DNA of 62,812 bases, counting the filler, from Globobulimina sp. (Eukaryota): assembly GCA_003354225.1 (NCBI GenBank). It is 36 parts of 36 records of this genome, joined end to end, with 100 filler letters (N's around TTAATTAATTAA, not from the genome) between each part and the next. Parts side by side here need not be neighbours in the genome. Positions count along the whole stretch, not along the records: positions 40,202 to 41,848 come from PIVH01013661.1; 35 more parts are not named here. The stretch is one strand, 5' to 3'. Made by a program: the position numbers and the translations under genes. A model generated the notes under the pieces. That model was not told where the DNA came from. It worked only from the letters and a program-made list of their open reading frames with translations, and did not search any database. This document shows, piece after piece, positions 1 to 62,812 of this stretch. Position 1 is the stretch's first letter, and each line of letters opens with the position of its first letter.

Positions 1-397
1 TCAATATCTGGTTCAAACGCTGCATTGGCGGACACAGCTGTCAGTTGAGTAAAATGTTTAATTCGAAAACAGTTAAAAAACTTTTGTGAAGTGTGAAAAC
101 TAACGATGACTAAATACACGATATCACACGCAAACAACAAAACATATACAAAGAGCATCCAGTCAAAGCAAACCGTTTCTGGTGATTGATAAAGGTAAAA
201 ATCTGACGCTGGAAACCTGATGCTCTTTGGTTTAGATTTCATTTTTTAAATAAGAAGATTGTACTTTTTCTAAAACGTATGATGAAATAACAGTTTGCAT
301 TGGTTTGCCGTGGAGATTCGTATTTTTTCATCATACATACTTTTAGGAAGAGTACCCATATATTCTTTGTTCTTTTTACTTGTTTGATCCAATCATA

Positions 398-745
398 TTA
401 TTTTGCAATTGTTTTATCTTTCTTTTGGGAACAAATATTGAGCAAAAAATCAATAATATTGCTTGATTTGGATATGATTGTTTTTGTATTGTCTTCAAGA
501 AACATAATAAATTGCGTGGGCGAAGATATTTTGCCTCTGTATATTGCGGATAAAGCAAATATACCACCTATCAAAAATAATATGTATAACACCATTTCCA
601 TTATTTTATCTGCAAAATTATGTGAGTTGTTTGTATATGCATCTGAATGCAACAATATTTGAGATGTGCGAGTATGAACTAATGCATTCCGTTCATTTAA
701 TGAATAATATCGCAATGTAGCTGTCCTTCTTGAGGCAACTGCCAT
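398..745 (-). CDS. Hypothetical small protein with one hydrophobic segment
   Basis: 115-aa ATG-initiated ORF with a TM-like stretch (MVLYILFLIGGIFALSAIY), head-to-head with the GST; no recognised domain. Confidence 0.35.
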   Translation of the reverse strand: MAVASRRTATLRYYSLNERNALVHTRTSQILLHSDAYTNNSHNFADKIMEMVLYILFLIGGIFALSAIYRGKISSPTQFIMFLEDNTKTIISKSSNIIDFLLNICSQKKDKTIAK

Positions 746-785
746 TATGATTTGAGTTTAATTTAAGAGTAAGTTTTGTTAAACC

Positions 786-1535
786 ATGATGCAACTTTTG
801 TTATTTTCTTTGTTGTATGTTGTACATGGTATTGATGGTGAAATACCAACAAATATAAAAGTAACATATTTCCGTGTGCCAGGCAGAGGACATCCAATTC
901 GCACTGCGCTGTATTTAGCTGATATAGCATATGAAGAAGAGATATTAGAATGGAATGCATTCGTTGAAATAAGGAATAAAGATGAATTGGAATGGTTTGG
1001 TTTACCAGAATTAACATTGACATTCACGGATAATAAGGTTGTAAAAGTTGGACAATCCATTGCTATTTTAACTTATATTGGGAAATTATCTGGACTTTAT
1101 CCAACAGATTATTTAAATCAATTATATGTCGATGAATTATTAAATGCAGCGGAAGATTTGGGAAATATTATGAGGCCCAGTTACAAAGAAAATGATATGG
1201 CAAAAAAATTAGAAATGAGAAAAGCTTTAATTGCTGATACAACACATAAAGGCATCCAATATTGGTTCAGAAAATTTGAAAAAAAATTGAGGAAAAATCA
1301 AGAAAATGCTGGAGGTTCAGCTTATTTTGTTGGTAATAAAATGACCATTGCTGATTTAAGATTATATTATTATTTTAATGCATTTTATCAAAATAAATAT
1401 GAGGGAATTGATGGTAAAAGTATATTGGATCAAAGTTATCCTCATATTGCTGTATTTTTAAAGACTATGGACCATAACGAGAAAATTAATCTATTTAAAG
1501 ATGAATATGATCATAAAAATAAAAAAGAATTGTAA
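786..1535 (+). CDS. Glutathione S-transferase (sigma-class-like) with signal peptide and C-terminal KKEL
   Basis: KVTYFxxxGRGxPIR N-terminus, FGLPEL, GQSIAILTYIGK, YFVGNKMTIADL; hydrophobic leader; ends KNKKEL. Confidence 0.92.
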   Translation: MMQLLLFSLLYVVHGIDGEIPTNIKVTYFRVPGRGHPIRTALYLADIAYEEEILEWNAFVEIRNKDELEWFGLPELTLTFTDNKVVKVGQSIAILTYIGKLSGLYPTDYLNQLYVDELLNAAEDLGNIMRPSYKENDMAKKLEMRKALIADTTHKGIQYWFRKFEKKLRKNQENAGGSAYFVGNKMTIADLRLYYYFNAFYQNKYEGIDGKSILDQSYPHIAVFLKTMDHNEKINLFKDEYDHKNKKEL

Positions 1536-1649
1536 ATTCTATAATATGATGAATAGCTCCGCATCACGAAGAAAATCTTAATATCAGGGTTCTCACCTCA
1601 TAGACGACAAATTTTTACCTTTATTGCATAGATTTGTGTCTTCTTTCAT

Positions 1650-1749
1650 NNNNNNNNNNNNNNNNNNNNNNNNNNNNNNNNNNNNNNNNNNNNTTAATTA
1701 ATTAANNNNNNNNNNNNNNNNNNNNNNNNNNNNNNNNNNNNNNNNNNNN
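1650..1749. other. Artificial contig-joining linker (44 N + TTAATTAATTAA + 44 N); first of 35 such linkers spaced ~1,748 bp apart
   Basis: Same N-flanked 12-mer with stops in all six frames recurs throughout; the intervening segments shrink from 1649 to 1647 bp, i.e. length-sorted contigs. Confidence 0.99.
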
Positions 1750-2610
1750 TTATTTGTTGGTGGGATAAATCGACATACGTTTGCCACAATTATTAATGCA
1801 ATGTCAGGTGACAATTATATAGGGTATGTACAGGGCATCAGACAAATGACATATTGTATGACAAATTGGAATGTGCCATTGGATATGTTGCGTCCTGACC
1901 GACCTACTAAACGTGACGAAAAGCAAATGGTTTTCAGACTTATGTTGCATGAGTTTTATGTATCTGGTAAATATAAATCAGATCAGAAATTAGCAGTGGA
2001 ATTCACATCCTGTCCTCCATACATCACGAGATTATTACATGCGCATTGCACCAATGTGAGGGCCATTGTATTTGGCGATGAGTTGTATCCAAACTGTAAG
2101 GAACAAAATTTTATATTTAAGCAATTTTTTCAATTAGAAAATAAATGGATCGATTTAGAACGATTAATGACAATTTTTCCGAAATTGGATTTGGTTTTCT
2201 TTCAATTTGAAAAGTTTGCGGAAATTACCAAATCGTTGGGAATCACGTTTGAATTTATGAAAAATAATGAAAGCACAATTCGGATGATTTTAGTCAAAGT
2301 GGAGAAGAGTAATGAGATGGAAGAAGAAGTCAATAAATACAGAAATGCGTTTGAGTCCATTGGATATAATTTGAGAGTACGTAATATTGATGAACATTTT
2401 ATAAAGGATTTTGCTAAAGAGTTAGGAATTGGTGTTGCTGAATCTCAAATGTTATTCGGTGCTATCAAGTCCATTGATAATGTAGTTAATGTTGCAAACT
2501 TGATTGGAAAAATTTACAAGGTTGGCAAAATACAAAAGTTTACAGATAAGCATGCAAAGCATATACAAGCAAATGTACAAGGTCTTATTGTACAGATAAA
2601 AAAAATGTAA
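1750..2610 (+). CDS. 5'-partial protein; probable C-terminal part of the ART-like family seen at 59432-61065
   Basis: Frame is open from the contig start (LFVGGINRHTFATIINAMSGDNY...); LF(V/I)GG matches the motif right after ExE in the 59432 protein. Confidence 0.55.
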   Translation, partial: LFVGGINRHTFATIINAMSGDNYIGYVQGIRQMTYCMTNWNVPLDMLRPDRPTKRDEKQMVFRLMLHEFYVSGKYKSDQKLAVEFTSCPPYITRLLHAHCTNVRAIVFGDELYPNCKEQNFIFKQFFQLENKWIDLERLMTIFPKLDLVFFQFEKFAEITKSLGITFEFMKNNESTIRMILVKVEKSNEMEEEVNKYRNAFESIGYNLRVRNIDEHFIKDFAKELGIGVAESQMLFGAIKSIDNVVNVANLIGKIYKVGKIQKFTDKHAKHIQANVQGLIVQIKKM

Positions 2611-2773
2611 ATAATTATCTGTGCTGTTTTGGTTTGTGTGTAATATCATTACTTTTTTTTTCTCGTATTTTTACTAATACAGTATTTGATTAGTTTGGTG
2701 GAATAGCGCAGAAACCCAGTTTTTGTTTAATATTTTTTTAGTTGAGTGTTTAGCAAACATCAAAAAAAGGAGC

Positions 2774-3398
2774 ATGTCGTTTAAAACCCTTTCAAGACTA
2801 CCAATAAAACGTTCATTGCGAACATCACGACACACAAAACTCTCGCGACCCACATACTTATCACGTTTTAATGCGACAACTACATTATTTCCGAATATCG
2901 TGTTGGGACCGAAAGACCCAATATTAGGCATTCAAGAATCGTTTGTTGCAGATCCGAATCCAAACAAAGTCTCCTTAGGAATCGGTGCTTACCGTGACGA
3001 TGATGACAAACCATGGATTTTGCCATCTGTACGCAAGGCAGAATCAAAATTAATAAATTCGCCAGATTACAATCATGAATATTTCCCAATCTCTGGTTCA
3101 GCAAAGTTATGCACCGAAGCAAAAAAATTAATGTACGGAGATAACGCTGCAGACTTAGACAATATGGTTGCGATGCAATCCTTGTCTGGTACCGGCTCAT
3201 TGCGTGTTTTGTTTGGTTTTATTAAGCAGCAATGGCAAATTAGTTCGCCATACGCTGATTTGCCACCAATTTACGTACCAAATCCGCCCTGGGGCAATCA
3301 CAAAAGTATTGCGGCTCATTCCGGTCTACAATCCATTGATTATCCATATTATGACCCAAACACAAATGGTTTGGATTTTGAAAATATGCTAACTTTTT
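2774..3398 (+). CDS. GOT2: Mitochondrial aspartate aminotransferase, 3'-partial
   Basis: Arg/Ser-rich presequence, then GPKDPILG, KVSLGIGAYRDD, PWILPSVRKAE, QSLSGTGSLR, YVPNPPWGNH. Confidence 0.93.
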
Positions 3399-3498
3399 NN
3401 NNNNNNNNNNNNNNNNNNNNNNNNNNNNNNNNNNNNNNNNNNTTAATTAATTAANNNNNNNNNNNNNNNNNNNNNNNNNNNNNNNNNNNNNNNNNNNN

Positions 3499-4480
3499 TA
3501 CATTATTTGATATGTCAATGCTGTGTTTACGTCCAAATGTTTCCACAAAATGATCCACTAATCTTTCGTCAAAATTATTACCTCCAATATAAGCATCACT
3601 TGCTGCAGACAGTATTTCAAAGACACCGTCATCGAGTTCTAATAATGTTACATCCAATGTATTTCCGCCTAAATCATAAACCAAAAACAATGCCTCATTT
3701 TGCATTTTATCCAATCCATATGCATAAGCTGCTGCTACTGCTTCGTTAATCACACGCAATGCATGTAAGCCTGCATCGGATGCAGCTTGTTTTGTTGCCT
3801 TATTGTTTATAGAAGGAAATACGACTTACCATAAAGATTAAAAAGACAGCTCATTTATTATGACGAATCATTACGAAAGATGGCGTGTATTAAACTAAAC
3901 TTTTCTTTGTTCGTCGTTAAAATAGACAGGAACTGTTACAATTGCCGCAGTTGGTTGTTGACCGATATAGGCTGCAGCTGTTTGTTTGATTTGTGACAAT
4001 ATTATTTGTGCAATTTGCGTTGGAGTGTATTCGCGTGGTTGTGTTTGATAATTGACTGCAATGACAGGCCCAGAATTGCTTCCATTTTTTACTTGGAATG
4101 GAAAGGACTGGAAATATGTTTGGATTTGTTCGTCATATTTTCGACCAATCATTCTTTATCGTGTAATTTTATAGAATTTGAATATAAAATATATAACGAT
4201 GAAGAAAACTTTACCTTTTTGTTTGATGCACGGTATTGTTTGGATTAACAACAAATTGATTTCCATATTTGTAAATTTCGTCACCAACTAATATTTCGTG
4301 ATCAGTGAATGATACAATTGATGGCGTGACTCGATTGCCCCACGCATTTGGAATAATCTCCACCTTCCCCTGTTCCATAACACCGACACATGAAAATGTG
4401 CTGCCTAAATCCACACCAATGATATAACCACCGACTAAACACAATATGCTTGAAATTACTGCAATCTGTAATAAAGTCAT
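3499..4480 (-). CDS. Divergent signal-peptide-bearing Hsp70 (BiP/HSPA13-like), 3 exons, 3'-partial
   Basis: [26 protein letters not shown] restored by GT-AG intron 4214-4154, [18 protein letters not shown] restored by intron 3900-3799, [21 protein letters not shown]. Confidence 0.9.
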
Positions 4481-4679
4481 GTTTGTGAAACGGAAGTATT
4501 GGTGATGTTTGTTGTTGGAAACTTTACTGTTTTTCTTTAGTCTTGTTAGATGTGGCCATTGTAAACGTCAACGCTCAGCAGATAGAAAGCGACTATTACC
4601 TATATTTAACACCATCATCAGTGGATATATCCCACAAATCATAATATTTATTAATATTGTATAAAAAATAAGAATAAAA

Positions 4680-5147
4680 ATGTTAAAAAAAAGTGGTAAT
4701 CGGGAAAACAGAAAGAAAAACACGACATTATCAGCACGTAGATTATTAATGGTATATCTACCTCAGTTACAAACCGTAGCCTTACGCAAACATCACACAT
4801 TACGCCAATCCTGTGACGAATATATAAAAAAATTAAAATCAGAAAAGAACCGCAAATTATCTGCAGATTATTATTTCGAACCTTTTCGAATCGCGTGTCA
4901 GACAAAGTACCCTGACACAGTGCATGTTGCCTTAAATGGAATACAAAACTTAGTCGCAGGCGGCTATCTAACCGGCGATAGGATGGTGAAAATGTCAGAC
5001 GCACAGCAAGCACCACTCATTGACATCATTGTGAAAACCATTTGTGAGTGTTGCGACATCCCCCAGTTCTCCACTCAATTGATGGTTATCAACACATTAT
5101 TAAATCTATGCACTTGTGGCACTACAGAGCTGCACGGCGACTCTCTA
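4680..5147 (+). CDS. Large ARF-GEF (BIG/Sec7 family) N-terminal DCB domain, 3'-partial
   Basis: ADYYFEPFRIACQTK...ALNGIQNLVAGGYL...LIDIIVKTICEC...QLMVINTLL...LHGDSL is the DCB signature. Confidence 0.85.
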
Positions 5148-5678
5148 NNNNNNNNNNNNNNNNNNNNNNNNNNNNNNNNNNNNNNNNNNNNTTAATTAAT
5201 TAANNNNNNNNNNNNNNNNNNNNNNNNNNNNNNNNNNNNNNNNNNNNTGACGAGAAAAGAAATGAAGCCTTGCATATTTAGGTAATTGCGACCGCATATA
5301 GGCGCCATTATATTTTCATCTGTCCTTTAAATTAAACATACCATTTATAATTAAACAAATGAATGTAAATTGTAAATCTCTTATAACCGCTTGAATCCAA
5401 AAAGAAAAGCGTACTGCAATAATTTGAATAAATTAACGTGTACACAATCAATTATAAAATCGAGCAATAATGCTTCACGTGATACTTTTCCAGGACTCAG
5501 TACTTTTTTTGGTGATAACTGGCATTTGATAAAATAATGTATTTCTATGTCACAAAAAGTATCAAACAGAATTTATGACAGTTTTTTGCTTGTAAATAAT
5601 TGTAATTCAAATACATTTTTTGTAACATCTTTACTTCTCACTAAAGACCATACTCTCGCAATTTTTTTGTGACACAAA

Positions 5679-6896
5679 GTGGCTTTAACGAACTCTTGGT
5701 TCTACACAGAAAGTGAGTACTACGCTTACCAGTATTCGCTCGAAATTTCGATATTAATCGACGTTGGGCATATACCAAAGAGCATAGCAATAACAATTTA
5801 TACGTTATTACCTGAGAATAATTCAGTAGTTTTACAGCATGAAGAAGAAATATATGAATATGCAAATACAACAACAATTGATCGCGAAGGAGGCAGATGG
5901 CATGAACTGTGGACAGATTTTATTAAATACGATGAGCAATTTAGAGCCGAATGGCATGAATATGTCACAAGATGTGAATCCTATGACATTGAAGAGGCAG
6001 AATTTGATTATTTCGAATGAAGATATATTGAGTACGCAAAAAAAAGGCATATCGCCTTCAAAAAAAGAAAAACAAAAACAAAGCAAACGTCCCAGTAAAC
6101 CGCCTATAAAATTAAAGAATTTTGAACGCGACAAAGGCGATACGCCAATCAGTGATTTTTATAAACAAAATTTAAACAAAATAACAGCGGCAACACCAAA
6201 GCTTACATCGCGCCGTGGATTAAAAAGAAAAAGAAACGACGACACTGACAATAATGGTAACGTTACAATTAAAATCAATGGGAAATCAAAGAAAATTAGT
6301 TCCGCGCGAAAGAAAACAAAGGCATTAGATATTTACGAATATAATTCTGATTCAAGTGCGTCGTCGGCTGATATCCCAATCTCTGATTTAATTTGTGAAT
6401 TAAATAAAAAATCACATATTAAAAACAAAACAAACAATATTAATAAATGTATACATAACAAACAATCAAATAAATATAAATGCAATGTTTGTAAACGCAA
6501 ATATTCACTATCTTTCTTAACTAAAAGTAGCGAAATTCCGCACAATGATTCCGATCTAATTTGCGAGATTTGCCGATACAAAATCAACGATAAAAATATT
6601 GCACGTAAATCTGAAGTGACTCACTCTGTAAATAAAAACTTTGAGTCTGAAAATAAAGAGACCGCCAATTTGAAAGTTGCGGTGAAATGTTATAAGATGA
6701 ATTGCACAAATTATATACAAACTGATTATAATATTAAACAAATTGAACACTGCAATGTAACGTGCATTACATGCAACATTGATGCAAATGGAAATACATT
6801 AAACAAAATTAAATATGAATGGAATTGTCCGCGTAAAGATTGTAACGGTGGCCCCTGGCTAACGTTATATGGCTTTATTAAACATTTTAAGCGAAT
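5679..6896 (+). CDS. Hypothetical Lys/Asn-rich protein with CxxC pairs and C-terminal C2H2-like motif; probable frameshift near 6012
   Basis: ORF 5679-6020 and ORF 5839-end are joined by removing one T in gattatttcgaat; NLS-like KRKR; CNVC, CEIC, CITC, CPRKDC...H. Confidence 0.45.
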
Positions 6897-6996
6897 NNNN
6901 NNNNNNNNNNNNNNNNNNNNNNNNNNNNNNNNNNNNNNNNTTAATTAATTAANNNNNNNNNNNNNNNNNNNNNNNNNNNNNNNNNNNNNNNNNNNN

Positions 6997-7569
6997 TTTA
7001 TAAAGATACTTAAAAAACACACACTTGCACACTTTGACACAACTCAAAATAAACAGATCATCTGCATTACATTTGATGATATGATGTAGTTGATGCCATG
7101 CTTTTTCTGTCGTTTGTTTGACTCCGGAACCTGACAAATAAGCCCATCGTTTGCAGCCATGCAATGCCGCCGCTTTGGCAACTTTTATATTTGGCTCATG
7201 TTCGCGTTTAACAAAATCTGTCTCATTCTTGACATCAGCGGTATACACCCCAATGCACGACAATCCTGCACTGAATTGAAGCCCTTTGAATTGTTTCTCT
7301 ATATCAGCATCATAATCAATTTTCAAATGTTGCAATTTTGTTATATCATCAGATTTTTCTTCCAAGCCATAAAACTGTGGCGGTGGTTCTTTGCTTCTTG
7401 TTAAGGCAATGACGGAGGAAACACGCGGATCACGGACTAATACGTTAACGCAATGACGTCCAACTGAGCCCGTGGCTCCTGCGACTACAACAATATTGCA
7501 TTTATTATCCACATCGTTTTCTTTCTTATCATTATCATCTATATTTACTGCTTGTTTTAGCTCAGCCAT
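6997..7569 (-). CDS. TIP30/CC3-like atypical SDR NAD(P)-binding oxidoreductase, 3'-partial
   Basis: VVVAGATGSVG Rossmann motif, VIALTR, SCIG, KVAKAA..GCKRWAYLSG. Confidence 0.8.
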
Positions 7570-7941
7570 GCATATATGCTTCGGTTCTTGCAATTTGCAA
7601 GTTTTTGTTACAAAAAGTTTAAGAGCAAAGGGATTCGGCCTTTTGTTGAGTGTTAGAAGATTTAGGAGTAGAGGTAATAAGATCGATAAGAAAATAAATT
7701 AATCTAATTCGACAATATTATTCTCAAAAATAATATTTTTGCCATACGTAACTAACATCTAGATCCAGTGGAAACCAATCAAAATGTTTTCGATCAATCA
7801 AAATGTATTATGAGATATATTTGTATTTTGTCACACCTTACAATGGGTTAACACTGCTTGATATTTAATACGATATTATCTAATTTATATACATGTAGAG
7901 TACTTTTAAATCCTCGAATGGTTTTTGTAGAAGTTTAAGTT

Positions 7942-8645
7942 TTAATGCGTCTCATATTCATTTTCTTCCATTTCTATTTGTGATTCGCTTAGCTGTGATT
8001 GCATACGTTGTGCAATTACCTGTCGTTCGATTCTCTTAAATTGTCTTCGTGCTTCAATAGTAAACGCAGTGACTGCAATGATAGTAACTGCAGCTCCGAC
8101 AATCAAAATTAGCAAAGCTTGTGGTGATTTTGAAACGGATGATTCTGCGTTGGCGATATCACTCAAATGGCTAACGGTGGAACCAACAATCGCACAAAAT
8201 ATAGAGCCGGGGAGGATGCCAATTAATCCAAACGCATATTGTATTGGTTTGATTGATGTAACCCCAAATACATAATTTTCCACCACAAAGGGCAACAAAG
8301 GAGACAGTCGTAGGAGTACAGCAACTTTGAATCCGTGATTTTGGACAACCGATTCGATGACTATAAATTTGATGTTATTTCGTGCAAATCGAAGTACACA
8401 ATCTCGGAATAAATAACGCGACATAAAAAACGATGCAGCCGCACCCAACGAACTTCCAATCCAAACAATGCTGTGTATTACGTACGAATTAAATATAAAA
8501 CAATGAAAATAAAATAAAATAAAAACTTAACAAAATAGAGAGGATTAACCCCGGTGTTTCGAATTGGTGGAAATACACAAATCCGCAACCAATGGCTATG
8601 ATAGAGGCAGGAATAGCAACAGTCGTTAATACAGCGAATGACAGN
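7942..8645 (-). CDS. TVP38/TMEM64 (DedA/VTT-domain) membrane protein, 5'-partial, probable intron ~8471-8531
   Basis: GFKVAVLLRLSPLLPF..NYVFGVT, GILPG; multiple TM helices. Confidence 0.88.
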
Positions 8646-8988
8646 NNNNNNNNNNNNNNNNNNNNNNNNNNNNNNNNNNNNNNNNNNNTTAATTAATTAA
8701 NNNNNNNNNNNNNNNNNNNNNNNNNNNNNNNNNNNNNNNNNNNNAAAGCATCATATTTTCCCGTGTTGACATATTCTGATTCTAAAAGAAAACGGTTGTT
8801 TATTAGAAATAGTATCTGCACGATGGATTTCTTTTTGTTTGTTTTACTTTTTTTTTAATTTATTGATGTACCTATATTAGTATGTGATGCTTGCTTTGCA
8901 TTGCTAAAGCATCAGCATCAGCATTGATTTCATAATTGATATTACTTGAAATACCAACTAAGGTCTAGTCGTCACCAAGTAACTAAGC

Positions 8989-10392
8989 ATGGCAGATACA
9001 GTAACAGCTGGTCAGCAAAATCCAAACCAAATCTCATTTGATATTTATAAGCTAATATCATCATCGCGAAGCAAACATGGTGTACCAACTCAAAATTATA
9101 ATATTTATCGAAAATATCTATCCAAACACTTGGCAGAGTTACGTAAAACATTAAAAATGCAATGCTTAGACCCCAAAAATAGCAAAAAAAACCAAGCTAA
9201 CAATGCCGTACAAAATAAATTGAAAAAAGAGAGATTAAAAAAAATAAAATCTGGTAAATTAAAAATCGAACGTGATCCAAATTGGAACCCAAAGTATAAA
9301 AAATATGCCAAAAAGGCGAGTACATGGAAAAAAAGAGAGGTTCGTAGCGCTGATTTAATTAAAAATGGTGCAGAATGTTTATTAATTTCATTATTTTTAT
9401 GTGAGCGCGCTTGGGCTTTCTCAAAATCTATTTATGAATCATATGACGAAGACAATAAACGCAAATATCATCACAGCAATTCACGATTAAAAAAATCTAT
9501 TTTTCATGCAAATAAATTATTTAATTTATTATTGTCCATCAAGTCAATGAATAAAGATACCGTTTGTCAGTCATTTGGTTATTTATCATGGCTAAAATCA
9601 ACATATTATTTACAGACTGAACAGATCGAACTATCCTTTGTTGAGTATTTAAAATCAATCAAAATTACACATCATTCATTGTCGTATTTAGACCGTAATT
9701 TAAATGAAAAATTATCATATTTTAATCAAAATATTAACAAACAAAAAAGAGTTCAAATTGAACAAAATGTGGATAAATTTATCAACGATTTAAAAGAAAA
9801 AGAAAAGTTACAACTCGCCGATGAGGGAAAAGAAGAAAAAGAAGAAGAAGATATTGCTGCCATTGTCTATATACAATACGATGAAAATAAAATAATTATA
9901 CCGAATATTGATAATTTACAAGAATTAATTACATTGATATTAGCCATAAAAATGAAAATAAACACAGAAACACAGATGAATTCATTCAAAAAAATGGCAA
10001 TGTTTACAAAGGCTGTCTTACTCATTGGAAGTGCATTAAATATCATTCAAAAACAACTAAAAAAAGCAGAAACCGACAGAAATTTTCGAATTGAAAAATA
10101 TTTATTATTTGAAAAATTACGGTTTTCCATTTGCAGACAATATTTGTGGATAAAAACTAAAAACAAAACACGAAATAAACACAAAATATTATATGAATTG
10201 GCGGTTTTGAGCGAATTACAAATCACAAATTTAGACGAATTGGCCACAATTAATGATTTAACAAATTATAAAGTATTTATGCAACAAATTGATATTTTAA
10301 GGAATTTGTTTGAAATTTATAGAAAATATTTTATCGCAAAAATTTATTATTTCTCAGTTAAAAATTATATGATTTCATATCGGATACTTTAT
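8989..10392 (+). CDS. SRP68: Signal recognition particle subunit SRP68, 3'-partial
   Basis: SRSKHGVxxxNYxxYRxYL, LFLCERAWAFS, HHSNSRLKKS motifs of the SRP68 RNA-binding domain. Confidence 0.85.
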
Positions 10393-10945
10393 NNNNNNNN
10401 NNNNNNNNNNNNNNNNNNNNNNNNNNNNNNNNNNNNTTAATTAATTAANNNNNNNNNNNNNNNNNNNNNNNNNNNNNNNNNNNNNNNNNNNNGTTTCCGA
10501 ACATACTTGTTGTACTCAGGGTGAAACGGTGGGATTAAACGTTCCAGCGACAATTACCAAATACGACAAAAGCAACACAATATAAGAATGTTGCAATATT
10601 AAAATATAATTATACACACATAAAACATCCATGGGATATCAAACAATAATGATCTGTACAATTTCAATTCTGACCGACAATATCACTGCAATATTAATTC
10701 CATACTATTTCAGCGATTTATTTCATATGACGCATCTTCATCCAAAGTAAGGTCGGATTTTGTTTTCAGCTAATAATTATTATACAAACATGGTATCATT
10801 AACAATAACACTCCATCTCCACCAAATGTTTAAAATGTGAAAAGAGTAAAAAACGAAAAGATCAGAAAAAGAACACAATAATTTAAATCATAGTCAATCA
10901 ATCATATAAATGTTTTATTTTCTTTTTTTTTTTCCTTTTTCTTTT

Positions 10946-12140
10946 TCATCTTTTATCCCATCTTTTAAATATCAATGTGAATAATCCAATGAAATGGAAG
11001 AGCATTAGAAATGCGACTAAACCAAGAAAATATATCCATTCACCTGCGCCATGAGAAGGGAAAAATTGTTCTTTTGTCAAATTGTCAAATAAAGCAGCAC
11101 CGTCAATACCGTCCGTTTTTTGTGGATTCCATTGTACTAATTGGGTGCCAGCAAAATAGAATAAGGCATATTTAAAGAAATTGAATGCATTCACAATCTG
11201 CGAGGCATAGTTCATCGCAGTTAATCGGATTAAAAAGCCACCAAACATTCTGCATAAGGTACATATGGTGGTATACAATACATTGCCGACCCCTTCATTC
11301 GGTGTACAGATTGCCAGCATTTGGCTGAAGGTGGTGGCGGTCATCAACATTACTAACACGCCGATGAAATATAAGAAACACGCAATTGTATGCTCATATA
11401 AATTGGCAGGCGGTCCGCCACCATACGCCATGGGATAAATAAAGGCAACAAACAATATGGTTTGCAACAATATCAATGGAAACTGCGCCATTACGCGGGC
11501 CATATAATAGGGAATGACTGAATAGAATTTGCTGTCAATCTCCCTGTAAAACATAGCTCGTTCATGCACCAATAATGGGATTTCCTGCGCTGCAGACTCC
11601 GAGGTATACACCACTGTGACATACAAGATGGATAAGAACATATTCTGTTTGAAGTTGTACTCTTCCCATCCCATAATATTCCAATATAAGATGCCTAATA
11701 ACAATCCCATCACAGCGCCACTTAACAAACGCACCAAAACTCCGATCGAATCTCTTGTGAAAAACTTCCAACTCCGTTTTGTGAGACACACCATTTGCGT
11801 CATAAATGAGGTCGCATACAAACTGTCAAATGTTAATGGCGTCACATCCAACGGTGTGATTTTGTTCTGCTCCAAGTCATTTACGATTTGCTTCCATTCT
11901 TTGGATTGTGTCCAAATATCATTTGCAGATTCTTGGCCATGCTGTGCCGCTTCAATGGCTTCAATGGCAAAATCTGCCGGATTCTTACCCTTCGGAATGG
12001 CGCCAAAGCCATGTTTCTTATAATAATGCGGTAATTTCTTGATATCATCAAAATAAACCATTTTGCCGCCAGCTTGTAATAGTAATATTTTATCGAATAG
12101 ACTGAATACTTCGGCTGATGGCTGATGAATGGTGCAAATG
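10946..12140 (-). CDS. ABCG (White/PDR-type) transporter, C-terminal part, 5'-partial
   Basis: ICTIHQPSAEVFSLFDKILLL H-loop, NPADF, ERAMFYRE, then ABC2-type TM domain. Confidence 0.95.
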
Positions 12141-12240
12141 NNNNNNNNNNNNNNNNNNNNNNNNNNNNNNNNNNNNNNNNNNNNTTAATTAATTAANNNN
12201 NNNNNNNNNNNNNNNNNNNNNNNNNNNNNNNNNNNNNNNN

Positions 12241-13750
12241 TTTTCCATTAAATCATATGCTACTTATAGATTCTATTATTGGTGCACAGATACCACTGTA
12301 CCTGTATGATCTGGAATATAAATATATTTATACACAGATATATATATATATATATTACTCAAAATATCATTGGGTGATTCATATATCAAACACTTTACAG
12401 ACAAAGACTCTCCTAATAAAATATTGATTACAAATACAAATTTGTGCAACAATATTTTCAGTATTTAAACACACAGTTTTTTGTATCTGTGTAAAGTTGT
12501 TTGATATTTTGAAAATGATACATTTCTCAAACCTCTTACTTTCTCAAACCTCAATTTATAAAATTTCTCAAAATCCAGCAGATTTCTCTCAATTTATCAG
12601 ATTTCTCTCAGTAAATGTAGCCATTGTAAGACTGACATATACATGTCTTCCCCATTTATTTAATATATGTATATAAAATTGAACGATCATAAAGGCATAT
12701 TGATCATTCATTTCACAAGACACGTTTCTGCAATACAGAAATATACATTCATATCTCATTTACTTCGAATTAATTCCGTTCGATGAACAAAGAATCAATA
12801 TCAATGCTATGTATATATTGTATAGTCATATTAGAACATAAATATTTGGTTTATAACACATTCCACAAGGCCGGAGTCAATGTATAATCATGCAGAGCAA
12901 ACAAATTTTGAGACGCAATTTAAAACAGGAGACGTTGTTATCAATATAATGAGGATATTAATAATAAATACACACACAATAATAATAATAATAATAATAA
13001 AATACACACACAATATACAAAGGGAATAATAGTGGTAATAGCATACGCAATTTGCATAATGATATGGCTAATGACAGTGATGTGTTTGAGTAGTTGAGTT
13101 TTGTTGCGATTGAGTTTAATTTGAATGTTATTGGATGCATATAGCTACTTGTTTGGATGGATTTTAATGCATATGGATGTTGTGTCTATACATAAGGATG
13201 TTGTATCGATGTCCTGCAACATTTACTAATCAAAGGAACAAGAAAATTTACATATACTGTAACTTGGTGAGGAATTATACAAAAATGCTCAGAAAGTATA
13301 CACATATCAATGATATGATTGACCTTCTCCAATGTGATATTAGCATCGTACAATTGTTAAATGCTCATTTATAAACGATCTGCAATATAATATAGCATAT
13401 TTGTTCTTTTTTGTCGTATTGAGTGCTTCAAAACGCGATGTCTGAAAATGAGAGAAAATTACAACTGTGTCACATCAGCCATGGTTCTTTATATCATGGT
13501 TATCAGGCATTACACTCATGTGTCAGTCATGGTTATCATTATATCATTTCCATAGTTCATACTGCCATCAATTAATTTTATTGAGAATAGTATTTGTCAT
13601 ATTTGATTGTGATATTCATACAGAGATTTGACAAATTTGAATCTGGTATGAATCTGTGCATAAATATATTTATATTCCAGATCATACAGGTACAGTGGTA
13701 TCTGTGCACCAATAATAGAATCTATAAGTAGCATATGATTTAATGGAAAA
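12241..13750. mobile_element. Non-coding element bounded by ~90-bp perfect inverted repeats (putative non-autonomous DNA transposon)
   Basis: 12241-12331 is the exact reverse complement of 13660-13750; weaker similarity continues inward; no credible ORF inside. Confidence 0.55.
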
Positions 13751-14329
13751 ATATTAAATATCGAGATTAATCAATTGTAGGGTCAAAATCATGCTCTGAC
13801 AGGATTTCAACAACCGGTGACGCTAAATGACAATTTCTATTTTCAACAAAAAACTTTGAGGTACAATTTCTATTTTTTAATTTAATTTNNNNNNNNNNNN
13901 NNNNNNNNNNNNNNNNNNNNNNNNNNNNNNNNTTAATTAATTAANNNNNNNNNNNNNNNNNNNNNNNNNNNNNNNNNNNNNNNNNNNNTTTCATTTGAGA
14001 ATAATGAAGGAAAAAAAATTAAAACCGTTCATAGGGGCATCAATCACATTGATCCACCAATTGGTCTTGTTGTAGAACGTTTCAAGTAATATAAAATCAC
14101 AAACCAAACCAATCTTGTATTTTTGTATTATATTTTAATAAACCTAGGTGTGTCAGAGACCCTTGAACCCTTGAGAAGAAGGTGCGGCAGCGGGGCCGCC
14201 GCACAACCCCCTCACCAGAATAATTCCATGAAAAATGAGAATAATCCATGAAAATGAAAATAAACCATGAAAAATGAGAATAACGTAAATTTTTACTTTA
14301 ATAATTTTTTGTATTACATCATTACTGCA

Positions 14330-14656
14330 TAAATTTGATCATACTTATCTTAAGGGAAATGTGCACTTTTTACACGCAAAATTATGCCCTGTTTTTTACC
14401 CTAAGGGAAAGGTACACTTTTTGCACGCAACCTATGCCTGAGTTATCCTAAGGCAAAGGTGCATTTTTTTACACGCAACTTTATGCCCTAGTTATCCTAT
14501 TAAAGTGAAATGTGCACTTTTTACACGCAACTTTATTCCCGAGTTATCCCAAAATATACTCGACCAAACCACCTTTGGCTAACTAGGGCATATTTTTGCG
14601 TGTAAAAAACACACACATTCCCTTAGGGAAAATCAAATAATGTATGACCAAATTTA
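14330..14656. repeat. Foldback/MITE-like element with internal ~50-bp tandem units and imperfect inverted ends
   Basis: Repeated taagggaaa..tgcactttt..cacgcaa..tatgccc units; last unit inverted (gggcata..gcgtgtaaaaa..cccttagg); ends aaatttgatcatac / gtatgaccaaattt. Confidence 0.6.
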
Positions 14657-14687
14657 CCTGAAAAACCCTCTCCTAGTCATACCTGAA

Positions 14688-14960
14688 ATTGAATTAAATT
14701 GAGCGGATTGGATTGAATTGCAATTGGTTGGATTGAGAGGATTGAGAGGATAGATTGGATAAAAAAATAGAATTGGATGATAAAAATGCAAATGCCCTCA
14801 TCACAAACAACACAAAATGAAAAACAAATGCCATCATTTTTATCATCAAAACCATCACACATTTGCATTTTTATCATCCAATTCTATTTTTTTGTATCCA
14901 ATCTATCCTCTCAATCTAATCCAATTGCAATTCAATCCAATCCACTCAATTTAATTCAAT
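14688..14960. repeat. ~100-bp imperfect inverted repeat (MITE-like hairpin)
   Basis: 14688-14794 pairs with 14860-14960; the ORF track shows mirror peptides on both strands. Confidence 0.8.
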
Positions 14961-15736
14961 CCAACTAATATTTAATCCAATCCATATAAATCGTATGATG
15001 ACGTTGACCATGTCCATGTACACGGTCGTCATCATCATCATATCCATTCAAATTCAAAACATATTCGAATTCTTTCTTTTAGTACCTCTTATTACCACCA
15101 AATACATCCCATTTTTCATTCTCAAGGCTATTCAGCAACGATTTAGCAACTATTTAGTTAATATTTTAGAAACTATTTAGATTGCCCAGCCTCAGAAATT
15201 CGTGGTGATTATTTGAAAAAGAAAAGAAAGGTTTGTGGTGATATGATGAAAATAAATGATAGATTTGGTGGCAATGCACAGCCCAAACACAAAAAAAAAT
15301 GCTATTTAAAATGGGAAATTGTAGCAATCCACAGCCACAGCAACAACAACACAAAAAAAAGCAAAAGAAAAAATGATTTGGTGGCAATCCACAGCCACAA
15401 GAAAACAAATGAGATTTATAATGAGAGAGATATTTCATTTGTAGCATTAGCAATCAACAGCTACAAAAAAAGCACGCATATATTGATTTAAATGTGATTA
15501 AATTTAATTGAAGCAACGAAAAATTGAAAAAAGAAAAAAAGAAATTTGGAAAGAAAGGATTTGTGGTTTTGGATGACCACGGATTGAATGAAAAAATTGG
15601 GATTGAATGTCCATATCCGTACAAATAATGTGATATNNNNNNNNNNNNNNNNNNNNNNNNNNNNNNNNNNNNNNNNNNNNTTAATTAATTAANNNNNNNN
15701 NNNNNNNNNNNNNNNNNNNNNNNNNNNNNNNNNNNN

Positions 15737-17384
15737 TTGATATTGTTGGTGTTTCCCACTTTGAATCATTGACCGAAAAACATCTTTTCTTTTGCTTGGG
15801 AGTTTTTTAAATTGATTTGGAGTTTTTGTTGCTGGGATTGTAAAATCACCAGAATGTAAATTAATGTAATGTATCAGCAAAATACTGAAAAGCCATACTT
15901 TATATACATCATTCCAACCGGTAATAAGCACAAATATAATCAAAACAATTAAGACAATCGAACGAGCACAATATGATAATAGATTTATTTGAGTAAATTG
16001 ATTTATTTGAGTAAAAAATAAAATGCATATTAATGAAAGCTGAAAACATGATACAATTGTGATAGCTGTGTATATTGATAATCGATCATTACACAATGAC
16101 ATTGTGACAGATATAATCAAACCCAAATAAAAATAAATTATTAATATTAAAATCCAGTATTTATCTTTATAATTTCGTAGGGAGCTAATCAGAGCAAGAC
16201 ACCATAAAAAAGAGCATATTTCCAATTCAATGAAATAAAAATAATGATATGTATCGAGTGCATTTGAATTATTGTCAATATATTTATATGTGAATACAAA
16301 ATGAATGGCCATTGCCAGAAACGTACTGCATCCATTTAATAATAAATAGAAAATTAATTCTTTTCTTCCGTTTCTAATGCGGTTCACAACGGAGGTGAAT
16401 GAGGAGATGACTGAGAATATGTGATACAGAGGAAATGCACTGATTTGCCAGGCACAAACATGTCGTAAACAAACACCTTTTAATGAATGGCTTAAAGATC
16501 CGCAACAACAGCACCAATTATCAAATAAAAGGCAACATTTATCATGGAATTGATAACCACCTCCTGTATCACAACAATCTTCACAACAATCTTCACAACA
16601 ATCACAATCATCATCAGTTAAGGTTGAATGAACAAAACCTAGATGATGATGCCTAAGCATTGTTGATACATCTACCAAATTACAACAACTACAATCCCAA
16701 TCACAGTGACAACACTTGAAACAACAAAGGTCGTTACCACCGTTCCAACAGCCATAGCAACAGTACGTACAACAAAAACAGCATCCCTCGCAAATTTGAC
16801 CTATTGCATCAGTAGTAATTTTATAGAAAACTCCCGTAAATAACCATGAATTTACAAATATGCCACCGATCAATGTTAAAAGTATAATGCACCAATTCGA
16901 TAACAGTAATGACAGGAAACTGGCAATATTGTATTTGAACGAATTTATTCCATATTTGGCTGATAAATATTCTTCGACACACATTGAATGAATAAATGGG
17001 GTGACACCTTCTGGAAATATGCCATCCTCAATAACAATTATTTCGGCCACTGCCCAGCTAGTCACTATTCAGTGCACCGTTAATGGCTAATTTCAATTGC
17101 TCAGATTTCCGTTGTTCCAAATTAACAAAAGAACTCTCGCCGTTTTGTGTGTAAAACCAATTTATATTTTCTTTAAATACCTCACGATCAGATGCATCGC
17201 TTACTGTATATTCACTAAATGATGTATAAAATGAAGATAATACCCATTTATTTCCATACAAATCCTCATCAAACTCTGAAAATCTGGTTCCGCCCCAATA
17301 ACATACGCCAGCTTTCCCGTCATTAAAACCACAAAAAAAATCAGATGAAATATCTGTTAAAATACTACCTCTGCGGTTTCCATT
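15737..17384 (-). pseudogene. Multi-pass membrane protein with N-terminal lectin/LamG-like fragment and Cys-rich loop; interrupted by a 4-bp insertion at 17057-17060
   Basis: Open frame from the contig edge to LNSD*; removing TAGC gives LNSDWAVAEIIV in frame with the 458-aa ORF; many TM segments. Confidence 0.55.
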
Positions 17385-17484
17385 NNNNNNNNNNNNNNNN
17401 NNNNNNNNNNNNNNNNNNNNNNNNNNNNTTAATTAATTAANNNNNNNNNNNNNNNNNNNNNNNNNNNNNNNNNNNNNNNNNNNN

Positions 17485-18021
17485 GGATTCTAACATGGAT
17501 ATAGTGCCATTTAATCTATTTTTGATCAATTGAGCGCCGGAGGTGTTGATGGCCTCTTCTTCGTCTTTGGATAGTTTGGCAGCGCAGCTTTGACAAAAGC
17601 CATAGCCATTGTTGTGGAATTGGGTGGTTTTGCGCAATTCGCAGATATAGATCATGTCTTTGGGGTTGCGGTAGATCATGAAACACATATTGCAGCACAC
17701 AGAGGGTTCGTCGCTGTAGGATTCGCTTAATGTGACACGAATTAATGGTTTGCCACAGATACAAGACACGTCGTAGTTTATGTGGTGGTCGATTATGTTG
17801 TTAGTATTGCTGGGATTGTTGTTGTTTTCTATGGTGGCTATGGTGGTGGTTCGGGTTGTTTCTATGTTGGAGCTGTCGTCATGTATATGGTTATTCTGCA
17901 GGTTGGAGCTGTCGGTTCGGCCTAGAACTGGGCGTTTGGATAGAGAGGCGGATGAGGATTGTGAGGGTTTGTGATTGCTACGTCGTTTGTTGGATGCATT
18001 TGACAAATTATGCTTATTCAT
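17485..18021 (-). CDS. Hypothetical protein with Ser/Asn-rich N-terminus and Cys/His zinc-binding domain, 3'-partial
   Basis: CICGKPL..CCNMC..YIC..H..GYGFCQSC pattern. Confidence 0.55.
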
Positions 18022-18499
18022 TTTAGGTTAATAGTGTATATGCTATTGTTTAATTCAAAAAGAAGGCATGCTACTATGCAAGCTAAGCAATTTTTTAGAG
18101 TAAAAAGTTTTTTTTTGGATATTCATTGTTTTTTCTCTCATATTAACAGAGTCCAAGTCGACAGTGCATGCTGCATTGAATCATTTTTGTAACTAGATTT
18201 ATTGCATTGTAATTGGGCAATGAGCTCAAATCAAGGTACTTAGTAATATAATTTGTCGTCATTGACAACAATAATTCAAATACAACTCACAAGGACGGGA
18301 AAACCAAAGCAACACAGTCAACACACCCAACGGTGGTCAAAAAGATACAAATCAAGATAGCGGACAATCAGTTTCGTACATTTAACTATTGGATACAAAA
18401 TACCATATATGTGTTGCAATTATGTTACACATTGAAAAGTGGTTATTATAAATCTGAAATCAGAGTGTATGAATAATGAATAATACAAATACACACAGT

Positions 18500-19132
18500 C
18501 CCGAGCACCAAAAAGTGCAAATGCGAGTCGTGGAGGTGTTACAGTGAGACCATTACAGCGAGGTCGCGGAAGAGGTGGTTCAATGAGAGGCAGAGGGATA
18601 AGGGGAAGGGGAAGGGGAATAGGCAGAGGTAAGTACAACACATCATGGCATATAAAAACGTCATCTCTGACAAAAACGCTTTTTGACAAAACATAATAAA
18701 AACTTGCATATAGGTGGTAGAGGCAGAGGCAGAGGACATGATAATATGCAAAGTGGGCATGTAGCGAGTGGTGATGCAAGAAATTATTCAAACAATGAAA
18801 AGAGAGGTCGTGGTGGTGGCAGAGGGAGAGGGAGAGGGAGAGGGCGGGCTTCTAATAGTCGTGGATCTGGATCGCACTCAAGAGGTACCGCGAGGGTTTA
18901 TAATAGTCGCGGACATGGTGGGTATCGCGGGCGAGGCAGAGGCACAAACAGAGGGGTTAGAGGCGGGAGAGGTAGAGGTAGCAATGAAAGAGGAAGAGGA
19001 AGAGGCATACGGAATGATAGAGGTAGAGGTGGTGGAAGTAGAGGGAGAGGTGGTGGGGTCGCAAGGGATTATGTAATTATTGGCAAGGATCGAGGTGGTG
19101 GCGGTGGTAGAGGGAGAGGCGGAGATCGGGGT
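18500..19132 (+). CDS. Gly/Arg (RG/RGG)-rich protein, spliced, partial
   Basis: Dense GRGRG repeats either side of a GTAAGT..TAG intron (~18629-18713). Confidence 0.65.
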
Positions 19133-20339
19133 NNNNNNNNNNNNNNNNNNNNNNNNNNNNNNNNNNNNNNNNNNNNTTAATTAATTAANNNNNNNNNNNN
19201 NNNNNNNNNNNNNNNNNNNNNNNNNNNNNNNNATATTTTTCAAAGGTTTCCATATTCGTTTCTTTGTTCTGCCGCTGATGCCAGTCTTCCAACGAATGCC
19301 ACCTCGCACAGAAGACATTGTAACGTTTCAAATTTACACAAAAATAGTTTTTTTTACACGTCCAAAACAGTACTACAAACACTTACTTGGAGGCAATCAC
19401 AAAACAACAAACGTCGAATGCTTGCTACCAGTAATATCAGTATGTTCGGGATCCAACGTGATTTGATGCATTTCAGAATAATAAAATGCAACGTGATGCA
19501 TTCCAACGTGATTTGAATTTGATGCAAACGTACACTGGCTTTTTATTTAATAAATCGTGGAATTCGAGTTTGTAGAATGTGTATATTTGTATTGCAAATC
19601 AGAAACGTTTTTCATGCATATATACGAAGTTAATCCAAACTTCAATTTAAATATTGATATTTCTCATCAACTGTACATAAACTAACAAAATAGAAACATA
19701 CGCACGATCAACTCCATCAACACCCATTTCATATCCATTACGTGTATCTGTCTGCAAAGTGCAAACTGCATTAAATATATTTTTCTATCACAAATTTTAT
19801 CTTCAAATCAACTGTGTTATCCAAGCAATCATTGCTTAACCAATGGGATATGTGTTTAATGTCTGAGTTCACTTAAAAACAATCATCTTCACATAAAACG
19901 AAAATCAAATCAAAACAGGAATTTCAATCAAAACTTTTTTTGTCAAATAATTTGTATTCTTAACAATTCACAATTTGATTAATTTGATTATCTAAATACG
20001 GATATGTATACAATGAGTAGTTTCGCCATTGCGTTTTAATGAATTATGCATGATCTCTAAAACTCAAATTGGCTAACATTAATTGTATGATTCATTTGGC
20101 TGTATAATGAATTTCGACTTCGACTCGAATGCGTCCAGTTTATATCCTTTATTTTAATTTCCACACAATTATCAATATAAGATGTAGATGTTTCTGACTG
20201 TTTGTGTATGCATACTGTGATTCTAAACTGCATCAAAATTCATTCCAATGCATTTTTTGTTTTTATAAACAAATAATACATAGAACACCGAAGCATAGAA
20301 GTAACATTCAATAATGTTTCGAAACATATCACATTTGGA

Positions 20340-20880
20340 TTGATGGACGGCAAAGGAATTAATGGGATTAGTTTAGCCATTATCTCATTAGTTAATGGTG
20401 TATGCACTGCATTTAAGCCGCTTGAAGTCTGTGGTTATTTTAGTGGATGTTGGGTGATATCCACAGAAAAAACAAAAACAACGTACAACAAAAGACCTAT
20501 CCCTGTGAAAAATTTCACCGACATTATAAAAGCAACAAATGCCAAGAAATTCATAGTAACAATGGTGGATTCGAATGAATCAACAAATAATATGAATGTA
20601 AATAATTATATCGATGATCCACTCCCAAATGAATCCTTCGTTCCCACTATCGCCGCGCTACAAAACTGCCAAAGATATTGGACAACAACGTCATCTCCGA
20701 TATTGGACAAGGCGGTGATATATTTAAACATATTATCACCGAAACGGGAGGGAAGTAAATTGTATTATATGACGTCGTATTGGACATCAGATTCGTTATA
20801 TTTCTCTGACAAAATATTCATACTTATATCAGAGAAAATAGCTAATTCACCAGATCTAGTTCGAAATTATGTGTTGCTGA
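20340..20880 (+). CDS. Hypothetical protein, partial
   Basis: ~180-codon open frame to the contig end; no recognised domain. Confidence 0.35.
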
Positions 20881-20980
20881 NNNNNNNNNNNNNNNNNNNN
20901 NNNNNNNNNNNNNNNNNNNNNNNNTTAATTAATTAANNNNNNNNNNNNNNNNNNNNNNNNNNNNNNNNNNNNNNNNNNNN

Positions 20981-21200
20981 GTCAGCAATACCTTTTATTA
21001 CATCTAATACAGAGCCTATAGTCTCACTTTCACTTTCCACATCATTAATAATCGCAGATGAACTGGCGATATCTTTTGCTAACCCCTCAATCGCGTTGCC
21101 CGTTTCAATAACTCGCTGACTACCTAGGGTTGTTGCCGCTGCAGCACTATCGGCTTCGGTTGCTGTTTCACTGATACTACGGCTAATTGACTGTACAGTT
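20981..21200 (-). CDS. Internal fragment of a bacterial methyl-accepting chemotaxis protein signalling domain
   Basis: Manual translation TVQSISRSISETATEA...VESESETIGSVLDVIKGIAD, which in MCPs directly precedes QTNLLALNAAIEAARAG; absent from the ORF track. Confidence 0.85.
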
Positions 21201-21566
21201 TCATCTCCTGTGACACTTTAGAACATTCTTTTTTTGAAACTAAAGAGGAAGTGATCCCCATCTTCCGTGTGTGCGAGGATAATGTATACAGTACGTTTTC
21301 AAACGTATTCCTGTTTCAAATTATTCATGTTCTAAAGTATTATGCAAATAATGCAATATCTTCAAAACATTTGTCGTCTGTGAGGCGAGAACCGTTTCTC
21401 CGATTAAAAACATTAAAATTACATCTTCGATCAATCAAAACTTGGAGTGTCGCGGACTTAGGCATCACAAAAGTATCTACAAAAAACATGTAAAAAATGA
21501 AAGTTAATTAATTACTGCGGTAATGACAGGAATGATCCATCGAACAATAACACACGAAACAAATTT

Positions 21567-22216
21567 TTAAACTGTCAATAGATTAGGATGGATTTTTTTG
21601 TTATGTCGTGTTCGATTTGCTTTGGTGGTATAAGTCTTCTTACATTGCATGCAATGATACACTTTTTTATCCAGATTGTTATCGTGAGTTTGCAAATGTT
21701 TTCGCAAATAATGCTTTTTCGTATATGTCTTCTTACACTGTTCGCAATGATACAATTTTCTATCCACTTTATCATGAGTTTGCAAATGTTTTTGTAAATG
21801 ATGCTTTCTCGCAAATTTCTTATGACATAGTCGACAAAGAAACTGCTTTGGCTCCACTGAATGAATGTATTTGATATGGTTTTTAAGCGTAGATGGATCA
21901 CAGAATGATTTATCACAAAATTCGCATTTCTCTCTTCTGTCGTTGTTATGTGACCGGGAATGAACAATTAAATTCCTTTTATCTGCAAATCTTTTCTTGC
22001 AAATGATATTTCCAATAAGTGCTAAGCATTGAAATGGTTTCGAATGACTCCGTTTGTGCTTATTCAACGTTCGTAAGTCATAATAAATATTCTCACATCC
22101 AAAGCAATCACATTCGTACAACTTATCATCATTTTTGTTGTCATTATATTTCCTTTTATGATCAAATAATTTCTGCCGAGTTTCAAAAATGCCCAAACAT
22201 TCATGACAGACCTCAA
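21567..22216 (-). CDS. Multi-C2H2 zinc-finger protein (last exon; 5' end uncertain)
   Basis: At least six CxxC..F..L..H...H fingers (e.g. CEFCDKSFCDPSTLKNHIKYIH, CRLCHKKFARKHHLQKHLQTH). Confidence 0.9.
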
Positions 22217-22728
22217 CTATGTATGGTTATAAATTATTGTCATTGGAATGAGAAAAATAAAGAAAATTCTCAATAAAATGCACCTAACATTGATAACGGC
22301 ATTGTTCTCTATGGGTTTTAATGTTTGCCATGGTTTTGTATAATGGGTAACCACAAACACATAATGTGGTTTTCTCTTTTGTATTGCAGGTGTTTTTAGG
22401 AATTTTGGGGGTAATGAATGGGTGCTTTGCGTGACGGTGTTTGTGTGCATGTTCAAGCTGTCTCGGGCCAGGCTCGTATCCCTTGCATCCCGCCGGTGCT
22501 GCATCCCTCCAAACAAACAGACTCTTCTTCGGATGGCGAGGTATGACTGCTTCGAGAATTCACATGATTCCCACGAAGCGACGGCTGTTGGAGATGATAA
22601 TGGCTTGTACTTTTCATTGTGTGTGTATNNNNNNNNNNNNNNNNNNNNNNNNNNNNNNNNNNNNNNNNNNNNTTAATTAATTAANNNNNNNNNNNNNNNN
22701 NNNNNNNNNNNNNNNNNNNNNNNNNNNN

Positions 22729-22800
22729 AGTTTCGTTTCATTTCATTTCAACGATTGGCTAGGTTTTTGGTTAGCTAGAGTGGTTTTCAACCTAGTATTC
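22729..22800 (+). repeat. Dispersed 72-bp repeat, second copy at ~26020-26091
   Basis: agtttcgtttcatttcatttcaacgattggc(t/a)aggtttttggttagctagagtggttttcaacctagtattc found on two different contigs with one mismatch. Confidence 0.9.
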
Positions 22801-22803
22801 TTA

Positions 22804-24051
22804 ATGTCTTCAAACTGTCGGTACCATGGATCCATGAAAGGTTGTCGTAATGGCACAAATTGTTCGTTCAGTCATCATTATCCAAATTCCATTCAATTGT
22901 GTCGATTTTATAACCGTTGCAAGTATGGCAATGCCTGTAGATTTAGGCATTTTGTGTGGCCGCAAGCCTCTTCCAAATGGACCAAATCCAATTTAATCAC
23001 AAGTACAGAGAAAGAAAATGAACAGCAAACATGGATCACATTGAATACAGAGAAATTTAATGGATTTAATTTCAACCTCGCAAATCCAGTTTATTATCAT
23101 TCAATTGCTACAAAGAAAAAATATATAATATTCTCACCAAATTATTTCGATTATACGGGTTGTATTGAATATGATATTGATACCAATGAATACAATCAAT
23201 ATATAAAAATGCAATATCCATTCAACTGCATACCATTAGAACATGGAATGACTGTTTGTTTCAATAAATTGATGTATATATTTGCTGGATCAAAGAGAAT
23301 ATTTCAATGTTTGAACCTTGATAACGATCAATGGGATCATTATCATATTGTCGAATCTGTCAATGTTCCATCCAATTTTTTATACTCAAACTCTTGTTTT
23401 GTTCAATTTGATTCATTGAATCCATCAATACATGCAATTAATAATCAAAATCATTATCAATTGGATATAGAAAGGAAACTTTTTATAGATTTGACGGAAA
23501 ACTTCGATAAAATACATTTCAAAGGAGAATCATTACTGGTTTGGTCACAAAAAAGACAAATGTTATTTGTGTTGACTAATGGTAAAGAACTTTGGTCAAT
23601 GAATGCCAATAATGAATGGAAATTATGTTTGTTTCAACCACCAAACCATAGCAATAATACATTTTTGAGGTTTATGCTGATTTATGATGCAATATTAGTT
23701 ATATTCAGTGAAAATATAATATTTTGTTTAACATTGGATGAAGATGATAACAATACTAATACTAATTGGATCGAAATAGAATTTGAAATACCTGCTTCAA
23801 ACAACAAAATGTTACAATGTTATCATTTCATTGTGTTTGGAGATGATTATTTTTATTTTATGAACACATTTCCAACAATAAATAAAATGTTTCATTGTAG
23901 AATCTCAATATATAATTTATTAGAATATAATATTTTGCATAAACGACTTGATTTATTCATGCATGGATGGATTGGTAACTATTTATTAAAAACATATGCA
24001 TTGTCAATTCCTGATGCTATCCTCAAAATGATATTTTGCGTATTTTTTTGA
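22804..24051 (+). CDS. Tandem CCCH zinc-finger + Kelch-like beta-propeller protein with C-terminal box motif
   Basis: CRYHG..GCRNGTNCSFSH and CRFYNRCKYGNACRFRH; degenerate Kelch-like blades (YDIDTNEY, HGM..MYIFAG, NLDNDQW); ends LFMHGWIG..IPDAILKMIFCVFF. Confidence 0.75.
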   Translation: MSSNCRYHGSMKGCRNGTNCSFSHHYPNSIQLCRFYNRCKYGNACRFRHFVWPQASSKWTKSNLITSTEKENEQQTWITLNTEKFNGFNFNLANPVYYHSIATKKKYIIFSPNYFDYTGCIEYDIDTNEYNQYIKMQYPFNCIPLEHGMTVCFNKLMYIFAGSKRIFQCLNLDNDQWDHYHIVESVNVPSNFLYSNSCFVQFDSLNPSIHAINNQNHYQLDIERKLFIDLTENFDKIHFKGESLLVWSQKRQMLFVLTNGKELWSMNANNEWKLCLFQPPNHSNNTFLRFMLIYDAILVIFSENIIFCLTLDEDDNNTNTNWIEIEFEIPASNNKMLQCYHFIVFGDDYFYFMNTFPTINKMFHCRISIYNLLEYNILHKRLDLFMHGWIGNYLLKTYALSIPDAILKMIFCVFF

Positions 24052-24376
24052 TATTGAAACTAGATATTATTACATACTGTTTTCATATTAAGATTTTCCA
24101 AAGGGTTTACCTATTTGGATTCTGAATAATTGTAGAAATTGGAATAATTCTGACACTAAAAATACAAATACCACCTTTTTCCACCTTTTTTTCTGGATTT
24201 CGAAAATTATTCGAATTTCTACAATTATTCACAATCCAAATAGGTAAACCCTTTGGAAAATCGTAATATGAAAACAGTACGTAATAATATCTAGTTTCAA
24301 TATCAAAAAAATACGCAAAATATCATTTTGAGGATATCATCAGGAATTGACAATGCATATGTTTTTAATAAATAGT
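23978..24376. repeat. 172-bp inverted duplication (5 mismatches) including the 3' end of the CCCH gene
   Basis: 23978-24149 vs reverse complement of 24205-24376; 55-bp spacer. Confidence 0.95.
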
Positions 24377-24476
24377 NNNNNNNNNNNNNNNNNNNNNNNN
24401 NNNNNNNNNNNNNNNNNNNNTTAATTAATTAANNNNNNNNNNNNNNNNNNNNNNNNNNNNNNNNNNNNNNNNNNNN

Positions 24477-25591
24477 TCGATCCACTCACAAATAAGGCTC
24501 AGTTTAAGTGTTTATTATTAAATGAATGCTTCAAAACAATCGAGAATGTCTCCGAGAAACTTCCACAGAAATTAATGAAACTTATAAATGAATGCGAAGC
24601 GAAACCAATTAATTATTGCTTAGTATTGGATTATGATAAATTGTCAGCATTGGAAGTATTAAAATATTTAATCACAAATGACAGCGAATCCGCTGCCATT
24701 GAGATACCAACACATTACGAATCAGTTGGACATATCGCACATTTTAATTTGAAAAAAGAATTGTTGCGCTACAAATATTTAATTGGTCAAATTTATTTGG
24801 ATAAGTTGCCAAATTCAATCAAAACCATCATAAATAAAACAGCGTCGATTTCCAACGCTTTTCGTGTATTTCCAATGGAAGTAATTTGCGGAGAACATAC
24901 GTTTTTTACCAACGTAAAAGAGAATGGATGCAAATTCGCATTTGATTTCAGTAAAATTTATTGGAATTCGCGGCTTGGCACTGAACATGAAAGAATCTGC
25001 AATTTATTCAAACAGAATGAGACAATCTGTGATATGATGGCTGGTGTTGGTCCATTTGCGATTCCTTCGGCAAAATATAAACAATGCACTGTTTATGCAA
25101 ATGATTTAAATCCAAATTCATTCAAATATTTGAAACAAAATTGTGAACTTAATAATGTCGCCGAATATGTCCATTGTTATAATTTGGATGGCAGAGAGTT
25201 TTGGAAAATGTTACGTGAAAATAAACAATTTGTTGAGATTGACCATATTATCATGAATTTGCCAGCGATCGCACTCGAATTCTTGAATGTATTTAGAAAT
25301 TGTTACAGTTTGAATGAAATTGAAACATATGGCTTACCGATGATACATTGTTATTGTTTTGCGCGGGACGTAGAGCCTACAAAATCAATACATGAGCGGT
25401 TAAGGAAACATTTGGGTGTCATTCCAAAGGAAAGTAACTTGAAATTGAGGTTGGTTCGCAATATTGCTCCACACAACGATATGTATTGTGTTTCATTCAG
25501 ATTGCCGAAAGAAGTCGCTCTGTGCAACAATCCCAACAAACATAAGCTAAGCGATGACCCGCCATTGAAGAGACGCAAGTTGAATGAGTAA
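24477..25591 (+). CDS. TRM5: tRNA (guanine37-N1)-methyltransferase Trm5, 5'-partial
   Basis: ESVGHIAHFNL, FRVFPMEV, VKENGCKF.FDFSKIYWNSRL.TEH, DMMAGVGPFAIP, YANDLNP, IMNLP, HCYCF. Confidence 0.95.
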
Positions 25592-25678
25592 ACTTTAGAT
25601 GTGCAATTTGCATCGTGTCATTCGTTTTTTTTTCTTAAAGTTTTTTTTTTACTGTAAAGTTGTACTAGCTCTTTGATC

Positions 25679-25969
25679 ATGGCTTCGTTTGAGAAACTAT
25701 TGAAGGAAATCAAACAAAATAGCTCTGCTGAAGATATACTATTTTGCAGTGGATATACAAGAATATATGCTCGGACTGGTAATATTCCTGTGGATAGTGT
25801 GCATTATGTGATTCTATTTTATAAGATATTTGAAGAATGTAACAGTGGCAATTGCAAAGGAGCAGATATGATCATTAAAATAACACAGATATTTATTTTA
25901 GTTGTGGTAAATATGAGTATGTCTGGTATGTGGATAGCAAATACAATGAAAGCAAGATTATGGCGTTAA
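25679..25969 (+). CDS. Short or truncated protein with N-terminal box motif (possible pseudogene)
   Basis: LFCSGYTR..IPVDSVHYVILFY near the N-terminus; ORF ends soon after. Confidence 0.45.
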   Translation: MASFEKLLKEIKQNSSAEDILFCSGYTRIYARTGNIPVDSVHYVILFYKIFEECNSGNCKGADMIIKITQIFILVVVNMSMSGMWIANTMKARLWR

Positions 25970-26224
25970 GCGCTAATAACGATACACTTCAAAACATTCC
26001 GAATTAACTTTTTTGGCTTAGTTTCGTTTCATTTCATTTCAACGATTGGCAAGGTTTTTGGTTAGCTAGAGTGGTTTTCAACCTAGTATTCGAAGTTGAC
26101 CTAGGTCATCCAATACTAGGTCAANNNNNNNNNNNNNNNNNNNNNNNNNNNNNNNNNNNNNNNNNNNNTTAATTAATTAANNNNNNNNNNNNNNNNNNNN
26201 NNNNNNNNNNNNNNNNNNNNNNNN

Positions 26225-27003
26225 TACGTGGTTTTATCAACAACCATGAGATAAATATGCCATGCAGATAAACCAAGCAATAATATCAAGGGAAGCAACA
26301 TGCCGATAAATGACGCTATACGGCAGCACCAGTTCCATATAGGTCTTTGATAAAATATATCGCAATCAAATATATATTGTGTAAAGTCCAAATGAAACGT
26401 GCATGCAATAATTTTCATAAATTCCATCCAAAATAATGGCAAGAAATATAACGGTGTGTATGTAAAAAATTGATACACTGTATTTTTATCTGTGTCCTTG
26501 TTGATGGTAGAAAATCTATGACCAAACAAATTATAAAAACTTATATAAAATGCCATAAATACAGCTATAAATTGGGTGAAAATAAATATGTTATAGTATC
26601 CATGATTCCTTTTACCGATACAGTTTGCAACAATGTCACAATGATGGTCATATTGCGCAATGCAGGCATTGCATAGTTTGCAGTGTTTAGAGTCCAATGG
26701 TTGTCGTATTCGGCACACTTTACAAACCGACAACGATCTACAATCACTGGGATATAGTGGGCGTTGTTGTAATTTGACTAATTTCCCAGGATTAGAAAAA
26801 TGAGATATAAAAAATGTACTAAAGGCAATGAATTGAAAAGAGTGGAAAATAACATTAAAATAACCGGATAATTGATAGTCTGCATTGTATAGATATTCAT
26901 TTAGCAGTGAATCTGGCAATATATACAACATAAACAATGCTAACACATTCCATATTATATATTGATAGCGAGCAAACTTGCGTTTCCTTTCCAATTTAGA
27001 CAT
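26225..27003 (-). CDS. DHHC palmitoyltransferase, 3'-partial
   Basis: CKVCRIRQP..SKHCKLCNACIAQYDHHCDIVANCIGKRNH; flanking TMs; start of the TTxE motif at the contig edge. Confidence 0.95.
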
Positions 27004-27122
27004 TATCGACAAATATTATGCCAATAATGAAATGATACTAATATACGTATGTACGTCAATCAATTGTAAGTCCGAGTAACAAAACAGTTTTTAACCACAA
27101 ATATTAGCTTTCAGTTTAAATC

Positions 27123-27725
27123 ATGTTCCATTTGTCTGAAGATTCAAACGCAATTTTAAATGGCAATGACAAAAATGTAATATGTATAGTACGAAAGGAA
27201 AAGAATTCATGCGATGTCATTGTTTATAGAGCCAATACAATCGAAGAAATAGATAATTTTGGCAATATTAAAACCTTCTTACATCCAAAAAATCCTATCG
27301 ATATATTTTGGTTAAAATTATCAGGCCGAGATATAAAAAAACATCGTGAATCTGGCAAGTATAATGATCGTAGCAAACTAAACAAATTTGAAAAAAAACT
27401 TGTTTATGGCGTGAAATGTAAAAAAATCACTAAAAAATCAAAACTCAAAGCTGTTATAAATAGTGACTATAATAGCTCGTATTTAGTGACATTGAATGCG
27501 TTAAAAAGGAAGCAATCCATGAACCTTATCTTACGAATAAATGAAACTGATAATAAACCATATTTGTGTGGCGAAGTGAATGTTTCTGGTGTTTCAGTTG
27601 AATGTGCATTTAAAGAGTTGACAATTTCGATGAAAAAATCCGCAAAAATACCTAAAATTGATTTTGTTACTATAATCGCGACGAAATATAATACTAAAGA
27701 GCAGATTGAAGCGTATATCTGGTGA
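27123..27725 (+). CDS. DUF4833-like protein
   Basis: IVRKEKN..VIVYRAN...PKNPIDIFWL...LNKFEKKLVYGV resembles DUF4833 from memory of the family. Confidence 0.6.
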   Translation: MFHLSEDSNAILNGNDKNVICIVRKEKNSCDVIVYRANTIEEIDNFGNIKTFLHPKNPIDIFWLKLSGRDIKKHRESGKYNDRSKLNKFEKKLVYGVKCKKITKKSKLKAVINSDYNSSYLVTLNALKRKQSMNLILRINETDNKPYLCGEVNVSGVSVECAFKELTISMKKSAKIPKIDFVTIIATKYNTKEQIEAYIW

Positions 27726-28015
27726 AGATTAATAGCTATAGCTTTTAATATATTTTATTTTATTTTATACAAAAAATCTGTATATATATGTAGGTACATT
27801 TACGTTAATAATTAGTCAGTTAACTGATTTGTACTCACCATATGTACATCACTGTTATTTTATAATACAAATNNNNNNNNNNNNNNNNNNNNNNNNNNNN
27901 NNNNNNNNNNNNNNNNTTAATTAATTAANNNNNNNNNNNNNNNNNNNNNNNNNNNNNNNNNNNNNNNNNNNNGCACAGTGTTCAATTAATATGTTCCTAT
28001 AATTTATTTTTCAGA

Positions 28016-28720
28016 CCAGGTAGCCGCTACTTTGCACCCGCGTTGGTGGAAGAAATTGAAAGAAACATGAAGAAAAACAAGTCCATTCACAAGGTTACAC
28101 CACAAAAACGGGCTAATGCAATCTACCGTCCTCCCGCCAATGCTACCATAGCCGTTCGATTGGAATATGCCAAAAAATTCCTTTATGCTTTAATATTGTA
28201 TTACGATGCGGTGAACAAACAACGGAACATTCGTTACTTTTTAGATAGACGAGATGGTAGGGCATACCCTAATCATTTTCTTTGTGGCTTTATCTTTGCT
28301 ATTTTAGGTTGCGAGACGTTATCAGCGTTGGTAGCCGTTCTTAATTTACACAGGAATGAAATTGATTTCGATGCAGTTGCCGATATCATTGAGAGGGAGC
28401 CTATGACAGGAGAAGCATTGTCAATTGTTTTGCAAGAATTGGCCATGACTAATGCCACTGTGCGCATTTTGCATGTAAGTTCATTACAGTACTTGCAGAA
28501 GTAATAATAATTAATCTTGTCTGTGCTCAAGCTGGCAGCACACCATGCTGTCGACAGCACGAGTTTGCTGTCAGACCGCAGGCAGCATAATCATGCTATT
28601 TTTCGAAGAGTGCTGTCAGTGACCAAAAATTTTCTGTGATTTAACTCAATATTTTTGCAGGAAGTCATCAGAGACTTGGTTCGAAAGTACCGTGTCGAAG
28701 TGGTTAGGAAACATTGATAA
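28016..28720 (+). CDS. Hypothetical spliced protein, partial
   Basis: Open frame after an acceptor (ttttcag), GTAAGT donor near 28475, further acceptor tttttgcag at ~28660. Confidence 0.35.
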
Positions 28721-28818
28721 ATCATACTTGTTGTGTAGCAGGTAAATTTTGTAAACATTTAAATGTGCTGCTAAATTTCAAATAGTGTGAACAATGCAAT
28801 ACAATACAATCATGTGTT

Positions 28819-28931
28819 TACTGTAGTATAATACATCCATGTGAGCATGGGTATACTGTAGTATAATACATCCATGTGAACATGGGTATACTGTAGTATA
28901 ATACATCCATGTGAACATGGGTATACTGTAG
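28819..28931. repeat. 35-bp tandem repeat, 3.2 copies, each with an internal hairpin
   Basis: tactgtagtataatacatccatgtga(a/g)catgggta starting at 28819, 28854, 28889 and partially 28924. Confidence 0.95.
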
Positions 28932-29378
28932 GCGAGTCATATTAGAGCTACAACAAACAATGTTTTTGAATTTGCAATAAGCTTTATTATATTTTAGTTT
29001 TGCACCAAGAAAGTGTCCTCCTCTTACATTTTGGTTTTGTGAACCTGGTCATCCATGCATTCATTGGGGTGTTTTTCATTGGTTTATATTTTTTGTTGAT
29101 GGTTCACACACATGATTTATATTATTAATACCTTTGTAAGCTCATATGCGAGCAGTCATAAAAAATGTTTAAATATTCTGTAAAAGTTTCAATAAAATTT
29201 TTTGAGTACATTTTTTGTGATGCGCAGTTCATGTCATTGCTATCATGTCAGTGGTTTGCCATTCTACCTTGCTGTTGGTGGTCCAAATTTTTAATGTGTT
29301 ATTTATGGTAATTATAGATATTGTTTAAAGTTGTTAATATTATTGCACTTATTTGTACATATTGCACTTCACTTTACT

Positions 29379-29619
29379 ATGGTTCGAACTAGAGGGAAAC
29401 CTGGCTGCAAACGTACAAGCAGTAATGCCGGGTTTGTCTCTGATAATGATGATTCCAATAGTGACCAAAATTATGTTGACATGGAGTCCTCGCCGTCGTC
29501 CGACTCAGACAATCACTCACTTCTTCGAAAAAAACGAAGATTAAAAACAAATGAGACTGATGGAAATGAAACATCAGATAGTGATGAAACAGTCGACGAA
29601 ACTGATGATCAAGAGTCCG
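29379..29619 (+). CDS. Acidic/Ser-rich N-terminus with NLS, 3'-partial
   Basis: MVRTRGK..., RKKRRLK, Asp/Ser-rich tracts. Confidence 0.4.
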
Positions 29620-31466
29620 NNNNNNNNNNNNNNNNNNNNNNNNNNNNNNNNNNNNNNNNNNNNTTAATTAATTAANNNNNNNNNNNNNNNNNNNNNNNNN
29701 NNNNNNNNNNNNNNNNNNNAAAGCATGGTACGGTCAAAAAGTCACGACACCACGTTTTTCGGGCTCGTTTTCACAGACTCTAGGACCTAAATGAAAAATC
29801 CGCTCTAGCCGATTTATCCGCCGTTACAAGAGCTACGTACTGGTTTTTTTAATTTTGCGATTCGACCGCGTTTTGTGCCCGACATGGCCGTTTGAATGAA
29901 AACGAACACTTTCGACTAATTTTGACTATTGAAATACTATGGAAAAAAGTGTACGATTAGAAAAGTTATGGTAAAAAAACAGTAAAACTAGACGATTCCG
30001 GCTAATTCGGACACGCTGAACACGACTTTACTATTTTTAACTCTGTCCGAATTCTGCAATCCCCTCAATCAGGGATGATGTGTCCGATATTTGACAACGA
30101 GGCCTTCAAACACCAGAACTTTTGTAGTATGATTTAGATTATAGGCTTTTAAAGTCTACAATAAATATACTTTTAGGTACTTTTCATTCAACACGATTCA
30201 AGTCGAAGCTTTTATTCTAAAAACATCAAAGCATATTTAATCTGCGCCAGATGGCGCAAGACGACGCCACATTGATTAGTGAAACTAATTGGGAAAATTT
30301 AGTACCAAAATATATATGTATCGATTTCACGAATCTAAAAGTGAGGTTGACTATCTCGAACAACCATTTTTGTATTCCTAGTCGACGCCTTAGCGCCAGC
30401 TGACGCAAAGTGACGCCATATTTATCATTTCTGGTAAAATCGATACATATAGTTACACAAAACCTATGTCAATTATTGTTCCACACATTTTAACTTTTTT
30501 GGATAATCTCACAACAAACACAATGCTATGTAGGCAATTACATATAACTAAGAAAGCCACAAATTTACAGAAATTCTAACCCTGGCAAAAAAATAATTAT
30601 GTAACAAAGCTTACAAATTGTGATAAGACATTTTGTGACATGAGTATAAACCAGTAGAATCACAAATTGCACACAAATTCAAACTGGGAAAATGATAACA
30701 AGAATTACAAAAAAGCACATTCAAACTATTTTGACTCCTAAAAAAGCAAAATACATACAAATTACTTCTTTCCATCAATCTTATTAACTATTCGCTTCGT
30801 GACAATTTTGGCATCTTTGTCAACTTCACTTTGCCAGTGGGCAAGTGGCAAGTTGAGAGCTATCATTTCCTTGATTTCTGTTGTCAACTGAGCAGCTAAC
30901 GATTGCTGACAATTGTTGTTATGTTTGAACAAAGCATTGGGATTCACGGCTGACTGAGCAAATTGGTGCAAGTAAGCAAGGAGTTTTGCCTCCAAGCTAT
31001 TTTTTCGCACAATTTTGAAAACTGTCGTTCCTATTGGAGTCCAACTGATATACAGCCCTGCGTCCGCATTCAAAGCTGCTATTTCCAACAAAACCTGGAA
31101 CAGGACATTAACACACTCAATAACATATGAAGTAGCTATGACAAAGTACAAGTGACAATACCTGGACAAAATGTTTCCAAGGAATTTGTTGAATTGGTGA
31201 TGGTTTTGCATTGCCAGCAAACATTGGGCACTTCGCTTCAATGGCATATTTCAATTTTTCACCTGATGATAGCAGGACTGTGAGCAGTCCATAGGCGATG
31301 AGGCGACATGTTTATTGATGTTGATGAGGTCAACTTCATTGGACATAGTGTTTTGTATGGCTGACTNNNNNNNNNNNNNNNNNNNNNNNNNNNNNNNNNN
31401 NNNNNNNNNNTTAATTAATTAANNNNNNNNNNNNNNNNNNNNNNNNNNNNNNNNNNNNNNNNNNNN

Positions 31467-32522
31467 GTTTATCCAACCGATTTGTTTTCACATTGAAATT
31501 AAAATTATACTCAAACCGTTTAAAAATTGGCGCTAAAAAAGTATCCAAAACCCATGACTTATTCTTGTTTGTTGGTGAGACACAGTTTGTAATTTCTAAT
31601 AAAATTTGATTTTCATTCATATATTGAACGTAATATTCAATCCCAAATAAATCGCAGCATAAAACTTCAATATCTGCCCATTTCTGTGGCGACGACAAAT
31701 CGATGACTTTGCGTCCGCCAATTTTGGGCCAGCACACAGATTGTAAACATTTTTGTAATTCGTTGAGATATCGTCGCTGCAAAATATTTATTATTTGCAG
31801 TTAACTCAATATAAAAAATAAAATAAACATACTTTGATAGCTGGTAAAATACCGACAATATGTCCAATTAACGACGCTTGAATGGATTCCAGTTTATTTT
31901 GTGGAGTTTGCTCGAAAACATCAACATTATCATCGATAAGATTTGGTGCATTGTGGTCTGTGCTGTTACGCTTTATTTTGGACAAAATATCTTTGATTGA
32001 AAATAAAATATAAAATAAGCGTAATATTTGCGATGGGTTTGATTTAATGCCTTGTTTAATATCATTGATTTCCATTTGATATTTGTGGATCACATCATAT
32101 TGCGATTCAACATATTTTTGAGATAATATTTTATGGAAATGTAAGGTTTGGGGAATAAAATTGTTTTGACACTGATTGGTTAAAAAATGGTTTGCTTTTT
32201 GTGTTAATTGTTTTATTTTTTGTTTTTCAGTTTGAATGGATTGATGTAAAATTATTATTTCTTGTGATAATGCATGTTGTGCACGAATCTGTTGTTTGTG
32301 TTGCATTTCTTTTTCACATTCTTGTAAATTACCCATTACTTTGCCAAATTGCATTAGTCGTTGTCGTAATTGAGAGATTCTACTATCACATCCATTAATT
32401 GCTTCTGATTGGGCCGAAATACTTGAATGTGATGTATTTTTATAATAGAATTTAAAATAAAACAACAATACATACTCTATCTCAAACGAATTAAAATACG
32501 CAAAAGGTTCTGCGCTGTCCAT
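31467..32522 (-). CDS. RINT1: RINT1/TIP20 family tethering factor, spliced, 3'-partial
   Basis: N-terminal coiled coil; LQSVCWP; LAPIFKRFEYNF..KTNRLDK matches the RINT1/Tip20 P..RF.YHF...TNRLDKPEW motif. Confidence 0.78.
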
Positions 32523-33213
32523 GGTCTGTTGGTTCAAAAAGGTTTTTAGTTGAGTTGAATAATGCTACGTTTTCCGCATGGCATGTTCAAATTTTCCGCA
32601 GGTTATAGATGGAGATGTTCTGAGTATGAATGGTATGTTGATGTAACCCACGAATTTCATTAATGAATAGCAATTTATATATAAATTAAAAAGCAATGGG
32701 ATTGATTTTGTAGAACCAGTTCCATTCTGGTATGTATGTATTTAATGTGTGTTGCTAAACGTCATTGTATTTCCATATGATTCGTATTTGTAGCTCAATT
32801 TGTATAGCAATGACGCACATCCAATTAATCCATAACATTTGCAATATCGAGGTCAAAATGCGGTACATAGTAAGATTTGTGAAGTTACATAACTTGCATC
32901 TCATATTAATATATTTTAATTGTATACATGATTGCGGCACAAAAATGATTTTACGTGGACCATCCCTTCAATATATGTGGGAACAGGAGGCAGACAGACA
33001 AATTGATATATTTTTGAAAGGAAGTTGTAACTTTCAAATGGATATATTCATCAGATTAAAGATAAAAATTTATATGTTTCTGTTCCTGAAAGTATTATAA
33101 AAGAATGGATTTANNNNNNNNNNNNNNNNNNNNNNNNNNNNNNNNNNNNNNNNNNNNTTAATTAATTAANNNNNNNNNNNNNNNNNNNNNNNNNNNNNNN
33201 NNNNNNNNNNNNN

Positions 33214-33960
33214 ATTATCGTCATTTATTTCGTATGCGGATATCTTATAATCACAAGCTTCGATATTTAATTGCAACAACATTTGATGTACGATGTCAAA
33301 TAATTGTAATCTATCATTCCATGCAGTTTCTTTTTTGTACAAAACAACGGAAAAATAAACAACCGAATATATTTACAAATATTAAACTAAACTGTCCGGA
33401 GAATATAACGCCAAACAACCACTTTGACCGTTTTTAAAGGATTCAATTAATGGTTGAATAACATTTGAAAATATATCACATAAAAATGAGGTCTCGGAAG
33501 CAAATATCTCATTAAATTCAAATATATTCCAATGATTATTGTTATTATATGGCGCAAAATAAAATTGTTTTGTTAATTTATTGGTAAACATATATTTATT
33601 ATGTCTTTGTATCGATGATAACGAAGCATTTGCGTTGTTGTCATCAGATTCATTGTCAGTTTTATCGTCTTCCACACATAAATATATATCAATTGTGTTC
33701 ATAGCTCCAATGCCAAAATTGTCACTTTTTTTATTCACACCAGGCAAATGATCAAAACTCACCATTGATGTATCTCCCGTATCATCATTTGGTTCAGAAT
33801 AATTAGCAAACACTGGCTCGGATGGCGCACGATGATTATTATGCTTATTGTGGTTAAAAGTCATATTATTTAACTCAGTAAATAGTGAACTCTCGTCTGC
33901 ATTTTCCAATTGTAGGGAAATGTCAAGATCACTTTTTTGCATTTTAGGTCTTGCCTTCAT
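33214..33960 (-). CDS. Divergent kinesin-motor-like protein with degenerate P-loop, spliced, 3'-partial
   Basis: FEFNEIF..IFSNVIQPLIESFKNGQSGCLALY, then after a predicted intron KT...YKISAYEIND, resembling kinesin FDxVF / GxNxxxFAYGQTGSGKT / SxxEIYNE. Confidence 0.55.
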
Positions 33961-34073
33961 GATATAATTCACAATGCAAAGCAAAAAGATCTTTTACTAA
34001 AAACTCTTTACCGGTACTAGCTTTCAGAAATCTTTGTTTACATCCTCAACTTATAAATATTATACAAGGAACT

Positions 34074-34860
34074 ATGTTTGAACCAAAACAATTCCTTACA
34101 TTACACAAAAAGCAAGATTACTCCAACTCGTCTCAAAGGTCAATGTCAAATAGCCTCACATTAAACGCCTCAAACACGTGTACACCAACACATTTGGAAG
34201 ATATGACCCCGACATGTACTCTTAGTCAATTAGATCACTTGAATCATTATTCATTGTCATCGATACCGTCCACTGCTAGTACCAGTCAAACACATTTAGC
34301 ACATTTACCATCTAATAACAGCTCCAATCAATCTCATTATTCAAATTATTCAAATCATTCAACGATTTCATCATCGCATACCATTCAACTCACTGAGTCT
34401 GACACTCCATTAACACCAAATATTGCTGCAGCTGCACACATAATTACCCATTTCCCATTAAATGAGAATTTCTCATTAGAAACAATTCCAAGTTTAAAAA
34501 CAAAAACAAAATCTAACTCCAAAAACAAATCTGAATCAAATGAGCAACAGAAAGTAACAGAGGCAAAGACAGCGCGCGACGATAATAAGAACAGTTATAT
34601 TGACCATAGAGATGAGCAAAAAGAGTGTAATGTATGTGATTCTGAAGAATTATTTTTACGAAAACGTGGTTATAAACGAGGTAAGAAGATAGCCACAACG
34701 TTACAAGGATTTATTTATGAGATAGAATCCTTGAAAAACGGACATAAATTTGTTGTTAAACAAACCGACAAACAGTTGCATAAAAAAGGAATTACTATGC
34801 AAAATGGTAAAAAATACGCAGTAAAAGAAGATATTTTAAACGAAAAATCCATTTTAAAAA
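34074..34860 (+). CDS. Ser/Thr protein kinase (N-lobe only) after a long Ser/His-rich N-terminus, 3'-partial
   Basis: YKRGKKIATTLQGFIY (atypical Gly loop), FVVK (VAIK Lys), EDILNE..ILK (helix C). Confidence 0.65.
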
Positions 34861-34960
34861 NNNNNNNNNNNNNNNNNNNNNNNNNNNNNNNNNNNNNNNN
34901 NNNNTTAATTAATTAANNNNNNNNNNNNNNNNNNNNNNNNNNNNNNNNNNNNNNNNNNNN

Positions 34961-36607
34961 CTGTGGTTAATAGTATATTTTTCAACCTGTTTTCCTCTGG
35001 AAAAGGTGGAGCTGTTTATTGCATTGGATTGGAAGGTGGATCAAATACAAACATAATGAAATCACCAACATTTGTGAATGTGGCTTTTTTAGGAAATGGA
35101 GCAAGCGCAAGAGGCGGAGCTATATCAGCCGATGCAAATTGTAATTTTAAATGTGATTATTGCATATTTGATAGTAATTATTGTAGTGGTAAAGGTGGTG
35201 CAATATATCTAGGTATGATCCATTCTATGAGCTGCTTATACTGTATAATGTATATATATTTTTAGATTTTAATTCCGATGCAATTATCACAAATACAATA
35301 TTTGCCAATAATTATGCAATGGAAAGCGGTGGTTGTATTGCAGCCGATGGTAAATCACTTGTTATTTTGGAAAATCCTCTATTTGTTGCAAATACGGCAA
35401 AATGGGAAGGCGGATGTTTGTACTCTGGAAGTGGAGTTGGAGAAAATATACATCAAGGATTTGAAATATATTTAGACTCTCTCTCTCTAAATTCAAGCAT
35501 ATTTATTAATAACACAATATTAAACCATAATGCAGGACAAAGCGATGTATATTTATGGCCATACTCAAGTTTTATATTAACAGATCAAACATATTCACCA
35601 ACATCTCAGCCAACATCTGAACCATCATTCGGTCCAACAATACCATCATATTCACCAACTTTAAAACCAACACTACATCCAACCGCACCAACTTTAAGTC
35701 CTACTCCCCAGAGCCCGCCAAATATTTTAATATTTTTAATTGATGACATAGCGTATACACAATCATGGAATCATTCAGCAGCTGCAACAAATTTGAATGG
35801 AGTTAATATTAGTTACTTAAATACCGATACACCAAATATTGATAGAATAATGAATGAAGGACTTGTGTTTCCTCGTTCATACGCATCTGGTCCAAAATGC
35901 GCTCCATCAAGATTTGGAATACTTACAGGTCGCAATGCAATTAGATCACAATATGCCATTAATAAAACATTAAAAACATCCTCGGGATTTGCAGGTACAA
36001 CGGTATCAGTGCCAACACTAAAAATGATTTCAACTGATTTGATTTATAACGTTCCCAATGTCTTAAGAAATAACGATTTTGCAACAGGAATGATTGGCAA
36101 ATGGCATTTGATGACCACAGATGATAATGGGTATAAGTATGGATGTGACTCATTAAATTATTATCCGAATGAAACATTATATGATTTATGCGCAAATATT
36201 GTAAAAGAAGCAGGATTTGATTTTGTGGATGGATTTTATCATTCAAACATTGCAGAAAATGATTATTATTCTCATAATCCCGAATGGATGGTTGAAAGAG
36301 CACAGACGTTTATTGATGGCGCTATTGTTGACAATAAACCTTTTTTCTTATATTTCGCATCGACATTAACACATTCGCCAGATGTAAAAGAGGCGCTGTT
36401 TAATTATTCGCTTAGCGATACGCCCAGAGGGAAATTAACGGCTGATGCAATTCCAAATAATACTGGAATGAGTACAAGAGATTATATTTGGCAGAAAGCA
36501 GCGGAAAAAGGAAAACAAACGAGTAAGATAGCTGGTGTTGTTTGGGTTGATGATGCGTTGGGTGCATTGTTATCATATTTAGAGAATAAATCATTATTAG
36601 ATGATAC
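34961..36607 (+). CDS. Modular protein: GGA(I/V)/FxxN beta-helix repeats + Pro/Thr linker + formylglycine-dependent sulfatase; intron 35213-35265; partial at both ends
   Basis: GGAV/GGAI repeats; PTSQPTSEPS linker; PNILIFLIDD, TPNIDR, CAPSR (CxPxR), LTGR, GKWHL, PFFLYF, DDALG. Confidence 0.9.
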
Positions 36608-36810
36608 NNNNNNNNNNNNNNNNNNNNNNNNNNNNNNNNNNNNNNNNNNNNTTAATTAATTAANNNNNNNNNNNNNNNNNNNNNNNNNNNNNNNNNNNNN
36701 NNNNNNNAATGCTATTGCAGGCATTAAAACATCCAGAGTTTGCTGTGGTTTCCATGCTACACAGATGTTATAAATGATAAATCATGTTCAAAAAAAAAAA
36801 CTTCAAAACA

Positions 36811-38117
36811 CTAAGAAATCAATTTGCACATTTGTTTAAATAATGCATTGAGCTTTTGGAGATGGGTTTTTTTCCTTCTTCTTTTCTTTTTCCCTTTCCT
36901 TTTCTCTTTCTTGTTTCTTTTCCTTCTTCTTCTAACTTTATTATGCCTAATTTGCGAGACAATCGTTGCAAATCCACCCAAAGAGTAACTACATTTAGTT
37001 TTAACCAAAGAGTAACCACCCAAAGTGAATGAAGGTTTCATTTTTAACCGAACTTGCAACGTTTCAACACATGCAATTAACTGTGGCAAAGTATAAACTT
37101 TCCCACCCTTCTTCAGTAAATTCCGAATATCCCAATTCCTTTTATTTTTATCTCCATCCAAATATTCCTCACAAAAATACAACAAATGTCTATTTATACT
37201 TCGCTTCTCAATGACGCCATATTTTTTGACACATTTCAAATATTCCCAACACATTTCAATTCCGTTTCTATCACATTTTAATTTATAATCAGTTTCACGT
37301 TCAAAATCAAAAATGTATGGATTCCGTAGTAAGCCGATTGCGCTCATTACTCCATCACATTTAGTAAACTTTAATGCATATTTAACATCTCGTGTTGTCG
37401 CAATATTTCCATTGGATATTATTGGCAATCTCAAACCTTTCGAAGTGTAATGTTTTTTAATTAATTTTATGCATTCTAAATCAGCCGGGCCTTCGTGCTC
37501 TGTTTTGTCTTTTCTTCTGCCATGAATTGCAAGTAATGATATTCCAGAATTAATTAACATATCAATAAAAGCAAAGCTTAGTTCAATGCTGTCCAATAGC
37601 CGTATTTTAGCAGAAATTGGTAACTTCACATTTTTCACTAACTGCTTTATCATTTTTGACACAATTTCGGGGGAATCCAATAAAAAAGCACCAAAATTTT
37701 CCATTCTAGCAGATCCTACGCACATTAATGACAAATTATTATTATAATAAAAAAATAAAAAAGCACCAAACTTTGTGGACAGCCTAAATTAATGTCGATT
37801 CCATCACAAATGTCACCCAACGATTCAATAATTTTGGCTGCTTTAACAATTTCTCGATGATTATTGCTGCATAGTTGAATTATTAATGGTCGATCGGATT
37901 TGCATGTTAAGAAACATTTATTTAAATTTCCATATTTTTCATAGTCTCTGATGATGTATTTTGCTCTGATCATTGGAGAATAACATATGTCACAATTATA
38001 TTTCCGGCACATCATTCGAAATGCCAACTCACTTTGAAGCACCATTGGTGCCATTATGTATTTGGATTTGCTTGCGAGCCCAATTAGTTTCATAAAACTA
38101 TCATATCTTTGATTCAT
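36811..38117 (-). CDS. DUS1: tRNA-dihydrouridine synthase (Dus1-like), intron ~37716-37771
   Basis: APMV.QSELAFR, YSPM, DRPLIIQ, DINLGCPQ/RSAR..FGAFLL after splicing, SAKIR, AIHGR, SNGNI, DGVMSA. Confidence 0.9.
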
Positions 38118-38454
38118 TTTATTGATTTGGTTGACAGTCCAATTCGTTTCAATCCATTTGATTTTGTTGATTTTGGATTTCCCGAAACGATAAGGTAACA
38201 AAATCACCAACAACAATGAGTATGATAATCCAAACAGAACAAGCAACTCATTTTCGATATTTTCTGTAAACATTCTCTCCAAGTTCTCTGCACCAGAAAA
38301 AAATGTCCAACTAAGTGTTTTTCTGCCGTTAACATTTCATGTTGACTTTTCACTNNNNNNNNNNNNNNNNNNNNNNNNNNNNNNNNNNNNNNNNNNNNTT
38401 AATTAATTAANNNNNNNNNNNNNNNNNNNNNNNNNNNNNNNNNNNNNNNNNNNN

Positions 38455-40030
38455 AATTAAATTAGATGTTCAATGTCTGATCAGTTTAATTCAAGTGAGT
38501 TAATAATTAATTCGTAGATAGGTCGCTTAATCTCAATGCGAATTCAGTTAAAATGAGTCATGCAAATTGATATTATATTAATTCGATAGTATACGATTTT
38601 GTGAATGTAATGCGGCTGAAAACGCGTCTCAATTCAAAGAGAAATAAATTCAAAATTGGAAAGGTATATACTGATTAATTTAAATCCAACAAATCAGTTA
38701 AAATCAATGAGAACAAGTCATGTGAATCCATATTATTGTGGTTTAGTTTATGCATAAACACAGGCAATTTTTTGTACGTCAAGACGTATAGCAATGGAAA
38801 TAATTTATTATATATAAACATACTCAGCAATGGTAACAATTTATAGTACAAACATACTGAGCAAAGGCAACAATTTATTATATAAAAAGACTCAGCAATG
38901 GCAACCATTTAATACTTCTAAACACGCTTAGCAATGACAACAATTTATAGTGCAAACATCCTCAGCAAAAGCAACAATATTTTGTACGTCAATACGTACA
39001 GCAATGGCCAGAATCTATTATAGTAAACACCGCAATGGCAACAATTTATAGTATATGAACACATTCAGCGATGACAACAATTCATTGTACGATAATATGT
39101 ACAGCAATGGCGACCATATGTTATTTATAAACATACACAGCAATGGCAACAATTTATTGTACGTCAATACGTACAGTAATAGCAACAATTTAATATAGAA
39201 TGGCGACGATTTTTTATCTACAAACACAGAAATGGTGGCAATATTGTTTTCAATTTATTATTTAATTGTGTATAAGTCATCAAAATGACTTATTTTTAGA
39301 TAAATAATTTCTCTTTTGCTCCTTCCGCATGTCCTGTAATCATCATATCTTATTCATTGCATTCAGTCACTAACTCCACTCAAGATCCGCATTTTTAAAG
39401 TGCTTCTCAGACAATGAAAGCATGTCTTCGTTGTGGTTGAGAAAGTATCTGTTTGATCAATAATGGAAAGATCAAGTCATACAATTTACAAATCTTAATA
39501 GTATTGTATGGTTTATTATATCTCAACTAAGTCATACACAACAATGTAAACAATTTATTATATCACACAGCAATGGCAAAGCCAACGTACTGCTCCCTAG
39601 CAACGTACTGCTTCCTTTATTTATACTGCCCACTGGCCACGTACTGCTCACTAGGCACGTACTGCAATGGCAACAACAATATTTAATCAATAAAAATGAT
39701 TTGTTGTAACAATATAATCATCAAACACCCAGCAAATAACAACAGAATAGATTGAATCGTAAACAATTATGTGTATACAATCAAATTAAATTCGATGTTC
39801 AAAGACTGATCAATATAATTCAAGTGAGTTAATAATCAAATCCTAAATAAGTCGCTTAATCTCAATGCGAATTCAGTTAAAATGAGTCATGCAAATTGAT
39901 ATTATATTAATTCGATAGTATACAATTTAGTGAGTATAATGCGGCTGAAAAGGCGTCTTAATTCAAAGAGAAATAAATTCAAAATCAGTTAAAATCAATG
40001 CGACTAAGTCATGTGAATCCATATTATATT
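38455..40030. repeat. Two ~250-280-bp direct repeats (38455-38737, 39784-40027) enclosing degenerate ~30-bp tandem repeats
   Basis: Shared core gtcgcttaatctcaatgcgaattcagttaaaatgagtcatgcaaattgatattatattaattcgatagtatac; internal cagcaatggcaacaattt units. Confidence 0.85.
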
Positions 40031-40543
40031 TAATATGTGTGCAATTTTGTAAACCCAATCCGGTTGAAAACGAGTCACGAATCAAAGTGAACTCAATTCA
40101 GNNNNNNNNNNNNNNNNNNNNNNNNNNNNNNNNNNNNNNNNNNNNTTAATTAATTAANNNNNNNNNNNNNNNNNNNNNNNNNNNNNNNNNNNNNNNNNNN
40201 NTTATTTGGGCCATGTTTCAAACAATGTAAAGCTTTTAATCCATTTGCTGGCAGATTCCAATACTTAATAGATTCATCCACACAAAAATGTAATGAGTGC
40301 TTGATGGATAATGTGCGATATCCATGGCATATGTTTACGAGAACAAGAATGGAGGACACTTATGTTTGGAAAATATTAAATGAAAAAATTGATAGCGCTG
40401 AAAGCGTTTTCAAAGATGCTGCAAATCGCGGATGGTGTGATTATAATAAAAAACTATAAAACTAACATTTGTGATTATAATAACTAATTTGTTGTGAGAG
40501 ATTTAATAGTGTTATATAAACAAAACATTTTTTGTAACTTATC

Positions 40544-41848
40544 ATGTCAACATATGTCCTCTTAAATACAAAGAAAGGTCGGTCACAACTATTAGTTAGT
40601 GGATACGTTAGAAAATCTATGTATCAATACATTCATAAAGACATTATCGGTATAATTCATGCATTCCATTATACAACATACACAATATTGGCCTTATATT
40701 CTATTGGTGATAATGAATATGGACAACAGGGCAATGGAGGAAATGATGATATTAAACAAATAACAAAAATAAAAACATTTAAAAAAGAAATAAAAAATAT
40801 TGTTACTTGTGGGAGTTTGGATGGTGTAGCAGCATATATTTTATTTGATGATGAAACATATGAATGCTGTGGTAATAATAAAAAGGGTGTATTAGGTGTT
40901 GGACATTACAATAATATTAATATATGGCATCAAGTAAAAGCTATGAAAATAAAAAATATATTTTCAGCACCAAATAGATCAGAACACTCATTTTGTATTT
41001 CAAATGAGAATAAATTATATGCCGTCGGGAATAATGGTTTTAATCAATTTGGTATAAAAACAATTGAAAATAGTAATAATAAATGGACAGTAATTAATAC
41101 ATCAGTACCAATTCAAAAAGTAGCCACAACGATGAGTTATACAACATTTTTAAGCAGAAATGGTAAAATATACGTTGTTGGCACCGATACTGGTAAAGGT
41201 GGTTTAGGATTAGGTGAAGATATTAAATCATCACAAAATATTCGAGAAATTCAAATTAAAATAAAATTTAAGGATATATATTCTGGACGTTATCATACCT
41301 TAGCAATTGATGATAATTTTGGTGTTTGGTCATGGGGCCGTGCTGTTGGTGGTAGATTAGGCCATGGAGATAATAATAATAGATATCTACCAACAAGAAT
41401 ACAATATTTTGTTCAAAACAATATTCAAATTGGTAAAATATGTTGTGGTTATTCACATAATATATTATTATCATTAAATAACAAAGTTTTGACCTTTTTG
41501 TGTTGTGTTTATTTTTATACAAATATATTTTAATAAATAAGATATATTGTTTTGGAGAGAATAGTGCTTATCAATGTGGAAATGGTGCGAATGAAGATGT
41601 ATATTTACCACAACCAAATGGAACATTAAAAAAGGAAACAATTATTGATATTAAATGTGGAGCACATCATAATGTTATTAAAACATGGGATAATACATAT
41701 TATTTATGGGGATATAATGGCTATAATCAATGTTTACATGTCACTGATGCCAATCCTCCAATATATATTAAGAAACCATTATTATTTAATTCAGATTATT
41801 TTGATAAAGATGAAGAAATAATTGATATTTATGCTGGATATAATGAAA
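40544..41848 (+). CDS. RCC1-repeat protein with N-terminal box motif; intron 41486-41541; 3'-partial
   Basis: GDNEYGQQG, GNNKKGVLG, GRYHTLA..VWSWG..GRLGHG, CGYSH, CGAHH, WGYNGYNQC. Confidence 0.93.
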
Positions 41849-41948
41849 NNNNNNNNNNNNNNNNNNNNNNNNNNNNNNNNNNNNNNNNNNNNTTAATTAA
41901 TTAANNNNNNNNNNNNNNNNNNNNNNNNNNNNNNNNNNNNNNNNNNNN

Positions 41949-43315
41949 TGATTGTGTATGAAGTAGTTAAGAGACATTATTACTAATTGGAGTTCAACGT
42001 ATTCTATTATTTAATGGGCTTATTGTCAGGTTCGTCAGTGTCCCAATGAATGTCGTCAATACAATTGCCAGAAACAGTGTAGTCACTATATATTCAAATA
42101 AGTTATGAACAACCCACATAACTCACATAAGTCTATACTTCATACCAAGAAGTTCCATCCATCCATTTCCACTCCATATCTAATTGTAAACCAATCCAGA
42201 AAAAAAGGTTACTACTTCCTTCTATATCTACAAGCACGTGATGATGCAAAGTATCATTAATCACTTTTATCGCTTCATTCATATCGGACTCGCTGGTAAT
42301 GGTTGCTAGCGATGTGCCGTATATCTCGCATTCTCTTTCAGCGTCAAATAAGTCCAATGCTGGTCCAACTAAAATGTACTGGCTTGAGGTGTTTGCGTTT
42401 CTGTGCAAATTATTAGCTTTGGTGGTGTTAATAAGATTATAGATGATAGACACCATAGTCATTCCCTGCTGCACTGATTTGCAGTATGTACCTATCTCTG
42501 GACAGCAATGGAAACAGTAATCGTGATTCTGGCAAGCAATTATCAACATATAACGATACATATTCGAATTCTTTATAAGGAAGGCCAAATGCTATAAATG
42601 TCATATCATATAAACCTAATGAGACACTGAATGGTGTTTGACACGAGTCAAATAACACAGTATTGGTCTCATTCAGATCGAAATGATAATAAGCAATGTC
42701 ATCTGGTGAGTACAAGGTGCCATTGATAGTCTCTCCACACTTTAATTCTTTTTGGAACATTGGTGTTTTGATAGATATATTGGAGATTGACGCGTTTAAT
42801 CCAACACTGTTTGGACAACTCGCGTACAACTTCTGTGAACTTTGTTGTTGTATCAGAGAAACAGACGACCAATATTGGTGCAACGAGTCGTCAATTTCCA
42901 AAATATTCATCATTGGTCCAACATAACTTGCATTGTCTGATGGCCATGGCTGGTATGGATTTGATAGATATACGTAATGGTATTGGTTGTCTACAGGAAG
43001 CAGCAGTGTGGCGTTGCCTATTTCTAATATTGCCACATAACTAAAATTAAAGTCTGTTGTCATTAAAAATTGAAGTATTAAGGAGTCGTTTACACCGTCA
43101 ATATATAATGATATCGACTCACCAACACAGAGAACACTGCATCGAGGGTGATTACAATGTTCGTTTAATTTGATATCAAACTGAATTTCTATTCCAACAG
43201 AGTTATTCGTAATACTGATGTCATCAAATATAACTTGAGGGAAAGATATGTCGTAAACTGATGTGTTACAACAAATGACCACAAACAACACCACATAGGT
43301 AATCGTGAGTGACAT
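41949..43315 (-). pseudogene. Secreted multidomain protein with C-type lectin domain; frameshift near 42440; partial
   Basis: Signal peptide; CGETINGT..FDSC module; then in another frame AERECEIYGTSLATI..FWIGL..WKWMDGT (CTLD). Confidence 0.6.
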
Positions 43316-43824
43316 TGGGTAAAAACTTATTATTTCTAGTTGAAAACCTACAGTCATTATATATTGTATCAAATTTAGATTCTGGTTTCGCGATTTAGAT
43401 TATGTTACAATAAAACTATTAGAATTAAAATATAACAAGATTTAGATATGGAATACCAGCTAAATTCTTAAACCATGTGAAGACTTGCATTTTAAAACCA
43501 AACCTTACTAGTTTTTTTGAAGTCACTAAGTCCAAAGCATCCTTTCGTCACCTTCCCGCCTTCTGCGTTTGATACAGAGCACATTTTCTGTTCTANNNNN
43601 NNNNNNNNNNNNNNNNNNNNNNNNNNNNNNNNNNNNNNNTTAATTAATTAANNNNNNNNNNNNNNNNNNNNNNNNNNNNNNNNNNNNNNNNNNNNTTCCG
43701 CATCAATATTTCTTCAAATAATCAGCATTTTCTTTTTCTTGATCCACACGAAAAGTTCTCAAAAGTTCTCACTGATGTGGATTGTTAAAAGACTAAAAGT
43801 TTTAGCTACTTCTTAACACATCTT

Positions 43825-45143
43825 ATGAGCTACTTCTTCCGTACTCAAAAGCGTGTTAATTACGCAGACTCCCATTTAACAGATCATTATGGGACATTCG
43901 GCACATTTATTTTAGATGCAAATGAATGTAAAATTAAACATCAATCTATGGATTCCATATTAATTGCAGCAGAAGCAACATATCCATATTTTATACCGCA
44001 GTCAGCTCATTGTTGGGTTAAATTTCACCCACAAAATAATGAACAGTTATATTTTGAGAAACATACAAAAGAATTGAATGGCATTGAAGGTATTGATAAA
44101 TATTATGATTGGGTACGCAGCAAATATAAATTATTAACACCGTTTTATCGATCCAAATTATTGATTTTTATTCCCATAAAATTTAAGTATGCAATTGGAG
44201 ATATTGTAAACATCCCAGATCGACACGAAATAATTGGTTCTACGGTCGCCCAAATACAAACAACTAAATATGATTATGACCATAACAAACGGTGGTACAC
44301 CGTAAGATTTTTAGACCTTAGCAAAAATTCATTATGTACATTAAGTTATTTTTATGATATCTGGCGTAAAGAAGACGATTTTGAATTAATTTTATCAGCA
44401 TTTGAATGTTTTAATAAATATAATAATAATCAGCAAGCAATAATAAGTCAAATACAAAACAAAAAATTGTTAAAAGAAAATGAGTTATTAGCAAATAAAT
44501 GTAATGTTTAGTAGTTTGTAAATAAAATTATATCTTTAGTTGTTATTGTTTTTGTATATATATTTAATAGGTTGCCACACAATTTTTTTATGAAATGTGT
44601 GAAAATATTTTACAATTAATTGATGAAAAATGGATTGTGTGGATGTCGCGGCCATTTGTGAACCAACGCAGAACTGCCTCAGCGCCATTAACATTGAATA
44701 TTTTTAAAGAATATATGATACCATATTTGTGTTCAGAATATAATTTGGATAAATCAATTTGGAAACGAAAGAAAAAGCAAATACAATCCGAAACATTGAC
44801 ATTACAGCAAGTGGCAAATATATTTTCCACTCAAGTTACTGAAGTTTTATTCAATGATTTTTTGGTATTTATAGCGGAACCAATAATTGTATTAAAAGAT
44901 GATAAAATTACACTTATTGCACATATTTGTGACATGAATATTCATACTAAAATTATTAACGGAGACCCTGTAAAAAAACGAGAAAGAATTGACAGGAAAA
45001 AAGCAGCAAAGAAAGAACAGATAAAATTCTATACCAACTTAGTCAGTGCATATATTCGAATCCATACTGAGGGGATCATTTCGATTGAACTATGGCCGTT
45101 GTATATTACTAAAAGAGTTTGTATGTATTATATTAAACGATAA
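43825..45143 (+). CDS. Hypothetical two-exon protein (predicted intron 44506-44570) with SH3/Tudor-like barrel and C-terminal box motif
   Basis: A phase-0 GT-AG intron joins the two ORFs; FKYAIGDIV..WYTVRF..W..E; ends LVSAYIR..WPLYITKRVCMYY. Confidence 0.55.
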
Positions 45144-45879
45144 AAGAGTTTGTATGTTTTGATTATTATATTTTAATATGTATGATATGTTTTGTTCGTG
45201 TTTCTGTGTGTGTTATTTTTTAGATGTCACTGTAGTGACTCTGCTGACTTGTCGGGGATAAAATGTGAGAACTTTTGAGAAACAAGTCGAACGATTTGAG
45301 AACTTTTAATTATGCCACTTTCATGTTCACAAAAAACAAGTCNNNNNNNNNNNNNNNNNNNNNNNNNNNNNNNNNNNNNNNNNNNNTTAATTAATTAANN
45401 NNNNNNNNNNNNNNNNNNNNNNNNNNNNNNNNNNNNNNNNNNATGACTGCAGGATTATGTGCAAAGTAAAGTAAATATTAATGTAAGGAAGTTTTGTTAG
45501 ATGACAACCAGCTTAAATAAATCCTATGGTTGCTCAGCACAAAGAAGCTTTCATGGGATACATTCACGTATAGAATTAGAAATCCTATCATAAGTTATTC
45601 ATTTGGATAGGAAAATACAACAAGTCCCGTATGTTTTCGCAAATGAGAGATTTACAGTTTGTTGACCTCTCTGCTATACAATACATATAAATAAATGTGA
45701 CTATTATTTGTATATTGCATATTTGTGTACCATAGCGAATAAAACATAAGTTGGGTTCTTGTAGGCTCCTGATAGGATTTGTAATACTATACCCAATCAC
45801 AAAAAATCTTTCAACTTCAACTCACTTTTCCACATTTCGTCACAATTGTTTCCTACCATCAAATACACGTGTAATGTCC

Positions 45880-46215
45880 ATGGGAAATTACTGCAGCGGC
45901 AATAAGAATATATATGACGGTGAAATCATATCATGTTATCGAAAATATTTAAGTAATCATCGAAATTCTGGTTTCATGCATGGCATGTTACAATATACGG
46001 CATCAAATGGTGCAATTGAAAACCTTGAATATTGTACAAAACAAACTGACTTAAATGTTGGTGATGCTGTTACATTTAATTTTAGCGGCGATAAAACGGC
46101 ATTAAATCCATATGCAAATAGTGTGGTTAAAGCTAAATGTGATTTTATTTCTGAAATGAAACAACAAAGTATACGTAATATAAAAAAAGACAGCAAACCA
46201 CAGTTTTCAGTTTAA
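45880..46215 (+). CDS. Small protein or first exon with MGxxC acylation signal and OB/cold-shock-like segment
   Basis: MGNYCSG; LNVGDAVTFNF..PYANSV. Confidence 0.4.
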   Translation: MGNYCSGNKNIYDGEIISCYRKYLSNHRNSGFMHGMLQYTASNGAIENLEYCTKQTDLNVGDAVTFNFSGDKTALNPYANSVVKAKCDFISEMKQQSIRNIKKDSKPQFSV

Positions 46216-46272
46216 TATCTTTTAATATGTTCTGTGACAAAACATAACAACTTATGTGATTTTAATTTGTCA

Positions 46273-47076
46273 ATGTCAAATAAGGTTCGTTTAATCTGCA
46301 TAAGTGATACACATAATTCTCATCAGAAATTAACCAAAGAATTGATTGCTATTTATCAGTCAGAATCGGATATATTAATCCATTGTGGCGATATGACGGA
46401 CAGTGGCTCCGTCCGCGAATTAAGAGCAGTGAATGAATGGTTTGGCAAATTGCCATACAAACACATTGTTGTTACCGCTGGAAATATGGATGGAATTGGT
46501 TTAGATGCAAATGCCAACAGAAACAGATACAGTGGTTCTAATTATAATGATGAAGAAGCAACCATTGAATCAGTGGGGCACTCGATATTTACAAATGCGA
46601 CTTATTTAGAACATGAAGCACTTTATTTAAAAGAATATAATTTAAGATTTTTCGCATCGCCTTACTCGATGAGATTTGTGGGTGGCTTTCAAATAAATAA
46701 TAATGAGGAAGCAGAGCTAAAATGGAGACAAATCCCAACAAATACAGATGTATTAATTTGCCATGGCCCGCCATTGAATATTTTAGATTCGACATCAAGA
46801 GGGAAACATAGCGGTGATCAGATATTATATAAGCATGTTATTAAACGAATTAAGCCAAAAGTAATGTGCTTTGGCCACATGCATAGTTCATTTGGATATA
46901 AACATTTTAAAGGCATTCATTTTTATAATTGTGCACAAAATAATTCATTAAACGGAAATCATTCATATTCGAATTCATCATATTATGATTCACATAAAAA
47001 GAATAATAATATGAAAAAAGAAAAAGAAACACCTCATATTATTGATTTATCGCAATTGCATGGCTTAAACCTGTAG
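46273..47076 (+). CDS. Metallophosphoesterase, MPPED1/2 (239FB)-like
   Basis: ISDTH, IHCGD, WFGKLPYKH..AGNMD, W..IP..TDVLICHGPP, FGHMH. Confidence 0.9.
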   Translation: MSNKVRLICISDTHNSHQKLTKELIAIYQSESDILIHCGDMTDSGSVRELRAVNEWFGKLPYKHIVVTAGNMDGIGLDANANRNRYSGSNYNDEEATIESVGHSIFTNATYLEHEALYLKEYNLRFFASPYSMRFVGGFQINNNEEAELKWRQIPTNTDVLICHGPPLNILDSTSRGKHSGDQILYKHVIKRIKPKVMCFGHMHSSFGYKHFKGIHFYNCAQNNSLNGNHSYSNSSYYDSHKKNNNMKKEKETPHIIDLSQLHGLNL

Positions 47077-47189
47077 ATATATATTATTTNNNNNNNNNNN
47101 NNNNNNNNNNNNNNNNNNNNNNNNNNNNNNNNNTTAATTAATTAANNNNNNNNNNNNNNNNNNNNNNNNNNNNNNNNNNNNNNNNNNNN

Positions 47190-48788
47190 CACAGTCTTAA
47201 TTACGCTCAAAATATCTTTCATTTCCTGATAATGCTTGGACGACAACAATCGATCTGCTTCATCCAACACTAAATATCGCAGTTGCGTCAAATCGCGCAA
47301 ATGCAATGATTCCATGGCATGCATCAACTTCCATATTCTCCCCGGAGTTCCCACGATGATTTCCGGCGAGGAACGCAATATTCGCGACTGTTTCAATAAG
47401 GACATGCCGCCGATAATGGCGCCGCAGCACACCCTATCACTGCAATACTTGGACACGGAGCGAATGTGCGATTCTATTTGTATGGCTAACTCGCGAGTGG
47501 GGCTTATGATTAATGCGTATAAATGTGCATCTAAATGGGGCAAATTGGACAATAAATCATTTATTATCGGGATGGCAAAGCATAATGTTTTGCCGGAGCC
47601 GGTTGCTGCTGCGATTAAGATGTCGTTGCAGCCATTCTTGGCCATGGCGACGGGGATTACTTCTCTTTGGATCTTGGTTGGTTCAATAAAGCCTAAATCT
47701 GCCAAACCGCGCAGTAACAATGGATCCAATGCTTGTTTATTTTGCTCAGCCTCTGTTGCGTTGGCATTAATTTCGCTTTTATTTGGTTGTAAATGTGATA
47801 ATAATTGACCGGAATTGATGTTTGCTGTGGGAGGCGAGGCATTTTTATGCATTAATAACTGATTCCATGTTTTTGTAATTTGTGCGACGTTTTGCTTGTC
47901 ATGCAAAGTCTCGATTTGCTTTCGAAATTCGTGTTTTTTTACATTTAATTTTCTTTTTTTTAGCGGAGGTTTGCGAGTATCCGTCGCAGCACCGGTATGA
48001 TTTTGCAATTGTGCTATTTTTTTGCTTTTTTGCTGTCTCCATTTCTGTTTTGCTTTAATTTTTAAATCGGTTTGACTCGGATTCGGATTTATGTTTAACA
48101 AATCCCGCAATTTATTGTCTATTTCATTTGGCGTTTTTATAATCATATCCGCCAATTTATTTTCTTGCGCCTTCTCTTTCATAGTCTTCCTTTTTTTTAA
48201 ATTCCTCTTCGAAGACTTATTGATCTGTTTTCCATTCGATCCGTTCATTTTATTTTTATCCAAACTAAATTGTACTAATTTTAATAATTCATTTGCTTCA
48301 TTATTAAATGAGTTTGTGTCTAATTCTTTTTTTAATCCCATCTTATCGTTATAAGTGTTATTATTGTCGTTTCTGTTCTTATTAATTGAGTCTAATGCAT
48401 ATTCTTCAATGTCTAATTCATTCAAATTACAATTTGCAAAAAATTGCTTACTGTCAATAACTTGTAACTGACCGACACCGCATTCTTTGCCGAGTCCATC
48501 CCGCGAACCAAATATTTTATCATTGGCGGGAATGGCCACTGATTCCCAGGCCAAACCATCTAACTTTCGCAATCTATGTGCGTTTCTAGCTTTATTTTTA
48601 TTCATTGCAAATTCCTTATTTTGAGTTTTTAAATTTGAGAAATTGTTCAATGATTCGAATTTGTTGTGAATTTTATCGTCGTTCTTGCTGATTGCTTTTT
48701 TTTTAAATCTATTATTCTTACGATATTTTCCATATTTTCTCTGTAATTTCGGATCATTGGAAGTTTTGACGTATCTCTCAACCGTCAT
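47190..48788 (-). CDS. DDX24: DEAD-box RNA helicase DDX24/MAK5, 3'-partial
   Basis: Q motif GFIEPTKIQ, AATGSGKT, PTRELA, GGMS..KQ.RIL, TPGRIW, VLDEADRL...H. Confidence 0.85.
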
Positions 48789-49576
48789 TTTCCTGGGTTT
48801 AAAAGTGTATTTTTTACGTAAGCTTTTTTTCGACCANNNNNNNNNNNNNNNNNNNNNNNNNNNNNNNNNNNNNNNNNNNNTTAATTAATTAANNNNNNNN
48901 NNNNNNNNNNNNNNNNNNNNNNNNNNNNNNNNNNNNATCCCATGATTATATCTGTACCAAATACTAAATTATTTACCCAATTAGGAATATTTTTACCCAG
49001 TTAGGAATATTTTTTACCCAGTTAGGAAAATATTTTCCGATTATATTAGTTTTTAGGTTCGGTTTTGGATGTTTTTTACCTAATTGGTCTAATTGGTTAA
49101 ATATTTTTATGATATTAGATAGTATAAGTAAAAATGTATATCTCTTAAAACCCTATGATATTTACCTGAGTGCAAAGATGCGAATTTATCTTACCCAATT
49201 AAGCCAGATAAAAAAAAAGAGATATGCCCAAAAAATCTTACCGACTCGGCAATAGACACATTACCAACTCCAAAATATAATGATTAATATGGTCATAATC
49301 CTTACCGACCTCAAAAGGTTTATATGTTCCGATATTAAAATACCCGGTCTTATCCAAATTAAATATAAGATTATCTTTTATGGTAATGGAATTCCTCAGA
49401 TGTGACTTAGTCCTTATATGTTTTTTATTAGTAGTCCGAACTGTCTTATCACAAGAATGACATATCCAAATAGGTGATGACATATAATTTATATATATTT
49501 TATATCATTATAAAAATTTATAGCAAAAAACCAATCACATATCTAAATTATTTATATGTATCTGTTGGATGTGTTG

Positions 49577-49652
49577 AACTACTTGTATGTATTGCTGAAC
49601 TACTTGTGTGTATTGCTGAACTACTTGTGTGTATTGCTGAACTACTTGTGTG
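49577..49652. repeat. 21-bp tandem repeat, ~3.6 copies
   Basis: gaactacttgtgtgtattgct repeated. Confidence 0.9.
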
Positions 49653-50143
49653 TTTTATATAAACCAGTTATATATTCATTGTTGATTGGTACTTGCAATT
49701 AGATGTTGAGTTAAATCAATCATAAAAATATTATAATTACAGAGCTCATAACGCGGTGAAATCATTACACGTAATGGTGGAGTACCATTAATTTTTTATG
49801 TGTTTGTTGTTATTTCAGTGAAATGCATATTATGTTATAGTAATCCACAAATGTTATAGTAATCCACAAAAATGTTATTGTCATAATGTTAAAAACGAGT
49901 TGGTCATATTCATACTGACATCACAGAAATTTATACTAATCTGTGTTAATTCGGTGCAATGATTTTATATAACAATTACATCATATAATAATTATTATAA
50001 AAAATAAAACAAAACAAAACTTCGAGTCCATTATAAAATCCATTTAACTCCAAATATACAAAACATTTTTTATATTTTTTTATGGCAAGGAGAATTCGAA
50101 CTCAAAGGAAATATTAAATTAAATAAAAAAAAATTAAAACAAT

Positions 50144-50583
50144 TCAAAAATCCAAATCAAATAATCTTTGCAATTCGCTAAATGGTTGCTTGGCTACCTC
50201 AATAACAACCCGCTTCAATTCCTCATCACCAATTGATGTCAATGTAAATTGTGATGTCTTTTTGTGATGTTGACGGAATTCACCTTTTCCACAATATTCA
50301 ATAATAAAATGCTTCAACACCAAATGAAAATCGATCGATGTGATATGATTAATCCGTGATAATATCAATGCCTTTGGATATTTTTTTAATAAATCATTAA
50401 ATTGTGCTTCGATATATTCATGGGATCCACTGCATTTTTTAAAATTACAACCATCATCAACATCACTCAATGGAGCCAATTTAATAATAGCATATTGCCG
50501 TTTCTTCTTACCGACCTGCTGAAAGCCCAATGCGGATTTATTGTCGCTTACGACCATCAGAATATTATCACTTTGCTTTAACA
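50144..50583 (-). CDS. Hypothetical protein, 5'-partial
   Basis: Open frame of ~140 codons with globular composition; no recognised domain. Confidence 0.35.
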
Positions 50584-50683
50584 NNNNNNNNNNNNNNNNN
50601 NNNNNNNNNNNNNNNNNNNNNNNNNNNTTAATTAATTAANNNNNNNNNNNNNNNNNNNNNNNNNNNNNNNNNNNNNNNNNNNN

Positions 50684-51381
50684 TAAATATCTGTGATATT
50701 TTTATTTTGTGAATATTGCAACCTGTAACTTGCCATGAATTCGCCAGTTCTGTCACAACCACCTTATCGACATCAAATTAAGTAAAATATTCATATCCAT
50801 TCAATAGCAGATGGATATTTATAATGTTACATACCAACACAATGAACATATACAACCACCGGTAATTTATCATATCTTTCCGTTAGTAATATAGAATGAG
50901 TATAATCAATCCTTGTCGGGATTTGATCAGCCAGCCATAAATCAGAACTATTGCATATTTTCCGTCTGTCCTCCGGTGGTGTTATATTTGGTGGAATCAA
51001 TCCAGCGGTTTCAGTGAGAGGCCAATGAAGCATAATACCAAATCGTTCCGATGCTCCTTTGACTGCCCAGAATTCTCTTTCTACGCTAAAATCTTGACCA
51101 TCAAAGATATTATCTAATGAAATATCCATGAAATAAAAGTTTGATGGAAACGGTAGAGTTGAATTATAATTATTTGCTCTTTGTGCCATATATCGCACTA
51201 ACTCATTATATGCAAATTGATTGTTATTTACAATGGGTGCGTTTCCACGATATAAGAAATTGATGGTACCATCTGCAAATTTATTGTAATCAACTAACCA
51301 TACTTTGTTATAATCCAAATTCTCTGTCAAACAAAATTGTAATAAGCATATAACGGCAAGCACTACATCCAATATGTTCAT
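50684..51381 (-). CDS. Signal-peptide-bearing CX5R (PTP/DSP-superfamily) phosphatase, spliced, 3'-partial
   Basis: Leader MNILDVVLAVICLLQFCLT; FLYRGNAP; splicing GTATGT..ATAAG (~50834-50763) yields VYVHCVGGCDRTGEF. Confidence 0.8.
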
Positions 51382-51917
51382 TTTTGCTGACTTCAGTAAA
51401 AAACAAAAGAGTTTTGGAGAGCAATAACAATGAAACATGTACAAAAAAGTGTTTTTCAGTGTCCGTGATGCACCAAAATAAAAAAAAAGAAAATTAAATT
51501 GAATTCAACACAAAAACACATACAAATACTTACAATTTATGATAAACGTGAATTTCTTACAAAACCGATTATAACCAATTCATGAAGAATAACCGTTAAT
51601 TATTAAATAAATTGTTTAACATTAAATTATAAATAAAATACATATAATATTCAAAACCATTCATCACAGAAACCATATATTTTTGTTTCGTCTGTTTGCG
51701 ATTTTTTTTTTTTGATTTTGAAACAATATTAAATATTTTTGTTTATTTTTCTTAATCAGAACCCAAATTATTATGTTATAGTTCCAATCGAAAACATGTA
51801 AATTTTATAAAATTTATTTTTTATATTCATTTTTGTTTATTTTTCTTAATCAAAACAAATTAGATTGTTTCGTCTTGATTGAAATTCCGGAATGCCGCCG
51901 GAATTTGCATTAAAACA

Positions 51918-52330
51918 CTATGATATGATTGGATTTGCTATGCTTTCTAATGTGGCCATGGGATCTGACCCTGACACTGATACCGACACAGACTCACATG
52001 AAGGACATGAAGGACTCGAATTGGCATTGGATTCAGAGGCACCATCAACATGTACACCAACGGGCGATTCAGAAACGGCATCATTGCCAAACCGATCCTG
52101 TGTTAACAACGTAAACAACGAATGTTTTCCTTTATGCAATGAAATAATGTTCACCGCTCTAATAAATTCAGCACGAATATGATTGAATTGCATATAACCC
52201 ACATTTTTAGCAACATTATTTTCCATATTTTTGGGATCAATTATTTGCATAAAACAATTAAAATCAGTTTTTCTTCCAAACTCATTGCTATTCGAATGTA
52301 TGCAAATCGCGTGTTTGCTGGCATCATATT
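51918..52330 (-). CDS. Hypothetical protein C-terminus, 5'-partial
   Basis: Open frame from the contig edge to a stop; no recognised domain. Confidence 0.3.
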
Positions 52331-52545
52331 NNNNNNNNNNNNNNNNNNNNNNNNNNNNNNNNNNNNNNNNNNNNTTAATTAATTAANNNNNNNNNNNNNN
52401 NNNNNNNNNNNNNNNNNNNNNNNNNNNNNNAATAATGGCTGTATTTTAATTGCAGAAGAAGATTCAGATCTTGAGTTTAAATTATATAAAAAAGATATTG
52501 ATCTTTTAATAAAAGCATTGCAACTCGCAAAAGAATGGAAATAAT

Positions 52546-53514
52546 ATGTCTTCTCAAATAATTGGTGATATACATAGCGATTCTAAAGAAGAATTAATAG
52601 AAGAAAAAGTTGATAATTTAAATAACATGTTGAATAATGACTGTAAAAATGTTATAATACTTGGAGATGTTTTTCATATTAGAAATCGTGTGTCGACACT
52701 TGCTGTAGATCTTTTACAAAATTTATTTGAAAAACATAAAAGTAAACAATTTTATATCTTAATTGGAAATCATGATTGTAAATATAAAAACACATTACAT
52801 CCTAATTCAATTAGAATATCATTTAAAAAGATAAAAAATGTTACAGTTATTGATAAGCCAACGAATATTGATGATTTTTTATTAATTCCTTGGATATGTG
52901 ATGAAAATTATCATGATTGTATTGATGATATCAAAAAATCTAAACAAAAATATTGTGCTGGTCATTTTGCAATAAACTCATTCCTAATGACAAGAGGAAT
53001 TGAATGTAGATCATCTTTAAAAATGTCTGATTTTGATCATTTTGTGAAAGTGTTTTCTGGTCATTTTCATTTGAGACAAGAGAAAAAGAATATTATATAT
53101 GTTGGTTCGACAACTCAAGAAACATGGACAGATTATCTTGATCAAAAAGGTTATTATATTGTTGATGAAGATATAAAATTTGTTGAGGGGCCTAAACAAA
53201 TATATAAACATTTGGTTTTAGAGAATAATAAATCTAAATTTGAATTGGATGATTATAATGATTGTCATGTTAAGTTATATCACAATGAAAAATTATCTAA
53301 AAAGCAGTATGATAAGTGGGACGAGTTAAAACTTAATTTACGTTCCTTTCAAGTTTTTGATGAAACTGATATAGATATAAAAGAAGTTAAGTTTGAAAAA
53401 ATTGAATTTTCTGAAATGTTGACTGAATTTTTTAAAGAACAAGATGATATGGAAGATGATTTTAAAAATGATATAATGAGTTATTTAATTATGAAGCATA
53501 AGGAGATTGGATAA
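52546..53514 (+). CDS. Phage T4 gp47-like (Mre11/SbcD family) recombination nuclease subunit
   Basis: GDIH, LGDVF, IGNHD, IPWI, GHF, FSGHFH, YVGS; intronless, 1-2 bp gene gaps, prokaryote-style packing. Confidence 0.88.
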   Translation: MSSQIIGDIHSDSKEELIEEKVDNLNNMLNNDCKNVIILGDVFHIRNRVSTLAVDLLQNLFEKHKSKQFYILIGNHDCKYKNTLHPNSIRISFKKIKNVTVIDKPTNIDDFLLIPWICDENYHDCIDDIKKSKQKYCAGHFAINSFLMTRGIECRSSLKMSDFDHFVKVFSGHFHLRQEKKNIIYVGSTTQETWTDYLDQKGYYIVDEDIKFVEGPKQIYKHLVLENNKSKFELDDYNDCHVKLYHNEKLSKKQYDKWDELKLNLRSFQVFDETDIDIKEVKFEKIEFSEMLTEFFKEQDDMEDDFKNDIMSYLIMKHKEIG

Positions 53515-53515
53515 G

Positions 53516-53863
53516 ATGAGCGAATTAGAATATTATAAAGAAAGAAGTAGATTGTGTTTCATATGTAAACATCCTGTATTATGGGAGCATACATATGACG
53601 ATGAAGGTATGATGCAAGAATGTGATTATTTATATTGTAAATCTGTTACAGGTGATAGAATTAGATGTCTCAATAATACTTTTTATAGATATAAAACAGG
53701 TTCAAGTAACTTTTTTAATACATGTAAATCATTTGAGTTGAATAGTTTAAATATTGATAAAATAGAAATTGAAAAAATTGACATTGACAACTTTCAAATT
53801 AAAATGTATAATAGAAAGATAAAAATTTGTGGTGGTGATTTAGAAAGTTTATTTAGTTCATAG
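53516..53863 (+). CDS. Phage-like hypothetical Cys-rich protein
   Basis: AGGAGA Shine-Dalgarno upstream of ATG 53516; CxxCxH..C...C..C..C. Confidence 0.6.
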   Translation: MSELEYYKERSRLCFICKHPVLWEHTYDDEGMMQECDYLYCKSVTGDRIRCLNNTFYRYKTGSSNFFNTCKSFELNSLNIDKIEIEKIDIDNFQIKMYNRKIKICGGDLESLFSS

Positions 53864-54077
53864 AAGAGATGAGTTTAGAGCAGAGCCTTTTTGGGTAGAT
53901 AAAGTAAACGAGAAAGATAATATTGAATTTGTATTAAATACAAATGTTTTGGAAATAGTAGGTGAACAAACTGTAACAGGAATCAAATTAGATAAACCGT
54001 TTAATGGAGAAGATGTATTACAAGTGAGTGGAGTGTTTATAGAAATAGGTTCTACTCCAGCTACGGCACTGCCTAAA
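53844..54077 (+). CDS. trxB: Internal fragment of prokaryotic thioredoxin reductase
   Basis: Manual translation KVYLVHRRDEFRAEPFWVDKV...EIVGEQTVTGIKL...SGVFIEIGSTP; starts right after an in-frame TAG with no N-terminal half. Confidence 0.85.
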
Positions 54078-54177
54078 NNNNNNNNNNNNNNNNNNNNNNN
54101 NNNNNNNNNNNNNNNNNNNNNTTAATTAATTAANNNNNNNNNNNNNNNNNNNNNNNNNNNNNNNNNNNNNNNNNNNN

Positions 54178-55790
54178 ATGAATCCATGGAAGAATTTATC
54201 CGTAAATCCTTGAATCCACCCAATTGCAATGAATCACCCATCCAACCAACACCACCACAGCCACCACCACACGATGACGAGGACGATGTTGATATGGAGC
54301 TTACACCGTTTTCTTTTCCGAATAGAACGCCAATGTTAGCCATGAATGCATCGCGAGTTTCAGTGGATGATAATGAATGTGATACAGACGAAGAAAATTG
54401 GAAACAAACCCCGTTGAAAGCATTGCAAATCTTAGACTCAATTCGTGATTCAATATCGATGGAGGACTGTAATAATAATAAAGAAGAAAAGGAAGAAGAA
54501 GAAGAAGAGGAAAAAGAGGAAATTAGTAACAGAGAAACAAGTGTTGTCGACAATTTATTTTATAAGAGTCCCGTGACGCAGTTCAAATCAGCCATTACTT
54601 CTGCATTGAATCAGCAGAGTGTAACACCGAAAAGTACGGTGATTGAAGACGTGGCCACCAATTCGCGTACAATATCCATGCGATTCGGTGATGGCGAGAC
54701 CTATGCATTCCAATCTGTATGTTCCTCCGCATCCAAATCTAAATCGAGGTTAACTATACGATCTAAATCGAGGAGCAAGAATAAACGACGCAAATCAACT
54801 TCAATGCTGCAACAACGAGCCTTGACACCCGAAATAGGCTCCTCTTTATGTGAGAAAACATCCATTATTCGCAAAATGTTCGATGAGTTGGAACAGGAAC
54901 AACAAATAAAACCAATTGCAACAAAGCATATAAAATCTACAACAAAAATACCAATAAAAGCAATACCAGATCGGAATAAAAATCATAAGAAACAGACATT
55001 TTCGGGTCTAGCGGTACCAGAAAAAAAAGGAGAGAAAGAAAAAAAAAAGGAGAGAGGTGATAAGCTATTTGGTAGCAGCAAAAAATTAAAAAAAATGAGC
55101 ACGCCGACCTACAGACAGCGCAGTAAAAGTTTTCGAGCAAAAAAATCTGCCAAAATAATAAATTCCGAGTCGAGAGTAAATAAGAAAAAAGTAAGCATTG
55201 TGCCGTCGAGTAATGATCATTTGTATAATCATAATGGAGACAAACAAAATCGAAAAGTATTTCGAGAACCAACGCCATATAAAATAAATGAGAGCAAAAA
55301 ATCTACGATAAAAAGACCGAGAATTCAAACTATTTCTGAATCGAACAGTGAATCGGCTTCGGTTTCGGTTGAAATTGCCAAAAAACACTTGGCCTTCGAT
55401 CCGGATAAAGTAAAATCGAAATTATTTGAAAATACCAGTTCGAGCACTAATAAGAGGAAAGCGAGAGGCTCGCAAACACCACAAAGTATACGCAGCAATT
55501 ATAAGAGTAATGGGACTGGGACTAAATCACGAAAAAAAAATAAAAATTGGAGCGCTGTAAAATCAAAAGTGGATTCAAATAATAATAATAGCAAAGTGGA
55601 TTCAATTGCAAATAAAAATAATAATGAGAATATAATAAAAGTATCGGGGGTTAAAAGGAAATTAAGCTGGTCCGTATCCGTTGGGAATGTCAATTATGAG
55701 AATAATATTAATCAGCCCGCAAAAAAGAAACGAAGAATTAGCGCACAGCCAGAAAATGTAAAGTCTAAAAACTCAAAAAAATGGAAATGA
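54178..55790 (+). CDS. Low-complexity Lys/Ser-rich, probably disordered protein, 5'-partial
   Basis: 534-codon ORF, acidic then basic tracts, NLS PAKKKRR. Confidence 0.7.
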
Positions 55791-56345
55791 GGTTATTTTA
55801 ATTTTTTTTATTGGATTTTGTTTGNNNNNNNNNNNNNNNNNNNNNNNNNNNNNNNNNNNNNNNNNNNNTTAATTAATTAANNNNNNNNNNNNNNNNNNNN
55901 NNNNNNNNNNNNNNNNNNNNNNNNAGAAATTAAGAAAAGATAAGAATTTATTAAATCGGATAAAATATATTAAATTACAAACACCGAATTTTCCAATGCT
56001 GATTGATTGTGATCCGAATGATAAATTGTGTGATATCGCGAGGACGACCGATATGATTATATTTCATACACAGTCAGATGACGAGTATGAAGAATCACAG
56101 TGGGATTAGTCTATATTACCAAAATTGTTTCCAGTCAACTTATTCAACTGCTTTTGCTTGCTTTTGTATATAAAAACATTCTTGTGAATATTGTATTTTT
56201 TGTTTGAGTCCTGTTTGCAATGCGGACTGTCGCAAGGATCACAAAAACGTTTTGGCTTCAAATTGCTGTGCAAGGATAATAAGCGTGACTTTTTTTTAAT
56301 TTCGTGTGGTATAATTCATAAATAAATTAATTTACAAGTAGTCAT

Positions 56346-56903
56346 TTACCTTCCTTTACAGTCGGCTGTTACGCTCACACAAAATATTTCATTCTTGGAT
56401 GCAGCATCGGTTGCTGTTATGGATACTTTCACCGTATCATCCGGCGCTGCTGCAGCTACCACAGCTGTAATATTATATTTATACACATTTAATACATATA
56501 CAAAAATATATACAGTATAACATATATAATAACTTGTAATTGGGATAATTAAAGTGGCGCCTTTAGCGATGGGACATTTTACGCCGCCATAATAGATTGT
56601 ACCCACACCAGCCGGTAAATGGATGACTCCCGGGGCACATAAATCGCCTGTTTCCCGAAATACAGGCACACCTAAAACTTTTGCTACCGCTGTAAACGTA
56701 CCACCTGCAATAGCACTGTGGGTGAATCCAGTTCCGGTCACTGTCCAATTGGAACCTGCGCGTTCTGGAGATGGCGGGGATAATACAAGTGAATTAATTT
56801 GGGCTTCATCGGTTGATTTCGTACAATTCGAGACTGTTACATCAATGGTTGAACATGCATAAGTTACTCCAATTAATAATACTAATAAAGCAAATTTAAA
56901 CAT
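56346..56903 (-). CDS. ML-domain (NPC2/MD-2-related) lipid-recognition protein; 69-nt intron 56465-56533
   Basis: Signal peptide, NC..., SPPSP, GDLC, CPIAKG, IFCV Cys pattern of ML domains. Confidence 0.8.
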   Translation of the reverse strand: MFKFALLVLLIGVTYACSTIDVTVSNCTKSTDEAQINSLVLSPPSPERAGSNWTVTGTGFTHSAIAGGTFTAVAKVLGVPVFRETGDLCAPGVIHLPAGVGTIYYGGVKCPIAKGATLIIPITSYYICYTVYIFVYVLNVYKYNITAVVAAAAPDDTVKVSITATDAASKNEIFCVSVTADCKGR

Positions 56904-57021
56904 AATTGATGACTATATAGATATTTTACAATATATACACATATTTTTATGTCAAAAAAGTGCAATGTGAAACATTCTACACACATGAAAATGAAGGAAA
57001 GTTTTTTAAATTGAATTAAAA

Positions 57022-57571
57022 ATGTCAGTTATTTGGCATGGCAAACACTTGAAATCGCTATTTACTATTTATAAACGACCATTTTGCTCTCAGCAATCAA
57101 TACTAAACACAACACAACCCATTGACAGTGAATATGATGAAACAAAGACAACATCAATATCGCACTATTTACTCGAACCGCAGCCAACAAATTACAACAC
57201 TGCTCTCATGGAATCATCTCAACTGAAAAAAATGAAAGCATCTAAAACCACCACTAAATCACGTAACATCACCAATAAATTGCGCAACAAATATCAAATA
57301 CAATTACCAGTGCATATAAGCACAAAACAAGCACAACAAAGTCAAGAAACAAAGGAGTTCCAACCCTTGGATGTATTTGAAAATAAATCTCAATTATTAC
57401 ACAAATTTAATGAGGAAAGTAATATTTATATTCGAGGCAACACAGAATATATCAACAGGAAATATGAGCCCTTAATCGAGCAAGTTAATAATATTAAATC
57501 ATTGGACGATGCCTCGCAACATACCGCCTATGACCATGGCAACGACACTGATTATATGAGAAATGATATGA
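57022..57571 (+). CDS. Hypothetical protein with mitochondrial-presequence-like N-terminus, 3'-partial
   Basis: Basic, acid-free first ~25 aa with R-x-F-C-S cleavage-like site. Confidence 0.5.
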
Positions 57572-58325
57572 NNNNNNNNNNNNNNNNNNNNNNNNNNNNN
57601 NNNNNNNNNNNNNNNTTAATTAATTAANNNNNNNNNNNNNNNNNNNNNNNNNNNNNNNNNNNNNNNNNNNNATGGATTGCGACAAGAACTGAGATTGCTA
57701 CCTTTTGGAAACGGCAATATCCACCATTTCAAGTTCAAAGAATTAAATCTAAACTGTGACTTTTGTTTTGTTAATTTTCTACTTTTTTTTTATTCAATTA
57801 TGCAATTTCAAATCTTGTGCAAGGATCACCTTCAAACAGTCAGACTCTTTTTTTGCGTACAACCAGCATAATTTAACTGATTGATTTCTTAGTGTTTTGA
57901 AGAAAAATGATTCCGTGTACTTTCCAACCAGGAATCAAGTTTTCTGAACCCAAGACAAAGTTATAACAAACACAGAACAAACCCCATACAAATCTATAGC
58001 AAACAGTTTCTGGATTTGCAAAGCGTTTCTCATATGATTGAATAAAATGTATACAACTTATCCAGCAGTGGAAGGGGGGATTATCTTTTTGAATATATCG
58101 TTTAAATCTGATGATCGTATTTATAATTATTAATAGCTATTGTAATATGATTGTGTGGTATGTTTGTACATGATATGAATTGTGTTTGTGTTGTAGATGA
58201 TATACAGAAACAAAAACAAAGTACAAACAGCACAATCATATCATACAAAAGAGTTTTTGAAATCCGGTACAACTGAATCACAGCTAGCTATTACTAAACA
58301 TATACACTATACAATTGTAAATAAA

Positions 58326-59275
58326 TTATTGTTTTGTATGAACAACAGGACCGATAGATGGTGTATTTAGAACTTCAAATTCATCATCAGCCAATTGGGC
58401 CACATTTCTTTGCACATTTCCAGATATTTCATCAATTATAGATTTCCCTTTGCTATGTTTCTCCGCATCCTCCGAATTTCTTTTCAATGTTCTTATCTTA
58501 CTGAAAGAATCTGTTCCCAATCGATTGATGATACCCAATCCCTCGCTGCCATACGTTCCACGAAGGATAGAGCCATCCAACGCCATCAATGACGCTCCGT
58601 AGTCATACACGGTATTATTATTCGGCAACGTCGCCAAATTAATAGACGGTGAATCAAATACAGATTTGTTGGTTACTTGCAACCTATTCGATGATCGCCG
58701 GCGTTTATTAAATTTATTATTGTTGTCACTGTTTTTCTTTTTATTTGCTGAGCTATGTTGGATCACAATGGTGGACGGCGATTTTTTGCCAATATTCACA
58801 ATGGATGGCGAATTTTGTGCGTTTTGCGGGATTGTGATTTCCTGACCGTCGACGTCATAGACCGAGCTCATTGACATTTGAGTGGTTATCATGTCGTTTT
58901 GGGTGGTTATATGCTCATTAATTGAACCTTTCGTGATTTGCATTTCTATTTCCATCTCTCGTACGACATCAAAATCTGATTTATGTGATTTAGGTGACTT
59001 TAACGATGCATTGCCATCAGATTTCGAACGTGAACTTATTGACTCGTGGTGAGTAGCAGTTGTTTTTTTGTCGTGTTTTTTTTTATGTGTTGACAATATA
59101 TTGATAGAGCATAGCCAGCATATACAGCAACAAATCATTGTAATTAATATTGACAGTATCATTACCAAGAGCGACACTTTTGTGTTCATCAATGTACTCA
59201 ATGTAGATCCGTCGGAATCACTGTTGGATACATTCATAGGCGACGGCGTGTCAGTGCTATAGGCATCATATTGCA
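58326..59275 (-). CDS. Single-pass membrane protein, C-terminal exon
   Basis: TM helix LLVMILSILITMICCCICWLCSINIL followed by basic stop-transfer and a disordered tail. Confidence 0.6.
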
Positions 59276-59431
59276 ACAACGTACATATTCGATAGCAAAT
59301 GCATACACAGCACATACGNNNNNNNNNNNNNNNNNNNNNNNNNNNNNNNNNNNNNNNNNNNNTTAATTAATTAANNNNNNNNNNNNNNNNNNNNNNNNNN
59401 NNNNNNNNNNNNNNNNNNAAACATTTGAACT

Positions 59432-61065
59432 ATGCGAACAATAATATCAATAGAATTATTTTCGACAAAATTCATAACGAAATATGCAGTGATATCCAAT
59501 GCAATATTAATGACTGCAACACTTATCGCAGAAACCAAAGAAATAAAGAAAAACAACGGGGCAGAGAAGAAAAGGAAATTCGTAGTTACGATTTTAAGGT
59601 TTGTACACTGTCCCTTTACACCTATCCATTTTGACAGACATACACACAAAAAAAAGGGTATATTTGTAACGAATTTGTTGGATAACATTCATACTTATTT
59701 TATCCACGGATATGAGTCTGGATTTCGTGTTAAATTAAATAGTTTCAGCAACATAAGCAACGATAATATATTCAGTCACGATCCAGAAATAGTTTCATTA
59801 GAATCAGCTCTATGGCTAAAACGAGAAAATCTGCTAAAACTGCGTGGTGAGCAAACCATTACAAACAATAAATATCAAACTTGCGCAGCACAGTTCAATA
59901 CGAAGCAAACCATCACTTCCTGCGATGATTACACATTGTTAGATATATTATGTTACACTTTGACTGTCGCTGATAATATTTTTAATAATGTCTTGTCAAA
60001 AAATGAATGCTTACATTTGTATGTGTGGCTGCAGCAAAATGCATATGATTCGGATGCGTTGATGGATGATATCACATATATGCAATCTGACAAATCTCAA
60101 TCAAACATTTATCGATATTTAACTGCTGCCAAAACTGCGTTTCTGTCGCATAAATTGATCAAATTTGTGCAGTTTTACAAAAAAAACACGGTCGAGGAGC
60201 AAGATGATGATCTAAAACAAGAACAGAAAGATTTTAAAAATACGCACGGCCAACGTTTTTTTTATTGGGAAGAGTTTAAAAACAATAATGATGACACTGT
60301 GTTCAACCCTGGTTACAAATATAATGATTGGTATATAGCGCGAAAATATGCGACATTGAAAACTGAAATATTACATTTTCTGAGCATCAATGAATACAAT
60401 ATTACTAAGAATAAAGCTATCCGCTTATTGCATGCATCCATGTATTTAAAAACGATGCGAAGTGCCATGGAATGTGACGCCATACCTTTACCAGTACGGC
60501 GACCAAAGCCCTATGGGGTTGAACCCGGTGAACCGTTGTCTTATTTTCATTTATTGAGTGTGTTATTTTACACAGATTATCCACATTTGTCCTTCAGACT
60601 TAACTCTACTTTTCAACGGCGGCCACTTGAAACAGATTATGAACTCAAGCAAAGGAACAGCGAATTCCATAATTGGTCCAAATTGTTGCATGAAACAGTG
60701 CATTTATATGGCACTAACTTATATGGAATAAGATATGATTATAACTCGAATCAGTGGGCATCGCAAGAAGTTTATCCACCAACTTTGTATCATTCGGTGG
60801 CCTCTGAATGTTTGAATTCCTTTATTTGTCGTTTTTGCGCTCCGACCAGTATGAGTAGACAGGTCGAAGTGGCTGTGATCTACAGCGATAATGGCGTTAT
60901 TATGGAAATTGAGAATTATAAACATATGGATAGCAGTCCGTATTTTTTTAATTGTTGGTTGGTTTCAGGCTATGCAGTGGAAGACGAACATCTCTTCATT
61001 GGAGGTTTGTTTTATGTTTGCTTTGGTCACAAACGAATGATGAATATGTTTGGCAATTTGGTACT
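59432..61065 (+). CDS. ADP-ribosyltransferase-like protein (ExE/ARTC-VIP2-type fold predicted), partial
   Basis: Ordered motifs LFYTD..LN, LYHS, PTSMS..VA, GVIMEI, SGYAVEDEHLF parallel YT..LN / LYRG / STS / S.Y..ExE.L of R-S-E ARTs. Confidence 0.6.
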
Positions 61066-61165
61066 NNNNNNNNNNNNNNNNNNNNNNNNNNNNNNNNNNN
61101 NNNNNNNNNTTAATTAATTAANNNNNNNNNNNNNNNNNNNNNNNNNNNNNNNNNNNNNNNNNNNN

Positions 61166-62812
61166 GCTCACAGATTGTTGGAACAGCCCTGTGAGGGTAA
61201 AAATGAACCCTAGGCTGGGTTCGGCTGACAAAGTGAAACGTTTGTATTTGGCGAAATGTGTTGAATTGATTGAAGGTATAATGAGGTTGCTGTTACGTGG
61301 ATGATTTCTGCCAACGTATGCTAGTCTGTCTGCAATGCCATTGAAGACTTGCGCATGGGGTTTCGTGTGCGACTTTACTTTCCAGAGTATGATTTTAAGA
61401 TCGATGATATGTTTTTGGGTTTCTCTGTACAATGCAGCATATTTCATTTTATTGGAGTTCTTTGGGGTGGTTATTAGGGAGATGAAGTTGGTCATGGAAT
61501 CTGTGAACAATATGATGCGCCTATTTCCTGTGTTAACACGGCAGTGTTTGAGGAGGAATTTAGTTTTACCAATGGCAAGCAGTTCACCATAGTGATTTGT
61601 TTGGGAGCCTATTGGTTGGGAGAAGCAATGTATTTTATTGTGATCTTTGATCATGACTCCGATTCCAGTGCGATTATCATCACGGGAGGAATCCGTTGCT
61701 AGAATGATGTCAGTATGCCTTATTTTGTGCCTGTAATTGAACCAATCATTCAGGTTGTTGTTTTTGATGTGGTGTATAATCATATGATTGGGGACGAGGC
61801 TGTGTTGATTTGTGCAGTATCTTAGCGAGATTTCGTTATTATGAATGCGATATACTGTGTTCAGGAAGCGGTGTGACTGCGAAATAATGCTTCGGTGTGA
61901 GGGTGTTTCGGGAGTGGGAGACATCAATGTTGACGTGTTTGTAAGTGAAGGACAGGTCATTTTCATCAAAGCAGTTGACTCCACAGATTATCTCCCACAG
62001 GGTATGGCTGTTGGATCGGACATCCATACAGAATTCGATGATGCTTTGCATGAAGATTTGGTTATGGAATCTATTAATTTTGGAGCCAATTCGAGCAAAT
62101 GATGCTCTTGCATGGTTTTTAGGTGTAACGGAAGGTATTTAGAACAGGGCAGTGGATGCATAAATGGACCTCAATGGGATTGGGAGTGTCCATTTTACAT
62201 AGGTTACAATGGTTGGTTTTTTGATTAAAGAAATAGAACAATTCTCGATATTGTTCGATCATATCTTTGTTGACAAAAGTGTCCAGGTCATGTACTTCGT
62301 AGGTATTCATTGCTTTGTAGTCAGTGAGATGGTGTTTAAGTATTTGGAATGGATGATATCTGTGTAAGGAAGCAACTATTTGTTGGTGTTGGTGTTTGAC
62401 TATAATCGGACGAAGCTCTGAGGGTTGTAAGACATCATTAAATAGGTCAATATTTCGAGGGACATTGTCAATTATTCTGGTTTCACCCGGCAGCCATTTG
62501 TGTTTCAGAGCAGTGTATTGTTTATAGAGAGTGTAGTTGTTTATATTCGGGAGTGAGTTCCAGAGATGCATATATGAGATGGGTTTATTTTTGGTCAATT
62601 TCCAATAGAACGCTATCTTTAAGACAGCCCATCTTTCAGCAGGGGAAGGGATGCCGGCAAAAATGGAGAATCGTTTGAAAATGAAATTCTTTATTCTAGT
62701 TTGTGTGTGGATAGTTTTGATTTGTTTGTCTAGGGCAGCTTCAAGGTTAATTTCATCACAATCAAGAACTTGCGCGAATATTTCAGTGTATACTAAATAA
62801 AATGTTTTTAGT
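61166..62812 (-). mobile_element. Degenerate non-LTR retrotransposon 3' region: CCHC zinc knuckle followed by RNase H; frameshifted
   Basis: CNLC..HLCIHCP (zf-RVT-like); RNase HI residues ATDSS, NHYGELLAI, FTDS, KVKSH..N.IADRLA; stops/frameshifts between ~61980 and 62120. Confidence 0.75.

Follow-up and report, generated by a model that had tools for sequence, protein, structure and literature searches.

A conserved box of two predicted helices at the ends of foraminiferal proteins, certain for one of four candidate copies in a Globobulimina sequence

Whole regulatory systems are built around short portable docking boxes such as the F-box, the SOCS box and BTB, all of which first came to notice as motifs recurring on unrelated proteins. 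The F-box is about 45 residues long (roughly 40-50) and has three helices, the Leu-Pro helix being followed by two more. The BC box reads as Leu, three residues, a small residue or Cys, three residues, and a hydrophobic position. RCC1 and Kelch-type propellers are common receptor domains in cullin-RING ubiquitin ligases. LisH motifs have about 30 residues and two helices; they associate in pairs as a four-helix bundle and precede WD40, SPRY or Kelch domains.

We analysed a window of 62,812 nucleotides, filler included, from the AT-rich foraminifer Globobulimina sp. (assembly GCA_003354225.1). The window is made up of 36 unlinked contigs of about 1.65 kb (1647-1649 bp each). The original prediction held that four peptides in this window, here called A to D, are copies of a recurrent terminal box belonging to a candidate ubiquitin-ligase adaptor system. 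Translation placed all four peptides where they had been reported, each on a different contig. By sequence comparison there is a true conserved box at protein ends, with two predicted helices, and its presence is certain for only one of the four flagged copies (A). The copies are not of equal quality: A is certain, B and C are likely, and D is possible.

The box and its four candidate copies

The box spans about 30-35 residues and consists of block 1, a variable linker of 4-11 residues, and block 2. The consensus of block 1 is LLVxG[YW]IR, or in its wider form hydrophobic-hydrophobic-[VC]-x-[GA]-[YW]-[IV]-R. Block 2, a proline-capped amphipathic helix, has the consensus [IL]PxDIIxxIxxFY and the wider form [IL]-P-x-[DE]-I-I-x-x-[IV]-x-x-[FY]-[YF]. 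Copy A fits the wider pattern at all positions bar the Pro, which is His instead, and copy B fits at most positions. Copy C has Gly in place of Arg; copy D has Trp-Pro and is missing the acidic residue. The features are collected in Table 1.

Table 1. Box copies and the genes that carry them, in window coordinates
Feature	Position	Strand	Description	Basis
Copy A	40589..40672	+	LLVSGYVR, 6-residue linker, block 2 IHKDIIGIIHAFHY; certain member	translation
Exon 1, RCC1-propeller gene with copy A	40544..41485	+	314 codons; GT at 41486	ORF
Intron, RCC1 gene	41486..41541	+	56 nt, GT..AG; frame resumes as in paralogue P0007	sequence
Exon 2, RCC1 gene	41542..41848	+	RCC1 repeat 6.3e-14; truncated by contig end	sequence
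Copy B	25739..25822	+	LFCSGYTR, 7-residue linker, IPVDSVHYVILFY; likely member	translation
Short ORF with copy B near N-terminus	25679..25969	+	96 codons from Met	
Copy C	23953..24048	+	LFMHGWIG, 10-residue linker, IPDAILKMIFCVFF, then stop; likely divergent member	translation
Gene with copy C	22780..24051	+	two CCCH zinc fingers and Kelch-type propeller; Met at 22780 or 22834	
Partial second copy of C tail	24306..24376	-	block 2 and part of linker; cut by contig end	ORF list
Copy D	45036..45131	+	NLVSAYIR, 11-residue linker, WPLYITKRVCMYY; possible member only	translation
Two-exon gene with copy D	43789..45143	+	exon 1 to 44505, GT..AG intron 44506-44570, exon 2 44571-45143	

Judged by sequence profiles, copy A is certain and robust as a member of the conserved module, which has about 30 residues. 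It begins 15 residues after the Met of the RCC1 ORF (40544-41533), and one exon holds both the box and the first RCC1 blades. The RCC1 partner foreseen for this copy was borne out by Pfam, with an RCC1-like domain (1.3e-48) from residue 51 of the protein. With an HMM built from five environmental proteins unrelated to one another, A scored 28.5 bits and ranked first of 1348, with 0 shuffles as good. Held out from the HMM, it scored 21.8, compared with 6.7 for the best of the control ORFs (192,003 residues in all), and hhalign gave a score of 43.2 (P 1.6e-7).

The other copies were compared by hhalign with an RCC1-family profile and with a profile of the environmental proteins. The profile used to retrieve these five environmental proteins already included P0046 and copies B, C and D, which makes the stronger hhalign results obtained with them partly circular. 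Scored with the environmental profile, the four flagged ORFs head the 235 window ORFs (ranks 1-4).

Copy B, which starts 20 residues after the Met at 25679 in an ORF that matches no Pfam family at E<=1, is likely to be a box member by profile-profile comparison. Both blocks aligned with the independent RCC1-family profile, at a modest score (17.6, P 0.0044, 0/60 shuffles as good), and the partly circular environmental profile gave a score of 26.1 (P 5.5e-5); with either profile B was third of the 235 ORFs. Held-out HMM scores reached only 8.0-12.4 bits, the lower of which was equalled by two control ORFs.

Copy C closes a 440-aa ORF and runs up to its stop codon. Profile-profile comparison and a Bolivina orthologue with a near-identical tail (P0046) make it a likely, if divergent, box member at the extreme C-terminus. 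The CCCH and Kelch-type partner domains attributed to this protein were confirmed via P0046 (CCCH 1.1e-5; Kelch-type 2.3e-9, the latter below the Pfam cut-off), whose alignment to the copy C gene begins at 22834. Identities between P0046 and C amount to 19/22 in the blocks, 0/10 in the linker and 224/373 elsewhere. When an 11-sequence box profile was run by hhalign against the whole C/P0046 alignment, exactly the tail was chosen (score 29.4, P 9.9e-5, 0/200 column shuffles as good). The match of C to the independent RCC1-family profile was modest (P 0.023), and its held-out HMM score of 3.5 bits, matched by 50 control ORFs, was not significant. The partial second copy of the tail is one arm of an inverted repeat, 23978-24149 / 24205-24376, which is 172 nt long and 97% complementary.

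Copy D stops 4 residues short of the exon 2 stop and is a possible member by sequence. It had been assigned an SH3/Tudor-like barrel as a partner, an assignment that was not confirmed: the two exons of the gene gave no Pfam or PDB match, and no value below E 0.06. Against the independent RCC1-family profile D aligned through block 1 alone (7 columns, score 18.3, 0/60 shuffles as good). Its score with the partly circular environmental profile (23.1, P 7.6e-4, probability 25%, 0/60 shuffles as good) barely exceeds that of the best background ORF (22.3). The held-out HMM gave 3.1-8.3 bits, and one control ORF equalled the 8.3.

Two weaker candidates were set aside. A half motif reported in ORF 5673-6017 ranked 74 of 235 and is unsupported. 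At 33031-33111, a possible fifth copy reached 13.9 bits in one HMM search but 5.8 when held out, where 11 control ORFs equalled it; it also has a stop immediately upstream and no AG acceptor, and was rejected.

Conservation, distribution and predicted shape

The N-terminal box is kept in eight RCC1 relatives, among them P0004, P0006, P0008, P0009, P0010, P0012 and P0042. By sequence identity, the two blocks change less than the protein that carries them, and the linker varies freely. P0004 and A share 20/22 residues in the blocks, 2/6 in the linker and 205/271 in the remainder. P0042, an RCC1 protein of Bolivina argentea, retains 7/8 of block 1 of A and 76/271 residues (about 28%) elsewhere. 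Of 13 database carriers, 12 have the start of block 1 within residues 7-25; in the thirteenth, block 1 begins 26 residues before the end. The box occurs, as the original prediction held, on unrelated carriers, here RCC1, CCCH plus Kelch-type and TLDc proteins and three proteins without a recognisable domain. Conservation, terminal placement and unrelated carriers are established at the level of sequence.

A search of 1,835,955,588 proteins with a 10-sequence box profile (hmmsearch, cut-off E<=1e-3) returned 14 matches. Four were kin of training rows, five were multi-stretch repeat proteins that we treated as false positives, and five were new single-stretch matches. In all five of the latter the box is N-terminal, beginning 9-25 residues from the N-terminus, and one of these new carriers has a TLDc domain (1.9e-24). 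Scanning metagenomes with P0056 matched 187 loci, of which 110 were confirmed and 80 kept. The ORFs of these 80 AT-rich loci of TLDc relatives served as a specificity control, and in their 192,003 residues no box rose above the best shuffle. By this comparison, close TLDc relatives of other environments are without the box. As far as seen, the box is confined to foraminifera and to foraminifer-like environmental sequences.

None of 10 box segments matched any Pfam family at E<=10, F-box, SOCS_box and LisH included, a result to be read with the proviso that HMMER filters may lose very weak matches. The claim of a recurrent terminal box of about 30 residues without named-domain identity is supported. 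A homologue search with residues 1-60 of A found no proteins, P0051 and P0053 had no match in PDB or Pfam below E 0.06, and the box of P0042 had no usable match in the ESM Atlas (top score 0.78). Searched against PDB sequences, one version of the box profile (A2) had 0 matches, and another (A4) found LSm4 (E 0.5) and an acyl carrier protein (E 1.5) and no others. In the full-text literature, judged from titles and the openings of abstracts, no description of such a motif was found, and a two-helix foraminiferal box is apparently undescribed.

Separately, when the P0056 box was put to the ESM Atlas and named clusters only were considered, the top entry (score 0.82) was a TLDc cluster in which Foraminifera is the most frequent taxon, a result that we regard as a lead only. 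The structure rows for the same query were generic helices.

AlphaFold2 run on a 14-sequence box alignment predicted a helix at 2-14, a loop at 15-19 and a second helix at 20-33, with a mean pLDDT of 70.9, and we hold the predicted helix-loop-helix shape with moderate confidence. When the whole RCC1 protein was modelled, the propeller had high confidence (mean pLDDT 88), and the box lay next to it as a helical appendage of low confidence (35-66). The 34-residue box model had 0 matches in Foldseek, and VIA (wide) returned unrelated generic helical hairpins only (top Z 3.9); for likeness to solved F-box structures, so short a model carries little weight either way.

Possible roles of the box

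The best explanation as a whole, to which we give a probability of about one in two, is a true portable foraminiferal module that is probably a docking handle, with A certain, B and C likely and D possible. Docking is probably the role because the conserved hydrophobic positions, about 10 in number, exceed what a two-helix hairpin alone can bury. Through the box, carrier domains that differ from protein to protein (RCC1, Kelch-type and TLDc among them) would be clamped onto one common partner protein or onto a second copy of the box. An independent docking box in foraminifera, if true, would open a way into the cell biology, as yet almost unexplored, of a major marine protist group, and its partner, once identified, would point to a shared function for all carriers at once. 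What the window adds is that the box also occurs at the extreme C-terminus (protein C, with the tail kept in Bolivina), that the linker ranges from 4 to 11 residues, and that the box is missing from close TLDc relatives of other environments.

The partner could be a Skp1/ElonginC-like adaptor, which the box would bind as F-box or SOCS/VHL modules do, making it the docking element of lineage-specific cullin-RING ubiquitin-ligase substrate receptors. The box is short and terminal, its two parts are joined by a linker of variable length, RCC1 and Kelch-type propellers are among its carriers, and block 2 opens with [IL]P and then a hydrophobic helix, like the start of the F-box consensus. In addition, six of the scanned TLDc ORFs, from other environmental eukaryotes, carry BTB/BACK or BTB_2 N-terminally, where P0056 has the box. 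This BTB parallel is weak and proves little because TLDc pairs with many other domains, and among its relatives fn3, kinase, Ras/Roc, B-box and histidine-phosphatase domains were seen as well. Likeness to F-box, SOCS box or LisH finds no support in sequence at E<=10, either in the Pfam search of the 10 segments or among the F-box, SOCS or VHL chains of the PDB, none of which match the box profile. No F-box family was detected in full-length A, B, C or D at E<=1, or in P0051 and P0053-P0056 at E<=0.1 (Pfam). No F-box protein occurs among the 12 + 94 scanned ORFs of the metagenome TLDc-relative loci, and 0/93 ORFs within the window encode a Skp1/ElonginC-like adaptor. The architecture argues against this reading: there are two helices and not three, the second conserved element lies on the other side of the Pro-helix from that of the F-box, and C and P0046 terminate straight after block 2. 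We consider this role unlikely. The same holds for its broadest form, a doubtful foraminiferal substrate-receptor system in which hundreds of diverse carriers, with the box at either end, would share one cullin-type ligase adaptor as an independent analogue of the F-box and SOCS systems.

If the box instead binds itself, it may be a LisH-like self-association (dimerisation) motif. The two predicted helices are of the right size, a Gly-aromatic pair lies near the end of helix 1, many hydrophobic positions are conserved, and the box stands N-terminally, ahead of propellers. Conversely, Pfam LisH is among the families that match 0/10 segments, and the proline-capped block 2 has no known counterpart in LisH, leaving this a tentative reading that we doubt.

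It is also conceivable, but quite improbable, that the family has been over-extended, and that only the A-type N-terminal box is a true family, with B, C and D being chance look-alikes of a proteome rich in Ile, Leu, Phe and Tyr. The four copies were picked by eye for the very pattern under test. When HMMs were built from the window copies alone, leave-one-out scores did not separate from shuffled ORFs, and the similarity among the four, offered as evidence in the original prediction, is by this measure not above chance. B scored 8.7 bits, a value that six shuffled ORFs equalled over 10 sets, C was not matched at all, D scored 3.1 bits, and A scored 2.7 bits against B, C and D together. Control ORFs equal the held-out scores of B, C and D, and the alignment of D with the independent profile covers just those 7 columns. 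Profile-profile comparison argues the other way. In hhalign, B, C and D each outscore all 60 shuffles with both profiles, and C outscores all 200 column shuffles; the blocks of C are far better kept in the Bolivina orthologue than its linker or remainder. In B, C and D both blocks align in register at a protein terminus, whereas background ORFs align over 5-17 columns.

Finally, and for copy C only, it is very improbable that the tail is kept mainly for Cys-Val-Phe-Phe-stop as a CaaX-like prenylation signal, that is, a membrane anchor and not a docking box: C, P0046 and the partial inverted copy all terminate FCVFF then stop, and a Cys at the fourth position from the C-terminus directs geranylgeranylation when the last residue is Phe or Leu, but conservation of the tail reaches 30 residues upstream, up to block 1, the tail is in register with N-terminal boxes, which cannot be prenylated, and anchor and docking roles could coexist in C.

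Comparison with described docking boxes

A portable docking module, our preferred reading, invites comparison with four described systems. Like the F-box (PF00646 / PF12937), through which substrate receptors of SCF ligases dock on Skp1, the foraminiferal box is a short helical terminal module attached to domains that vary (RCC1, Kelch, WD40 and the like), and the start of its block 2, [IL]P-x-[DE]-[IL]-[IL], resembles the first helix of the F-box consensus. Unlike the F-box, it has about 30-35 residues and two predicted helices, with its second conserved element upstream of the Pro-helix and not downstream. C and P0046 end 14 residues past the start of block 2, directly after the block, and in A the RCC1 domain match begins 8 residues past block 2. 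The foraminiferal box is too short for a canonical F-box.

The SOCS and VHL boxes, which combine a BC box with a Cul2 or Cul5 box in the receptors of Elongin BC-cullin ligases, are likewise bipartite, with two short blocks and a variable spacer, and may be placed C-terminally; block 2 fits the loose Cul-box pattern hydrophobic-Pro-x-x-hydrophobic. Block 1 departs from the BC box. Anchored on its first Leu, it has mostly Gln or Lys at the last position, and anchored on its second Leu, it has Tyr or Trp at the small position. Most copies of the foraminiferal box, moreover, are N-terminal.

BTB/POZ occupies the same architectural place in BTB-Kelch, RCC1-BTB and BTB-BACK-TLDc proteins, but its fold takes about 110 residues and has no sequence relation to the box. 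LisH (PF08513) is not known for a proline-capped second helix or for a conserved Arg like that in block 1. It shares with the box two helices, a length of about 30 residues, a Gly-aromatic pair and a position before propeller or SPRY-type domains, and dimerisation of the LisH kind would account for the many conserved hydrophobic positions.

Carriers of the box and conservation of its two blocks

The box is a terminal segment of about 30 residues, in which a first block (LLVxG[YW]IR) is joined by a variable linker to a second ([IL]PxDIIxxIxxFY, the Pro-helix). It occurs on RCC1, CCCH plus Kelch-type and TLDc carriers, and on domains without a recognised family, the Kelch-type assignment being under the Pfam cut-off. 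Recurrence of a terminal box on unrelated proteins, the core of the original prediction, is thereby borne out, and all four predicted peptides, copies A to D, were found, one per contig. The partner domains fared unevenly. The RCC1 partner of A was upheld (Pfam RCC1-like, 1.3e-48, from residue 51). The CCCH fingers of C stood, but its Kelch-type partner was seen only via the relative P0046 (2.3e-9, under the Pfam cut-off). The SH3/Tudor-like barrel ascribed to D was not confirmed, because its two-exon gene has no recognisable domain in Pfam or the PDB. The 96-codon ORF carrying B likewise had none in Pfam.

Copies of the box and associated features, with scores against outside profiles
Feature	Coordinates	Placement or length	Environmental HMM, bits (rank of 1348; shuffled ORFs as good)	Held-out bits (control ORFs as good)	hhalign, RCC1-family profile	hhalign, environmental profile (partly circular)	hhalign shuffles as good
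Copy A	40589-40672	15 residues past Met of RCC1-propeller gene	28.5 (1; 0)	21.8 (0; control best 6.7)			
Copy B	25739-25822	20 residues past Met of 96-codon ORF	11.8 (2; 1)	8.0 (2)	17.6, P 0.0044	26.1, P 5.5e-5	0/60
Copy C	23953-24048	final 32 residues of 440-residue ORF, stop immediately after	7.9 (7; 8)	3.5 (50)	17.8, P 0.023	35.1, P 9.6e-6	0/60
Copy D	45036-45131	exon 2 of two-exon gene, ends 4 residues ahead of stop	3.5 (18; 122)	8.3 (1)	18.3, 7 columns only	23.1, P 7.6e-4	0/60
Intron of RCC1 gene	41486-41541	56 nt					
Box-like peptide, rejected	33031-33111	contig end		5.8 (11)			

The 36 contigs, separated by N spacers, are 1647-1649 bp each and AT-rich (GC 0.26-0.37), their genes have short GT..AG introns, and the foraminifer Bolivina argentea supplies the closest named relatives for two of these genes. 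An inverted repeat (23978-24149 / 24205-24376; 172 nt arms, 97% complementary, 55 nt apart) reaches the end of the C contig and copies the last codons and 3' flank of gene C onto the opposite strand; it reflects either two paralogues arranged tail to tail or an artefact of the assembly folding back. The 3' end of the B contig (26020-26091) matches the 5' end of the C contig (22729-22800) over 72 nt at 98.6% identity and diverges beyond, as either a dispersed repeat or neighbouring box genes split by the assembler. ORFs at 34963-36608 (Chlamydia-PMP repeat and sulfatase) and 27120-27722 (DUF4833) look bacterial, not foraminiferal, and some assembly contigs may come from associated bacteria.

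With the whole RCC1 protein as query, 42 of 1421 candidates passed E<=1e-5. Among the ten closest, all seven with an N-terminus carry the box there (P0004, P0006, P0008, P0009, P0010, P0012 and P0042); the remaining three lack an N-terminus through truncation or a later start. Even P0042, the most distant (76/271 residues identical to A past the box), keeps 7 of the 8 residues of block 1 and a canonical block 2. Protein C has one relative among 855 candidates, P0046 from Bolivina, which is 59% identical and ends in the same tail. Identity between A and P0004 is 20/22 in the blocks, 2/6 in the linker and 205/271 in the remainder; between C and P0046 it is 19/22, 0/10 and 224/373, with a linker six residues shorter in P0046. 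Linkers range from 4 to 11 residues across boxes. Two blocks more constrained than their carrier, around a free linker, form the pattern that a functional bipartite element would show. This measured block-versus-linker conservation, the conserved C-terminal placement and the TLDc-relative negative control described below are the contributions of the present analysis.

A profile of ten box segments was searched against 1,835,955,588 representative proteins, giving 14 matches at E<=1e-3. Four (P0009, P0010, P0012, P0046) are relatives of sequences in the training alignment. Five others (P0047-P0050 and P0052), long proteins of bacterial Ig, CARDB, FKBP and simple repeats that score via 3-8 weak stretches, were taken as false positives. 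The remaining five (P0051, P0053-P0056) are new single-stretch matches from short metagenome contigs, all with the box starting 9-25 residues from the N-terminus. The spread over several carrier types follows from P0056, where a TLDc domain (1.9e-24) comes after the box, from the Kelch-type P0046, and from P0051, P0053, P0054 and P0055, which match nothing in Pfam or the PDB.

Chance similarity and membership

Similarity among the four window copies alone is not above chance. Leave-one-out HMMs were run against 1291 six-frame ORF pieces of at least 25 residues and 10 shuffled sets: B scored 8.7 bits (rank 7, six shuffled ORFs equal or better), D 3.1 bits (rank 31), and C gave no match; A scored 2.7 bits with an HMM of B, C and D. 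These leave-one-out HMMs thus fail to separate the four segments from shuffled ORFs, so support for the box has to come from sequences beyond the window.

An HMM of the five new environmental proteins was run against 1348 window ORF pieces and 10 shuffled sets. As a real-sequence control, we used 80 metagenome loci with TLDc relatives of P0056 (222,512 nt, 192,003 ORF residues), mostly AT-rich eukaryotic contigs, in which no ORF rose above the best shuffle (9.9 versus 11.1 bits). Profile-profile comparison is more sensitive than HMM scoring. None of B, C and D was used in assembling the RCC1-family profile. The environmental one is not fully independent, and its results are partly circular because its proteins were retrieved with a profile containing B, C, D and P0046. 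Among all 235 window ORFs of at least 60 residues, the environmental profile placed A, C, B and D at ranks 1-4 (partly circular; next ORF 22.3 over 17 columns), and the RCC1-family profile placed A, D, B and C at 1, 2, 3 and 7. A profile of 11 sequences, from which B, C, D and P0046 had been left out, picked exactly the tail of the 405-column C/P0046 alignment, in register (score 29.4, P 9.9e-5, 0/200 column shuffles as good).

By sequence, A is certainly a member of the box family, B and C are likely members, and D is a possible one. The predicted half motif (ORF 5673-6017) ranked 74th of the 235 ORFs and was rejected. The peptide at 33031-33111, which reached 13.9 bits with one HMM, was also rejected; held out, it scored at background, and a stop codon lies directly upstream with no acceptor site.

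Possible roles of the box

AlphaFold2, given a 14-sequence alignment, predicted helices at 2-14 and 20-33 around a loop at 15-19 (mean pLDDT 70.9). In the model of the complete RCC1 protein from Bolivina, confidence is high for the propeller (mean pLDDT 88) and low for the first 40 residues, a helical appendage (pLDDT 35-66). Searching structures with the small box model turned up nothing specific. Almost all block-1 positions are conserved; in block 2, conservation covers a single broad hydrophobic face. Because this conserved surface is too large for a lone two-helix hairpin to bury, we infer a partner, either another protein or a second copy. The box would most likely be a portable docking handle, at a probability of roughly one half.

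That the docking is onto a ubiquitin ligase, as first proposed, seems unlikely. A search of 93 window ORFs (at least 90 residues, E<=1e-4) for Skp1, Elongin C, cullin, BTB and F-box genes gave none. Equally doubtful is a LisH-like self-association element, for which the partner could be a second copy; the LisH model is among those that the box segments fail to match. Chance matches for B, C and D together, in keeping with their leave-one-out scores, are rather improbable given the shuffled hhalign comparisons. For C alone, a CaaX-like prenylation signal is the least probable reading. C (24037-24051), P0046 and the partial inverted copy (24306-24376) all end Cys-Val-Phe-Phe-stop, a CaaX-like ending that may direct prenylation.

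Comparison with known modules

At E<=10, Pfam returned no family for any of the ten box segments, and the F-box, SOCS-box and LisH models were among those compared. The box is thus not a named domain, in line with the original prediction, and has no sequence match to these three. The ten-segment profile matched no PDB chain; another box alignment used as profile matched LSm4 (E 0.5), an acyl carrier protein (E 1.5) and no other chain. Residues 60-79 of LSm4 (3jcr_4), part of the Sm fold, show a Tyr-Ile-Arg plus Ile-Pro-Asp-Glu-Ile-Ile pattern at chance level. A full-text literature search found no description of such a motif in the portions of text available.

TLDc relatives in the control loci, L001-L080 from soil, compost, rumen-like and marine metagenomes, occur with BTB/BACK or BTB_2 in six cases. 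The resulting architectural parallel between box carriers and BTB proteins is weak, because these relatives also pair with fn3 (4), Ras/Roc (4), kinase (2), histidine phosphatase (2) and B-box (1); in environmental eukaryotes, TLDc combines very freely with other domains. The anatomy rules out a canonical F-box, since C and P0046 terminate 14 residues past the start of block 2 and in A only 8 residues separate block 2 from the propeller. In an F-box the second conserved element lies downstream of the Pro-helix, whereas in the box it lies upstream.
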